64,000 bases of DNA. It comes from Spizellomyces punctatus DAOM BR117 (lineage: Eukaryota). How positions within the stretch are numbered: position 1 is the stretch's first letter; the number at the start of each line of letters is the position of its first letter. Location of the stretch: assembly GCA_000182565.2 (NCBI GenBank), contig KQ257460.1. One strand, written 5' to 3'. Below, one piece after another: positions 1 through 64,000 of the stretch. Made by a program: the position numbers and the translations under genes. The notes under the pieces were generated by a model. It worked only from the letters and a program-made list of their open reading frames with translations. It searched no databases and was not told where the DNA came from.

Positions 1-533
1 CACCGACAGTCGCGTTCGCGTGGATGCAGACGAGATTTGGTATTGGATGCGACGGGTCAGATACGCGTGATTTGGAGGTTTTCGAGGGTTTTGGCTAGGG
101 TGGACATGTCGGATGGGGTGACGGACGGCAGACGGATATTATCGGGGAGAATGTGGAGGGTGTGTGCTGTTTGTGAAGTGGTGGACGGTACGTCATCGCT
201 CGCTGTTACTTTGGTTGTCGACGGCAAACATGTTTGCATTTGCGACATGAAAGCATCTGCATCGGTGATTTTGGCTGGCCAGGATGATGTACCTAACCAA
301 AAAAGCAATTAAGTAAAAACTGGAATACCACAAGTGTGGTTACGCAGTCTATTACCTGTCGCCACCAATACATGTCTAGTGTAAAACCCAACCGTACCGA
401 CATGATCGGGAATGGTTCCCGCTTGGGTGGACTTGAATTGCACACAGCGTGTAGTTGATGCCGAACGTACGCAATTCTGGATCCGAGGCGTACTTACGCG
501 CGATATAACGAGCGGGAATCGTCTGAGCATCAT
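1..533 (-). CDS. Sucrase/ferredoxin-like (Aim32/Apd1-type) protein, 5' part; runs off the window and appears frameshifted in the first ~80 bp
   Basis: Basic presequence-like N-terminus, then RHVLVATG|TSSWPAKI across GT-AG intron 355..293. The family motif LVCxHxxRDxRC can be rebuilt at 1..38 only by assuming single-base deletions. Confidence 0.65.
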
Positions 534-866
534 AATCATGTTGTTCATCCAAAAAGGAATCCCCCGTTGACACCAACCGTATTTTAAAAAAGGTGGTGTG
601 CTAGAAAACAACAGTGACAAATTTCCGATCTTGACAAATGACTCACTGCAAACCAATATCAAATGTCATTGGATCCAAAATCAACTGTGTCAACAGGCCA
701 TCTTAGGCCTTTAATTTGTGATTTAGAGGCCCGTGGTAAGGAAGTCTCGCTGTCCAAGAGCCCTTTTTCCATCCATTTTTTTTTGCGATTCACACGACTC
801 TCTCGTATATGGACAGTATTTCGATAGCGGTTTACCATAATTTGTTGTTAGGCCCGCAAGCCAGCC

Positions 867-2168
867 ATGGACGACTACAACCAAGGATTCCCCTCCTCCT
901 ACGTCCCACCTCCAATGTACACGACACCCATGCCAGACCCTATGGGACATGTTCGCCCCGACACATTTCTAGACCCCTTGCGGATGCCTTTGGAGATGGA
1001 ACGAGGGGTGTACTATGGTCGAGACCCGCAAGCGGATGTAATGGGACGATGGAGTGGGTATGACCCTCCCCGAATGGATCCGCCACTACCAGCACGAGGA
1101 TTCCAGTCTCCACTGTTTGACATGCAAGCTCCCTTGACACGCCCATTTCGGATTTCATTGACAGACTCTTGCGACCACGATACATCCGATGTCCGTTCAG
1201 AAACATCATCACATGCCCAAACCGGTTCTGAAGATTCCTCTCAAACCCAGAAAACACTCTTATCTCGTCATGTAACGTCGGTGATATCCCATTTCACATC
1301 CAATAAAGCAGGGTACAAGCGGTTATTACATGAACTCGACGATTTCATTCATGTAACGTCTCCTTCGGGACAGATACTGTATACCTCGCCTTCAGTCCGC
1401 AGAATGTTGGGATACACACCGACAGAACTCGTGAATATGAACATTTCAAAAATTTTGCACAGAGATGACCGACAGCACGTATTAAACACCCTCACAGCCT
1501 CCCTCCTACACCCCATCGACCAAACCCTGTATGCACGGTACCAAAAAAAAGCGGGCGATTTCATTCTACTCCACGTGAAATCCAAACCGCTTGTCAACGA
1601 CGCGTCAACATGTATTGTACATACTGGCCGAGAATACCGCTCCAAAGCCTCCATATCCATTGACTCGTTATTGGAATACCGGATTGAGAATCTGAGGTTA
1701 CGGAGGTTGTTGGAAAAAGCGGTTCGTGAGCGTGGTGGAGATCCTGAACATCATCCGTTGTTGAGAAAAAAGGGGCAGGGCATTGTTACGGCGGTGGAAT
1801 TGGAGGAGGAGGCGGATGAGAGTGTTGTTGTGGATGACAAGAGGGATAAAGGCGCGAAACGAAAGGTATAAAGTTTAGTGTCGTGAAATGTGCCTGCCTG
1901 CGGTCTTCTGAATGTTTTTTTTCAGAAAAAGTCTCGGGTGCCGACTGAAGAACTCTTTTGTCGACAATGTGGGACGACGCAGTCACCAGAATGGCGTAAA
2001 GGCCCATCAGGACCCAAAACGTATGTCCAAATGTGCCTGCCAAACGGTTGTATGGATACTCATCCTATTTTATTGTTGTGCAGATTATGCAACGCATGCG
2101 GTCTCGCGTTTTCGAAAAAACAACGCAAACTGGAGCGAGACAATAAACCAGAGGATGGTGTAGGATGA
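867..2168 (+). CDS. wc-2: PAS domain + GATA zinc finger transcription factor, White Collar-2-like
   Basis: PAS domain ([18 protein letters not shown]...LGYTPTEL...LHRDD), coiled coil ([18 protein letters not shown]) and GATA finger [28 protein letters not shown]. Introns 1866..1925 and 2021..2083 restore the frame. Confidence 0.85.
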
Positions 2169-2313
2169 AGAGTTTGGCATATGGGTATTTACATCTAGTT
2201 GTATTGGTATATGCCATATTTGTAAATAAACGGGTTGTTGGATTGGGAAACATGTAATATATAGTTTCACAGTCTATATACACGACCATCATCTACCCAC
2301 CTCTTCCTTGGGA

Positions 2314-2943
2314 TCACTTTCTATAAAATAACCGATCAAACCCCTTTGGATCCCCAAACCGCCCCTCTCTATCCACCCTCATCACCCGTCCCTTGACAAC
2401 CATCGGTACATGTCCCTCCTTCCACCCCCACACAAACCGACTAGTTCCAGCAGGCGGAGGCACCGGATCCGTTCCAGCCGGTCCAATACGGGTATACACT
2501 GGCCGGGTCGTAAAGATTTCGTGCGTGGGGAGTACAATGGGTTTAGAAAAAATTGACATGTCGGTGAGGGTCGTGACACCATTCTGGATTCCAATGGTGC
2601 CAATATGGCGTTTAGCAAATAAATGCACACCGAGGAGAACAAGGAGACCAATACTCGAGATCCCAGCGCATAAAACCGTTTTCGCAAGGGATAAAGGTGA
2701 ATTTGGGTCTTTTTTGTGGTCGAGTTGTAGTTCGGTGTATGCGAGGCCGGATGTCGTTAGCCAAAAAATGACGTGGCCGACGCCGGTCAGGTAGTAGAGG
2801 GTGAAGAGGCGGGGGTTGGGGTGTTTGTAGACGAGGGGTTGGGGAGTGGTTTGGGAAATGATTGTTGGTGGGTGCCTGCCGAGGGTGGATTTGTGCACCG
2901 TTTGCATGGGGGAGTGCATGGGGAGGCGCATGGAGAGTCGCAT
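2314..2943 (-). CDS. TMEM223-like mitochondrial inner-membrane protein (start uncertain; ORF open to 3111)
   Basis: Two hydrophobic helices (VGHVIFWLTTSGLAY; VLCAGISSIGLLVLLGVHLFAKRHI) and a C-terminal GRFGDPKGFDRLF resembling fungal TMEM223-family proteins. Confidence 0.55.
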   Translation of the reverse strand: MRLSMRLPMHSPMQTVHKSTLGRHPPTIISQTTPQPLVYKHPNPRLFTLYYLTGVGHVIFWLTTSGLAYTELQLDHKKDPNSPLSLAKTVLCAGISSIGLLVLLGVHLFAKRHIGTIGIQNGVTTLTDMSIFSKPIVLPTHEIFTTRPVYTRIGPAGTDPVPPPAGTSRFVWGWKEGHVPMVVKGRVMRVDREGRFGDPKGFDRLFYRK

Positions 2944-2951
2944 GGGGAGAC
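2904..2951. repeat. 4 x 12-bp imperfect tandem repeat (GCATGG-purine-rich unit)
   Basis: gcatgggggagt gcatggggaggc gcatggagagtc gcatggggagac; encodes repeated Met-x-x-x units on the minus strand. Confidence 0.8.
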
Positions 2952-4439
2952 AAAAGAGGATTGGCATGGTGGAGCGACATGGCGAGACATGTCTCCAAGC
3001 CTTTAATGGTGGGAGGCACTGAATGCGCTTCAATGCCATTAAAATGTCGTTTGGAAGGATGAGCAAACGATCTGGCTGCTTGTTTGCCAGAAGTTCGATC
3101 GCGGTTGCCATGCATCAAATGCTGTGCCACAGTTCAAACCATTACCTAACAACCCAGTCATGTGATATCAGCCTCGTATCCATTGCGCAGTCAAGCGGCC
3201 GAAAAACGTAAGAAACGAAAAAAGGATAACCCTGAATTGTTAAATGAGAAAAAACCCAGCTGGGAGACCTAGTTTTTTTTTTGTGTACTGCATGGGGGAG
3301 ATTTCCCAAACGTGTTGCCGCCTGTGGAGGTTAATCTACGGCGGCCTGTGGATTCGCATTTATAATGCTGAGTTTTTGAGGTTAAAGGCTGAGATAAGCA
3401 CGTGCCCACTAGAATGGACCTCCATGTCCGCGATGCTGGCTCAATGTCTTGGCTTACCGTTACTCTGCACGATTTCTTTGCAAAAAGGTGTCAACGTTTG
3501 CCCATGGGCGTTAACTTTAAGCAAAACATGACGTGTCCACGAGATGGCGTATATGGCGTACCCATCTACTGGGTTCATGGATGATGACGAGCCTCGCCTC
3601 TGATCGATCCTTGTTCTCACGGGCGAGCTCACCAAAGGAAAAAATGGCCGTCTCCCTGAGCGGGGGGGACGCTGAGCTAGGAGACAGGAACTTGTGTGTG
3701 TTTACACGACAGCCACGTGACAACGGTTCAGGACCGGAGGCGAGCAAGAATGAAAGTTGCGCCCAAAGGCGAACAAGGCGGAACAATGCCTGGGGCAAGC
3801 GGAAAGACATGGCAAAACAAAAGATCCCATGCATCTTTTTGTTGGCAATGGGGGCGGATCCCTAGGTATCTCTTTCTTTGCAAAAATGTATTAAAAAATG
3901 ATAACATGATGCCGCATGTGAAAGGCAGATGCTGTAATAAGCCTACCATGGGAATTGCTGTGCATTTCCGCGAGGGAAAACAAGGAAAAAAATGATTATC
4001 TCTTGCAAAGAATGATGCATTGAATCTTTCTCATTATCATGTTCAAACCGCATGTCCTCATCCATACAAGTAGGCGGGCCCATAGGGCGGGCACAGAGAG
4101 GCGGAAGCAAAAGACAATTGCATAAAAAGGAGTGAGCGTGGCTTGTCAAAAGTATGCACATGTCAAACATGTGAAATAAGTTGCATGTGAATTCAAGCCC
4201 TACTGTGAGTGTGAGTGAGATAACCCTTTTGAGTGTGTGTGACAAATGAAATGAAATGCGAGAATGAAAAGAATAAAAATAAAATTCATATAAAGAGTAT
4301 AATCCATATAATGAATACCCTTAATGGCAAGTGATCGATTAGAGAGGGAGAAAGAGAGAAATCGATAATAGTTGTATACATAAAAATGATTAATTCGAGA
4401 GGGGAGACATGTAAAAAGATGATCATATCATGTGACACG

Positions 4440-4745
4440 TGAGAGAGAAGAGAGAGAGAAGAGACATGGGGAAGGAAGAGAGAATTCACACACACACAAA
4501 GAGAGAGAGAGAGAATACACACAGTTGATGATTATTCTTTCTCTCTCTTTCTCTCTCACAACCACTCACAACCACACACTCTCCCAATTGTATGTAATCT
4601 CTCTCTCTCTCTCGTTAGATGGGAGACAGTGACTCATTATACATATATTATTTCTATATTAGGCAATTCACACTTTTATTCTTCCTTCTTCTCTCTCTCT
4701 CCTTCCTCCCGTTCTCCTTTTTTTCTTCTTCTTCTTCTTCTTGTT
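4440..4745. repeat. (GA)n/(CA)n/(CT)n/(TTC)n microsatellite tract upstream of the homeobox gene
   Basis: Direct reading: GA runs 4441-4513, CT runs 4538-4613, TTC run 4723-4742. Confidence 0.85.
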
Positions 4746-4810
4746 GTTTACAGAGGATTTTGTTTTTTATTCTTGGGATTGGGGATTCACTCCCCTCTCT
4801 ATTTTCTTTA

Positions 4811-6217
4811 ATGATCCTATACACTCGTCCATTTATGCACTCTCCCACACACGGACAACAGAGGCAACGACGTAGTAGGGTCGCGTCCGTCATGGACATG
4901 ACTTTTCTCGTCAATGACGCTCATCCACAACAACAAGCAGTGTCTGACTCGCCTGACTCTCCCGCATCGTCTGCATCTCCAGTCTGTTTGCAACAACACG
5001 CTCGGTCACGGCCACAAGCACAACCGCCTCCGCCTTGTATTCAAGATGCCCAACATGCACACGCTCACGCATCTCCAGGCGCGTCTATTCCTGCGGCTCC
5101 TACTGCTCCTGCTGCTGCTGCTGCTGCTGTTGCAACAAGGCATACGCCGCCCCTGCAATCTCGTTCTCTTTATCCTGACGACGACGACAAGGCCAGTGCA
5201 CACTCGGCTCTTCTCCTCCACCACTATCCACCCACTAGTACGCTCGAATGGGAAGACGCTCTCAAACACCATCAGGCGCCCTTGACGCCCCTGCCCTCCC
5301 CAAAACCCAATTGGACCGCTGACGACATGAATAGTCTGGACAAGGAACTGAATCCTCTGGATGGTCCCGTCGATACCATGGGAAGAATAAAGACAAAGCG
5401 CAAGAGAGCCACTCCTGAGCAGCTCTTGGTTTTGAACAGAGGTAACAAAACAAGAAACATTTTTGATATCTATGCAATGTATTGACAATGCCTTAAAGTC
5501 TTTGGGCAAACTTTTTTTCCTTCCACTGAACTGAGGCACCGCCTCGCAGAGCAGCTGGGCATGACACCCAGAGCCGTTCAAATCTGGTTCCAAAACAAGC
5601 GCCAAAACTGGCGCGCCCGCCAAGGTCATTCCTATCCCCCGCCCACGGCGACCAGCTTTTCCGTCCTCAATCCCATCGACTTTGAACAAGGCAACGCCCC
5701 CGACGCTCGCCGCTTTGCCCGCGCCCGCTCCAAATCCTCCGTTTCTCCCACTGGGTACGATGCTCCCTCGCACTGTGACATGTACGATCCCGTCGGATCC
5801 TGCACCGCCGCGTTGGCCGCTTGGGCACCTTTGCGTGTAGACCCTCGCGACCCGCTCTTTCAAAACCCAGACTATCACGCGTTTCCTCGACGCCATTCCG
5901 CTGGTACATGGCCCCGGAACATGCCCCTCTCCCCTCAGCTGCGCGCGCACCCCTATGTCCCCGACCCCTCTCAAAACCTTCGCACGCGCACCTGGTCGGC
6001 ACCCGATCTCCGCATGGCGGCGCAACAACATGTCATTTCCCCTCCACCGACTATGCAAGCCGTTCCTGCCCCTCCTGCTCTGGTCTTGCAGCAGCAGCAG
6101 CAGCAGCAGCATCTTACTGGTCAGCACGAGCAGCAGCACGCGTCGCCACCGCGTCATGCCGCGCTGTGCAGTCCAAGCGGAGGGTACAAGCGCCGAGAAG
6201 AGTATTGGATGCGATAA
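4811..6217 (+). CDS. Homeodomain transcription factor
   Basis: KTKRKRATPEQLLVLNR|VFGQTFFPSTELRHRLAEQLGMTPRAVQIWFQNKRQ across intron 5442..5498; poly-Ala and poly-Gln tracts. Start codon uncertain (4811, 4835 or 4892). Confidence 0.9.
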
Positions 6218-8416
6218 AGTGTGCTGCAAAAGAGCACTGCAAAGAGAGAGAGAGAGAGAGAGAGAGACAGTGCTCAATTGTACACGTGTTTGACGAGATT
6301 TACTGTGTAATGATTTTTTTTTGTTGTTGATTTTTTTTTAGAAAGATATATACCCCCCCTCTCCCCCTTGTCTGGTCCGAGTCGGTAGCGTTTTGTATAC
6401 GAGTTTTTTTTTTTGTGTTTAGGTTTTTATAGTTTGGTTAGTTGCTTTGGGGTGTTTATATACTTGTGTGTGTGTGTGTGTGTGTGTGTTTTTTTCTTGA
6501 CAAGAAAAACTGGAGTAAACTGTATGTGTTTTCTTTGAAATGGCAAATGTGCTGTTTTGCTTGCTGCAACAAATCATTGCATCTCTCGCCGATATGCAAG
6601 TATTGTTTGCAAATATCACCTGCAGGCAAACGTATGATGCATGATGGAAAAAAGATTATGCGTATTTACAAGTCTGGTTGTTTGCCAACTGTCTCAACTA
6701 GAGATTAAAACGTATCCCACAAGAAAATAAAAGCGGCAAAAATTTACTCAACAAAGAACAATATATGACAGAGCAAGAACATGCCATTATTGGAAAGTTT
6801 GAACTGCGCATCATGCGTGATTCACACGGCGGGGGTATGTTGTTGTATATTTGTATTTTTGCAACATGCCCCACATGGCTATACTCACTGTTGTTTTTGA
6901 AGAAACAATACATTTTACACAAATTAGTTATCCAAAAAGAAAAAAATTACGCTTATTAAAAAGAATACGTTAAAAAGAATACGGATGAAAAATTATGGGA
7001 TCATACCATACCATTCGTTGGAGACTTGTTCTTTAATGTTTCCCCATGGACATGCAAACTATTTGAGCTATTTGGATCCATTGAAACCGCGTTTACGAGA
7101 TATACAACCACCAACGCATAACTGACATTTTCCCTACTATCACCTATAGTCAAATAGACTTGCAAAAACTGTGTACGTATATTCGTGAATGTGTCGATAC
7201 ATGTATCCAAAAAGAAGGTCATTGACTCAGTACATCAACAAGCACATATCTTGAATAATAAAAAAAATATATATACATGGTGTATATTGATTGCACATAC
7301 GCTTCTTTGGCGAGTGACATGGGGAACACAATTACATGCAAAAGGTACAGCATAGAGGAATTCATGTTCGAAACCTTGCAACCGTCACGCCCAATCCTGC
7401 ATCATTCAGACATACATACATGACAGTTTTCTTCACGACATGACCCGTACTGTGTCCCCTGTAAACCATCTCTATACATTTATTTCCAAAAGCAACAGGA
7501 AATGATATATTGAGCACGACGTAGAGTCTCAAAAATAATCCAAAAGAATCTCCCCAGTGTTAATGTTACATCAATTCATTGTATTCTGTACCAGACATGC
7601 TAAAGATGGTGCATAGATGTCCAACGGCTGAAATTTAATGCACTTGAATACGAGAAACGAGAAAAACAAATATGAAGAACCAGAACGGTAGCAATTGCAA
7701 AACGGTACTCATAGGATGGGACGGTTTTGGAAAAACAATGCAATCCTGGGGTGAGCAAAATGCATTGAACGACAGGTACAGCTCCTAGTGATATGCACCA
7801 TCTGTAGACCTATGGGATGAATCAAAAAGTGGGCAATGGCTGTTTTGATAAATTGGTACACCACTTGTCTGGTTTTGACCACTTTCTGTTAGGAACAGTA
7901 AGACCGTAAAGAAACCTCTTTCATGGCAATACACAAAAGCGATGCGAAAAACTAGTGGATAAAATTTGGGACTACTCGGCTTTCCCATTGCAAGCGTTGG
8001 AAATAGGAGGATGGGTATGTCGAATGTATGAGTGTCGACCTAGCTTAAAGAACACCCTGATCCTTGATGAATGCGCTGATTGGTAAAAATCGATATTACA
8101 AACACCGAAAAATACATTGCACAAATCATTGCATAACAGAGACAAAACCAAAAAAAAAAAAGCACACTCTATAAACGTTCCCATTTGGGCCATATGGACA
8201 GGTAGCGTTATTCCATGATTCACATCCAATGCGATTCCATTTGTAATTGTTCTATTTAGTGAGTTTTCGTAGGAAACGGAACACCCGGAAATCCGACAAC
8301 ACGTCATCAGTCCTCCTCTCGCGGTGTGCTGGCTTATAAAAACGGGTAGGGAAATACATTCCACTCTGATAATCGAAATAAAACGATAAAAACCAACTTT
8401 CTACACACACTTTGCC

Positions 8417-9435
8417 ATGTCCAACCCCAGTTTCTCTTGGACGACAGTATTGGTTACGGGCGGTGGAGGCGGTCTGGGCCGTGCCCTCGCCGCCTACTTT
8501 CTCAAAAACAACAAGGTAACATAAACGAACGTTTCTTTTATAAATCTTGTACATGCCCAACAGGAGGCCTTCACAATCCCTCCTATCTTTAGAAAGTGAT
8601 TATAGCCGGTCGGACAGAGAGTAAACTACAGTCCACGGCCCGCGAATTGGGTTGCGAGTACCTTGTTGTGGATGTCGGAGCTGTAGAGGGTTTACAACGG
8701 TTTACAGAGGAGGCTATCAAAAAGTTTCCAGACTTGGATGCCGTTGTTGCAAAGTAAGTCACCCATTCGGAACTACATGCAAAAATATTCAAGACCGAAC
8801 GACAAGAATTGACAAAGAACTATAAAAGTGCCGGTATCCAAAGGAAACCAGTCAACTTTACAACCCAAGACGCAGCATCCCTCCTGCAAAGCGCCGACGA
8901 CGAAATCAACGTCAACATCCGCGGGACACTCCACCTAATCCACCACTTGCTCCCCCACCTCTTGTCCAAACCCAATGCCGCAATTTATACAGTCTCATCT
9001 GGTTTAGCGTTTATTCCAATCGGGCGTATCCCTGTTTATTGCGCGACAAAGGCGTTTGTGCATAGTTGGACACAGAGCTTACGAGTTCAGTTAAAGGGAC
9101 GTGTTCAAGTCATGGAGATTATACCCCCTCTCGTGGAATCCGATTTGCATCGGGTGAGTTCTCTAAACATTATCTCCATGTTGTGTGTGTTTGGTTTTGT
9201 ATGACGAGTGTTAACAAATCTACTCACAAATTTACGATAGGACCACGATGACCCAGATAACAATAAAAAACACAAAAACCCCATGGCACTAACGATTGAT
9301 GAATTCATTGCTGGAGTGGATCGGGATATACAGGCTGGAAAAGATGAGATTACGCCTGGGTTCGCTCAGGATTTGGCACAACAGAGTTTGGAGGCTTTTG
9401 GAGAAAAATTTAGGGCTTTTAATCAGGCGCATTGA
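8417..9435 (+). CDS. Short-chain dehydrogenase/reductase (DltE-like subgroup)
   Basis: VLVTGGGGGLG Rossmann motif, VSSGLAF, catalytic YCATK, VMEIIPPLVESDLH. Three GT-AG introns (donors ~8516, ~8754, ~9154). Confidence 0.9.
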
Positions 9436-9818
9436 TTTGGCAAAAAACATTTCAGTATGGGAATACATGTGTGAGGAGGGACTGGTTGTGGTGACAACTG
9501 TAGGATTGGATGAGGAATGTGTATGCCATCATTCAGCGATGTAATAAGAAAAAGATCAATCTCATGGACGGGTTCAAGCGGGCAAAGCAACGTTTTTTGG
9601 TTTTTTCATTGTCATGTTGTTAAAAAGGACAAGAGATAATGAAAAGGGGAAAGGGGGAGAGATGAATATACAAAAACGAAACCCAAAAAAAAAAACACAC
9701 CATCTCATTCACACCACACCAACCACGCAAAAAACAAAACAAAGAACCAGCAAAAAAGAAAAAGGGAAAAAAACCGAAAAACGACCATCATCACATCACT
9801 CATCAATTGTTTCCCTTC

Positions 9819-10532
9819 CTACCCTTCCCTCCCCGGAATCTCCAACAACATTGCAACAGCAATCGCCCGTCTCTCCTCCTCATTCTCTACATCCCCTCCA
9901 GAAGAAGAAGTGGAAGCCACCGACGACGAAGCAGAAGGAGGCGGAGTCAATTCCTGTCCCCCCGCAGTAGGCGAAAGCGGGACAAGTGAAAAAGAGTTGG
10001 CAAGGGCATTCAGGTATCCATTAGAGTCTTTTCGACGACGTCGACGGGGTGGGTGCTGGTCTTGTTCTGATTGATTTGTGGTGGGTGGGTTGTAGGTTGT
10101 GGGTAACGTGTTGGGAGGTGGAGTGTAGGATGATTTACGCTTTGTTGTTGTTGTTGTTGTGCGATGGGATTTGGTTGGCACGCCTTTACAGGTTGTTAGA
10201 GGCCGATCTTGGTCCGAGTGTATAATCCCTTGATGTCTCGTCAGATCATATCGTCTCGTAAACTGTTCAATATCAATTAAGTAAAAACCGTACAAACCAA
10301 AACATTCAAAAAAACAGTAACATTTTACCTTTCTGCCACAAACATCACACCCCCACTCCCTTACACCAAAATGCGTCGCATAGTGTGTCGCAAGGTTATA
10401 CCTCCTCGCAAACCCCCTCTGACAACCACGAAAAGGACATTCAAATAATCCCGCTTCGTTCTTTTGTTGTGTTGTGGCGGGGAGGAGGAGGTTTGTGGGC
10501 GGAGGTGACGACGACGGTGCTTCAGTCGGCAT
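9819..10532 (-). CDS. Tandem C2H2 zinc-finger transcription factor
   Basis: FECPFRGCQRGFARRYNLATHYATH-FGVREWGCDVCGRK|FTRRYDLTRHQGIIH, with an intron ~10328..10263 inside finger 2. Confidence 0.88.
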   Translation of the reverse strand: MPTEAPSSSPPPTNLLLPATTQQKNEAGLFECPFRGCQRGFARRYNLATHYATHFGVREWGCDVCGRKVKCYCFFECFGLYGFYLIDIEQFTRRYDLTRHQGIIHSDQDRPLTTCKGVPTKSHRTTTTTTKRKSSYTPPPNTLPTTYNPPTTNQSEQDQHPPRRRRRKDSNGYLNALANSFSLVPLSPTAGGQELTPPPSASSSVASTSSSGGDVENEEERRAIAVAMLLEIPGREG

Positions 10533-11172
10533 ACGAAAAAGGGTTGTTTTCTTTGGACGTTTGAATTGGGAGGGTATAATAACGCAACAGACACACACAC
10601 ACACACAAGAAAAACGCAACCCGTTCCAAAAACAACTCGTTCAAAACCCGCCTCAAAAAACGAACACGAGCGGAGTAATAAAGTGCGGGGTTCCAAAATA
10701 AACCTTAAAAACGAATCCCTCCAACACCGCCAGTCAAAACACGATACCAAATAACACTAGCAGTAACAGTTTTCTAAAAAACCACTCGAGCACTCAAACC
10801 TCAACCTCAAGAATGTCCAAGGGCTGAAGTGTGTGTGCAAGGTTTTTTGGGCAGTTCCTTCCCAATCAATGGCGAGGCCCAGGTGACATAAGGCAAGAAA
10901 ATGCGCAGCAGCATCAAGGGTGGTTCCAATGCGCTGCGCAGTCGGATGAACGCATGTGTTTTGTGATTGGATTGAATTTTTTTTTGTTCTTTTTTGATAG
11001 TGTGTTATTGGTGTGTGCTAGACTTGTTGTTTCTTCCTTTTGGCTCGTACTGATGACATTACTTTGGTGTGTATGATACGTATCATATCTGCATTTTTCT
11101 TATGCTCCCTGCTTGCGAGTGTATCCCGAAGGCTATTGAATAGGGTACACCCTAAAGGTCGGAATGTATCGG

Positions 11173-11244
11173 GCCCGCTTAGCTCAGTGGTAGAGCGTGA
11201 GGCTTTTAACCTTAAGGTCGTGGGTTCGACACCCACAGCGGGCG
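11173..11244 (+). tRNA. tRNA-Lys(UUU), copy 1
   Basis: Cloverleaf: acceptor GCCCGCT/AGCGGGC, D arm GCTC/GAGC, anticodon loop CT-TTT-AA, T loop TTCGACA; T-rich terminator downstream. Confidence 0.95.
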
Positions 11245-11878
11245 TAGCGTCTCAGGTCTTGGTCTTTCTTTTACTTGTCGTTGAGCGACGCATCGGCTGC
11301 GGAATGTTGTTCGCGTAAGTAAGAGTCACGTGATATATGAGATCTGGGATATTGACAGCTTCGCAATTTAGAGTCACTCTTTTGGCAGTAAGCTACCCAG
11401 CTATTTACAATTCCCATCAAGACGTCTGGAGTTGGTCTCGCTTAGCCACAGGTAGGTTGCGAATCCAATGGTCAAGTGGGTATGCCCTTTGGAGTTGGAA
11501 GCTCTTAAAGGGTAGCGGGTCGCACAGGACACAATTGCAGTCCTTGTACATGCGCTGGCATCACCTACTCTTATGGCTGTACAAAGCAGTCGGTGTTTTC
11601 AGCATTACTATTACTTCTTTTGGCTTCTTGAAATGGGTGTGGATCAGAACCTTCTTATTGACTGACTGTGTCCTGTTTGTCCTTTCATATCTGTGCAATA
11701 TAGACTCTTACAGGAAACATAAAGATTGCCATTTGCTTTCTGGACGCCAAGTAAAACTAAAAAAAAGCGTCCTGGGAGATTGTCAAATTTGGGGTTGTGC
11801 GCGACCGTGAAAGGGGCGAAAGGGCTAAAGTTCCCGCACAACTGCATGGCCCGGAACGCTTACTCTCGCCATAGTTAA

Positions 11879-14800
11879 ATGGACTCGACTGATAAACTCA
11901 ATCTGAAAGTTGAGCAAGATCCAGTAGCTACTGTGTCTGGAAATCGTCGTAGTGCACGTATACAAACGAGTAGCAACAGCTCCGTGACATATCCCCCTCA
12001 AAGTACCCAGCAAAGATCACCTAGAAAGAGAAAATCTAGTGAGCCGAACATCGGCAGTCTGTCAGGGTCGCTCGAATCCACTGTGGATTGGACGAGGGAG
12101 AACAATCCCGCTTCGGGACCGTCTTCCAGGAGGTGAGCTGAGTGCATGTGTATGGCAGGTGGTGGTGCAGGATGAGGATACAGCAAACCTATCGCGAAGG
12201 ATACTGTAACCTCTACATCATTTCACAGCCTTCTAACATTTTTTCATTTTTGTTAGGTCGAGCCGCTTATCCTCGAGAACGAGCTCGGTTTCACGGGAAA
12301 CCAAATCTCTGTCTGCTGCGTCCTCGCGGAAAGGCAAGGGCAAAGCCGCAGGCAACACCTCCAAGATAGGGACATCACAGTCATCAACATCAAAGAGGTG
12401 CTTTGCTTATTTTAGAATAATGCTGGTTGTGCATCTTGTTCACATCTAACTTTATTGGCAATGATTTAGAGTCAAAAACGTTCCTCAAGCCAGTGTACAG
12501 CCGCCAGACGCTACAAAAAAGTCAAGCAAGAAACGCAGGAGACCATCTATTTCGTCTGACGAGAAGGAATCCGAAGACAATCCTACTCCACAGGAGCACG
12601 TTACCAAAAGGCGGCGTCACGCAGCGGTGAGAGCATCGGAAACAATCACATCTATCAGCAGCAGCGGAAAGAAAGGCTCGAGCACACTAGAAAAAGTCGA
12701 TATGGGAAAGGACAAGAGTAAAAGCAAAGGAAAGCTCAAGGAGGGGGATGATCTGCAGGTGGGACAACACGAGGTCCAGGCTCCTCAATCAGAAAGGAAG
12801 AAAAGTAACACCACAAAGGAGAAGAGTAAGGGACGCAGAGGAAAAAAGAACGATGAATCTGCTGCCGAAGCGTCATCTGGCTCAAAGGGCAGTCGAGGAA
12901 GTGAGCACGACTTGGCTGAGGACACGGCACCAACCGTTAAGGCGAGCCGCAAGAAACGCGGACGCACCCAGAAATCTACGTCCCCTGATTTATCCAGTTC
13001 TGCAAGTCATACAGAAGAGCCGGGGCGGTCGGATGATCATTACCATGAATCGGATGATCCGTCTTACGACGACGATGATGATATGGATGCCGACTTTGGT
13101 AGAGACGACGTGAGCGGACCTACGGTTCATCGGTCTAACCTGAGTACTCTCTTTGGCTTTGGAGGCGGCATTAGTATCGGTGGTTCTGGCGCAATGGGAG
13201 GCAGTTCCCGATTTTCAAGCATGCTACGACAGCTGAAGCAGAAAAACGATCCGACGATGCAAATGGTTGCTTTGCAAGAGCTCTCGGAAGTTCTTAGTAT
13301 GGCTACTGGTAAGGGTCAATAGAGTGGCGATGTCACGTCTCATGCTCATATCTTCGTTACTGTATTTCAGAGGACATGTTTATCGGCAATGGCAGTCATA
13401 ACTTGGCTGGATTCAATACTAATGAGTTTGTCAAAGCACTTGTTGATATCTTGAAAGGCCCCGCCGATATGGGAGGGGCGTTTGGAGCAGATTTCCCTCT
13501 CGAAGTGCTTGATGAGTTGGGCATGAGTGCTAGTGAACTCGGCTTCGGGGGTGGCATGGGGCCAAATCCAGAGCTAATGCTGCTGGCCTGCCGGTGTTTG
13601 TCCAACCTTATTGAAGCACATCCGTCCAGCACCATGCATGTGCTGCAGCATGGCGCTGTCCAAGTTTTGGTTGGCAAGTTGATGGAGGTGGAGTATATCG
13701 ATCTTGCCGAACAAGTACTGTCGGTCCTCGGCAAGATTAGTCAAGAGTATCCTTCGGCTGTTGTTCGCGCCAATGGCCTTTTGGCGGTTCTTCAGTATAT
13801 CGACTTTTTCAGTTTGCATGTTCAGCGTACTGCGCTTACCATCGCCGCCAATGCCTGCCGGGGACTCAACAGCGTCAGCATGGGAGGAGGAATAACATCA
13901 CGAATCATGGGAGGTGACTCCTCCGCGAGTTCAGGTACTGCACAAGTATTTGATTTTTCTGACAATGCTACCACCTATGTTAATGCTTGAATGACCCGTC
14001 AGCGAATTCTGACACCGGACCTCAAACTGTGGAACAAGTATTCGGCATGGTTAAGGAAGTGATGCCCATTTTGGAGCGCCTACTTGTTTATTCCGATCAA
14101 AAGTTAGTGGAGCAAGCTGTACGATGCCTTGGTCGAATTGTTGACTGGTGTTGGAAGTATGAGGATAAGCTTGAAAACCTCGTGACGCCAAGTCTGTTGA
14201 AAACAGTCATCGGTCTCATCAATCCCACTGGTACCGCCTCGTCAGGGCCGGTAGCTTCCAACCCTCACATGTTTACGCAGCTTGTAAAATTGGTTGCAAA
14301 TGTTTCCAAGGGTTCTGCTCGTCTTGGCACTGCGCTGATTGAGGAATACGGCATTGTCGAGGTGATTAAAAATTACCTCACTGGTGGATTCGTTGGCAGT
14401 TCGTCTGAGCAGGATGCCGACACCGACATGGAGACAGTAGCGACAGCAGTGACCAATGTGGTAGTTAACCGCCCGGTCGAGCAAGTATTAGAGGTGCTCA
14501 ATTTGGCATTGGCGGTTGTGCCATCTCTCCCTCGTGACGGAATGTGGAACACGACGATTATAAAAGATGAGACCTTGGTGGAAGGTCAGCCCAATTCTGA
14601 TAGCCCAACGAAAAGAATTGGCTCCATTTTCTCCCGGGGCCGCAGTCGTAGCCCAGAAAAAAATTCCACCTCGCGGGATCCTATGGACATTGATCAACGG
14701 GAAAGCGGATCCGTAAAGGATGTTTCCTCACCCGCTGCACGAACTTCCTCTGATTCCGCAGAGAGCGCTATGACGGAATCTCCAACGCAAAATAAGAAAC

Positions 14801-17800
14801 CTGCTCTTGATGAGCGAGATGCGAGACGTCTCGAGTTGCTAAGGCGGCAACCCGAAGCAATGCAAAAGTACGCCAGCCAGTTGCTTCCAATCATGATTGA
14901 AGTTTTTGGTGCAACGGTGAATGCCAACTTGCGACGCAAGGTTGTGGAATGTGTTGCCAAAGGTATTTGGTACCTTGACCAACCAGAATTCCTGGCACAC
15001 GCTTTGGCGAAAAATCAAGTGTTTGGAAAGTTTGTATCGGAGCTTCTGAGTCTCAGAGAGATTGCATTTCGAAAATCTGTACCGGACAAGGAGCGCAAGG
15101 AGGCTTTGGTGCTAGTGGCTGGAGGTGTACAGATTGCGCTTGTTGTTATGAATAGGTGTGGGGAAAAGTTCAAAGCTTGGTTTGCCCGCGAGGGGACTAT
15201 GGAGGAGCTGGTTAAAATTGTTGCAATGAATGACTTGGAGAAGGAGAAGGAAGTGGAGAAGAAAGATGAAAGCCCGGTACAAAGCCCTGTGCGTACGGAG
15301 ACGCCTTCAACGCACTTGCCAACTCCAATGGGACGACGCTTGAGTGACCTGGTCAAGGATTTAAAGAGATTGAGAGACCAAGTTGCGGGACATATTGGTA
15401 CGTCGTCGACTGGCACAGCGTCCAGCGAAGCGAGTTCATCAGCGGTTGGTCCCGCTGCAGATAAGCATTCTGAGGTGGAGGAACTGCTGGAAACGGTAGA
15501 AGCGCTAGCAAAGGGCAGCGGCGAGGGCACTGGAATGGACGAGCGCGGCGACACAACTCAGAAAAGCCACTCTTCATCCTCGTTAAGGATTGATACCGGG
15601 CGAAAGGATAGTACCTCAACCGCAGGCGGGGATGCTGAGGCAGCATCGGAGATGTCAGAATCGGGGGCGTCAGTGGCGTCGCCGACATCACCTGGATCCT
15701 CTCTTCTCCATGGAATGCGAAGTATGTTGGAGCGTTTGGGACGTGGATCGCATTCTACGACTTCTGCAAGCAGACGGCAGATTTCAACTGCAGGAAGCGT
15801 TATCGGATTGAACGGAGAGAGAGTTGCAGAAACAGAAATGCGGTCCTGGATTGTTGCCGAATGCAAGAGTATCCTCGAAGTCTGTCCTGCCACTCCCATG
15901 TCTTCTGAGAAGGCTGGACTAGTACTTGAGGACTTAAGACGTTTGGGAGCCATCCTTCGAGGTCACGCTACAGTGGATGGAGACGATCCCCTTATGCTCA
16001 GTGTGCTGCACGCAATTGCCGAGCATTTCGCTGGCAGAAAGGACACAGACACAGAGGTTGGGGTCACAGGATATGAGATGCTGGAAAGCGGTGTGATGGA
16101 TGCTATGGCAGACTTTTTGACCAAACCAGGCATTCCAGATGTGGCTGCGCCAGACCCGGATGCTGAAAAACCGAGATACACGCTACCCTTGACCGCTCGT
16201 TTGAAAGCATTTTTGCATGTTTTCATGAATGGTCCGACTCCTGACCCACAGAACCGCCCGTTCTTTGTCCAGGGGGCTTTTAAGCGGCTCGTACAGAGAC
16301 TACAAGAGTCGCTTTCCCGTGTGGAACGGTTTGAGGTTGCTGCTGCAGTACCCTCTTCTACGGGTTTCTCGTATGAGCCGATATTTGGATCCATGTTTGG
16401 GGCTTCTGGGGGGCACCTTAGGGAAGCATCAAACCCCAGCATGCAGCTCACCCGACAACTAAAAGTGAAACTTATGGCCGCGGAGCCAGATACGGTCCCA
16501 AGACAATATCAGGCGCTTTTGATTAGCGTCCACGCTGTTGCTACATACAAAGCCCTTGAAGATTACTTGAAAGGCCGGGTTGCGATGGCTCCACAGCCGA
16601 CAGCTACGCGAGGTGCTACTGAGGCGACAAAGGATGGTCAAGAAGTAGGGGCGGAAGTGTCAGAGAACACGCCAGAAACTCCCTCCCGGACGGTGGATGA
16701 ACAAGGCGATATAGAGATGGGAGACGCTGCGATTACGAGCGCGGACGCTCAAGTAAGTGCTGGGGACGATGAGGCTGATATCGAGGATGAGGACATGGAG
16801 GATGAATTTGACGATGATGATGATGATGACTTGGACGACGATGTAAGTTATCCTGGTAGTGGTGTCTATGCGATGCTGCTCATGTACAATGATTGCGGAC
16901 TTGTTGGCTCATCTGGATACTGCACACACGCAGATGTTGAATGTCAGCGATCTCTTACTTCATTCAGAAGAAGCGAGACGCCGGCGACGTCGTGGCGAGA
17001 GCTTCACAAGTCAGGCTAGCGCCGTATCGGACGGCCATAGTGAAGATACAGCGAACCAACCTGATCTGAGCGGTCGGCGTGATAGCGTAGTAGATGTCCG
17101 GGCCGATATGCCCTCGCAGACAAACACGACAGCTCCGACTCCAGCCTCCCCGAATATCCCCTCGAGCACCTCGAGCACGCCTGCATCTGCGCCTACCTCC
17201 TCCTTGTCCTCGACACCGTCTGCTGCCTCTACGACTGGAACTTCAACCGCAACTGCCGGCAGATCGTACGCTTCTGCCGCTGCATCTTCGACGAATTTTA
17301 CGATTGAATTTTCAGTAGGAAATATAGTCGTTCCTCGTGATACTACAATTTTTGGATCTGTGTACAAATTGGAGCAGCAAAAACTTGGGACTACTGGTGC
17401 ACCGCCCAATGTCTGGGGTCAAGTTTATACGGTAAAGTACCGAAAAGTCTATCCAGAAGCCAAAGAGGAGGGCGTGAAGGAGGAGGTACAAACGACTAGA
17501 AATGGGTCTGCAGATAGGCAGATGGCAGTCAAGCTACCTTTTCCTACTATGATGCCTGAAGGTATCTCGTTGGATACATCTCCCGGCAAAATCCTCTACC
17601 TTCTACGACTTTTGTATGGGCTAAATTCTCGATGGGCTGAGGTGTATGCTAACGAGGACGCCGAGCTCGATGGAGTACACGAAGGTGGGACATCGGCGTT
17701 ACCCTTGCAGGAGGGCTCGCAACCTATGACACGAGTTGCCGTGACATCAAGAACCGATGCGCCTGTCAGCATCGACATGCTTCCTCCTGCGGCTTTTGCC

Positions 17801-19529
17801 AACACAAAGTTGACTGCTAAGCTCAATCGGCAACTTGATGAGCCCTTAATTGTTGCCTCCCATGTTCTTCCATCATGGTGTTCATCGCTGGCCAAAGACT
17901 TTTCCTTCTTGGTTCCGTTTGAAACGCGCCTAGTGTATCTTCAAAGTACGTCTTTTGGATACTCTCGTAGCATGGGTCGCTGGCAGCAACAACAACAACA
18001 GGGCAATGGTGGGAGCGGGTCTGGTACTGGTCGCGGCAGTGCCGATGGAGCGTCACATCTTGGACGAATTCAGCGCCAAAAGGTCCGAATCGCCCGACAG
18101 CGGATCTTGGACAGCATGATTAAAGTTATGGAATTGTATGGATCTACTCAAGCTTTGTTGGAGGTGGAATTCTTTGATGAAGTTGGAACCGGGCTAGGTC
18201 CAACCCTTGAATTTTATGCCAATGTCTGTCGGGATTTGAGAAAGAAGGATGGTATTGCTTTTGGATCTGGCGAAAAGATCAAGATTTGGAGGGACGATGA
18301 TTCGCTAGATTCACAGGCGGTCAAGGATGATAATCGCAGCACAAAAGCTGGTCTTGTGCCCGATGATTACCTAAACCCCGCTCTCGGATTCTTCCCGGCT
18401 CCACTCACACCAGCAGAGGTGGATACGGAGAAGGGAAGAAAAATTTTGATGCTGTACAAGGCTTTGGGAACCTTTGTGGCAAAGGCTCTGTTGGATTCGA
18501 GGATCGTGGATATACCTTTCAGTGCAATGTTTTTGGAGATGGTTGTGGGTGAAGAAGAAGAGGAGGAGAGTGCTGCTGAGGCCGCCCTAGGGACTGCGGG
18601 GCGTAAGGGTGCCGAGTTCCATCTGTTAAGAGTAGGTTTAATATGTGTGCGCGGTTCATCTGGCTTTGCGTGTCTCGTTCTAACAATGCCATTGCAGCAT
18701 GTGGACCCATCTTTGTACAAGTCACTTTTGGATTTGAAAAAGTACGTCCACATCAAACGGAGCCTCGAGGCTGATCCGACCCTTAGTCCAGCAGAACGCG
18801 CTGCTCGTATCTCCAATATTACGGTGAAGGGTGCCCGTTTGGAGGATCTTTTCCTTGACTTTACTTTACCAGGCTACCCTTCCGCGGAACTGATTCCTAA
18901 CGGGAAAGATATAGCGCTGACATTGGACAACCTGGAACACTACATTGACCGTGTGGTAGAGATGACTGTGGGCGAGGGCGTTCAGAGACAGGTCGAAGCG
19001 TTTAGAAGAGGATTTGACCGTGTTTTTCCAGCTGCGGATTTGAGGAGCTTCACAGTGCAAGAGTTGGCGGTCTTGGTTGGAGGAGCAGAAGAGGAGGATT
19101 GGGCGTATGATGGTGAGTTTGAGCCCCTCTTGCTGGAATTTTTCCTTGTATCCCGAATAATAACAATTTTTCGTGCTTGCAGTCCTTATAGACTCTATCA
19201 AAGCCGACCACGGATACAATTCGGACTCGCGCACTATCAAACACCTCGCTACCTTTATGTCTACCCTCAACCCTATTCAACGCCGCGAATTCCTCCAGTT
19301 TGTCACTGGCAGTCCAAAGCTCCCCCTTGGCGGATTCAAGGCTCTCAACCCGTCCCTCACCGTCGTTCGCAAAAATGTGGAAGCGGGCAAGAAACCTGAT
19401 GATTACCTCCCCAGTGTTATGACCTGCGTCAATTACCTCAAAGTACCCGATTACAGTGAATTGGAGGTGATGAAGATGAGGTTTGAGGTTGCTGTGCGTG
19501 AAGGTCAAGGTTGCTTCCATTTGTCATGA
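11879..19529 (+). CDS. UFD4: HECT E3 ubiquitin ligase, Ufd4/TRIP12 family
   Basis: ARM region (ALQELSEVLSMATED; ELMLLACRCLSNLIEA; EYIDLAEQ; IDFFSLHVQRTAL), KLTAKLNRQLDEPL, LEVEFFDEVGTGLGPTLEFY, catalytic LPSVMTCVNYLKVPDY and C-terminal FHLS. Frame-restoring introns e.g. 13935..14002, 16843..16933, 18632..18697, 19113..19182. Confidence 0.95.
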
Positions 19530-19786
19530 TTTATTCTTTCCTGCAATTTTTGTTTTTATAATTTTTGCTTTGAGCTACCTTTCAAATCGTTGGGCTTTTT
19601 TTAAACTTGCTGGAGGGGAAGTGGTGGTAGTATTTGTAACATTTTTTTTTTTTGTGCTTGGCGTTGGGAAAGTTGTTGTGCACGCATGGGTTGGTATTGA
19701 ATATAATTGGATTAACAACTTTTCGAGTGATGGGGTCAAATACTTGTTTACAAGGTTAAAAATATACCTGCCATGTGCTTGCCTGA

Positions 19787-19858
19787 CGCCCGCTGTGGGT
19801 GTCGAACCCACGACCTTAAGGTTAAAAGCCTCACGCTCTACCACTGAGCTAAGCGGGC
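19787..19858 (-). tRNA. tRNA-Lys(UUU), copy 2
   Basis: Reverse complement identical to copy 1; T5 run downstream. Confidence 0.95.
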
Positions 19859-20770
19859 CCACAAACTCTCGAACAGAGGTGCTTTCAGTATTACATTGCT
19901 TACCCGCGTCTGGAAACCGTCACCAATGGCCGGGAGGACATGGAAATTGGCAAGTTTATAAACTTTCGAGAAATAAAAAATATTTGGTAAATGTAGATTT
20001 GGGTGTTTATTGTAAGATAGATTGACTAAAACGGCCGCCAAGTAAAGTTATTCTCTGAAATTGACAACTCTCGAAAAATCATGGATTTTTGGGACGAGGA
20101 TATTGTACATCCGCCAAGGGTTGTATTCTGAAAGTTACAAACACAATGTCGAAAAAGCAAAAAATCATGCACTTTTGAATACTTATTGATTTTTGGTCCA
20201 AAACAATAAAAACAGCAAACTCTATCTATATCAAGGGCCCATACTTGCGGCAAAAGAGTGTTCATTCAAAAAAGTCGAAACCTCGCTTACGTTATCCGAT
20301 CAATCTTGTTCGGATGGGGGTCATGTCGAAGGAATGATGAAATGTTTATCTTTGGGTAGGATCTGAGGGTATATGTTTGGATTGCCAAGATTTTTTTTTT
20401 TCCATGTCCAGTATTGAATAGACAAGTATTCCCAAATTCCCCAATGCTTTTCTCATATTGGACGTTTTTTATTGTCTCCCATTCCGGAGGATTTTCGTAA
20501 ACAAAATGGTAGGCATGGTTTTTGTGGCGAGATATGGACGCCCTTTTCGTCAAAGACACTTGGCTTTGTTCCATCTGTTTTGGTTCATGTTTATATTGTT
20601 TTGGGAGAGCCACTTGTAGCAATATCGATCGGGCCTTTTAGATATAAAAAAGCAATTTGGGGAAGACTGTTCTCCCATTTGTTCCTTTCGTATTACTTTT
20701 GTTTATCCGACTCTTTTAGCGTGAGATATATACCCTCTTCGCAGGCATCATTGAGATTAATACCACAAAA

Positions 20771-22504
20771 ATGCGTCTTTCTGCATCTCTCATCCCACTG
20801 GCAATGCTTGTGGTCAGCGGCTTGCCCTCGGTTGTCGGAGATGTCTGGTTGACCTTTTCGCATTATACTCAGTCGGATTGTAGTGGTAGCCCCGTTGGCT
20901 TCTTTTACGCCGACTGGACCCAGTATGCTCAACTGATGGCAGGGCTAAACTCTACGTGGTCATCATCCGCTGCAGCCGTCGCCAATGTCCAAACATGTCA
21001 GCAACTCATTGCAGCTCAAAAAGAGTTTCCTTCAAGTTTTTATGGACAGTTGAATTCGAGGACTTCTATCTCGCTTACGGCTGGGGATATTTTGGCGTTG
21101 AATTTGGCTATAAAGATTTTTGCGGATGTGAGCGTTGATTTGATTCATGTTCAGGATAAGTTGGATGCTATTCAGGCTGGGACTTGTTACCCTAATCTGC
21201 GTGAGTATCTCTTCTCTTGCAAAAAGTAGTCTTCAACCTGTTACTTATGCTGTTTTTTTTTTTGCTTTTTTTGGATAGAAACACGCTGGGGCAACAATAC
21301 CTATGGCTATTTGAAACCGGGTTGCGTTGTCAGCACCACGGCTCCGGCTCTCCCCGGCACTTCCTCACAAACCTACAGCATTCGGGCCTCGACCTACACA
21401 CCCGTGGACCAAAACAGTACATGCGGTTATAAGCGAGCATTGGGGATTATGGGCGTCCTGGCTGACGACATCTGCCGAACTGAAACCGGAATCATATACC
21501 AAGTTGGTCAATCTAATGTTGGACGGGCTTGTGTTCGTGCGACATGTTCCGGCGATTTTCCCAAACTCTATGCAAATGCGTCTGCGCTAACTTGGAGCCA
21601 GGGGGGATTTGGAGGAATCCAACATGGCAGTGCGAATATTTCTCTTAATGTTGATGCGTATGCAAATGCTTGCGAGCTTTCTGGGACTCCGTACTCGCAT
21701 TTTACGACCTGTAAAGTTGGCGGTTACACTGCGTCATCAGAGTCGACGACCGATACCAAAAAACCTGGGAATGGCAAATCTTTTGTGGATAATATAACGT
21801 ATCAAACTCACGGTGAGATATTCAAATCTCGTGGCTAGTTTAATGCTTGATCGAGATGGCTAATTGCCTCACTGTTTGCTCCGTGTAGGATTCACAAGCG
21901 CGAACCAGGGCACCAGGGTTACCATCCCAGGAAACGCTGGCATCAAGCTTCGGCCCAGCGGCACTGGTAATGCTAGCGTTACAGTCAATGTAACCAGTTC
22001 TCCGGATCCGATAACGTAAGTTCGAGCTTGTAATGTGCTTACCAAGGACGTTATACCACATAAATCCCGCTGTTGCTGACTTTTTTGAGCAGTGCTCTCA
22101 CGATTCCACCGACGGGTATAAATACCTACTGGAGATTCGAGGCTACAGCTAATGCCACGTTTTCGGCGGATCTCTCCTGGACGTACACGGACGCAGGTGC
22201 GCTCATTTCTAGTCTCTCTTCAAAACTTCAGAATTAAACACTTTTTTTTATTGTGCACCTAGACCTTGCTTTATTTAACTATACCGCCACGAGCCTCAAA
22301 TGGGCCTTTTACAACCAAGTAACAGGAACGTGGGATACTCAATCGGGTACCACGGTCGACACATCCGCCAAAACAGTTGGATACACTACTACACACTTTT
22401 CAGAGTGGACTATTGTGGCGTCAGCGACGAGTGGAGCATTGTCTAGTGCTCCTTCATTGGTTATGGTGCTTGTTGCTGTGTTGGTTGGTGTGCTGTCCGT
22501 GTAG
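20771..22504 (+). CDS. Secreted, probably GPI-anchored Cys/Ser/Thr-rich surface protein
   Basis: Signal peptide MRLSASLIPLAMLVVSGLPSVVG; four GT-AG introns (~21201..21278, 21799..21888, 22016..22092, 22197..22262); C-terminus ...TTHFSEWTIVASATSGALSSAPSLVMVLVAVLVGVLSV (small residues then hydrophobic tail). Confidence 0.75.
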
Positions 22505-22898
22505 TTGGTACCTTGTTTGACTGTTGTGGGTTTCTGGGGAAAGAGTATCGTGCAGTATTTGTTCCGTCGTTAATACTGTGTGCAAAGTGTTCCATTTGAA
22601 AGTTCGGTTCTACATGAATTTTTAAAGTTCCGGTGCTTGGGCCTCAGATTGTCTACCCCCACAGCCAAAAAGGATACGACTGCTTTAGACTAGAAGACAG
22701 AACCCAAGTAAGCTTTTGGGCAAATGAGCGTCCTCCAGCAGCTGAAACAAACTGTATATTTCATGCTTCTTTTTCAGAATCATATCTCTTAACTTCCTTC
22801 ATTTCACTCACGGGAGAATAACGGAACCATACCATCCATACCATTTCAACGGCACAGAATTTGTCACGTGCTCAATTCACATTGGCTGTTGAACTATT

Positions 22899-23619
22899 TA
22901 GTGTGCAGGTGGTAGAAAATGTCACTAGGGACAAATTCTCCCTCCAACCTACTACAGCCGGTTCTAATTTACAATTAGCCAGCCTGTCCAACCCTTCATA
23001 ACCTATCCTGCAAACGAGTCCCACCCCTATCCTAACTCGCTACAGGTTCCAGCCTGGGTTGAACTGGGGTACGTGAAAAGCTAACTACTACTAGGCCCAA
23101 TTACACATGCGATACATTACGGTTGTTTCTAACCGGGTAACTAAGCCCACCACCACGAGAGAAATCCTACTAGGCCTTTGATTCCGAAATTCTTGAGTCG
23201 GAGGATGTTCAGATACTAGTAAAATCAGAATAATTAGACTGGGAATACACCTGGGAAAATACAAAAACAATGTATACCTGTGATCGTTGCAGCATAGTAG
23301 TAGCAGTGTTTGCAAGGGGTTATGTTGTTATTGTCAGGAGGGCGGGTCCTCGACATCACCACATCGGCGTTCTCATGATTGACTTGAGAGTTGCTTGAAC
23401 GTTGCGCAGATGCTTGCGAGTCGAGGATGGGTAGAGAGGAAAGAGGGAAAAGGCCCCCCTTTTATAGACCTTTGACATGCACCTCACCGCAGTTTAAAAA
23501 AAAAAAAAAACATTACATGCATGCCACACCAATCTGAGCAATAGAGGGGATTCTGATTATGCGATATGATTATGCGATACGATAGGATCCTAGTGCCATT
23601 TTCAATCACCTCCAGACTA
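22899..23619 (-). mobile_element. Non-autonomous TIR element (MITE-like), diverged copy C
   Basis: Left end TA-GTGTGCAGGTGGTAGAAAATGTCACTAG, right end CTAGTGCCATTTTCAATCACCTCCAGAC-TA. Interior 23066-23613 aligns in reverse with copy A. Confidence 0.75.
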
Positions 23620-23750
23620 AGATTTCAAGATGCTGCGAGAGAAAATACATTCCTGCGCTGAACATAATGCTTTGTGGTTTGACCCAACCCTTCAAAAACG
23701 CAGCAAACAGCACATAATTCACATGAACTGCATCATCCCGCTCTAATACA

Positions 23751-24465
23751 TAGTGTGGAGGTGATTGAAAATGGCACTAGGACGCATTATTATCCGGATA
23801 ATCCGGTTAGTCATATCGCATAATCAGAACCCCCTCTATCGCTCAGATTGGTGTGGCATGCATGTAATGTTTTTTTTTTTTAAACTGCGGTGAGGCGCAT
23901 GCCGAAGGTCTATAAAAGGGGGGCCTTTTCCCTCTTTCCTCTTTCCTCTTTACCCATCCTCGACTCGAAAGCATCTGCGCAACCCTCATCGCGACTCTCA
24001 AGTCCAACCATGAGAATGCAGATGGTGGTGCCGAGGACCTCGCCCACCCGATTACAACCAACTGGAACCAGCGCAGCCTCGGAACCAACAAAGCTGTTAT
24101 TATGCTGCCACATATGTTGAGCTTGGTTGGTATGTACTGATGGCATCTCTTGTCATTCTGTCATTCATCTCGCTGACATGCATTTTTTTGTAGTCTCTAA
24201 GCCTCGTCACTGAACATCCTCTGGCTTGTGACGCTGCCCAGTCGATTCGCTCCTGGATGCAAGAGTCTGGCTTCAATGCCATCAAGAGTTCCAGATCAAG
24301 GCCTAGTAGGGACCGCGTGTGGGGGTGGGCAATTATCCGGTTAGAACCAACCGTTACGTGTTTCGTGTATAATTGCCTAGTAGTAGCTTAGCTTTTCCGA
24401 ACCAGTTGTCGCTGGTTTATTCCCTGGTGTAGTAGCTAGTGCCAGTTTCTGTCACCTCTACACTA
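23751..24465 (+). mobile_element. Non-autonomous TIR element (MITE-like), copy A
   Basis: Imperfect ~30-bp TIRs TA-GTGTGGAGGTGATTGAAAATGGCACTAG ... CTAGTGCCAGTTTCTGTCACCTCTACAC-TA; near-identical inverted copy at 60716..61445. Confidence 0.85.
23911..23917 (+). promoter_or_regulatory. TATA box (TATAAAA) inside MITE copy A
   Basis: TATAAAAG followed by a pyrimidine-rich stretch and an ATG ~100 bp downstream; also present on the minus strand in copies B and C. Confidence 0.45.
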
Positions 24466-24859
24466 TATACCTCGTACAGCCATTATGAAGGACCCGCGCC
24501 TGTTCATTTAAAAATATCATCATAACGACCACAATTCGGGTTGTGTGTGTTTGTAGAGTGTGTTGATTCCCTACCCAATATGGGAAAGCGAGAAGATTAA
24601 CAAAGAGGTATAAATCGGGGAGTTCCCATCCTGTGAACATAGATAGCATTTGACAAACGGGTTTATAGAACTGAAAACCGAACCCCTGCTACAAACAAAG
24701 GAAAAAAGCAAATATCGGCAAACTTTGTCCGCACTTTTGAGCGTCACTTGAGCCAAACAGCTACCTATTACATTACTGACTCGGACGATCCAAAACAAAT
24801 GCAGAATAGTCTGGTTTTTCGTTACAAAGGACGAAAAATACAAACTGCAAGTAGCGGAG

Positions 24860-24931
24860 CGCCCGCTGTGGGTGTCGAACCCACGACCTTAAGGTTAAAA
24901 GCCTCACGCTCTACCACTGAGCTAAGCGGGC
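24860..24931 (-). tRNA. tRNA-Lys(UUU), copy 3
   Basis: Identical 72-nt sequence on the minus strand; T5 run downstream. Confidence 0.95.
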
Positions 24932-25308
24932 CTGGCATTTTGCTCCTGGTACTTGAATTCTCCATCTATAATATCTTACAGAGCATCTGTGGCGCATGCG
25001 CACGCGTACTGCTGGGTTTGCCCCCCTCTTGACATCATCAGCAAGGATTTGCCCTGGCACGCTCTGCCCAGCCTCTCCTGTCATCCAATCGTTCAGCCCT
25101 TCCATCACCTTAAACTCACAGGATTCGCTTTCCTTTTACCCTTTATTTTTTTTCAGAAGGCAAACGATCGTCTGTCGACCGGTTTCTACTCATACGATTC
25201 TACATCAATTCTCACACCCGTCATTGTTAACCACAAGTGTCTCCCCAAGTAATATCTGCTATATTGCCCCGAACTGCTCTCAACTCGACAGTCCTTGAAG
25301 ATTCTACA

Positions 25309-26751
25309 ATGTGGTTGCTGTCAAAGATATGGCACAAAAGAAAGCAAAAGCCTACAAAGACTTCCAAGAAAAAACCTACCAATGCGAAAACCGGCGTGCG
25401 TCCTACCCCCGTCTTTGGACCTCCCAATCAGACGTCCAACACCAACAAGGCACCTGCGATTTCGGATTCAGTGTTGGAACAGGATCCAGAAGAGAGGGTA
25501 CTAGATCAAGCACCGACACTCCCACCTTTGATCAAAGTATCTGATGTTGATGAGGGGATTGACATCCCGGCTGTGGACCATCTAGCAGTGACCACTGCCG
25601 ATGACCTGGTACCAAGCAAAGCTTCTCGAAAGAGCTGGGAATCCGATGAGACGCATAGAATTGAGTCTGATGAGGTCACCATAAAACAATTCGACAACCA
25701 TGACAAGAGTGAGGACATCAAAGATGGGAAGGAATGTGCGCACGAACTGCCGAGGTGTCCAGCTATTGATATCTCGCCACCCCGAAGTGCCGGCTCAGAC
25801 GAACTTTCCGGAAACACGGTCAATAATGATTCTCTCTTACTTTCGGAACCACTCTCAGGATATTCATGCGATGAGTCTTCCGATGAAGGAGAGGACGACA
25901 TCTCAGTTACTGCTTCACTACTCGATGAATATACAACCGCTGATCGGGATCGACGCCCTTCAATGTGCTCTGCTTATGAACCGAGGCGGCAAGGCCCTTG
26001 GATTCGTCCGAAACACAGCAGTCCAGAAATGTCATACTGGCGCTCAAGTCATTTGTGCCGGACAAGTTTGGACGCGTTGAGACACCCGTCGAATGACCCA
26101 ATTTCGCATAGACCATCTCCCCTTGCGATACCGTTGAACGCCAGCCCAGTCGCGATAGATAATCAGTTCTGGTCCGCTCCGATCGATGCGCAATCGCTCC
26201 GTGCATATAGCGTGTGTGAAAATGTAAACACACGAGGACGTGCATGCAGCATTGACGAATTTCGATCCTTGAATAATTTCGATATGGACCCTACTCATCG
26301 ATCTCCTATGCCTGGTGAACTACTATTATCCTCAGACGCCATTACCTCTCCCGAAGACCTGGCCATGTCAGCTCGCAAAATCCTGGATGAAATACTCGTG
26401 ATTGCAGCAAGCGTCATGGAAAATGCTATACAACATCAAGAAGCGCAGGACCGTCAAAATGTTCACAGATATTCCCATGTTACCCCGTCACGGCAACGCT
26501 CTCTTCACATTCCGCGCACCACCCAATATTTTCACTCACTGGCGTGTTACCGCCTCCTACGATCCTCTCTTTCCAAGATTGAGGCACAAAGGCAAGAGAT
26601 GGGTGGGGCGAATGCGTACAGGATGGCTAGAGCTCTGGGCCCATTTGAGGATATGTATGAAGAGATAGTTAAGGGAGATATTCGATTTGATAAGCTGGTC
26701 AATCACTTGTGCGCAGGAGAAGGTGGTAATCCTCCCATTGGGAGACCTTAA
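25309..26751 (+). CDS. Hypothetical protein (~480 aa, single exon, mostly disordered with helical C-terminus)
   Basis: Long uninterrupted ORF from ATG 25309; Ser/Asp/Pro-rich; no motif recognised. Confidence 0.65.
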   Translation: MWLLSKIWHKRKQKPTKTSKKKPTNAKTGVRPTPVFGPPNQTSNTNKAPAISDSVLEQDPEERVLDQAPTLPPLIKVSDVDEGIDIPAVDHLAVTTADDLVPSKASRKSWESDETHRIESDEVTIKQFDNHDKSEDIKDGKECAHELPRCPAIDISPPRSAGSDELSGNTVNNDSLLLSEPLSGYSCDESSDEGEDDISVTASLLDEYTTADRDRRPSMCSAYEPRRQGPWIRPKHSSPEMSYWRSSHLCRTSLDALRHPSNDPISHRPSPLAIPLNASPVAIDNQFWSAPIDAQSLRAYSVCENVNTRGRACSIDEFRSLNNFDMDPTHRSPMPGELLLSSDAITSPEDLAMSARKILDEILVIAASVMENAIQHQEAQDRQNVHRYSHVTPSRQRSLHIPRTTQYFHSLACYRLLRSSLSKIEAQRQEMGGANAYRMARALGPFEDMYEEIVKGDIRFDKLVNHLCAGEGGNPPIGRP

Positions 26752-27052
26752 GGCAGGGCGTGGCGTTATCATAGGTGATTCGTAGGTTTTTGTTTTGATC
26801 GGGTCTGTTGAGACCAACTATCGTATAGCTTTTCTCGGTGTAATTACATTTAGTCTCCTTTTTCGACCATGCATGCAGATCAGTCTAGTGTTCTTGCACA
26901 ATCTATATAGATCTGTATGCCTGTAATTAATGAATATATATCTCAGATGACCTCGAAATGTGCCGTCCGGAATAAGCGCAGAGATTTTGGGAATTTTGTC
27001 CAAGTATTGTACATTGGGCAATTATATAACATTTCCCTCTGAAAGAGTCTGG

Positions 27053-27124
27053 GCCCGCTTAGCTCAGTGGTAGAGCGTGAGGCTTTTAACCTTAAGGTCG
27101 TGGGTTCGACACCCACAGCGGGCG
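27053..27124 (+). tRNA. tRNA-Lys(UUU), copy 4
   Basis: Identical to copy 1; T5 run at ~27144. Confidence 0.95.
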
Positions 27125-27444
27125 TATGTATCCTTCGGCGTCGTTTTTGCACCACATGTTCGCAACATGTGGGGCGGTTTACGCCTCCACATCCGCTTCC
27201 TTCTTGCCTTTGTCTCCCTGTTAGTAGGCAAATGCGGATTATCAAAACTAGCGTGAGACGGCCAGTTGCTTTTTTCAACACCCTCATATCTGGTCATTTG
27301 CACTTTCCGAACAATATATACACAGTGTTTAATTGAAAAAAAAAAAAAAGATTTGACCCCGCAAATCGAAATAATCTATATACAATACAGTGTCAAACTG
27401 CACAATAAAATATACACATTCCAAAAAAAAAAGGAAAACGCAAA

Positions 27445-29436
27445 CTAAATTTGCACCCACTTGCCCAATTCTTGTTCTCGCAGATTGGCATTTCCAGTAG
27501 GTCCCATCACGGGTACAGTCTTTTTCCGTCGTAACCCATGCACGACATCCTCAATTAATCTTCTCCAATCTCTTAAAAGAGCACGCTGTACGCCAAAAAT
27601 GAGGAAAACCCAAAAGCCGACTAGACCTGCTACTGCATAGGCCGCAATGACCATCCCATAGGATGGCATGAAGGTGGCGAATCTCTTTGCACATGTAGCG
27701 TGCGCTGTTAATGGTGGTTGGGTGAGCATGCAGGCTAAGAAGCCGCGTACTTCCGGGGTAGAGGGTTTGATGGATGAGATCGCGTTGGTCAGAATTTGAT
27801 AAAAAACCTGGATAGTTCACGAGGTTAGATAAAAGTGTTTTGTGCACCGTCGCTACGGCAAACGAGGAAAAAATAGACTACTCACAAAGTAGGTGACATA
27901 GGTTGTCAAAAAGACAGCACCCAACAGCAATGCTCTCCAGTTCAACTTGACCAACTGCATGATCTGCCTTCGGGTGCTCATTGTTGTAGATGCTCCACCG
28001 CTAACTGAACCAGGCTTATCCATCTCATATGGCTCATCCTGACTGTGAATCGATGACGCCCGTCGGGCAATCCGCGCAATATGGACAAAGGTCACCAAGT
28101 TGGCGAAAACAGTTGGTATGATCAACACTCCTTGCACACCAAATACGTGTTTAATGGCTGAATCGCTGGCGACGAAGCAAAGGGCGCCTGTGGAGGCGTC
28201 AATGTCGTTCATGATCACTGCGATCGTAGTGAGGATAGCTGGAAGGCCCCAGCACGCAATCAGGCCGACAGGTTTGTATCGATCCAAAATTGTGGATTTG
28301 TGAACGATCGTAAAGTGCCTACATATTAAGTGTTAAAAACGAAATTCCTTGACAGTCCTCCTGAGAGAAATGCGTAACGTACAGGTTCCATATCATATAA
28401 CAGCCCCAAAACACTGTGGCATGCACGCCGAGTAAAACCCACGCTGCTTGTAGCCCACACAGCTTATTGTTGAAAGCGTTGCTTCGACTCACGCCATCTG
28501 CTGCACATTGAATATTCCTCACATTCGGCAACGTCCAGAGAGAGACACCCATCCATATGCAGGCCGCAATGGCAAAGTGTAACACAATGTCTGCTGGGTG
28601 TTCTCGTCGTCCAGGTAGAACAGCGTACGAGACAACGACGTATAGAGACAGAATAAACGCTACTAGGTGTACAATCTGGTGCACCCTGACTTGCGTATCA
28701 AATTCGCCTGGTGGATGCAGAAACTCCTCAGCAGGACAGGGGGCACAGCAAGGCCCGTTGCAAGTATCGGGCCCTCTTGATAGGGGCCAGTACGGATTGC
28801 GAATGAGTGGATATTTACATGGAAAGTCATTGACTATTAGAGCAAGAGTGTGATGTTAGCGCCATCATTCGGGTAATATACTTTTCCGCCATAATACATA
28901 CCGACGACGGCAAGTTGTTCTTCAGATTTTACACAGGTCCCTCCACTGACGGTGTCATCCACCAAAGGTCTTGTTCGCCCGAACGCTGCATCTGTAGCGC
29001 CATCACATGCGGGCAATGCGAACGCAATACCAGCGCTTTCGAGCACAGGTTGACACAGATCAATCACTTTTTGGCAACTGCTTTTACAGACTCTTTCTTC
29101 AGTTGGCGTAGTCTGCGTCTGGTTTGCCTCACATCGTGGTAGTTTTTCAGCGCACAAGAAGGCCTGGAGAGCAGACCCGCATTGAAAGTTCAGAAGCTGG
29201 ATATCAAGGAGTTTCCCTGCGAGTGGCGATGTCTGGAAGGCAGCTTCAAGAACGAGGCTTGCATTTCGGGGCACAGAGGTCTGGTACGTTATACCATAGG
29301 CACTACATACGCCTCTATATGGGCTTGGTGTGCATGTCGCTTGGGATGAGGCTGGAGGTGTAAGGAGGACGAGGACGAGGATGAGGGCGAAGAGGACGGA
29401 TGAATGCAGAGTGTTCAAATGTCCCCTTAATGACAT
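27445..29436 (-). CDS. Frizzled/Smoothened-like 7TM receptor with N-terminal Fz cysteine-rich domain
   Basis: Signal peptide; CRD-type Cys pattern (CGSALQAFLCAEKLPRC...VCKSSCQKVIDLC...LPAC); linker CCAPCP; TM motifs HPADIVLHF, CGLQAAWVLLGVHATVFW, WGLPAILTTIAVIMNDIDASTGALCFV. Three introns. Confidence 0.85.
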
Positions 29437-31541
29437 GAGTGCTGACAGAAAGCGTTGTGATATCCTTTAATGTAAAAACAATGGTGAGAAAGAAGTTGAA
29501 GGCTCTTTTTGTTATGTTGTCCCAAAGAGAGAGAAGCAATAGAAAAGAGTGGCGTGCCAACCTTTAAAGTTCCTCCTTTCTTTTGCCTCAAAAACAGAGG
29601 AAAAGTGTTGCTGTCACAGAAAAGAGGCCAGTTGGTTGCTGTGTGTGTGGTGTGTGGTGGTGGGGGAGAAGAAGGCGTTTGAATAAAAAAATCAGGCGAG
29701 TAAAAAGCTGTGGCCACCAACCCATAAATTGTCTCCAATAGTTAAAGAGAGAAGGAAAACCCTTTGAACTTGAGTAATCAAAAGCCAGTGTAAAGAGAGA
29801 ATTAGTGGACCGGGTCCTTTCCCTCTCCATACCAGCTGCCAGCAACCAAAAAGTCATTTGAAAGAGGAAGATTAGTAAAGAATGTCACAGCCATGAGAGA
29901 AGAAAGAGAGGGTTAGCCGTTTGAACTCTTGAGCCGTTGTTTCAAAGTGCCCCCCAACGCCCAAATGTTCCCATACTCTACTTTTTTTTCCAAAAAGGCA
30001 AACAACGCGTTTTGCTTGCAAGTTGAAAGAAACCAGAGAGGAACGCCACGCTTTTCTTTTTATTACTATTGGCCGCAAGTTTAAAGTTTGTGGCGGCAGG
30101 ATTCTTTTTTGAACCATCTTTACCAGCAACCCTTGCATCATTAATATGAACACAGCAAATACACATGGTACAGATGGAATGATGGGACAGGTCAGAGCAG
30201 TTTGTCTCCGTGTCCTTCAAATGGGACTGGGTGAATCGTTTCCTCACAGCGGCCAGTAGTGTTGTTTCGCAACCAATGACCAATGTAAAGGATACAGACA
30301 GTAATGCAATTGTTTTTTTTTTTTTTTTTTTTGCACGAAACGCATATTTCCACAATGTACCATAGCCAGGAAATGCACCGCAGAGTCTGGTTGTCGGCGA
30401 GATATAATAATCTTTAGGGAAACTCGAGGCAGGGTCGTAAGGCTGTGAATACCAAGCTATTCCTCCAAAAGATCATTAGAAGCCTCCTTGTAATGCACAC
30501 AAAGAAAGGACGCTCCGTCCTCTTGGCTCATATGAATTATTGGACAGCACCTGCTACAAGGAGATATACCCATGGACATTATTACAAAATAAAAAGAGTT
30601 TCGCATCCCAAAACCATGTCCCCCTCACATGTCACTCATCGGAGCTTGCGTTTTGGATACATCTCCCAGTGCTGCCGAGTCTTCTACCCGATCCAACACT
30701 TGCAGGTTCTAAGCCAAAGGTAACCCAAGTTGCTGGACCTGTCTTGGTGTCCGTTTTGAATGTAAGAGTGGGAGATGGACTTGACGGCCTGTAGCAAGTT
30801 TAGTTGGCGCTCGCCAAGAAAATTAAATATTTATGAAACGCATCGAGGCCCGGTTGCTGTAAAGGACATGACCGTAGGAAATTAATTGCAATGTGAGGCG
30901 GAATTCTTGAATATGAAACGATCGCAGATGGACTGCAGTCCAGCGCGAGACATTTACATCACCAATAGTGATACGGAGGAGTATGTTCAGTGAGATATTT
31001 AACCACGAAGAGTGCTCATGTCCAAAAATGGATAATCCCGGCTCAAATGCAATAGATTCCTCTAGACATCACGAATGCTCTTGGTAAGATGCTGTTCTTA
31101 CAACCGATTCAGACAGCCATTGACAGCGTTCTGGGACGTACTCTTCGAGGAGGACACGGATAGAAACATTTAACGGGACAGGTAGCTCCTCATGGCGGTT
31201 GTTGGGCCGAATCTTATCCCCAGTATATTTCGTACGATTTCTACATGATTTTGTTTTTAGAAAAATAGCGGTCTGCATGCATAGCAAAATCACAAGGCAG
31301 GAGACGGGCAGATGGCACAGTTCGCGGATGTTTACGTAAGCAGAATGTTTCGATTTTTTCCTTTTGTTCTGCGACTGGGCTTACAATACTTACGGAAAGC
31401 CGCCATTATTATTCTTCTCGTGAGGGTCCGATTGTGGATCAGCACCTGGGCGTGATTCATGTCCCTCGGGCATGGAACGCTTAAAAGGAGTAGGGGAGAG
31501 TACCTCCCCACCGTTATCTGATACCTATTCGACCAAAGTTC

Positions 31542-32767
31542 ATGGAAGGCACACATAGACCCCTCGCTGTCCCATTTCACATTGCAGCAGCAGCGGCTTC
31601 GATGCCAATGACATCGCCCTCCGCTCGGCAGATGGCTGCTTGGATGACACGCGCGCGAGGGCGGTGGGAGGAGCTACATGTGCCAAAGTTCAAGAGACAC
31701 AGTGCTTTGGCGGATTTGGTGTTTGGATCGGCGGCGGGTCTGACGAGCAAGTTGGTTGAGCATCCATTTGATACCATCAAAGGTGCGTTTCCAGACATAA
31801 AGTAACGTTGGTTTGGGCAAAAGTCTGACCGCAGTTCTTTTGTGGTAAATTATAGTGCGTCTTCAGACTCAACCCGTTGGAGGAGGAGCACGTATGTATG
31901 CAGGTTCATTGGATTGCCTGCGAAAAACCATTGCTGGCGATGGTCCAGCTGGCCTGTTTCGCGGAATCGCTCCACCTGTAAGTGCCAAGTTATCGTCTCC
32001 CTCGATCAGTCATTATCTAATATCAGTGGTCAACGCTATGACAATAGTTGGTCGGATCCATGTTGGAACACGCTGTTCTCTTCTCCGCCTATGTCGGATT
32101 TAAGCCTGTTGTGCACTCTGTTCTCGCGGGCGATCCAGTTTCCAGCGCCGACGGCAATTACACGTACACAGATATTGCAGTCTCGGGCGCGTTAGCAGGG
32201 GTCTTTGCATCCTTCGTCCTGACACCACTGGAACTTATCAAATGCAAGCAGCAAGTGTCAGAATCTCCCTCATCCAGCGGTCCTGCCACGTCCCGATCGA
32301 GTATTGCCATTGCCCTCGAAACACTAAAGAAGAATGGTATATCCGGTCTTTTCCGAGGCCAGACTGGTACTCTCCTTCGCGAGATGGCCGGGGGTGCTGC
32401 CTGGTTCGGAATCTATGAAATCGCTTGCAACACTTTTGCCTCCAACACGCGCAAGAGAGAAGAGTTAAAGCCTTGGGAGCTGATGCTTTCCGGTTCTCTT
32501 GCTGGAATCGGCTACAATTCTGCCTTGTTCCCAGCGGATGTCGTCAAGAGCATTCAACAGACTGAAGAGGAGATGGCTCGCTTGAACAGCACGTTAGGGA
32601 CAGCCGTGCGACGACGAGCTTTTATGGACGTTGCGAAAGGGTTGTATCATGGAGAAGGTATCAAGGGGTTTTATAGAGGCTTTGGTGTTACCCTTTGCCG
32701 GTCCGTCCCGGGCAGCGCAATTATTGTGGCAACCTATGAGCTCATGTCAAAATACTGTGCCGAGTAG
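31542..32767 (+). CDS. Mitochondrial carrier (SLC25), ornithine/basic amino-acid carrier-like
   Basis: Three carrier signatures PFDTIK|VRLQ, PLELIKCKQQ, PADVVKSIQQ; LLREMAGGAAWF; two introns. Start uncertain. Confidence 0.9.
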
Positions 32768-33404
32768 TCAGGGGGTAGTATAGGTTGGATGATATCCCTT
32801 TTTTTTGGCTTTTGCGCAATGTACATAGGTAGAGAGATTAGATACGTCTTCAGGATTAGACTAGTCAATACATTTGTCCAATTATGATTTATTTCTGGCT
32901 TGACCCTTTCAGCACTGAATCATGATTGCCCCATAGTACACACGAATTGGCGTGTTTCCACGTATTTAAGGATGAAGAAAGAAACAATTACTTTGGAGTT
33001 CCATCAAATAACGCATAATACTCAATGGATGAAACGGTGCATCTCTATCTTTTATTTAGCCACGGGCGGCCTTCACGTCCGGGAAAAAGTCTTTGTAGGA
33101 AAAGTCCAGGACTTGCTTCCGTTTGGTATGGTTGGTATGTATGCTGTGATAAGGACTACACCTGTCAACACAACAACTTATAATAAACCAGGATCATTGA
33201 GAACTGGAACATATTCTCTCACCTGTCACCTAACCCTATCCATCATGGTCTATACTTCAGTGGCCAGTGAACCGCACAGACAGCCAAATGATCGGCGATT
33301 ACATCAGCGTATTTGACACGTCAAAAAGCCTTGTCAAAAGCTGCGATGATGCCTGTTGCCACTTGCTGCTCATTGCGAACAAAACAGAGTAGACTGCGAG
33401 AAGA

Positions 33405-34128
33405 ATGGAAGCAGAAGCATCTAGCGCCGGAAAAAAACGAAAGCATCCCGACAATGACATCATAACTCTGAATGTCGGTGGGTCGGAATACACGACAACA
33501 GTGACCACCCTAACATGTCGCTATCCCGAGTCGTTCTTTGCTACCTTGGCGCGTTATCATGTTGAACACGAGCAGCCTTTCCGAGCCGCCATGAAAGACA
33601 ATGATGGACGATTATTCCTGGACGCTGACGGTCCGTCATTTGGCATGCTTTTGAACTTTTTAAGATCCGGTTGTATGGATTTACAACAATGCCAGGTGAA
33701 TATGTTATACCCGTTTTTGGATGCTATTAGACTCTGGGTTACAAATGCATGCTTCGATTAGATTTTGGAAACTCTTCGCGCAACTGCGGACTATTACAAT
33801 CTGCCTGAGGCAGTGCGTCAAATTGACCTTGAAATATCCCGTCGAGACAAAATCTCCTACTTGGAGGAACAAACCCGGTCGCTTCGCAAACAACTCAAGC
33901 AATTGAGAGAGTACGTGGAAAAGATCAAACCAGGAAAATTGGTTGATCCAAAGTTTGCCAGAATGGGTGAGAAAGTGCAGAGCACATTGGTTCGGTTATC
34001 GGTGCAACAACCACGATGTGGAAAGATTGTTGGAATCAGGCAGGATGAGGTGTGGGTGCAATGGGAAGATCGATCTGTCAGCATCTGTAGATTGCGGGAG
34101 AAAACCGGCGTAGGTTTGAAATACGTGT
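33405..34128 (+). CDS. BTB/POZ (KCTD/T1-type) protein with coiled coil and small C-terminal beta domain
   Basis: IITLNVGGSEYTTTVTTLT...YPESFFATL...FLDADGPSFGMLLNFLRSG|...ADYYNL; intron ~33696..33761. Confidence 0.85.
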
Positions 34129-34378
34129 GATGTTTAGACCTTTTGTGTTGCGCGGCGCCTATGAATTTTGTCGGAGCAGCTTCCATATATATATATATGT
34201 CAGAAAGTACCATACAACGGATATTCTCATGTACCTGCGAAACTATTCGCATATGAGAGGAGTAATATACAGAATAAATTACCAATATCGCAAATCTAAA
34301 ACTTGCGAAAATCATCGAAGCAGAGTTCGAACAACAATGAGGTCTTTGGCATGAGTTGGCCTGGGTCATAGAAAAGTG

Positions 34379-35833
34379 TTATCGCGCTTTATAGCGACGT
34401 ACACGGAATCGCCGATGCAGGGTTGGCGGAGTCGTTGGGGGTGGTCTATCAGGACAAAGAGGATATCAACAAGTATTTTTCATTCAAAAGATGCAGCTGG
34501 TCGTACCTCGGTATTAGGTGCGGGTTGTGAGGAGGAAGAGAAGGCAATTGTACATTTTGAGGAATTGATTTGGACGGTCCATTCGTCCATTCTATGCTAG
34601 GTGGTGTGAGCGGATCAGCAATGGAGGACCGTTGTGGGGCTGTCGGCTCCGTGACTGTCGCAGAGCTAACCGTCTTGCTCAGGCTGACTCCAGGATCGCC
34701 TGGCAAGTCTCGCAACATTTTTTCTATCCGTTTATAGTCCACTGGATCTTCATAATCCAATCCTGCTAGATATTTCCACATCTCTACCATGGGAGAAGGT
34801 AGACCGTAAGTTACGTGTCCCTCTTTTCCAACATCCGCTTCGTGATAGGCAGCCTTAATAGTTGCAATTCGGTCCTTTTCTTTTCCTCGCCAAGGTAATG
34901 AGCCAGTGATGAACTCCACCAGCAGATAAAAAAATGTCCACATGTCATCTACAGGTCCGAGGTCTTGACCTTTGTGTGCTCGAAGTGAGGCATAGCGGGA
35001 GGTACCACGAAATCCTACTTTTGGTCGAGCCTACAAGAGTATTCATCAAGTTTCCAGACAGGCATCAGAGTCACAAACAGGGAATTGTAACCGACCTCTC
35101 TGATTGTGCCATATCCATTTAGGAACTTTCTAGACAGCCCAAAATCAATCATATACACCCTTGCTCCGGCGAGCGGTTTATCCAGCGAATAATCTGGCCC
35201 GACGCAAAAGTTTCCTGGTTTGATATCCCGATGCACAACACCGATGCCATGTAGCGCTTGAATGGCTTGTAACATCTGAAGAGCGAGCTCGGTCACAGTC
35301 TGGAGCGGGAAACGATGACCGGGAGTATTTCTGCGAATTTCAGACAGACTAGAAATATGCCAAAGAACAGGGTGGATATCGCAGGTCTGTCGTTAATGTC
35401 ACTGCATGTGCAACCTACTTTGGTCCCAATAGCTGCATCACCATAAAGTGATACACCGGTAGCGGCTTTGCATCCTGTCCAGCCTTCTTCTCGGTATCAT
35501 TGCTCGTAATTGCAAATCTTCCAGATCCAACAAATTCAGCAATCCAATGACTCGAATTCGACCCGGCAACACCCAGCTTCCTCAATATTGCAATCTCCAA
35601 TTTCAAGACCTGCTTCTTACTCGTAGGCGGCTCAATTTTAATAGCGACAGGCTTCTGGGTATGGAGATCAAATGCAGAATGAACTTCTCCAAAAGCACCC
35701 TTTCCGATTGGGTGAAGCTACAAAAAAAACCACATGTTAGTTTGTGAATGATTGCAATGACACGATGATCTATACGAACAATTTTCCACCGCTTGTGAAT
35801 AATAACTCCTTCTAGGTTGGGAGTAGAGGACAT
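34379..35833 (-). CDS. TTBK: Tau-tubulin kinase-like (CK1 superfamily)
   Basis: IGKGAFGEV, VAIKIE...KQVLKLEIAILRKL, MQLLGP, HRDIKPGNF, YMIDFGLSRKF, FRGTSRYAS, GPVDDMW, GSLPWR. Multiple introns. Confidence 0.85.
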
Positions 35834-36831
35834 GGACGAGGTACAATTGACGGCCGTAAGCATTCTGCATTGGGCTGCAGTTGCTCCCAAGTTCCTCTGG
35901 GCTTTGCTATGTAAAAACAGATGATGACAGAGCTAAGGTCCGTGCGCAGCAAAACGCGTCCTCGTAAGCGTTCGAATATGACGCGGTGCAAGGATCTGGA
36001 CCCGTGTTCCCCGTGTGGGATGCACTATTGTTTGCTGTTTCTGAGGGTTAAAGCAGACTGGTTCGATAGGACCAATGGCCACTAGTTACGCACTTGGTTC
36101 AACCTTCAACATGTATCGACCCAGGCATTTGGTCACTAACTCTTCTGGCGCTTGGGAGTCGCGACACACATGTTAGCGCTCGTAACTCGGAAGCTGTAAG
36201 TCTCTGACATCTGGATTCATTGGCTTCATTCAGACTTAGAGAGCAAGGGTGCTCCGCTATCAGAGGAAATTAAACCTAGTGTGACTCATGCACAAAAGTC
36301 TGTTCTGCAGCTTGAATGCCTTACAATATTGCTTTCCACTGTCCAATAAGCCAACGTACAAAAAAAAGCGAATTTCGACTGCCCAGTGTGACATGTATGA
36401 TACCTCTGGGGCTACGAAAACACCAATGCGTGAACTGATTGCAGATTGGCACCAGATCATTGCAATGATACGCGCTGTTTCTCCATTCTATGCGCATGAT
36501 ACAGCCTTCGGAGTAGATGGGCGGATATCATAGAATTCACATCAATAAAGTTCGCTTTTCTATTCTATTCATTGGACAAATTCCGTGGATCCAAAAGGCA
36601 CTCAACCTGCAAGGCTGGGAGGTGGGAAACGAGATCCCTCTTACCGGTCGTCACAGTCGAAAGTCATTGAGAGATATTTTGTCCCCATGGTTCCTTGCGT
36701 TACTAATGGGCTTGAATTTCCCATGACTTGGAAACTTTAATTTAAAGTGACGCGTGGCTTGAATGTGGGGTGGGGTAAGATCTCTGACCTCGACCATTTA
36801 GTCATTGCATTCTGAACTACCTTCCACGCCA

Positions 36832-38134
36832 ATGACATCTCAGCTGGACACTCTTCTCAATGTGTTGCGAACGACAACTGTCGCCGGAGTCTCGCTTTCG
36901 ACCATACTTCAAGGAGCGGCCATAGCTATCATTGGTTCGTTTGCCATTTCAAAACTGTCTGGCAAGAAACGTACCGTGGACGCTGCGAAAAAGCCTCGTG
37001 ATACTGTCCTGCTTTATCAATTCTACACATCAGATAAGGCTAAAGTTCAACTGGTATGCCATGGGCGTTTTGTCGGACTCTTGGATCTCCGAAAATGAAA
37101 TTGATAGTTCTTGTTCGTTTTAGTCTCCGCCCTGTTTGAAGCTGGAGGCATATCTGAGGGTCAACAAAGTTCCCTACAAAGACTGTCGTGTACACTCTCC
37201 CGCAGGATCTCCTAAAAAGACGGCCCCATATGGTATGTATCTTTACCTTGTAATGTTTGGACTTGCATTATCCTTCTTGCTCATAATCCGATTTCTTAGT
37301 CGAGTACAATGATATGGGAATGGCTGACAGCACGTTGATTATCGACTGGCTTGAGAAAAATGGGGTAGTTTCTCCCATGGATGCGCATTTAACGCCTGGT
37401 AACCGCAATCTTTGGCGCGTTCCCACATGTTCAATTATTGACAATGGCCTTACAGTCGAAAAGGCGCAGGTTGAAGCATTTCGGTATCTATTCGAAGAAG
37501 GACTCTACTGGCAGGTAGTTAGTTCAAGCTATCTACAAGAACATCCAATCATATTCTCATCATTCGCATCCCAGATGTTGCATTCTCGTTGGCAGCACGA
37601 CCCAAATTGGGCATTCGTTCGCAATTTGTTCTTTTTCAAGGTTCCTGGCATTTTCAAGTATATTCTAGCTTTCCTCGTTCGCAGAGGTCAGGTTAAGGCC
37701 TTGAAAACACAGAAAATCGGACGCCATACTTTTGAAGAGACTCTAATCTTTAGTGGCAAAGTAATCCAAGGTATGGTCCCATTACAAGACATGTGTCTTG
37801 TTGCAACCTCGCTACATTGCTATTTAAATTGAACTAATCAAATGTAACAGCTGCATCGGACTTGCTTGGTGATAAAAAGTACATGCTAAGCAACACACGA
37901 ATGTGTAGTCTGGATATGATCGCATTCGCCAACCTGTCCAATGTGTTGTACCTGGATCTACCTGATTCGCGAATGCAGCAACAAGTGGTGAGCAACTATT
38001 TTACAGTCAAATGCAAAAGCGAGTAGTTCTTTAAATCATTGAATTGGGTACCCCATTAGGCCGCCAAGAAGAATTTAGTAGACTACTGTGATCGAATGAT
38101 GGCTGAAATATTCCCTAATGGCTATGGCCGTTGA
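36832..38134 (+). CDS. Metaxin-like/FAX-type glutathione S-transferase-fold protein
   Basis: N-terminal membrane anchor; SPPCLKLEAYLR, GSPKKTAPY, ADSTLIIDWL, EEGLYW, LLGDKKYML, NLVDYCDRM across ~7 exons. Confidence 0.85.
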
Positions 38135-39247
38135 TGTTTACAGGTGTGTTTGCCTTATTTAATTCTGTTTTTTATTATGATGCTAATATAACCCTCCCTA
38201 TTCAAGTGACACTATCTGAAATACCAATCTACGAACTTTTTGCCTTGAGGATACAAGTGGACATTAGAATCTAGATGTTACCTTTCACATTCTGTTAAAT
38301 CTAAAATGTCAACTATAAGTTCCTTGATTCGCTCTACCTTCCCATCACTGTCCTCTTTTCAAAAATGGCATCTGTTAAACATCCATTTGAAGCGCCATAC
38401 ACACAGCATCACAGTACCAGCTTACAAAAAACCGGCCACCGAACCTTCTTCCGAAAGGACACATCCCCACACCCGGCAGCGAGGTACACTCTGACTGAAT
38501 TACAACGTACTATCATCTAATCGGATCTTTTGGCCAAAAAAATTCAAGCTGGAAGGAAGGAACTAGCTGCCACGTTGTATCAAAAAAGTCAACAGCTTCT
38601 CGTCACCACCCAAAAAATGTAGTTGTTAAACTGACTTTAGTGCAAGTCAGAGTCGTCGGTGCTCTGCCTAATATCTCCCGACCGACACTGACACAGTTTC
38701 ATCATATTGGACAGCGAGTCGAAAGCCAAATCATGCTTATAAAGTCATGGAAAAGAGCTTGTTCATCGTCGCCTGATGCGGGATCCTGATGCAACCAACA
38801 TCGGCGACCCGTGTTACTTCTCAAACCCCCATGTAATTTATTGTTGAAGCGGTGCGGATATTCCTCGCATCCTACACCATCTTGAGGTGACATGTACAGG
38901 ATCGTACCTGCTTACTGCGATAAGGCCCAGCATCTTGGTCAATTGTCGCAAGGCCGAGCGAGAGCCATCAGGCAACGAATTGCATTCAGCCAAAAATCCA
39001 GAGTACTTGGACCGCCGTGAGGGTAGTCAGTAAGGTCATCCACCTTGCAAACATCTGCGGCGTCATTCAACAGGGTATGACTGCAGAATCCACCTTGATA
39101 GTATAGTGAGATGCGGCAAAGATACGGCTTGCAAAATAAGAGGGATCAATTCATTTTATTGATAAATAAACATCAGCGTAGGCAGGGTAATTCTATAATT
39201 CAAACAGAGAACAACGGTGGTCGGCCACACTAAATATGTCCACACAA

Positions 39248-42200
39248 CTAATATACTTCAAGGATGTATCGCTCCTCTTCCTTCAACGCCTCCAATAATT
39301 CCGTCGCCTCAGCCTTGGTCATCTCACTCTCAAACGCCTTCACAAGCGCATCTCTCACGTCCGGCACGGGCCAAGTAGGTCCACAAAGGTAGAAAGCACC
39401 CTTTTCCTTCAACATCAATCGACCGAGCAACTCAGTGTCCTCTGTAATCTTGTGCTGAATGTACACCTTTTGTTTCTGGTCACGAGAGAAAGCGAGACGC
39501 AAGTATGTCAAAAGCCCATCCGCGTGATAGGCTTCCATTTCCTCGCCGTACAGATATTCCATTGCACGGTGGCGCGATCCAAAGTAGAGGACCATTGGAC
39601 CAACTTTCTTGCCCTGCGCCTTCCAGTAGGCACGTTCTTCAATGAAAGCACGGAAGGGCGCCATACCCGTTCCGAGACCCGACATGATCACGGGTTGGGT
39701 GAGTGATGGAGGAAGCTTCATAACGGATGGCTTGATGGTGACTGTAAGGGTTTGTCCAATGGCTGCATCGACAAGGTACCGGGTACATTGACCGAATCGC
39801 TCTTTGCCGGACTTGGTACGCCAGTCAACGAGAACAACTAGAAGGTGTACACTGTCAGGGTGCATGCTTTGCGCGGACGAGATCGAGTAGTGACGTGGTT
39901 TGATAGCGGGAATAAGATTCACAAGGTCTTCAACAGGTGGGTGGCAGGAGTCAAATTTGACTAACAAGTCGGCGTAGGTGGGCGTTTCATTGTCCGTAAA
40001 CTTCTGCATGGCGTCCGCATCCGAAAGAAGATTGTGAATCTCCTCGTGTTGCTTAGGGTCTTTGGTGTATCCTAGCATTGCCTGGTAGAATTTTCGACCA
40101 GGCTTACCAAAAACGTCCAAAACCTGCGTGAACATTTGCGCAATGGTGCGAACTTCCGATGTGCTTTCACCGTCAGCCGTCTTGCGGTCAACGTACACAA
40201 CGTCCAGAGGGTTGACACCATAAAATTTAAGGAAACGTTCCACTTCAGCAACATCATTATGTCCATGAACTCCCAAGGCTTCTCCAATGGCATACTTGAG
40301 CCCAGTCCCCTTGATATCCATTTCAATGTGGAAAACATTCCTGTCGTAGGTATCAGGGGTGACACGACGATTCTCTGTCACCTTGATTTGATAGGCACCT
40401 TCGATATCCGGACGGAGTTTCTTCTCCACCTTGTAAGCTTCAGGAAAGATGACGGGCCAAATGGCGGCATGGCTTTTAACAACACGCGCCGTAGTTTCCT
40501 CCTCTTCTTCGACCAGGGGCAATTTTGCAAATGGTAGAGAGTTAGCGACCAGGTTGGGAAGGGAAGCCTTCGCCTCAGGGGTCGGAATATTTTTCAGGGT
40601 GACGTGCTGAATCTTGCTCAATGCCCGCTGGATGGCACCGAGCTTCGTCACGATAACACTGCGATCCGTCTCTGACTGAGTGACGTGCTCACCCAAACGC
40701 CTGAGAGTAGCAGGGAAGTCGATACCCGGAGCAACCTTCAGGAAGACCGCCTGGAGAATCAACTTCACATACTCGGTGTGAACACCCTTGAATAGCGTGA
40801 AATCCTTGGCGATGCCGTTGGCGTCGACAGTTAGCACGTCAATCTTGCGTCGAGAAATCTCACTTTTGATCACATCCGGAACTTCTTTGGCTAGATCATC
40901 GCCGGCGAGGTGAGTGTTCAAGACTAGGGAGCCACCATGCTTCACGCTCTGGGCGACGTTATAACGTTGAAGCAGCGACAAATCATGGACAGCAGCATAG
41001 TCTGCCGAGTGAATGAGATGGGGCGCCGTGACATTCGAAGTGCCATAACGAAGATAAGTGACGCTAGCAGGATCAATCTGAGTATCATCATGGGCGGTGT
41101 AACTCTGAACCGCCACCTGAGGGCCATGCTCCATATCGGCAACAATCTCGGTGCTAACTGCTGAGGTGTGCGACTCCTGAAGATCCCAAAATACCGCTTG
41201 AGAAACACCTTCTGCAACATAACGTGCATCTGCCTCAGGCTCCACTGTCTTGCTTTCAAGGACAAAGTCAAAGATTGGGTTGGGGGACGCTGCGTTCCGA
41301 AAGAGTTCTTCGACAGCTGCGGGATGGAAATTCTGAATGCCAGCAGCGAAGTGCCCGTTGATGATCGCAGGTATACGGCCTGACCAATGACCTGTGTAGA
41401 AGCAAGCTGTGACATCGAGGAACAAGGGCCCATGTCCACTTCCGGCTTTGCCAGATTGATCGATGACCGCCAATCTCTTGACACTCTTGGGAAGGGCGTT
41501 GACGAAGTGTACGGCAGACCATGGACGGAGCAAGCGGATGTTAAGAACACCCACTTTAGCACCCTGGTGATTCAAGCGTGTGGCAGCCTCCTGAGCGAGT
41601 GCCGCAGCCGGACCCATCGTGACAACTACGGTCTCAGCATCGGGAGCTCCGCTGTATTCAAAGAGCTTGTATCGACGACCAAAAGCGTGTTCGAGTTTGT
41701 TCATTGCGTCCTCCACAGCATGCACAAGGTCCCGACTGTCTGCAGGCACTTGTGCAACATGTTCAAGGTCCTTGTATTCAATGACCTTAGCCTTCACAGT
41801 TTCCCTCGCAATCCGGGCACCATCGAAGAAGTGTAGAATTGGCGTTTTGGCCGAGTCTGCCGCAACATGAGCAACGATGGCGAGATCATGAGCTTCTTGA
41901 ACGCTTGCAGAGTTCAAGAGACCAAATCCAGTGTAGGAGGCAGCGATGATGTTGGAGTAATCCGTGATAACAGAGAACTCGTTCGTGATACTTTGGGCAG
42001 CAACGTGAAATACGACTGGTTGACGTGCGTGGGCAATTTGATACATGGAGGGAATCATCAATGGAAGAGCTTCAGAGGAAACAACCGCTGTGACCTTTGC
42101 ACCAGTAGAGATTGCTCCGTGAACCGCGCTCGCTGCTCCAGAACGCGTGCTCATCGTGGCCACCTTGTGCGATTGTCCATATGCATTTGCGACGGCGTGA

Positions 42201-43903
42201 TCAGCCCAAGTTATCATCTCTTCACCAACGTATCCCGACGTCGCAACAGGGTAGATGAATGATAGGTCGGTCAAGCCGTACGCCACATGAGATGCGGCTG
42301 TGTGGCCATTAATGCATTTGACAGTTCCAATGCGTTCGGACGCTACGGCTTTTTTCTCGGTGATAGCAGAGTACGCAGAGAACGGTTTGGCCTCGGTGCT
42401 AGGCCGCGACACAGGAACTGACGTGACCTGGGAAGTTTTGGCGACGTGCTGCAAAGGTTGTGCTCTATCGAGCTGGACCACCCGCCCAATAATCAAAGTT
42501 GCCAAACCGACGAAGTTTGCTTTCCGCGCTAGTGCGGCGATCGTGGAAACAGTAGCCTTCAGGGTCGAATTCCCCTGGGCAACGGCAACAGGAAGGTCTT
42601 CTGGATAACCATTCTGCAACAGCACCGCTGCTACATTCTGCAGATGCGCTGTGTCCACTGAGGCTACAACCGTTGCTGAGCTACGGTAGGTTGGGTACGC
42701 ATGCGATCCCGATTTCACCAATACAATGTTATCAGCAACTCCCTCAGCTGTCAGCGATATTCCGGTAAGAGATGGCACGGCAAATGCAGACGACATCCCA
42801 GGCATGATTTGCGCTTCGAAACCATTTCGACGGAAAAAGCCAACTTCGTCTGCTGCCCCACCGAACACGAGTGCATCACCAGACACCAAGCGTACAACGT
42901 CATTTCCGCGCTTGAGGGAAATCAATGCAACTTCCTCCAATTGTGCCTCCAAAGCCGAGCGTTTGTTGGTTGGCGTCAATACGATAAGCTGACCGGTTAC
43001 AACTTCAAGGATATCTTGGGACACGTCAGGGTCAGCTACAACGACATCAGCGGAGTTGATGGCATTGTATGCTGCTCTCGTCAACAACTCTACATCACCC
43101 GTTCCCGCACTGACAAAGCGTAGAACACCGCTGCGAACTTTGTAGGGAGCTACCTGTTCACCGCCTTCTTCATAGATCTTTGCAATTCGCTCAATTTCCT
43201 CATTCGTGAGCTCCGCAAGTTTATCAAATGGCCAGGTCTCGGAGATGCGAGTGATAAAGCTCATACGACGCGCGGCGGCTGAAGGATCCGCGGCCCGCAG
43301 ACGCTGTCGCAACACACTGAGACGCTGAATTGCAAGTCCAGCATTTGGTGGAAGCGAGTTCGCGACGTAACGTCTAAGCTTGCCAGCGAGATGTGGTCCA
43401 TTGCCGTTTGTTGAAACGGCAACCTGTAGGGCATGATCACGGTATGTTGACATGAACCAAAAGTCCGATACCTCTGGGGCGTCGGCTACGTTAACGGGAA
43501 CCTTCCTTTGTTTTGAAAGAGCGGCAACGTGTCTCGACCCCTGTGCATTCTCCCATGCTACCAACACCATAGACTTCCCCTCCAAATCCCTCTCTACGAA
43601 ATCTCGGTTAAACCAGGTCAATTCTCCTCTATTGACGCGAGCCCGCAAAGACCCAGACAAGCTGCTCTCTGGTGCGACGAGAGTGACATATGCGTCTGCT
43701 TCAAGGGCGAAAAAAGCTCGTTGAGCGGCTACATCGTTTCCACCAACCACTAGCACATTCCTAGAGGTAAGACAATCAATAAAATGTCCATTCGTCCTTG
43801 AACCACAAAGACATGTCCCATACCTTCCAGCAATACTCCATGCGAGGATAAGGGAAGCCCCGCCGCGCGCGACGGGAGCAGCTTCTTCAGCTGTGAGAAC
43901 CAT
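39248..43903 (-). CDS. Fusion protein: CysG-type siroheme synthase (Met8-like dehydrogenase/chelatase + SUMT-like methyltransferase) joined to a Met10-type sulfite reductase alpha flavoprotein
   Basis: Single 1551-codon ORF with a probable in-frame 63-nt intron 43823..43761. Met8 motifs VLVVGG, PVNVAD..DF, QVAVSTNGNGP; TP-methylase AGTGDVELLT, VVRL..GD..VFG, PGMSSA; PFOR-like GHTAASHVAY..FIYP; FAD/NADPH module IKPRHYSISS, GLGTGMAPFRAF, AFSRDQ..KVYIQH, YLCGP, terminal YILEVY. Confidence 0.92.
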   Translation of the reverse strand: MVLTAEEAAPVARGGASLILAWSIAGRYGTCLCGSRTNGHFIDCLTSRNVLVVGGNDVAAQRAFFALEADAYVTLVAPESSLSGSLRARVNRGELTWFNRDFVERDLEGKSMVLVAWENAQGSRHVAALSKQRKVPVNVADAPEVSDFWFMSTYRDHALQVAVSTNGNGPHLAGKLRRYVANSLPPNAGLAIQRLSVLRQRLRAADPSAAARRMSFITRISETWPFDKLAELTNEEIERIAKIYEEGGEQVAPYKVRSGVLRFVSAGTGDVELLTRAAYNAINSADVVVADPDVSQDILEVVTGQLIVLTPTNKRSALEAQLEEVALISLKRGNDVVRLVSGDALVFGGAADEVGFFRRNGFEAQIMPGMSSAFAVPSLTGISLTAEGVADNIVLVKSGSHAYPTYRSSATVVASVDTAHLQNVAAVLLQNGYPEDLPVAVAQGNSTLKATVSTIAALARKANFVGLATLIIGRVVQLDRAQPLQHVAKTSQVTSVPVSRPSTEAKPFSAYSAITEKKAVASERIGTVKCINGHTAASHVAYGLTDLSFIYPVATSGYVGEEMITWADHAVANAYGQSHKVATMSTRSGAASAVHGAISTGAKVTAVVSSEALPLMIPSMYQIAHARQPVVFHVAAQSITNEFSVITDYSNIIAASYTGFGLLNSASVQEAHDLAIVAHVAADSAKTPILHFFDGARIARETVKAKVIEYKDLEHVAQVPADSRDLVHAVEDAMNKLEHAFGRRYKLFEYSGAPDAETVVVTMGPAAALAQEAATRLNHQGAKVGVLNIRLLRPWSAVHFVNALPKSVKRLAVIDQSGKAGSGHGPLFLDVTACFYTGHWSGRIPAIINGHFAAGIQNFHPAAVEELFRNAASPNPIFDFVLESKTVEPEADARYVAEGVSQAVFWDLQESHTSAVSTEIVADMEHGPQVAVQSYTAHDDTQIDPASVTYLRYGTSNVTAPHLIHSADYAAVHDLSLLQRYNVAQSVKHGGSLVLNTHLAGDDLAKEVPDVIKSEISRRKIDVLTVDANGIAKDFTLFKGVHTEYVKLILQAVFLKVAPGIDFPATLRRLGEHVTQSETDRSVIVTKLGAIQRALSKIQHVTLKNIPTPEAKASLPNLVANSLPFAKLPLVEEEEETTARVVKSHAAIWPVIFPEAYKVEKKLRPDIEGAYQIKVTENRRVTPDTYDRNVFHIEMDIKGTGLKYAIGEALGVHGHNDVAEVERFLKFYGVNPLDVVYVDRKTADGESTSEVRTIAQMFTQVLDVFGKPGRKFYQAMLGYTKDPKQHEEIHNLLSDADAMQKFTDNETPTYADLLVKFDSCHPPVEDLVNLIPAIKPRHYSISSAQSMHPDSVHLLVVLVDWRTKSGKERFGQCTRYLVDAAIGQTLTVTIKPSVMKLPPSLTQPVIMSGLGTGMAPFRAFIEERAYWKAQGKKVGPMVLYFGSRHRAMEYLYGEEMEAYHADGLLTYLRLAFSRDQKQKVYIQHKITEDTELLGRLMLKEKGAFYLCGPTWPVPDVRDALVKAFESEMTKAEATELLEALKEEERYILEVY

Positions 43904-44703
43904 CGCAAAGGTGGTGCGCTGAACAAGCGAAAAAAGGGAATGGGGGAGAAATAAAGTCGGACGGGATGAAAGGCCAAAAGGTCAAAAAGGCCCCAGAATA
44001 AAATATAAAAAAAAAAAACAGCTGCTGCAAAACGTTCTTTTGATGAGTAATGGGCATTTTTAAAAGATCTAATCAAATCCCAATCCAACAAAAATTACGA
44101 ATTCACCATCCAATCAAAATCGGAGCTGATCGCACCATACAATATGCCTAAATATAGATATATGAGATATTATCTAATTTTTAGGTAAGCAACAACTCCT
44201 CACGATCACTTTCATGATCAGTTGGCAAACATCTTCCTCCGTTCAAAGGTTTAATAAAGGTGGGCCGTGCAAAAAACCTAGACGGCACAAGTATTGCATT
44301 TATTTTGATTACTTTATTACGTGTGTCCGAATGACTGCATGTGACGTTGCATGCTGCTGAGTGTCGTCTGTCGTGTTCGCCATGCCCTGCAATTTCCTCC
44401 TTTTGCGATCAGCGATTGCAAATGAGCTCCTGTGCAATATTGGAATGGTATTTAATGAAATATCTACTGAAAAAGTGTGATGCAGATGAAAATCCCTCTG
44501 GACATGACCAAGAAAGACTAGTGAACTATAAATATATCGGAGCATTCCTCGGAAAGAATTTGTTTAATGACGACCCTTAAAATTCTCGACTTGTTCACAA
44601 ATCCAAGCCATCCAATGTTCGGACATTTATCCCAAGATCACATATTCAAACATTTATAACGTATACTTCATGTAGTGTGCAACTCAACACTACAGTTTGT
44701 GCC

Positions 44704-47470
44704 ATGTACTCGAGATCTGAGAGAAAGTTTCTGGCACCCGATGCAGATCATGCGAATCCAAACCTAGGACCAGGCTGCTACACAGCTGATGAGCCAGCCC
44801 TCATCGCAGGAAAGATCCTTGGAAATGAAGGGTAAGATGCTGGTTAAATTGCAAAAATCGTATGCATCGCCAAAGTAGACTGTTCTCTTTAGTTATGCGC
44901 CGTTCTCTTCCCTCACACCTCGAAAGTCCTATTTTGATGATGTCGTTGTTCGAGGTCCAGCCCCAGGAGCATATGCCACCGAAGTACTTCGGTCGGCATT
45001 ACACAATCCTCAAAAAGCACCAGAGTTTGGCAGATCCCAGGTATCGAGATTTGGCAAGATCGTCAGCCAAACGCCAGGACCTGGGACCTATCAACCACCA
45101 GATGGTCTGACTCGAAAAGCTCCTCGACCAGCTCCTAAAGGATTAGAGCAAAGTAGCAGAACACATCCTTTGACTCGGCAACCATTAAAGGGCACCGGCT
45201 GGGGTGTCGTGGGCGAGAGCCCGCCAGCTCATTCGATACCCACCCAAGAGCAAAATGGGACTCCTGATGTGCCACCTGACGCTGGATCCGACGCTCCCCC
45301 GCCTGTACCAGAGAGTTTGCAATCAGCGGAACTGGATTCCTCCACCCCTGCGGTTAGAGGACGGGTAATCCTACAGGGACGTCAATCTGCGCAAACGTCA
45401 CCAGTCGGATCAAGCAGCAAAATTATGTGGAAACGAAAATACGGAGCTCCTAGCATTCCAACCAGCCGATTTGCGTTTGGATTTCAGGAGAATGAAGGTG
45501 TGTCCCATTATATTACTTGATATGAGAGGACCACAAGGCACCTGAACGATTTCCTGACATGAAATTATAGTTGGAGAACTAATTCCGCGCAAACCCCCAA
45601 AACGAACCTTGGATGTATGTATTGAAAACGGAAAGTCAGGCTTCCCATCAACACAACAGTAGCTAATAACCATGATATCCCATAAACAGCCAGGACCGGC
45701 ATATAATACCCTAACATCCTTCGCCGAACTCTCCAAGCACCAACGTCGAGGATACTCTTTTCCTCACTCAAGCGGGACGTCGCGCCTCCAGTTTAAAACA
45801 CTGGAAACTCCTGCGCCGGGCGTATATGAAAATGCCAAGGTTCAGCAATTTTATAAGAGGGGTGAGTCCGGCAATTCAGCTGCTGTCATGACCCTGGCGC
45901 CATGTATCAGGCTTACGGACGAAATTCTGAGCGAATCGAAAAAGAAGGTGAGTGCACGATCAACAAGTATTTCTGTTATGATCTTTCTCCTTAAATCGCT
46001 TCGTGTACTAGAATATCCCAGGACCAGGTTCGTACAATATCAAAACTCCAATCCAAGAAAACCTTGGAAAGCGTCGAGGACGCATAAATTTTGGTGGTGA
46101 GTATGACGGCTAGGACCGCATGATATTTCTGATTGATTCTCTGGTGCACAGCTGGAGGAGGGCACGCACAAGCGGGATACCTAAACCCCGAGCAAACAAA
46201 AACACCTGGGCCTGGAGCTTACTATCCTGAATTTTCTGAAATTCCAAAGGTAAGGGGTGAGTTGTACCGCAAAGCTTCCTAACAGCAGTCGTAACCGTTG
46301 GGCAACGTCGTTCTCAGCCACCAGCCGCAAAGCCGCAACCTTTTGGATCTACCACACACCGCTTCGACAACACCGGCGATATCAGAAGCAAAAGTGCACC
46401 TGCACCTGGAAGTTATGACGTAAATGAGGTAAAGGAATCATAGCCGAGCTGGACAATAGATGGTAATCCTGAAGGCATGTTATTCTTATCGTAGATCGAT
46501 AGCATGGCTCGCCGTATCCAAAAACGTGCTATTGGTGTCCGCGCTGGAGCGTTCGGTTCTGTAAGCGAGCGATTTCCCGCTCCTAAAACGGTGTGTACTA
46601 GTACTCGATGCATCGCACTATATTACTTAACTTCTGTAAAAGAGCGAAACGCCAGGTCCGGGTAGGTATGACGCGAGCGTTCCACCAGCAGCAGACATCC
46701 CAACAGAGGTTCCTGTACGAGCGCTATCAACAGCGAATGCGTCCAGTCGACCCCCAACACGCATCTCACGCCTGATGGGCCAAGGGCCTGGTCACTTCCA
46801 GGTTGGAAATCTATATGTCAACCCGGCAAAGGCGCACATTCCTGTTTTTGGAACGCAGACGGAACGGTTTGGGAATGGTGCGCGGGCAGGTGGGTGACAG
46901 CGTATCATATGCTGACAAAAAGGTATCCAAGGTTGATCCGCCGGATATCCATGTGTAGACCTACCGCCACCAGGCGCTTACGACGTTGCTGAATCTTTTG
47001 ATGCCCTTCAATCCAAACATCGAACGCCAAAGACAGGGGGAATGGTCAGCGGAAGCGTACGCGAGGTGTTCCCAGGTGGGTAGGAACGGGAAATGACTGT
47101 TCGGGAAAACCTAGCCTAATCCCGCCCCCCTTCCGCTACATGGCTTTAGTTAAAGAGAGAATTCCCGGACCAGGTGAATATGAGCCTCTAACCATTCCTA
47201 AAAGAGAAATGCGACGAACAGATGTGGGTGGCTTTCTGACGACGGTAGGTCTGCAACGAATCTCGCAAATTATCCTTGTAGTCTCAAACGCACGCTGTTC
47301 AGGATGAGCGGTTCAAAGAAGGCCATAACAACATCCCTGGCCCTGGAGCGTATCTGTCACCAGATGCAAACACTGGACTCCTGCGGAAAACATACAACAT
47401 CACATTGACGGAATGGGGTAGACGGCAAGTGGCGGCAGCTGCATCTCATGGCGGAATTCCCGTGGTTTGA
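44704..47470 (+). CDS. Sperm-tail PG-rich (SHIPPO) repeat axonemal protein, STPG2-like
   Basis: Starts MYSRSERKF...NLGPGCY; many PGPGxY/PAPGxY repeats over >10 short exons; APSIP..FGFQE motif; near-terminal LLRKTYNITL. Confidence 0.8.
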
Positions 47471-47646
47471 TGCTGTAGCCATATGTCGATTGTAGAGAAT
47501 GTACAGATATGGGAACCAGGAGACGTGTTTCTAGCATTATCAAATACCGCACCCGGACTACTTCATTCAAAAAATATCAGATAGTTTATTACGTGACGTG
47601 AATGACAAGCGGGAAGGTATTGCCATCGATCCATTCTTTACTCATA

Positions 47647-50477
47647 TCAATGCTTCTTCTGTCCCCTCGCGGCTTGACCACTCTTCGGCTGCTGTTGTTG
47701 TGGAGCAAACCAATTCGCCAAACTCTGACTGACATCGGGCATTTGCATTGCAGGTGGCTGCTGCTGCCTCTCCTGCATTTGCTGATAACCAATTTGAGCA
47801 GCGTTAGACAGTGACCGCTAAGACAATGCATGTAGTGCAGTCATACCTGAACAGCTTCCTCGGGCATGTTGGACATCAGTTTCGGTAATGCAAAGAACAT
47901 CAATAACGAAAATCCTGACATGAGGATCATGGGATTCGATAGTAGTGACATGGGATTGAAGCCTTCGCGTGGCTAAAAGGAATTTGCAAAATGAGAACAG
48001 CTCAATCGGCACCAGATGGTATACAGCGCGACCCTCACCACAAAGAAATCGTACTTCCCACGGGGCGACAGTGCAAGTGGGGTCAACACGAGTGGGCCGA
48101 GTTTTGACCATCCCATTCCAGAATATGTTATTGAGGCCATGACAGCAGTCGGTGAAACGTCAAGTCGGATCTGTCAAACGAGGACACCAGTCAGCACGTT
48201 ATGATATCTAACCACATAAGAGCATTCAGCGAACTCTTATCAACCTTATCGAAATGGTAGAGATGGGAAGCGACCTCCAGCAAGTGTGTTCCCTCCGGAA
48301 CATCTGGGCTTTGAACCGACATGTCAAAAACAACTTTGTTGGTCTCACAATGACTCGGAGCAGAAGAGAGCACTCACAGTGTAAACGACCCATCCTCCTC
48401 CACATAGGCAACCAACTGACCTCCGTTAATCCATACTTTCACGTTCGGGCCTAGCAGATGGACATCTGTCGGCAAACAGTGGAACCAGGTGAGTGATCCG
48501 TTATAGTAGAGCTACTCCAATCCACCAGCCATGCTGCGGTCTATTCACAACAGCCCAAGTGAATATCGGAATACTATAGTTACCTGGCAGAACTGAGTTA
48601 GTCGTTATTTGCCCAGTCACCAATTGGCCTGCTAATGCCGAACTGGTGAAGAAGCTGGAACGTGTACAGGTTGCTTCCAGTTACTAATCACGAGACACCA
48701 AGTGGGCATGAAAAGCCATAACGTTGTACCTTAATAGCACGCAAGCGGCGATGGCCAGCGTTCGGAAGCTCATGACAATCTGGAGCAGGTCAATGCGAAT
48801 GCCCGCTTCGTCACAATAAACCAAGCTCTCCACTTGAGGCGTGTACAATAAAGCGCGGTTCGAATCTCAATGGCTATTAACCGATCCGCCTGCAAATCTA
48901 TCATAGACTAGTGTAGAGGATTATGAACAAATCCATCCCTTTCGGTAACTAATGATTCGAAAGTATATTATATCAAATCAATCCTTCGAGATCATTCCCC
49001 CTTCTGTGCCAACAGCGCTGCACTCCCAGCTAGAGCTTGCTTAACAGCGTAATCGATTGCCCTTGTTTCCTCGGAGATCAGTAAAGTCTGCAGCCGTTCA
49101 TTAAGTATACTCATTTCTCGACCATGGGACTCTTTGGCGTCCTTCAATTGCTGTTGTAGTGCATCGATCTGAGACTTTGCCTGTGCATTTTCCTGCAAAG
49201 CCGGCAACAGTTCACACTCAACCCTTTATGACAATAAAAAATGACCCTGGGACTTTACCGTTTGCAAAGAGACCACCCATACTTCCATTTCATCCATCCG
49301 CTTTTCCAGGGCATCATATTGATGATTCTGCACCTCGTGAGTTTTGGCTAACTGCGTATGTAGCAAGAGCTTTCACTTTTCTTGCAACACAATAAACCTT
49401 AAACAAGATCGCAATTTCGGCCCTGACTGGCTTACTTTGGACATTAGTTTGGTACTTCGGCTGCTTAGATCACGTATAAGTTTGAGACAAGTGCGAGTAC
49501 CCGCTTCTGCATCCTATGCATAACGTAGGTCAGGTGTCCCGGAGAAACTTGGATGATGCTGGCGTTCGACACGTACCTGGTTTTCCAGGTCGGCAAGTGT
49601 GTCCACCGAAATTGGAATTGTAGGTTCATCCAACTGAGAAGAAATGCTATTCGTCCAGTGTACGATGCCTTCCGCGGTCTCTCGCAATTCATCAACAGGA
49701 ATCGTAAAGGATGGTTGAGTTGCTCTTATTGACTTTCGAGAATGCGACCCTTTAGCCATATCCAAGTCAGGGCCTGGCATTGATCAAAACTGCTTTGAGC
49801 GGTATATGACTAAGGTCTTCCATAATAGGGCGTACTTTACCTCGGGGAACGCTTTCATTGACTTCGCGTAAGGGTGCTCGTATTTTTTCAGGTACATTAG
49901 CAGTGTCCTGGACATCTATCGTTCGATTCGGCTTTCTTAAAACTCGATTCGTTTTCTCCCACACCTTCAACTCTCCTTCAAAGTCGACCTCTCCATGGTG
50001 GCCCCACCCTCGGCGCCGTGTGGGTGATGGCGGCCGTATACTGGAGATGCTTATTGCAGGAGGAGCTGTAGATGGGAAGGGATATGGCTTATTTTCATTG
50101 TTCTGGAGAGTTGTGGTAATGGGATTTTCTGTTTCCTCCTCCGACTCGGTGGCTTCTGCAGATTTTGCTTGAGCTGCTTTGGCAAACGCCCGAAGCTCAT
50201 GAGTGTACCTCTCAGCATTTGCTTTCCGTAATCTCTAGAATCGAAATAGCATGAGAAGGTAGCAGAGTTCAGCAGCCTCCTTTGGTCTATTCATATTAAC
50301 CAGTTGCAGTGGTGACAGTTTCAACGCGGACAAGTCCTGTGTCGTCGAATCCCACTCTTTCTTCTGCGAACTTGTTCGAGGCTTTCGAGCTGCGAATTCT
50401 CCGCGAGGGGTGGTAGGAGCCGAACGGCCTCCGTTACGTTTTGTGGGGCGTCTGACCCCAGGAGCGTGAGTACTCAT
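47647..50477 (-). CDS. SPICE1-like spindle/centriole-associated coiled-coil protein
   Basis: N-terminal KKEWDSTTQDLSALKLSPLQL resembles the SPICE1 N-terminal motif (EWDxTxxDL); central coiled coil. The 3' exons and stop are inferred. Confidence 0.55.
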
Positions 50478-50615
50478 TGGACTGGTTACGTGGACGGCGA
50501 TTCGCCCACATGGATCTGGACGTCAGGGTTGGTCCGGACCAGTCGGACAATACCTAGCGTGTTTTGTGTAAATATCACCTTGACTTGTCTTATTTCCATT
50601 AGTCATATCTAAATA

Positions 50616-53375
50616 CTAACATGCTACTGAGTCATCATCCAAACAGCTTGCATTTATGAGATCCTGTGCTTCGGATCGCAAATTAGCTAATTCCTCAAAC
50701 AGAGATGATGCATCATCGACTGCCAAGTCACTGAGATGTAGCTGATTTCCAATCTCCATCGCTTTCCTTTCATGTTTATCACCACTATCTGTCGGCAACA
50801 TTGATATGGACAGATGTTCGCTTTCTTTTCCAGGCTCAGGTGGCTCCATTGTGTCTTTTGATCGGTGTGTATTGCGCTCTTTGGCGCGTCTTCGTCTACG
50901 TTTTCGCCGCACGCGCTCATCAGCTTCCATACGATCCAGAAGCGCGTGAAATCCTTTCAACGAGGCTTCCATCAATTGTATTAATGAATCGAGTTGTGGG
51001 TTAGGTAGCATTTCCTCACATGGGTCCTCCGTCTCTACAAAACATAGTAAGTTAGACGTTGCCTTGACTTTCCAGATTATCCAAATCCTATGTACCTGCT
51101 TCCGTTGGTTGGAAGCTAGCGCGTGAGATCCTTTCATCTGTCCGATCAGCTGATAGTTGCAAAGCTTCATGTCCGTTGACAAGGTCAGGTCGCTTGATTG
51201 GGAAAGACGTGTCCCCATCCAAATCTAGTCTCACATCCGGCGTCGACAAAGTCCTCCCAGGGGTTTTCTTCTGCCTCAATAATGTCTCCTCCATTTCTCT
51301 TAAGCGCCGCCTCAAGAGGGCGTTCTCTAGTAGGACGTTCATCTCGTTTATATCTCCCGATGGGGATTGTCCGTTTGATGTTCCATTGACCCATGACCTA
51401 ACGTTGACAGAGTTGAATAAATGTTGTTGCGGTGAAGGTGTTTGATTCGCTCGTTGATTTCCCTTTGAGGCCTGAGGAACCACGACAACACTTCGATGTG
51501 GGGGAGATGATACATTACAACCGGAGAAGCTTTTCGTGGACGTAGATTCCTGTAGGAAAGATTACTGAGCATTGAGTATCATAGGGGCGAGGCCGCAGAT
51601 AATAGTGGTATATACCTTGCCCAATACTTTCTTGGTAGGTGTATGGGCAGCATGGCGTACCGTCAGTATGTCCTTTCCTGGTTTTTTCGTGGGAGCAATA
51701 CCAACTTTGAAGGGAGGTCGCGGTGCCAGCGGCTGCGAAGAGGTCACTTTGTGCAGTTTCGTAGCGCTCACACTTTGTTGCTTGTATCGTGACACACCTC
51801 GAAACTTGAACCTTGGCGGAGGATGGTAGTACGTGTTTTTGAGTGGATCCAAGCCATTCAGCCATCGCAAATCAGGATCATCAGACTGCAATCGCGAAAA
51901 CGTTAGTTAGTGTGGCAGAAATCAGATGAATCAAAGATGCGAGTCAAACCTTTGTTTGCACTATTTCCCGGTAGCCACCTCCTTCTACTCCCGTTGGAGG
52001 ATCTTTGTTCGTATTTTCGCTAAGCATTCGGCATACAGCATCCCATAATGTTTCATCTACCAAGCGAAACTTCAGTCACATTGGCTAAGAAGCCACGGCA
52101 TGCGACACGTTATACCTAACGAATTGCTGCGTAAGTCCACAAGTACTAGCTCTTTATTGAGATGGAGAACTTGCTCCACTACTCTCGCCCCAACATCAGT
52201 TATCGCATTAAACTGCAAATCTAATGCTACAGAATGAATCATACATCAGCCTCTACAGTCAAGATCGATGGGAAAATCTCTCACCAACCGAGAAGTCCTA
52301 TCTCCTCTACCAGCGACTCCATTAGGTAATGCACGCCCGTGTCACCCAAATCGTTATGTGACAATATCAATCGCTTGATGGCTGCGGGTACCCCTTGGAC
52401 AGATGCTTGAGACGAGTTGGACGTGCTAGATGTTTGAAATGCGGATCGAGTGCCAAAATGTGTCGATCGAAGCGTGCGTTCCCATATAGCGGCCTGCCGC
52501 TTGATCGCGCGCCCCTTATAAAGCGAACTTCGTGAATCAATGAGCGTTTCAGAAAGCACGAGGATCAGGATTTCATTCGTACATTGAGGAGGTCCGCCAA
52601 AATAGCTCCACCTTTGGCTGTCAGATTACATGCTCCAAAGTTCAAAATTGACAGCGATCGCAGAGTTTTCAAGGAAGGCGAGATCACTTTGATATTGCAG
52701 GTTAACTCCCGTCTATCGATGCGTTTCTTGTCATTAGCTACCTTACCATATAGACCTTCGTCACCAATGTGACTACGAGCTAACGAAAATCGTTTCAAAC
52801 ACCTTGCATGCGACAAGCCCTATTCATGGCGTTATCCTCTGCCGGCAGCATGTATGGCAGAACAAAGCACCATACCTTGGAAAGTGTCAGCAGAAACTCC
52901 GGCTGCAAAGGGATTCCAGCCAACTCCAGCTCTGTAAGCGTGGAACTAGTTACTAGACAAGCCTTTATGGAGCTAAACAGGCTCAGTCTCAGATATCGTG
53001 CAAAAAGAAGGCTCCGATAGTTTGGAAACGCTGAACGGCACATACCTAATTAGATGTTGAACGAGACGCGGTGTGCATAACAGCACAGGGAGTTTTCGGG
53101 ACGGGTGCCGTTTGGGCTTCCTCCCATTGATATCGGCGCTGCTGCATTTATCTTTTTGTACATAAGAGGCCATATCAGTCTTTGTATTCATGTGAGCACA
53201 CCACCTCAGAACTCTCACCTGCCGTTCCGTTGGAAAGAATGCGCAACGACTGGGAGTCAGAGTTTCTAAACCCCTGCACTATCTTTTCCCAATCTTCTGG
53301 CCGCCGTATGTGGTCAGCGTCTATCGCCGAGGGTAAACGGTGGGCAGGCCCTAAGCTCTTCTCTGTAATGGCCAT
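50616..53375 (-). CDS. CEP78: CEP78-like LRR centrosomal protein
   Basis: DADHIRRPEDW, LTELELAGIPL, LARSHIGDEG, LNFGACNLTAKGG, KRQAAIWERTLR, KRLILSHNDLGDTG..LVEEIGLL|ALDLQFNAITDVGA, LVLVDLRSN, then DLRWL and a C-terminal coiled coil. Order matches CEP78. Confidence 0.75.
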
Positions 53376-53605
53376 TATCTGCCAACCAATGGGCAACCGT
53401 GTGTTGGTCGAAGACGCGTGCGATCAACGTAATGCGCCACATCGGTAAGCGGTTACGCCACAAGTTCATCAGCAAAAGCCTGGGTAATTCACAGGAACTG
53501 TTCACGATATCCAAAACGATCACAGAATTAATCAATTTAGATTCCACCCAGATATATTATCTAAATCACAGTCCCCAAAATATATTATCTCGACCGATCG
53601 TCACG

Positions 53606-56600
53606 TCAATCATGTAAGTTCCAACTGCTAACCCATTTCCGATTTCTATACTCATGTGCTGGTCCTGTAAACCCATATGCAAAATCCTGGAAATACACGA
53701 AATTGGATACTACAAGCAGCCCAAGCAACGAAATCGCGGTAAAATGAAGAGGTCCCGGAAGCTTAGATGCAAGGTGATCTGCAAGAAATGTGAAGGTGAT
53801 GATGGCAAAGTAGAGAGCCGGGAAATAGTGGTGAAGACTGTAAAATATTGATGTGTTACTGTTTTGAGCATTCGACTTCGCAGAAACAACACAAGTAACT
53901 TACTATGTCACACGGCCCATAATCCAAAAAGGGGCATAGTGCAGGACCCATCCAACGAAGCCAATTTTGCCAGCAAAGTAGAAATTATCCCAAGTTCCTG
54001 AAGACCACAACCACCTCCATTATTACTTTAGCCACCTTCAAAGAAATGCTGCAACATACCAGGACGTTCCCAATCACTGTATCTCCTCTTCCATCTGATA
54101 CCGTAAATCCCGAGCACTAGCAAAAATGTGACCAAACTCGCTGTGCTTCCCCACCAGACCACGGGATTTCCTATCAACCAGAATTTCCTCGCATCGTCTG
54201 CCCAGCTGCACATTCGCAATCCCACAAGCATAAGCGGCCATTGATAAGGCTTTGATGTGAGAGCATCAGGTTCTTTATCTGGGTCAGGCGTCAGCGCATT
54301 GTTCGAGGTCCACATGGCGACGTTGAGATCGATAAAATCTTTTAGAAACTTTGAACGATATGCTCCTTTGCCCCCTGGTGGGACTTTTGTTATGCAGTAC
54401 AAGTCATTAAGCTGATTTACCCTTGTTGGTGAAATGATGCAAATGTGAACTCACGGTCATCATTCCAGTGCTGTTCGATGTTCCACATATGATTTCGATT
54501 GTTCGGGTCGCCGTTTTTCTGACAGACAACTTCAGCCTGCTTGAACCCCCATTGGGGAAGCGACACCGCATGTGATCGAAGTAGACATCCTTGAAGGTTA
54601 TGACGCAATCTGAAGCGAGTGGTAAGCGATCGAATTCGAGGCGACTGCCTATCGACCATGTCCTAATGCAGGGTGATGTGCGATGTAGGTAAAGTAATGA
54701 TGCGGAACAGAAGCTATCCACACGTACATCCACTTTCTCGACTTTCCACAAGTCATTCGCATCTCCCAACGTTGAATTTCCGTAACAACTAACTTCATTT
54801 TGCGACGTTGTAACGGGCGCCTTAACAGAATGACTGTGGAGGTTTCGCCCAGTTTGCGCATGAACTGTGGTCGAAACGCCGTGTCAGTTCCATTCAACTT
54901 GCATTTCCCATTGCGCATGGTAGTTACCAAGCCGAATAAGATCTCCATCCTTTACAAACTCAATTTCATCTCCGAATCCCGACTGCTTTTCTTCTCCCCA
55001 CGGTTTGGTAATGATCCAATCATTGTTGCTGTCTTTGTGATGATAGCATGTCACTTGTTGTTGTTCAGACCCGGTGGGGTAGCGTTGTACATGAGAATGT
55101 AGTAGACCGCCGCCATGTCCGTTGTTCTTCAAGGTAACCTTCGATCCGTACGCCAATTCTAAGAAAAACGCCAGCATTAACGAAAGAGTGTAGCTTGAAC
55201 GGTAAAACTCTACGTACCTAGCGGATTCTGATCGAAATCGTTTCCAAGCAAATGAGCTTGGAAGAGGGAACTCATCTGTGCATCTCCTGGTCCGCTCCGA
55301 TTTAAAATCGCAAAGTGAATCACAAAGGAGAATAAGTAAATAGCTATTGGAGTAAGAATGAGGCCAGCTATACGGGCCATCCAGTGCCTGGCATAATGTG
55401 ACTGCCCGGGGAACACTTCGGATCAGTTTTTTTAAGCCATGTAGCGATCAATTAACCATAAGTACCGGAGGCATTTTGAGATCTCCAAGCATTTCCCAAA
55501 GGTCCTCTATGGTATGCTTCAGCATTGCAAATGAATAAGTCATAGATTTCATACGGGGAGATTTGAGCCACTATGGTACTCACCAATCCCACCAGAGCTA
55601 CCGCAAACAGACCCACCCACTTCACACTATCCAGATAATTGCGCGTCAGCTTGAATACAATACGACGATAGCCGAAGCTATTACCGACCTCGCGACAGCG
55701 CCAATCGATACCCCGGTAGCAAAGAGCCATGTCCACCATTCCTTAGAAAACGGCCTACGATGTTCAAATTTCAGTCAGCATCAGGGTGCAGCAGCTATGC
55801 GCGGTCGTGCATTCTTACGCGGTACGTTGAAGGTTCCGAAATACGGTGAGACAAAACACGCTCAAAGTCGTAAAGAACAGCAGCATCGAGTCCAATAGGA
55901 TGAAACGACTAATAGTCATCAATGCGATATCGCATAACACCATGATCGCCATCAGGAAGGATGCAGGCTTTGAAAAGTGTAGTTGTATCGCCGTGAAATA
56001 CGCCAGGGGAATCATGGCGGCCCCAAATAAAGCATTCACGATCCGCATGACGGTATAGTTCAGTTCCTGGGGGTACTGGTGACCTGACTCGAACTCAAAT
56101 GTCCCGTTGAAGCCGGCAATGAAGCCCGCAAGTCCGTTGATCATCTTTCCGAGAGGTGGGTGCACATCAAAATAGAACCTTCGTTTGATATAATGCCCAG
56201 CAAATTTCCTGCACTCTCCGGTGTTAGATACACCCGGTTCGAAGTATCTCCTCAGTGATCTCATTTTCTTACCCAAAGTGAGCTTCATCCCTGCAAATTT
56301 AGATTATTAGACGTATATTTGGCTACGGACTCGCAAGCATGTCACCAACCAAACAACGAAGTCCGCACTGCCAATTTTATACAATCGCGTAAATAGTGCG
56401 GCTACGGAGAGAAGGGCGGGAATAATCCATTGCTGGGTTGTTGTTGGCCAAATGGGGACCTTAGAATGGATTTTTCAGATGCTTGACATAGTTCTTCGAC
56501 TTCACGCAGTTGATGCACCGAAAACTAACCATCTGCGGTCGTCTTTGCGGTTTAAAAGTCTTGTCATCTTCTCTGTCCTGTGGGTCCTCGTCTACGGGAG

Positions 56601-56676
56601 CATAAGCGGCCCCTGTATTGGCTACCCCAATAGGTGCCCGCTTTCGCAAACCATCGTTGGGATACCAGTCTGTCAT
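53606..56676 (-). CDS. PMT2: Dolichyl-phosphate-mannose:protein O-mannosyltransferase, PMT2 subfamily
   Basis: [51 protein letters not shown] domains ([24 protein letters not shown]), SKPYQWP, GNPVVWW, HHYFP. Many introns. Confidence 0.93.
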
Positions 56677-56811
56677 TTTGCGCAGATGGTAGATCTGTCA
56701 AGGAACGGTCGCGTGGCGTCCCGCAAACTGAACGCGTCCTGTGGAGGATATCCAACCAGCGCGCACTCCAACCTGCTGTCTGGATGGATATTACACATAA
56801 TATTTGTTATC

Positions 56812-57035
56812 TGGTGCCGAGGACCTCGCCCTCCCGACAATATTGACAATAAACAAGTAGCACCTTGCAAAACACTGCTACTACTATGCTGCTATAATCG
56901 CAGGTATGCATTGTCTTTGGATTTCCTAAGCTTATTCCTCAGTCTAATTATTCTGATTTTACATGTATCTGAACATCCTCCGACCAAAAACGTCAAAGGC
57001 TTTATGTATTACATGTGTGATTGAGCCTAGTCGTA
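56812..57035 (+). mobile_element. Internal fragment D of the same MITE family (closest to copy C), no TIRs
   Basis: tggtgccgaggacctcgccctcccgacaat...acactgctactactatgctgc...agtctaattattctgatttta...tatctgaacatcctccgac aligns with the reverse complement of 23200-23360. Confidence 0.75.
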
Positions 57036-57619
57036 GTTTATCACTTGTAAGGACTGGGCTGGTTGTCCAGTGGTTCAATCCACACTGGTGCATTCTGTTG
57101 TTATTGCCAAATACACTAGCGGAAAATTTAAGAAAAATTTCGTCTGGATCCGGGATCGAACCTTCCCAAGGGTACCGTTCTGCGGTTCCTCTCAGGTTTG
57201 AAACGCGGACTGGCATCATCCTTTCCCTTGGCTTGAGAAGCTGGAAGGTTTCACTGTCAAAAGCGAATTTAATTAGGGCCAATGAATCAATCTCACCTGA
57301 ATCTGAGTCGGTAATCGCAAGGTCTTTGTACGGCATATTTGTATACGTCCGGAGTACGGGCCACAGGTCAACCTCAACGACTTTAAGCGTTTGAGCGCTC
57401 TGTATTTGGGAACCTGCCACCTGGCAAAAAATCGGCCTTTTACCTACGTCGTTTGGAACGCTTCAACGACAAGGTGATCACCAGTGTTGCTCAGACTCTT
57501 CCTTTTTCCATTTGACCCGATTAGGGGGAGGACCGCCACCGGTTTGGAATGTAAGTAGCTGTAGTCGCACTCCTATGGCTCCCCGTCTCACATGTCTGCT
57601 TTTCAGTAGCCCTCGGTCA

Positions 57620-60524
57620 ATGGCGACCGAAGCCATGGACCCTGCCGATCCTAATTCAGGCGTCTCACGTTCGTTAACCATAACCGGCCAAAAGAGCGAC
57701 GGAATGGTGGAAAAATTGAAAGCGAAAGCCTCGATGCCGCTATTGACTCGAAGTCAGAGTGAACTCGGTGATGTTCGCCATCGAGAGGGCTCAGAGAGTA
57801 ATGGGCTTTACTTGGAAGCTTCTTCTTTGGAAAGACGCTTTTCCGGCAAGGTGTTGGATTTTTTATTCAAGAAGAACGCAAAGGCAAAAACAATCGATGC
57901 TGGGTATGGCCGTAGGGTGGACGTGACTGTTGGAGACGCTGATGTTACCAAAAACAGAGGACCTAGTGCTGATGATGAAGATCGGCAGAGTTTACGAAGT
58001 GTCAAAAGTAACAGCAGTCTAAAAAGCTTGGCTGAAGGGAAGAAAGGCTTGTTCAACTTTCGAACCAAGAAGAGCAAACAAAAGAAGAGCTTGGATATCA
58101 CACCTTCCATCTCTGCTATCTCTTTAGTGACCCCTTCCGATGGCGAAAAAGAAGCATGGCTTCCATCTCCTCCAGTTGTATGTGACACTTTGTTACTGTG
58201 CCCACAAGTGCTCTCAATCTCATATCCCTGTTTCCCAGGCATCTACTACATCGAACCCATCACAATCATTGATTCCAGAATCGGAACCATCCATTTCAAC
58301 CGAACGTTCTCAACCAGTTACAATATCGAGTCCTTCATCTTCTCTTCACCTGCCTACCATATCTCCTGTTTCAGGTTCTTGGTCCTGGGTATCAGCGGAA
58401 AGCCAAACCCACCCTGGGCAGACCGATATCAGGGAGCTTCGCATTAGTCCGAGAGCCTCCAGTCTGAAGTTATTAGAGAAGCTTGCCAGTACGTCAATAC
58501 CTCATCCTGAAAAGCAGGAAACAAGCGCCGTACTTCCAAATGGATGGTCAGCAGCAAAGAAAGGTGACGAAAGTGGCAAAGACATTAGTCCAGTTGACGG
58601 CCCGAGTTTGCGAGATGGGCAGGAACAAGGCAAAGAAGAAAAGCCAGAACCAGCTGACCGTGCCGACGACGATGAACTTAAACGGAAATCTACAGCTCGC
58701 AGCAATAGGTCAACGCTTTCAGACGGCACTCCGGTGGTTCCTGATGTCCTCTCCCCGCCAAAGAAGCCCGTCGTAAGCCGAGCTGGTGCGACAATTGAAA
58801 CCGACGATCCATCTCATCTCTTCTGGGTTCCTGCCCATCTACATCCGGAGCTCCACCCGAACGATTTCAAAAAATGGCTGAACAATGCTGATGCAGGGCC
58901 TACCGACTCCACAGTCTTTCAGATCGGTAAAAAGCCCCTGAGACGATCGAAATCCTTTGTTGAACGACATGTGGTTATTACCCCTGATAACGTAGAGGAA
59001 TTTGTGGAAAAAGATAATATCGTGCGGAGTCGGACGGTGTCAGGAGCGCAGTATCAGCGCGGCGGTAAGGGTCTACCACCATTGAGACGAAGTCGAAATA
59101 TCCGGCCGAAACGTCCCACTATGCGTAGTATGCAAGAAAGCGCAAACAGTACCGCAGACTCAGACTCTGGGCCTGACTATGCAGACGGAACCTCAAAGGA
59201 ATCTGGACCGGTTAGAAGACGGTCAAGAAGAAAAGCAGATCGAAGTTCGTCATCTGTTAGAAAAAAGAAGGCAGGAAATCGGAGGTCCAAGACTATCATT
59301 ATGGGACCAGTTGAAGAACGCTCTCTCACTGCACCCAGTGAAATCCCCATGGACCCTTCGGTATCTGCTTTGGAGAAGCAGGATACTGACAAGGTTTCCA
59401 CGTCCCACACATTTTCAACCCCAACTCCAGTTGAGTTACCCAAGCCACCCTTGGAGCTCAAAGTGGACGCCATTTTGGCTGGTGACGCTTATACTCACCC
59501 TGCATCCCCTGAGCCCAGCTTTCATTCGCCATCAGAGAGCATGACTCCCGACGACTTGGAGATTCTGGATGTTCCACAGGATGAGATGGCTTCTACAACC
59601 GAAGATACCGCCATTGGTGAAAAGCAAAAATCCAAGAAGAAGAAAGAGGGCAAAAGCTGGAATTGGTTGTCAGGCTTCCTTGGTAAAAAGAGCCCGGGTT
59701 CCACTAAGCACAAACGAGCAGCGTCACTGGAATCCAACGGAAGCAGTGCCGCCGAAGATGATACTTGGAACGCATATCCTAATGATCGTTTCAGCGATGC
59801 GGATGGAGCTCCGCGATTTTCGCCTGAAGTAGAGAAGCAAATCTACCGAATGTCGCACATCAAGTTGGCCCAACACCGCCGGCCATTGTCTCAACAAGTT
59901 CTCATCAGTAACCTCATGCTGTACATTCTATCTGTTCACGCCGATGTCACATTGAATCGACAAGGCCCGCGAAAGAGGGGACGGAAGGGAAGGAGGCGTG
60001 GTAAATCGCCCGGTGCCAGCAGCGATCGAAGCAGAAGTCCAGGGCGTGCCCTTCCCATACCACACCCCGCTACGGGACCTGTCGTCCAGCCGAATTCCAT
60101 CTTGGAAGCTCCAACGATGCCTCGCAGCGGACAGTACTTTCCTGGGGCTCCTGGTATTTCTAGTCTAACCGGTATACCGGGAGCAGCCAGCGGGGATTAC
60201 GTTACGGACGGAAGCCCAGCGCAAGGCTACTTTGGAAACGGAGGAGACTCGCACGGTAGCGAACGGCGACAGCGCAATCTAGCACATTTAGCAGTCATAA
60301 AAGCTGGGGGAATTGACAGCGGATCGGCAAGTTCTCTTGAACCTGCATGGGTAGATTCTGAGTATCTCAGTAGCGATCATGAAGGTGATCCCTCTCCAAG
60401 GTCGCGATCTTATTCCCCGGACCGAGCAACGGACTCTGAGGAAGAAGAGGACGAGGACGATGTACCGTTAGGAATGTTGCAGCAACATAGACGAGGCAGT
60501 ATCAGTAGTGTTTCTAGTCACTGA
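57620..60524 (+). CDS. ZDS1: Zds1-like protein (PP2A-Cdc55 regulator, Zds_C domain)
   Basis: DPSHLFWVPAHLHPELHPNDFKKWL and Zds_C motif EKQIYRMSHIKLAQHRRPLSQQVLISNLMLYIL; intron 58178..58238 joins the two long ORFs in frame. Confidence 0.85.
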
Positions 60525-60715
60525 GTATTGTAGATTAAGGGTTTTTTTTCGTATTTAGAGAGGGATGTAGTGCTGGATTTATACATAATTTTTGTTTTTC
60601 ATCAGGTTGAAGGATGAGTGAAAAAAGGAGAACATTCACTTGAATCATATCACAATTCATTACACTTCAATGAAACATGGTATAATTATACTTTTGCAAG
60701 GCGGTCTTGAACAGT

Positions 60716-61445
60716 TAGTGTAGAGGTGACAGAAACTGGCACTAGCTACTACACCAGGGAATAAACCGGCGACAACCGGTTCGGAAAAGCTAAGCTACTA
60801 CTAGGCAATTATACACGAAACACGTAACGGTTGGTTCTAACCGGATAATTGCCCACCACCACACACGGTCCCTACTAGGCCTTGATCTGGAACTCTTGAT
60901 GGCATTGAAGCCAGACTCTTGCATCCAGGAGCGAATCGACTGGGCAGCGTCACAAGCCAGAGGATGTTCAGTGACGAGGCTTGGAGACTACAAAAAAATG
61001 CATGTCAGCGAGATGAATGACAGAATGACAAGAGATGCCATCAGTACATACCAACCAAGCTCAACATATGTGGCAGCATAATAACAGCTTTGTTGGTTCC
61101 GAGGCTGCGCTGGTTCCAGTTGGTTGTAATCGGGTGGGCGAGGTCCTCGGCACCACCACATCTGCATTCTCATGGTTGGACTTGAGAGTCGCGATGAGGG
61201 TTGCGCAGATGCTTTCGAGTCGAGGATGGGTAAAGAGGAAAGAGGGAAGAGGGAGCAGGTCCCCTTTTATAGACCTTCGGCATGCGCCTCACCGCAGTTT
61301 AAAAAAAAAAACATTACATGCATGCCACACCGCTGCATGCCACACCAATCTGAGCGATAGAGGGGGTTCTGATTATGCGATATGACTAACCGGATTATCC
61401 GGATAATAATGGGTCCTAGTGCCATTTTCAATCACCTCCACACTA
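60716..61445 (-). mobile_element. Non-autonomous TIR element (MITE-like), copy B
   Basis: Reverse complement of copy A with few substitutions, a 2-nt indel and a short GCATGCCACACC duplication; TA at both ends; distal flanks unrelated to those of copy A. Confidence 0.88.
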
Positions 61446-61719
61446 TGTATGGTAATTTGCTCGAGTGACATGCGGCGATCAAAAGAACATCATAAACAAC
61501 AGAGGACGAGACATCACTGCGATTATCATGCAAATGTCCGACATGACTTCTGGGTATTCTTTGTGGACATTGACTGGCTTTACATGAAAACTTCAATTAT
61601 TTGGGATCGGAGGGTTTGACTGGAACGTATCCTGGCAACCGAAATATGGCACAGCATATCGACATGCGGACTTTCAGGTAGATCCAGTTTCCTACGTTCC
61701 AACCTTCTTCCTTGCGAAC

Positions 61720-62582
61720 ATGAACAGAGCCTGGAAAGCGCTGATTCCACCGCCATATGTCAACGTCGTATTACGTCGTAGTCTTGTATCGCAATCCTCA
61801 CTGACTCCAGTGTATCATGGTCCGTTGAAGAAGACGTTGGTATTGCTCAAGTAAGGAATTCTGGTCTGGTATTTTGAACCTTTAGCGCTCTGGTAACCAG
61901 CGGGCTTGGCGTGTCCACAGGAGAGTGTCCGCAACAACCTTTGGACTCAGTGCGGTAGCTTCACCCCTATTGGCTTTTGCTGAATATGCAAACTTGGCAG
62001 TTGTTGGCACTATGATGGGAGCAGGTTCGTCGCAATAGTACCGAAAGCATGGCGCAGAATGCTAACCTTGGGTTCCCTTCTTTTATGTGCGGTCGACTGT
62101 ACTTAGCTCTAGTCACAAGTGGACTATCTACCGTGCTTGTTCAATACTGTGTAAATCCCTACGTCAGTCGGCTTCTCATTCCAGACTCTTCTACATCCTT
62201 TTCCAGCCGTACTATCATTCTAGAAACTCTGACCTTCTTTGGAAATACCCGTCAGACCGCAGTTGACCTGTCTGACATTATGCCTGCCTCCGACCGCCCT
62301 TTTGCCACATGGAAAGTACGGAATGACGCGCAAACAAGTGACGACGGAGATGCCCGGTTATTGGAGTTGATTGGTGGGCGACGTAAGTTCGGATTGAAAC
62401 GACGAAGATTTTATGTGCATCCCGAGCTCGATGAGGGATTTTCTGAGCAGATGACCCAGGTAATGCGGACCGTAAACGCAGCTGGACGAGCTGGACCACA
62501 ACAGCCGCAACCCCAGTCCAAGGCAGGCGGGAAAGCTTGGGATGATATAGTTAAAGATTTACGGAAGGAGAATAGAGCATAG
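61720..62582 (+). CDS. TMEM70/TMEM186-like mitochondrial membrane protein
   Basis: Presequence, VYHGPLKKTLVLLK|RVSATTFGLS, second TM ..STVLVQYCVNPYVSRL, LETLTFFG; two introns. Confidence 0.65.
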
Positions 62583-63005
62583 TAGAATACGTTTTAGAAC
62601 TGCTACTCTACGCTGTCGTCTAGATCGCTAGTGATCGATAATTGCTTTGTATTTATTTGACCAATTGCAGGACCACAGTCTATCTTTGTTGCAAAGCCGA
62701 TGGATGTGTAGGATGCGTTCATCCTGCGAGAGGCAAACGCGTATCGCGTCCGCCCATACACGTGCGCCCAGGTTGTTTTACCAACATCAGCAGCATTTTA
62801 AGGATCGACGGCAACAATTTCAGCATCGCGGGGTACCTACCGGCTGCAACTCAGGTTTGTTTTCCAATTGTAACGCGTTTGCTTGCTTGAAGTCTGACTT
62901 ACGCGTGCTGTCCCCATTGCCGCTACCGCCTCCTTTCAGTTCACAGCTTGAACAGCACGGAGGCAGCAAGGGTGCCTTTCCTTTGTGGAAAACTTGGCTG
63001 TCGAT

Positions 63006-64000
63006 ATGAGTGCGTTGGCAAACTTTCTGCAAAATGAGCTCCTTACATTGTCGAGTGAAGCGCGGCGAAAGCATCCAGAAATAAAGGAGGTAAGGATGAT
63101 TCGGCGCTCTGGGTGAAATTCACGGGAACGTGGGTCATGAAAGAAGTTTGCGCCTCCCGAGTATTCACATGTCTTTTTTTTCAGGCAGCGGAGCGACTAC
63201 TGTACATTTTGCGCGCTCTCAAAGAGCGGCCTCAAACACAACCAGTGCCAGATGGCGTGGATATTGTTGCAGTGGGTCTGTTGAGCTACTGAAGATCCCA
63301 AAAATATGAGTGGACGATGACTGTTAGGGTTCATCTTGCGCAGAGCTTGCAAAGACGGACGAAGCGTTAAGGCCGTTCATCATGTCTTGCGAAACCAAAA
63401 ATGCGAAACTCGTGCCTACAGCCGTGGGGTGCTTGCAGCGACTGATAACGCATCAGGCCATACCAGAGGTATGACCTCAATGCATGCTCCCTGCCCATCA
63501 TTTCTATCGAGTTCTCACACCTGCAGTCCCTAAAATTCTAGGCGTCCATTATGCTGGTTTTGAAGACGCTATCCGATCTGATCACTACCAGTGTTGAGCT
63601 GCAGTTGAAAATCTTGCAGACCGTACTACCGCTGTTGACCAATTACCGTAATGTTCATGGAGAAGTACTGGCTGAAGTTAGTCATGCGACTATTCTGAGC
63701 GGACACACTTTGGACGAGGTTGAAAGTAACCAGATATTTGCATAGGCATTATTTCTCTGTTTCCGGCTACAAGAGACAAAATCTCCTATTGTGAATAATA
63801 CTGCGGCTGCCACAGTTCGTCAATTGGTCACATTTGTATTCGACAAGGTGGCCACGGAGGATGAACGGGCCAACGTTGAAACAGGTCTGACGTGCATGCG
63901 GCGAGTGCGCGGTCAATGTGCGGCTAAGGTCTTACTTTTAATAGGGAACACGGATTTCAACGCGGTACGCCCTTTAAGCCTTTCAGGGCAGGATGCCTGC
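63006..64000 (+). CDS. MON2: Mon2 (Arf-GEF-like endosomal trafficking protein), 5' part
   Basis: [81 protein letters not shown]. Runs off the window. Confidence 0.9.

Follow-up and report, generated by a model that had tools for sequence, protein, structure and literature searches.

CysG of Salmonella and E. coli (PDB 1pjq, 1pjs) is among the described systems closest to the protein discussed here. CysG and Met8p are homodimers; the roles of the catalytic Asp and Pro residues are documented and the D104A exchange renders CysG inactive (PMC7018833, including its Table 1). For the methyltransferase NirE, residues R111 and R149 have been proposed to act in catalysis and substrate binding. A precedent for a fused enzyme copy in the sulfur pathway is fungal ATP sulfurylase, whose C-terminal APS-kinase-like domain is regulatory, not catalytic (PMC2275785). 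Sirohm_synth_M is listed among the 'promiscuous' domains of fungi, a CysG-Met10 architecture not being named in the passages covered of PMC4102429, and no description of a CysG-Met10 or Met8-Met10 fusion was found in the literature covered.

Investigating a stretch of 64,000 nucleotides (the window) from contig KQ257460.1 of Spizellomyces punctatus, we observed a gene for a Met10-type sulfite reductase alpha subunit with a CysG-derived N-terminus; the latter is rather probably a diverged paralog that acts as a tetrapyrrole-binding accessory module. The reading frame, located on the minus strand at 39248..43903, comprises 1551 codons from ATG to stop, and the original prediction of a single ORF therefore stands as to coordinates, strand and both ends; the frame is uninterrupted, however, only because a GT..AG intron, whose length is a multiple of the frame, contains no stop. 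The annotated protein P0002 (1530 aa) equals the read-through ORF minus 21 residues. An ORF of such length with nine matches above the Pfam thresholds is far beyond chance (Table 1). HECT, Zds_C, PAS and mitochondrial carrier domains occur in neighbouring ORFs, six of ten match no family, and a family search revealed no sulfur or tetrapyrrole link among these ten.

Table 1 Features of the fused gene in the window; Pfam domain positions are given in the numbering of the read-through ORF
Feature	Position in window (nt)	Strand	Residues (aa)	Evidence or remark
Exon 1, start codon and residues 1-27; includes conserved GGASLILAWSI, start of the Met8-like domain	43824..43903	-	1-27	Sequence same as P0002
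Intron of 63 nt, read as 21 spurious residues in the raw ORF	43761..43823	-		Gap in P0002, splice junction
Met8-like region	43163..43760	-		Pfam, 15/16 invariant columns, pLDDT mostly >90, CysG fold match
NAD_binding_7			45-150	Pfam, E 6e-22
Sirohm_synth_M			158-178	Pfam
Sirohm_synth_C			185-247	Pfam
SUMT-like (TP_methylase) domain, full length	42470..43120	-		Folded, degenerate motifs
TP_methylase			262-448	Pfam, E 9e-30, 104.7 bits vs threshold of 27.8
Linker, ~57 aa	42299..42469	-	479-535	Predicted disordered, pLDDT 30-40 (below 50)
PFOR-like domains, Met10 type (POR_N, PFOR_II, POR)	40709..42283	-		Pfam
POR_N			541-716	Pfam
PFOR_II			756-838	Pfam
POR			922-1065	Pfam
FAD_binding_1 + NAD_binding_1, CysJ/CPR-type FAD/NADPH reductase, ends ...LEVY	39374..40396	-		
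FAD_binding_1			1170-1376	Pfam, E 5e-57
NAD_binding_1			1411-1510	Pfam
Stop codon (39248-39250) and ~110-nt 3' UTR to poly(A) site	39137..39250	-		RNA 3'-tags (run X9)

Met8-like, SUMT-like, disordered linker and Met10-type alpha subunit follow each other in this order, and Pfam thereby agrees with the Met8, SUMT, PFOR and FAD/NADPH modules that had been read from the letters, close to the coordinates then given. The assertion that the linker contains neither a stop nor a Met was borne out as well: the first Met after it is M563, which already lies within POR_N. No match to the linker was found by BLAST in any ortholog. All five domains of the Met10 type (POR_N, PFOR_II, POR, FAD_binding_1 and NAD_binding_1) score above their cut-offs, neither a TPP-binding nor a ferredoxin domain was detected in the PFOR-like part, and no flavodoxin family was found in the protein (Pfam, E<=0.01), the cysJ profile being matched over its C-terminal half (profile positions 235-597). 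Over 66% of the query, relatives named 'sulfite reductase (NADPH) flavoprotein alpha-component' are 40-44% identical; Spizellomyces supplies one of the 120 listed Met10-type matches, and no other Met10 of the species is among the matches listed.

Transcript data agree with one continuous message. One contig of run X8 (record 17) carries at 43762 an 11-letter loose end whose reverse complement gives the last letters of exon 1, i.e. a spliced junction, and the X8 contigs were therefore counted as RNA-derived; one of them (42226-42567) spans the linker, its depth there resembling that of the flanks. The 3'-tag RNA run X9 shows its sole peak at the 3' end of the gene (39088-39475, depth 131-273), with 26 reads having a T-run loose end before 39137, and no transcript end in the linker, its depth over 41998-43161 being zero. 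The proposed RNA check across the linker thus came out in favour of a joined transcript. Contigs from three runs cross the linker without differences, X8 being the one proven as RNA by the splice junction, while X3 and X4, for which no entry says whether they are RNA or DNA, were excluded as transcript evidence; X4 extends across the unspliced intron as well.

The two halves of the front end have fared differently. In the Met8-like half, 15 of the 16 columns that are invariant across 15 stand-alone enzymes are kept in S. punctatus, the catalytic Asp included (D120 in P0002 numbering, equivalent to CysG D104), and the Pro platform (P149, CysG P133) is likewise present, T144 corresponding to S128. 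This half may therefore be a working enzyme. The NAD-binding glycine turn VGGGxVA is not matched: G33-G34-N35 stands in place of GGG, which was found in 13 of the 15 stand-alone enzymes and in none of 27 fused chytrid sequences. GGG also occurs in eight of nine further Met8/CysG proteins, the ninth (Polychytrium P0152) grouping with the fused clade. The functional effect of GGN is judged here from general knowledge of the Rossmann fold; since Basidiobolus P0123 and Umbelopsis P0158, otherwise canonical stand-alone paralogs, have GNN at this site, loss of the third Gly may leave function intact. Among the 27 fused chytrid sequences, the catalytic Asp is kept in 10, replaced in 15 and missing in one; Glu occupies the position in Gaertneriomyces and in all seven Glomeromycota. 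S. punctatus and its close relatives retain the Asp. For the residues of the tetrapyrrole pocket (S143, T144, G146, P149, R156, R178 and R192), conservation in the 27 fused sequences is 93% or higher, and the STNGNGP stretch together with R156/R178/R192, which line the tetrapyrrole platform, ranks among the most strongly conserved positions within the fused clade.

The SUMT-like half has the TP_methylase fold (Pfam match above threshold, pLDDT about 90, TM 0.69-0.75 relative to SUMT chains), and 20 of the 34 columns invariant in the 15 stand-alone enzymes are kept; 13 of the 33 meaningful ones are lost. The motif GAGPGDP has become SAGTGDV, RLKxGDPFxFGRGGEE reads RLVSGDALVFGGAADE (its core GDPFxFGRGGEE reads GDALVFGGAADE), and THR is replaced by TAE (LTAE). 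With a PDB chain as intermediate and the numbering shifted by 5 throughout, the NirE residues R111, E114 and R149 correspond to Gly, Asp and Glu, respectively. The canonical set of SAM loops (GxGxGDP and GDP(F)) and of Arg/Glu residues from FGRGGEE and THR is thus incomplete, and the score for the SUMT equivalog TIGR01469 is 108.8 bits against a cut-off of 185. Because the SAM and substrate residues are lost, the SUMT-like half has most likely ceased to be catalytic. S. punctatus and Rhizophlyctis share 66% identity in Met8, 39% in SUMT, 55% in PFOR and 73% in FNR, the SUMT-like half being 37-41% identical between genera; full-length and confidently folding, it is nevertheless under some constraint. 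In 24 of 30 double-domain proteins, only 159-212 aa separate Met8 and PFOR, so that the SUMT fold is halved. For the front end as a whole, we infer that methyltransferase and dehydrogenase activities have been lost.

An exhaustive search revealed canonical stand-alone CysG in Thoreauomyces, Zopfochytrium, Cladochytrium replicatum, C. tenue, Quaeritorhiza, Phlyctochytrium planicorne, Irineochytrium and Gorgonomyces, which rules out that the fused copy is the sole CysG of chytrids; in seven chytrid species, a separate canonical CysG coexists with the fused one. Thoreauomyces belongs to the same order as S. punctatus. The six stand-alone copies that were aligned (all but those of C. tenue and Irineochytrium) have intact motifs wherever sequence is present, the Gorgonomyces protein having no Rossmann stretch. 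None of them appears among the best 120 of 2749 matches, because these reach down to 672 bits only and the stand-alone chytrid copies score at most 566 bits. As sister chytrids have one, S. punctatus presumably also possesses a stand-alone canonical CysG that would perform the actual siroheme synthesis; if it had none, the fused module would have to be active.

The fusion is not rare: 54 of the best 120 Met10-type proteins, on which the architecture survey was based, carry at least part of the module. Both front-end domains occur in 30 of them (those named being chytrids), the Met8-like part only in 21 (Glomeromycota, Basidiobolus, Rhizophydiales) and the SUMT-like part only in three; the other 66, including Mucoromycota and ichthyosporean proteins, have neither. 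Basidiobolus keeps only ~110 aa of the module, the copies of Rhizophydiales are 25-28% identical, and Paraphysoderma reverses the pattern, its SUMT half being intact and its Met8 half decayed. In a tree of the Met8 domain, fused copies of chytrids group apart from stand-alone ones, in clades with support of 100/99 and 100/100; its backbone is a polytomy, compatible with one origin of the fusion or with several. AU tests rejected neither a single clade of all fused copies (p 0.355) nor one of all chytrid copies, fused and stand-alone (p 0.37).

The gene specifies the Met10-type flavoprotein of the assimilatory NADPH-sulfite reductase, made as one chain with a module descended from CysG, which we take to be a diverged paralog, not the siroheme synthase of the cell. 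With the tetrapyrrole pocket and catalytic Asp kept in its Met8-like half and the NAD-binding turn altered, the module may bind sirohydrochlorin or siroheme at the reductase, where it might carry out the last step as an Fe-chelatase, or else carry or sense the cofactor for the Met5 hemoprotein; like CysG and Met8p, it probably forms dimers too and thereby pairs the alpha subunits.

The original prediction went further and saw in the fusion a complete cofactor factory, that is, a fully active trifunctional siroheme synthase that channels siroheme to Met5 and fixes the stoichiometry. Every CysG domain is indeed present and in CysG order, the Met8 site retains its catalytic Asp in S. punctatus, TP_methylase exceeds its Pfam threshold, and no stand-alone CysG of S. 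punctatus is among the matches listed, where the copies of other chytrids are absent too. All this is outweighed by the loss of both NirE Arg equivalents and of the GxGxGD/GDP SAM loops among the 13 of 33 columns, GGN in the Rossmann turn, scores below both NCBIfam equivalog cut-offs (for the CysG equivalog NF007922, 216 bits are reached, the cut-off being 400), truncation of the SUMT half in 24 of 30 orthologs, a catalytic Asp retained by no more than 10 of the 27 fused chytrid sequences, and canonical CysG beside the fusion in seven chytrid species; we hence hold an active synthase for very improbable. A weaker form of the hand-off could survive, with the Met8-like half as last-step chelatase or siroheme carrier. 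A more specific version, in which this half, once a biosynthetic enzyme, would be a dedicated siroheme insertase or carrier that keeps sirohydrochlorin or siroheme on the flavoprotein subunit and loads Met5 or reports its loading, the fusion dating from near the root of Fungi and decaying differently from lineage to lineage, appears unlikely to us; the lineages concerned would be Blastocladiomycota, Chytridiomycota and Glomeromycota, with a remnant in Basidiobolus.

Similarly doubtful is a purely structural relic, serving dimerisation or as a scaffold without tetrapyrrole or catalysis, like the PFOR-like ex-enzyme domains of Met10 itself. The replaced or missing Asp in fused chytrid sequences, its exchange for Glu in Gaertneriomyces and all seven Glomeromycota, the progressive truncation across lineages (Basidiobolus, Rhizophydiales) and the homodimers formed by CysG and Met8p (PMC7018833) would suit it, and the reversed decay in Paraphysoderma fits a role independent of chemistry; however, a mere scaffold would have no need of the highly conserved STNGNGP stretch and R156/R178/R192, and the Asp is retained in S. 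punctatus and close relatives. Finally, the fusion might be an artefact in which a mistake of assembly or annotation links a CysG-like gene to an adjacent MET10, or the two might be transcribed separately. In Polychytrium, each half has its own annotation as a partial protein (P0152, P0024), both lying on one contig, and the linker is unconserved and disordered. Against this stand the open frame of 4.6 kb without a Met between the start of the linker and residue 563, the independent annotation of the same fusion in 29 other listed proteins, and the contigs of three runs, one of them RNA, that span the linker without differences. Neither an assembly chimera nor transcripts ending in the linker, which the 3'-tags would reveal, were borne out, and such an artefact is hardly credible.

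Should the favoured reading of a tetrapyrrole-binding accessory module hold, it would matter beyond this locus: the route of siroheme to eukaryotic sulfite and nitrite reductases is unsettled, and a tetrapyrrole-binding domain permanently attached to the reductase throughout a branch of fungi would offer a natural handle. The locus would also illustrate cleanly how a biosynthetic enzyme, once fused, can become a pseudoenzyme domain, a case in which different halves of the module decay in different phyla and the intact paralog alongside allows comparison. General caution is needed in annotation, as the domain names on these proteins do not imply 'siroheme synthase' activity.

Compared with known systems, the C-terminal 1,000 residues share their domain architecture, without flavodoxin, with fungal sulfite reductase alpha of the Met10 type, from which the S. 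punctatus protein differs by ~510 extra N-terminal residues derived from CysG; to our knowledge, these are lacking in yeast Met10 as well. With CysG of Salmonella and E. coli, the module has the order and fold of the two modules in common (phmmer E 2e-32 over CysG residues 15-447; Foldseek to 1pjs E 8e-30, both halves of the predicted structure having pLDDT mostly >90). CysG D104, A105, P106 and P133 are conserved (for their roles see PMC7018833), whereas R260/R261/D262 are not and the SAM/substrate motifs are degenerate; unlike CysG, the module is fused to a reductase. Homology to stand-alone CysG of early-diverging fungi (Thoreauomyces P0317, Coemansia, Rhizophagus P0243) extends over the whole module at 35-43% identity, and with respect to bacterial CysG, fused and stand-alone fungal proteins fall together in one eukaryotic clade, but the stand-alone ones keep every invariant motif, whereas the fused copies form clades of their own. 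Fungal ATP sulfurylase, though built from different domains, belongs to the same pathway and follows a like logic of a fused non-catalytic enzyme copy, and by this analogy the CysG-like module may, as a hypothesis, have a regulatory role.

The original prediction of one open frame, in which Met8-like and SUMT-like modules precede a Met10-type sulfite reductase alpha subunit, was borne out with a single correction. Pfam recognised nine domains in the predicted order, and homology search identified the gene as that of P0002, an annotated S. punctatus DAOM BR117 protein of 1530 aa ('siroheme synthase domain-containing protein'), with which the translated frame is identical save for a 21-residue gap. 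This gap reflects an intron that is in frame and stop-free, so that a raw ORF scan translates it as 21 spurious residues within the Met8-like domain. At position 40274, sequencing run X8 has T (depth 11.4) against C in the window, the sole difference seen across the gene, which may be strain variation.

Features of the CysG-like::Met10 gene
Feature	Position	Strand	Remarks
Open frame	43903-39248	-	1551 codons
TP_methylase (Pfam)	in ORF 43903-39248	-	SUMT fold
POR_N, PFOR_II, POR, FAD_binding_1, NAD_binding_1 (Pfam)	in ORF	-	Met10 architecture
Intron, GT..AG	43761-43823	-	63 nt; the gene's only intron; 21-residue gap against P0002
PFOR-like part of Met10	40709-42283	-	matches PFOR domains I-III only

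The RNA coverage across the linker that had been proposed as a check was found. X9, an RNA library with 3'-biased coverage, has its only peak at 39088-39475 (depth 131-273), with a poly(A) signature at about 39137 (a T-run loose end on 26 reads), and its depth is zero across 41998-43161, so that it places no transcript end in the linker. X8 is without a library record; one of its contigs stops at 43762, and its 11 further letters match exon 1's end in reverse complement, a spliced junction, which marks the run as RNA-derived. A second X8 contig (42226-42567; depth 10.3, like adjacent pieces) spans the entire linker (42299-42469). These data support a continuous mRNA carrying the module and Met10, although contigs fall short of proof that this is one molecule.

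In its C-terminal 1,000 residues the protein is an ordinary Met10-type flavoprotein, with FAD and NADPH domains, a terminal aromatic residue and the motifs RHYSISS and GLGTGMAPF. The PFOR-like part gave no match to a TPP-binding or ferredoxin domain, which makes it an ex-enzyme scaffold and, together with the decayed CysG-like module, places two decayed enzyme modules in one polypeptide. Neighbouring ORFs of the window (852-1871, 16847-19399, 32048-32767, 58131-60524 (+)) encode PAS, HECT, mitochondrial-carrier and Zds_C domains; none is connected with the metabolism of sulfur or tetrapyrroles.

The S. punctatus segments were compared by BLAST with the best 120 of 537 Met10-type proteins (those with E<=0.001 among 8000 scored candidates of the homology search), among which P0002 is the only one of its species. 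Both front-end parts occur in 30 of these 120, the named ones all from Chytridiomycota; the Met8-like part alone is present in 21 (Glomeromycota, Basidiobolus, Rhizophydiales-type chytrids), 66 have neither (Mucoromycota, Mortierellomycota, ichthyosporeans) and three retain only a SUMT-like remnant, probably because their gene models are truncated N-terminally. The full fusion is also present in the blastocladiomycete Paraphysoderma sedebokerense (P0326, 1377 aa). In Polychytrium aggregatum, a fused-type 'Met8, partial' (P0152, 227 aa) and a 1031-aa 'partial' Met10 (P0024), each on a contig of 965,139 bases, probably represent a single fused gene that the annotation has divided. These occurrences show the fusion to be widespread among early-diverging fungi and already recorded in public databases, as the original prediction had allowed in speaking of unstudied entries; the architecture is not rare. 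A full-text literature search found no paper describing it.

Whether the front end is a working siroheme synthase was judged from an alignment of 27 fused chytrid, 12 other fused and 15 stand-alone sequences (11 fungal/holozoan, four bacterial CysG), with invariant columns taken from the last group: 16 across the Met8 part and 34 across the SUMT part, one of these 34 being an artefact of the alignment edge. Of the 16 Met8 columns, 15 are retained in S. punctatus, including the catalytic Asp (D120, equivalent to CysG D104, whose D104A variant is listed as inactive in Table 1 of PMC7018833); the Pro platform (P149, CysG P133) is likewise present. The glycine turn VGGGxVA reads VGGNDVA. The GGG turn is missing from all 27 fused chytrid copies; it is present in 13 of the 15 stand-alone enzymes and in eight of nine further Met8/CysG proteins, the exception being Polychytrium P0152, which groups with the fused clade. 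At the catalytic Asp position the 27 chytrid copies have Asp (10), Glu (one), another residue (15) or a gap (one); Glu occurs in 7/7 Glomeromycota and Lys or Asn in Basidiobolus.

The SUMT-like half of S. punctatus keeps just 20 of the 34 columns: GAGPGDP has become SAGTGDV, RLKxGDPFxFGRGGEE has become RLVSGDALVFGGAADE and PxTHR has become SLTAE. Both lost arginines are equivalent to NirE R111 and R149, and the E114 equivalent is Asp (mapping checked on the PDB chain, constant offset 5); PMC4731766 proposes roles for the arginines in substrate binding and proton abstraction and gives an 84% loss of activity for E114Q. Neither NCBIfam equivalog cut-off is reached, be it CysG (module, 216 bits vs 400) or SUMT (domain, 108.8 bits vs 185). 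Identity to Rhizophlyctis is 66% for Met8, 39% for SUMT, 55% for PFOR and 73% for FNR, with no BLAST match in the linker. Only six of the 30 double-domain proteins, S. punctatus included, have a full-length SUMT-like domain; in the other 24 the Met8-to-PFOR spacing is 159-212 residues and the match extends over just the initial ~120 of 228 SUMT positions; half of the fold is therefore gone. In Paraphysoderma the pattern is opposite, with canonical SUMT motifs and a decayed Met8 part (GAN for GGG, Asp to Asn, Pro to Gln). An AlphaFold2 model of S. punctatus residues 28-510 (mean pLDDT 84) is mostly above 90 in both halves and below 50 at 458-510, where the linker is predicted to be disordered; its top Foldseek matches are CysG chains (E 8e-30), and SUMT structures match the second half (TM 0.69-0.75 relative to target), so the SUMT-like half is a folded domain rather than junk.

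Word-indexed searches had no chytrid stand-alone CysG among the top matches listed; an exhaustive profile search (best 150 of 33,581 matches, 20 of them assigned to species) gave at least eight, from Thoreauomyces humboldtii (same order as S. punctatus), Zopfochytrium, Cladochytrium replicatum, C. tenue, Phlyctochytrium planicorne, Irineochytrium, Gorgonomyces and Quaeritorhiza. The Quaeritorhiza gene model (P0322, 2006 aa) adds Slo-like RCK and BK-channel domains to a canonical CysG and most likely merges two genes. In seven of the eight species, a Met10 that is fused or bears a remnant also stands among the best 120 Met10-type matches, and six aligned stand-alone copies have all canonical motifs intact wherever sequence is present. 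In a careful Met8-domain tree, fused (100/99, 16 rows) and stand-alone (100/100, 7 rows) chytrid copies form separate clades, as do those of Glomeromycota (100/100 and 98/91), so that the fused module is an old paralog, the stand-alone chytrid copies being known from relatives of S. punctatus. The distribution would fit a single ancient fusion that then decayed differently from lineage to lineage; AU tests did not reject monophyly of all fused copies (p 0.355) or of all chytrid copies (p 0.37). Extra stand-alone paralogs of Basidiobolus (P0123, P0238) and Umbelopsis (P0158), with a GNN Rossmann turn and otherwise canonical motifs, group with fused clades in a quick tree and have no resolved position in the careful one.

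The proposed tethering of siroheme synthesis to the reductase, with hand-off to Met5, is supported only partly: the Met8 residues speak for it, the SUMT losses, the GGN turn and the equivalog scores against it. The best-conserved module columns of the fused clade line the tetrapyrrole site (S143, T144, G146, P149, R156, R178, R192), and the NAD and SAM sites are altered, a pattern of conservation that favours a putative tetrapyrrole-binding accessory domain on Met10. In S. punctatus, with the Asp kept, iron insertion into sirohydrochlorin may persist in the Met8-like half; in general, the module may serve the Met5 partner by holding or sensing siroheme, and may dimerise the alpha subunit. CysG-like::Met10 is a new, uncharacterised form of a known enzyme subunit, conserved and already in databases. 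The same pathway offers a precedent in fungal ATP sulfurylase, whose fused APS-kinase-like domain is regulatory and not catalytic according to PMC2275785.
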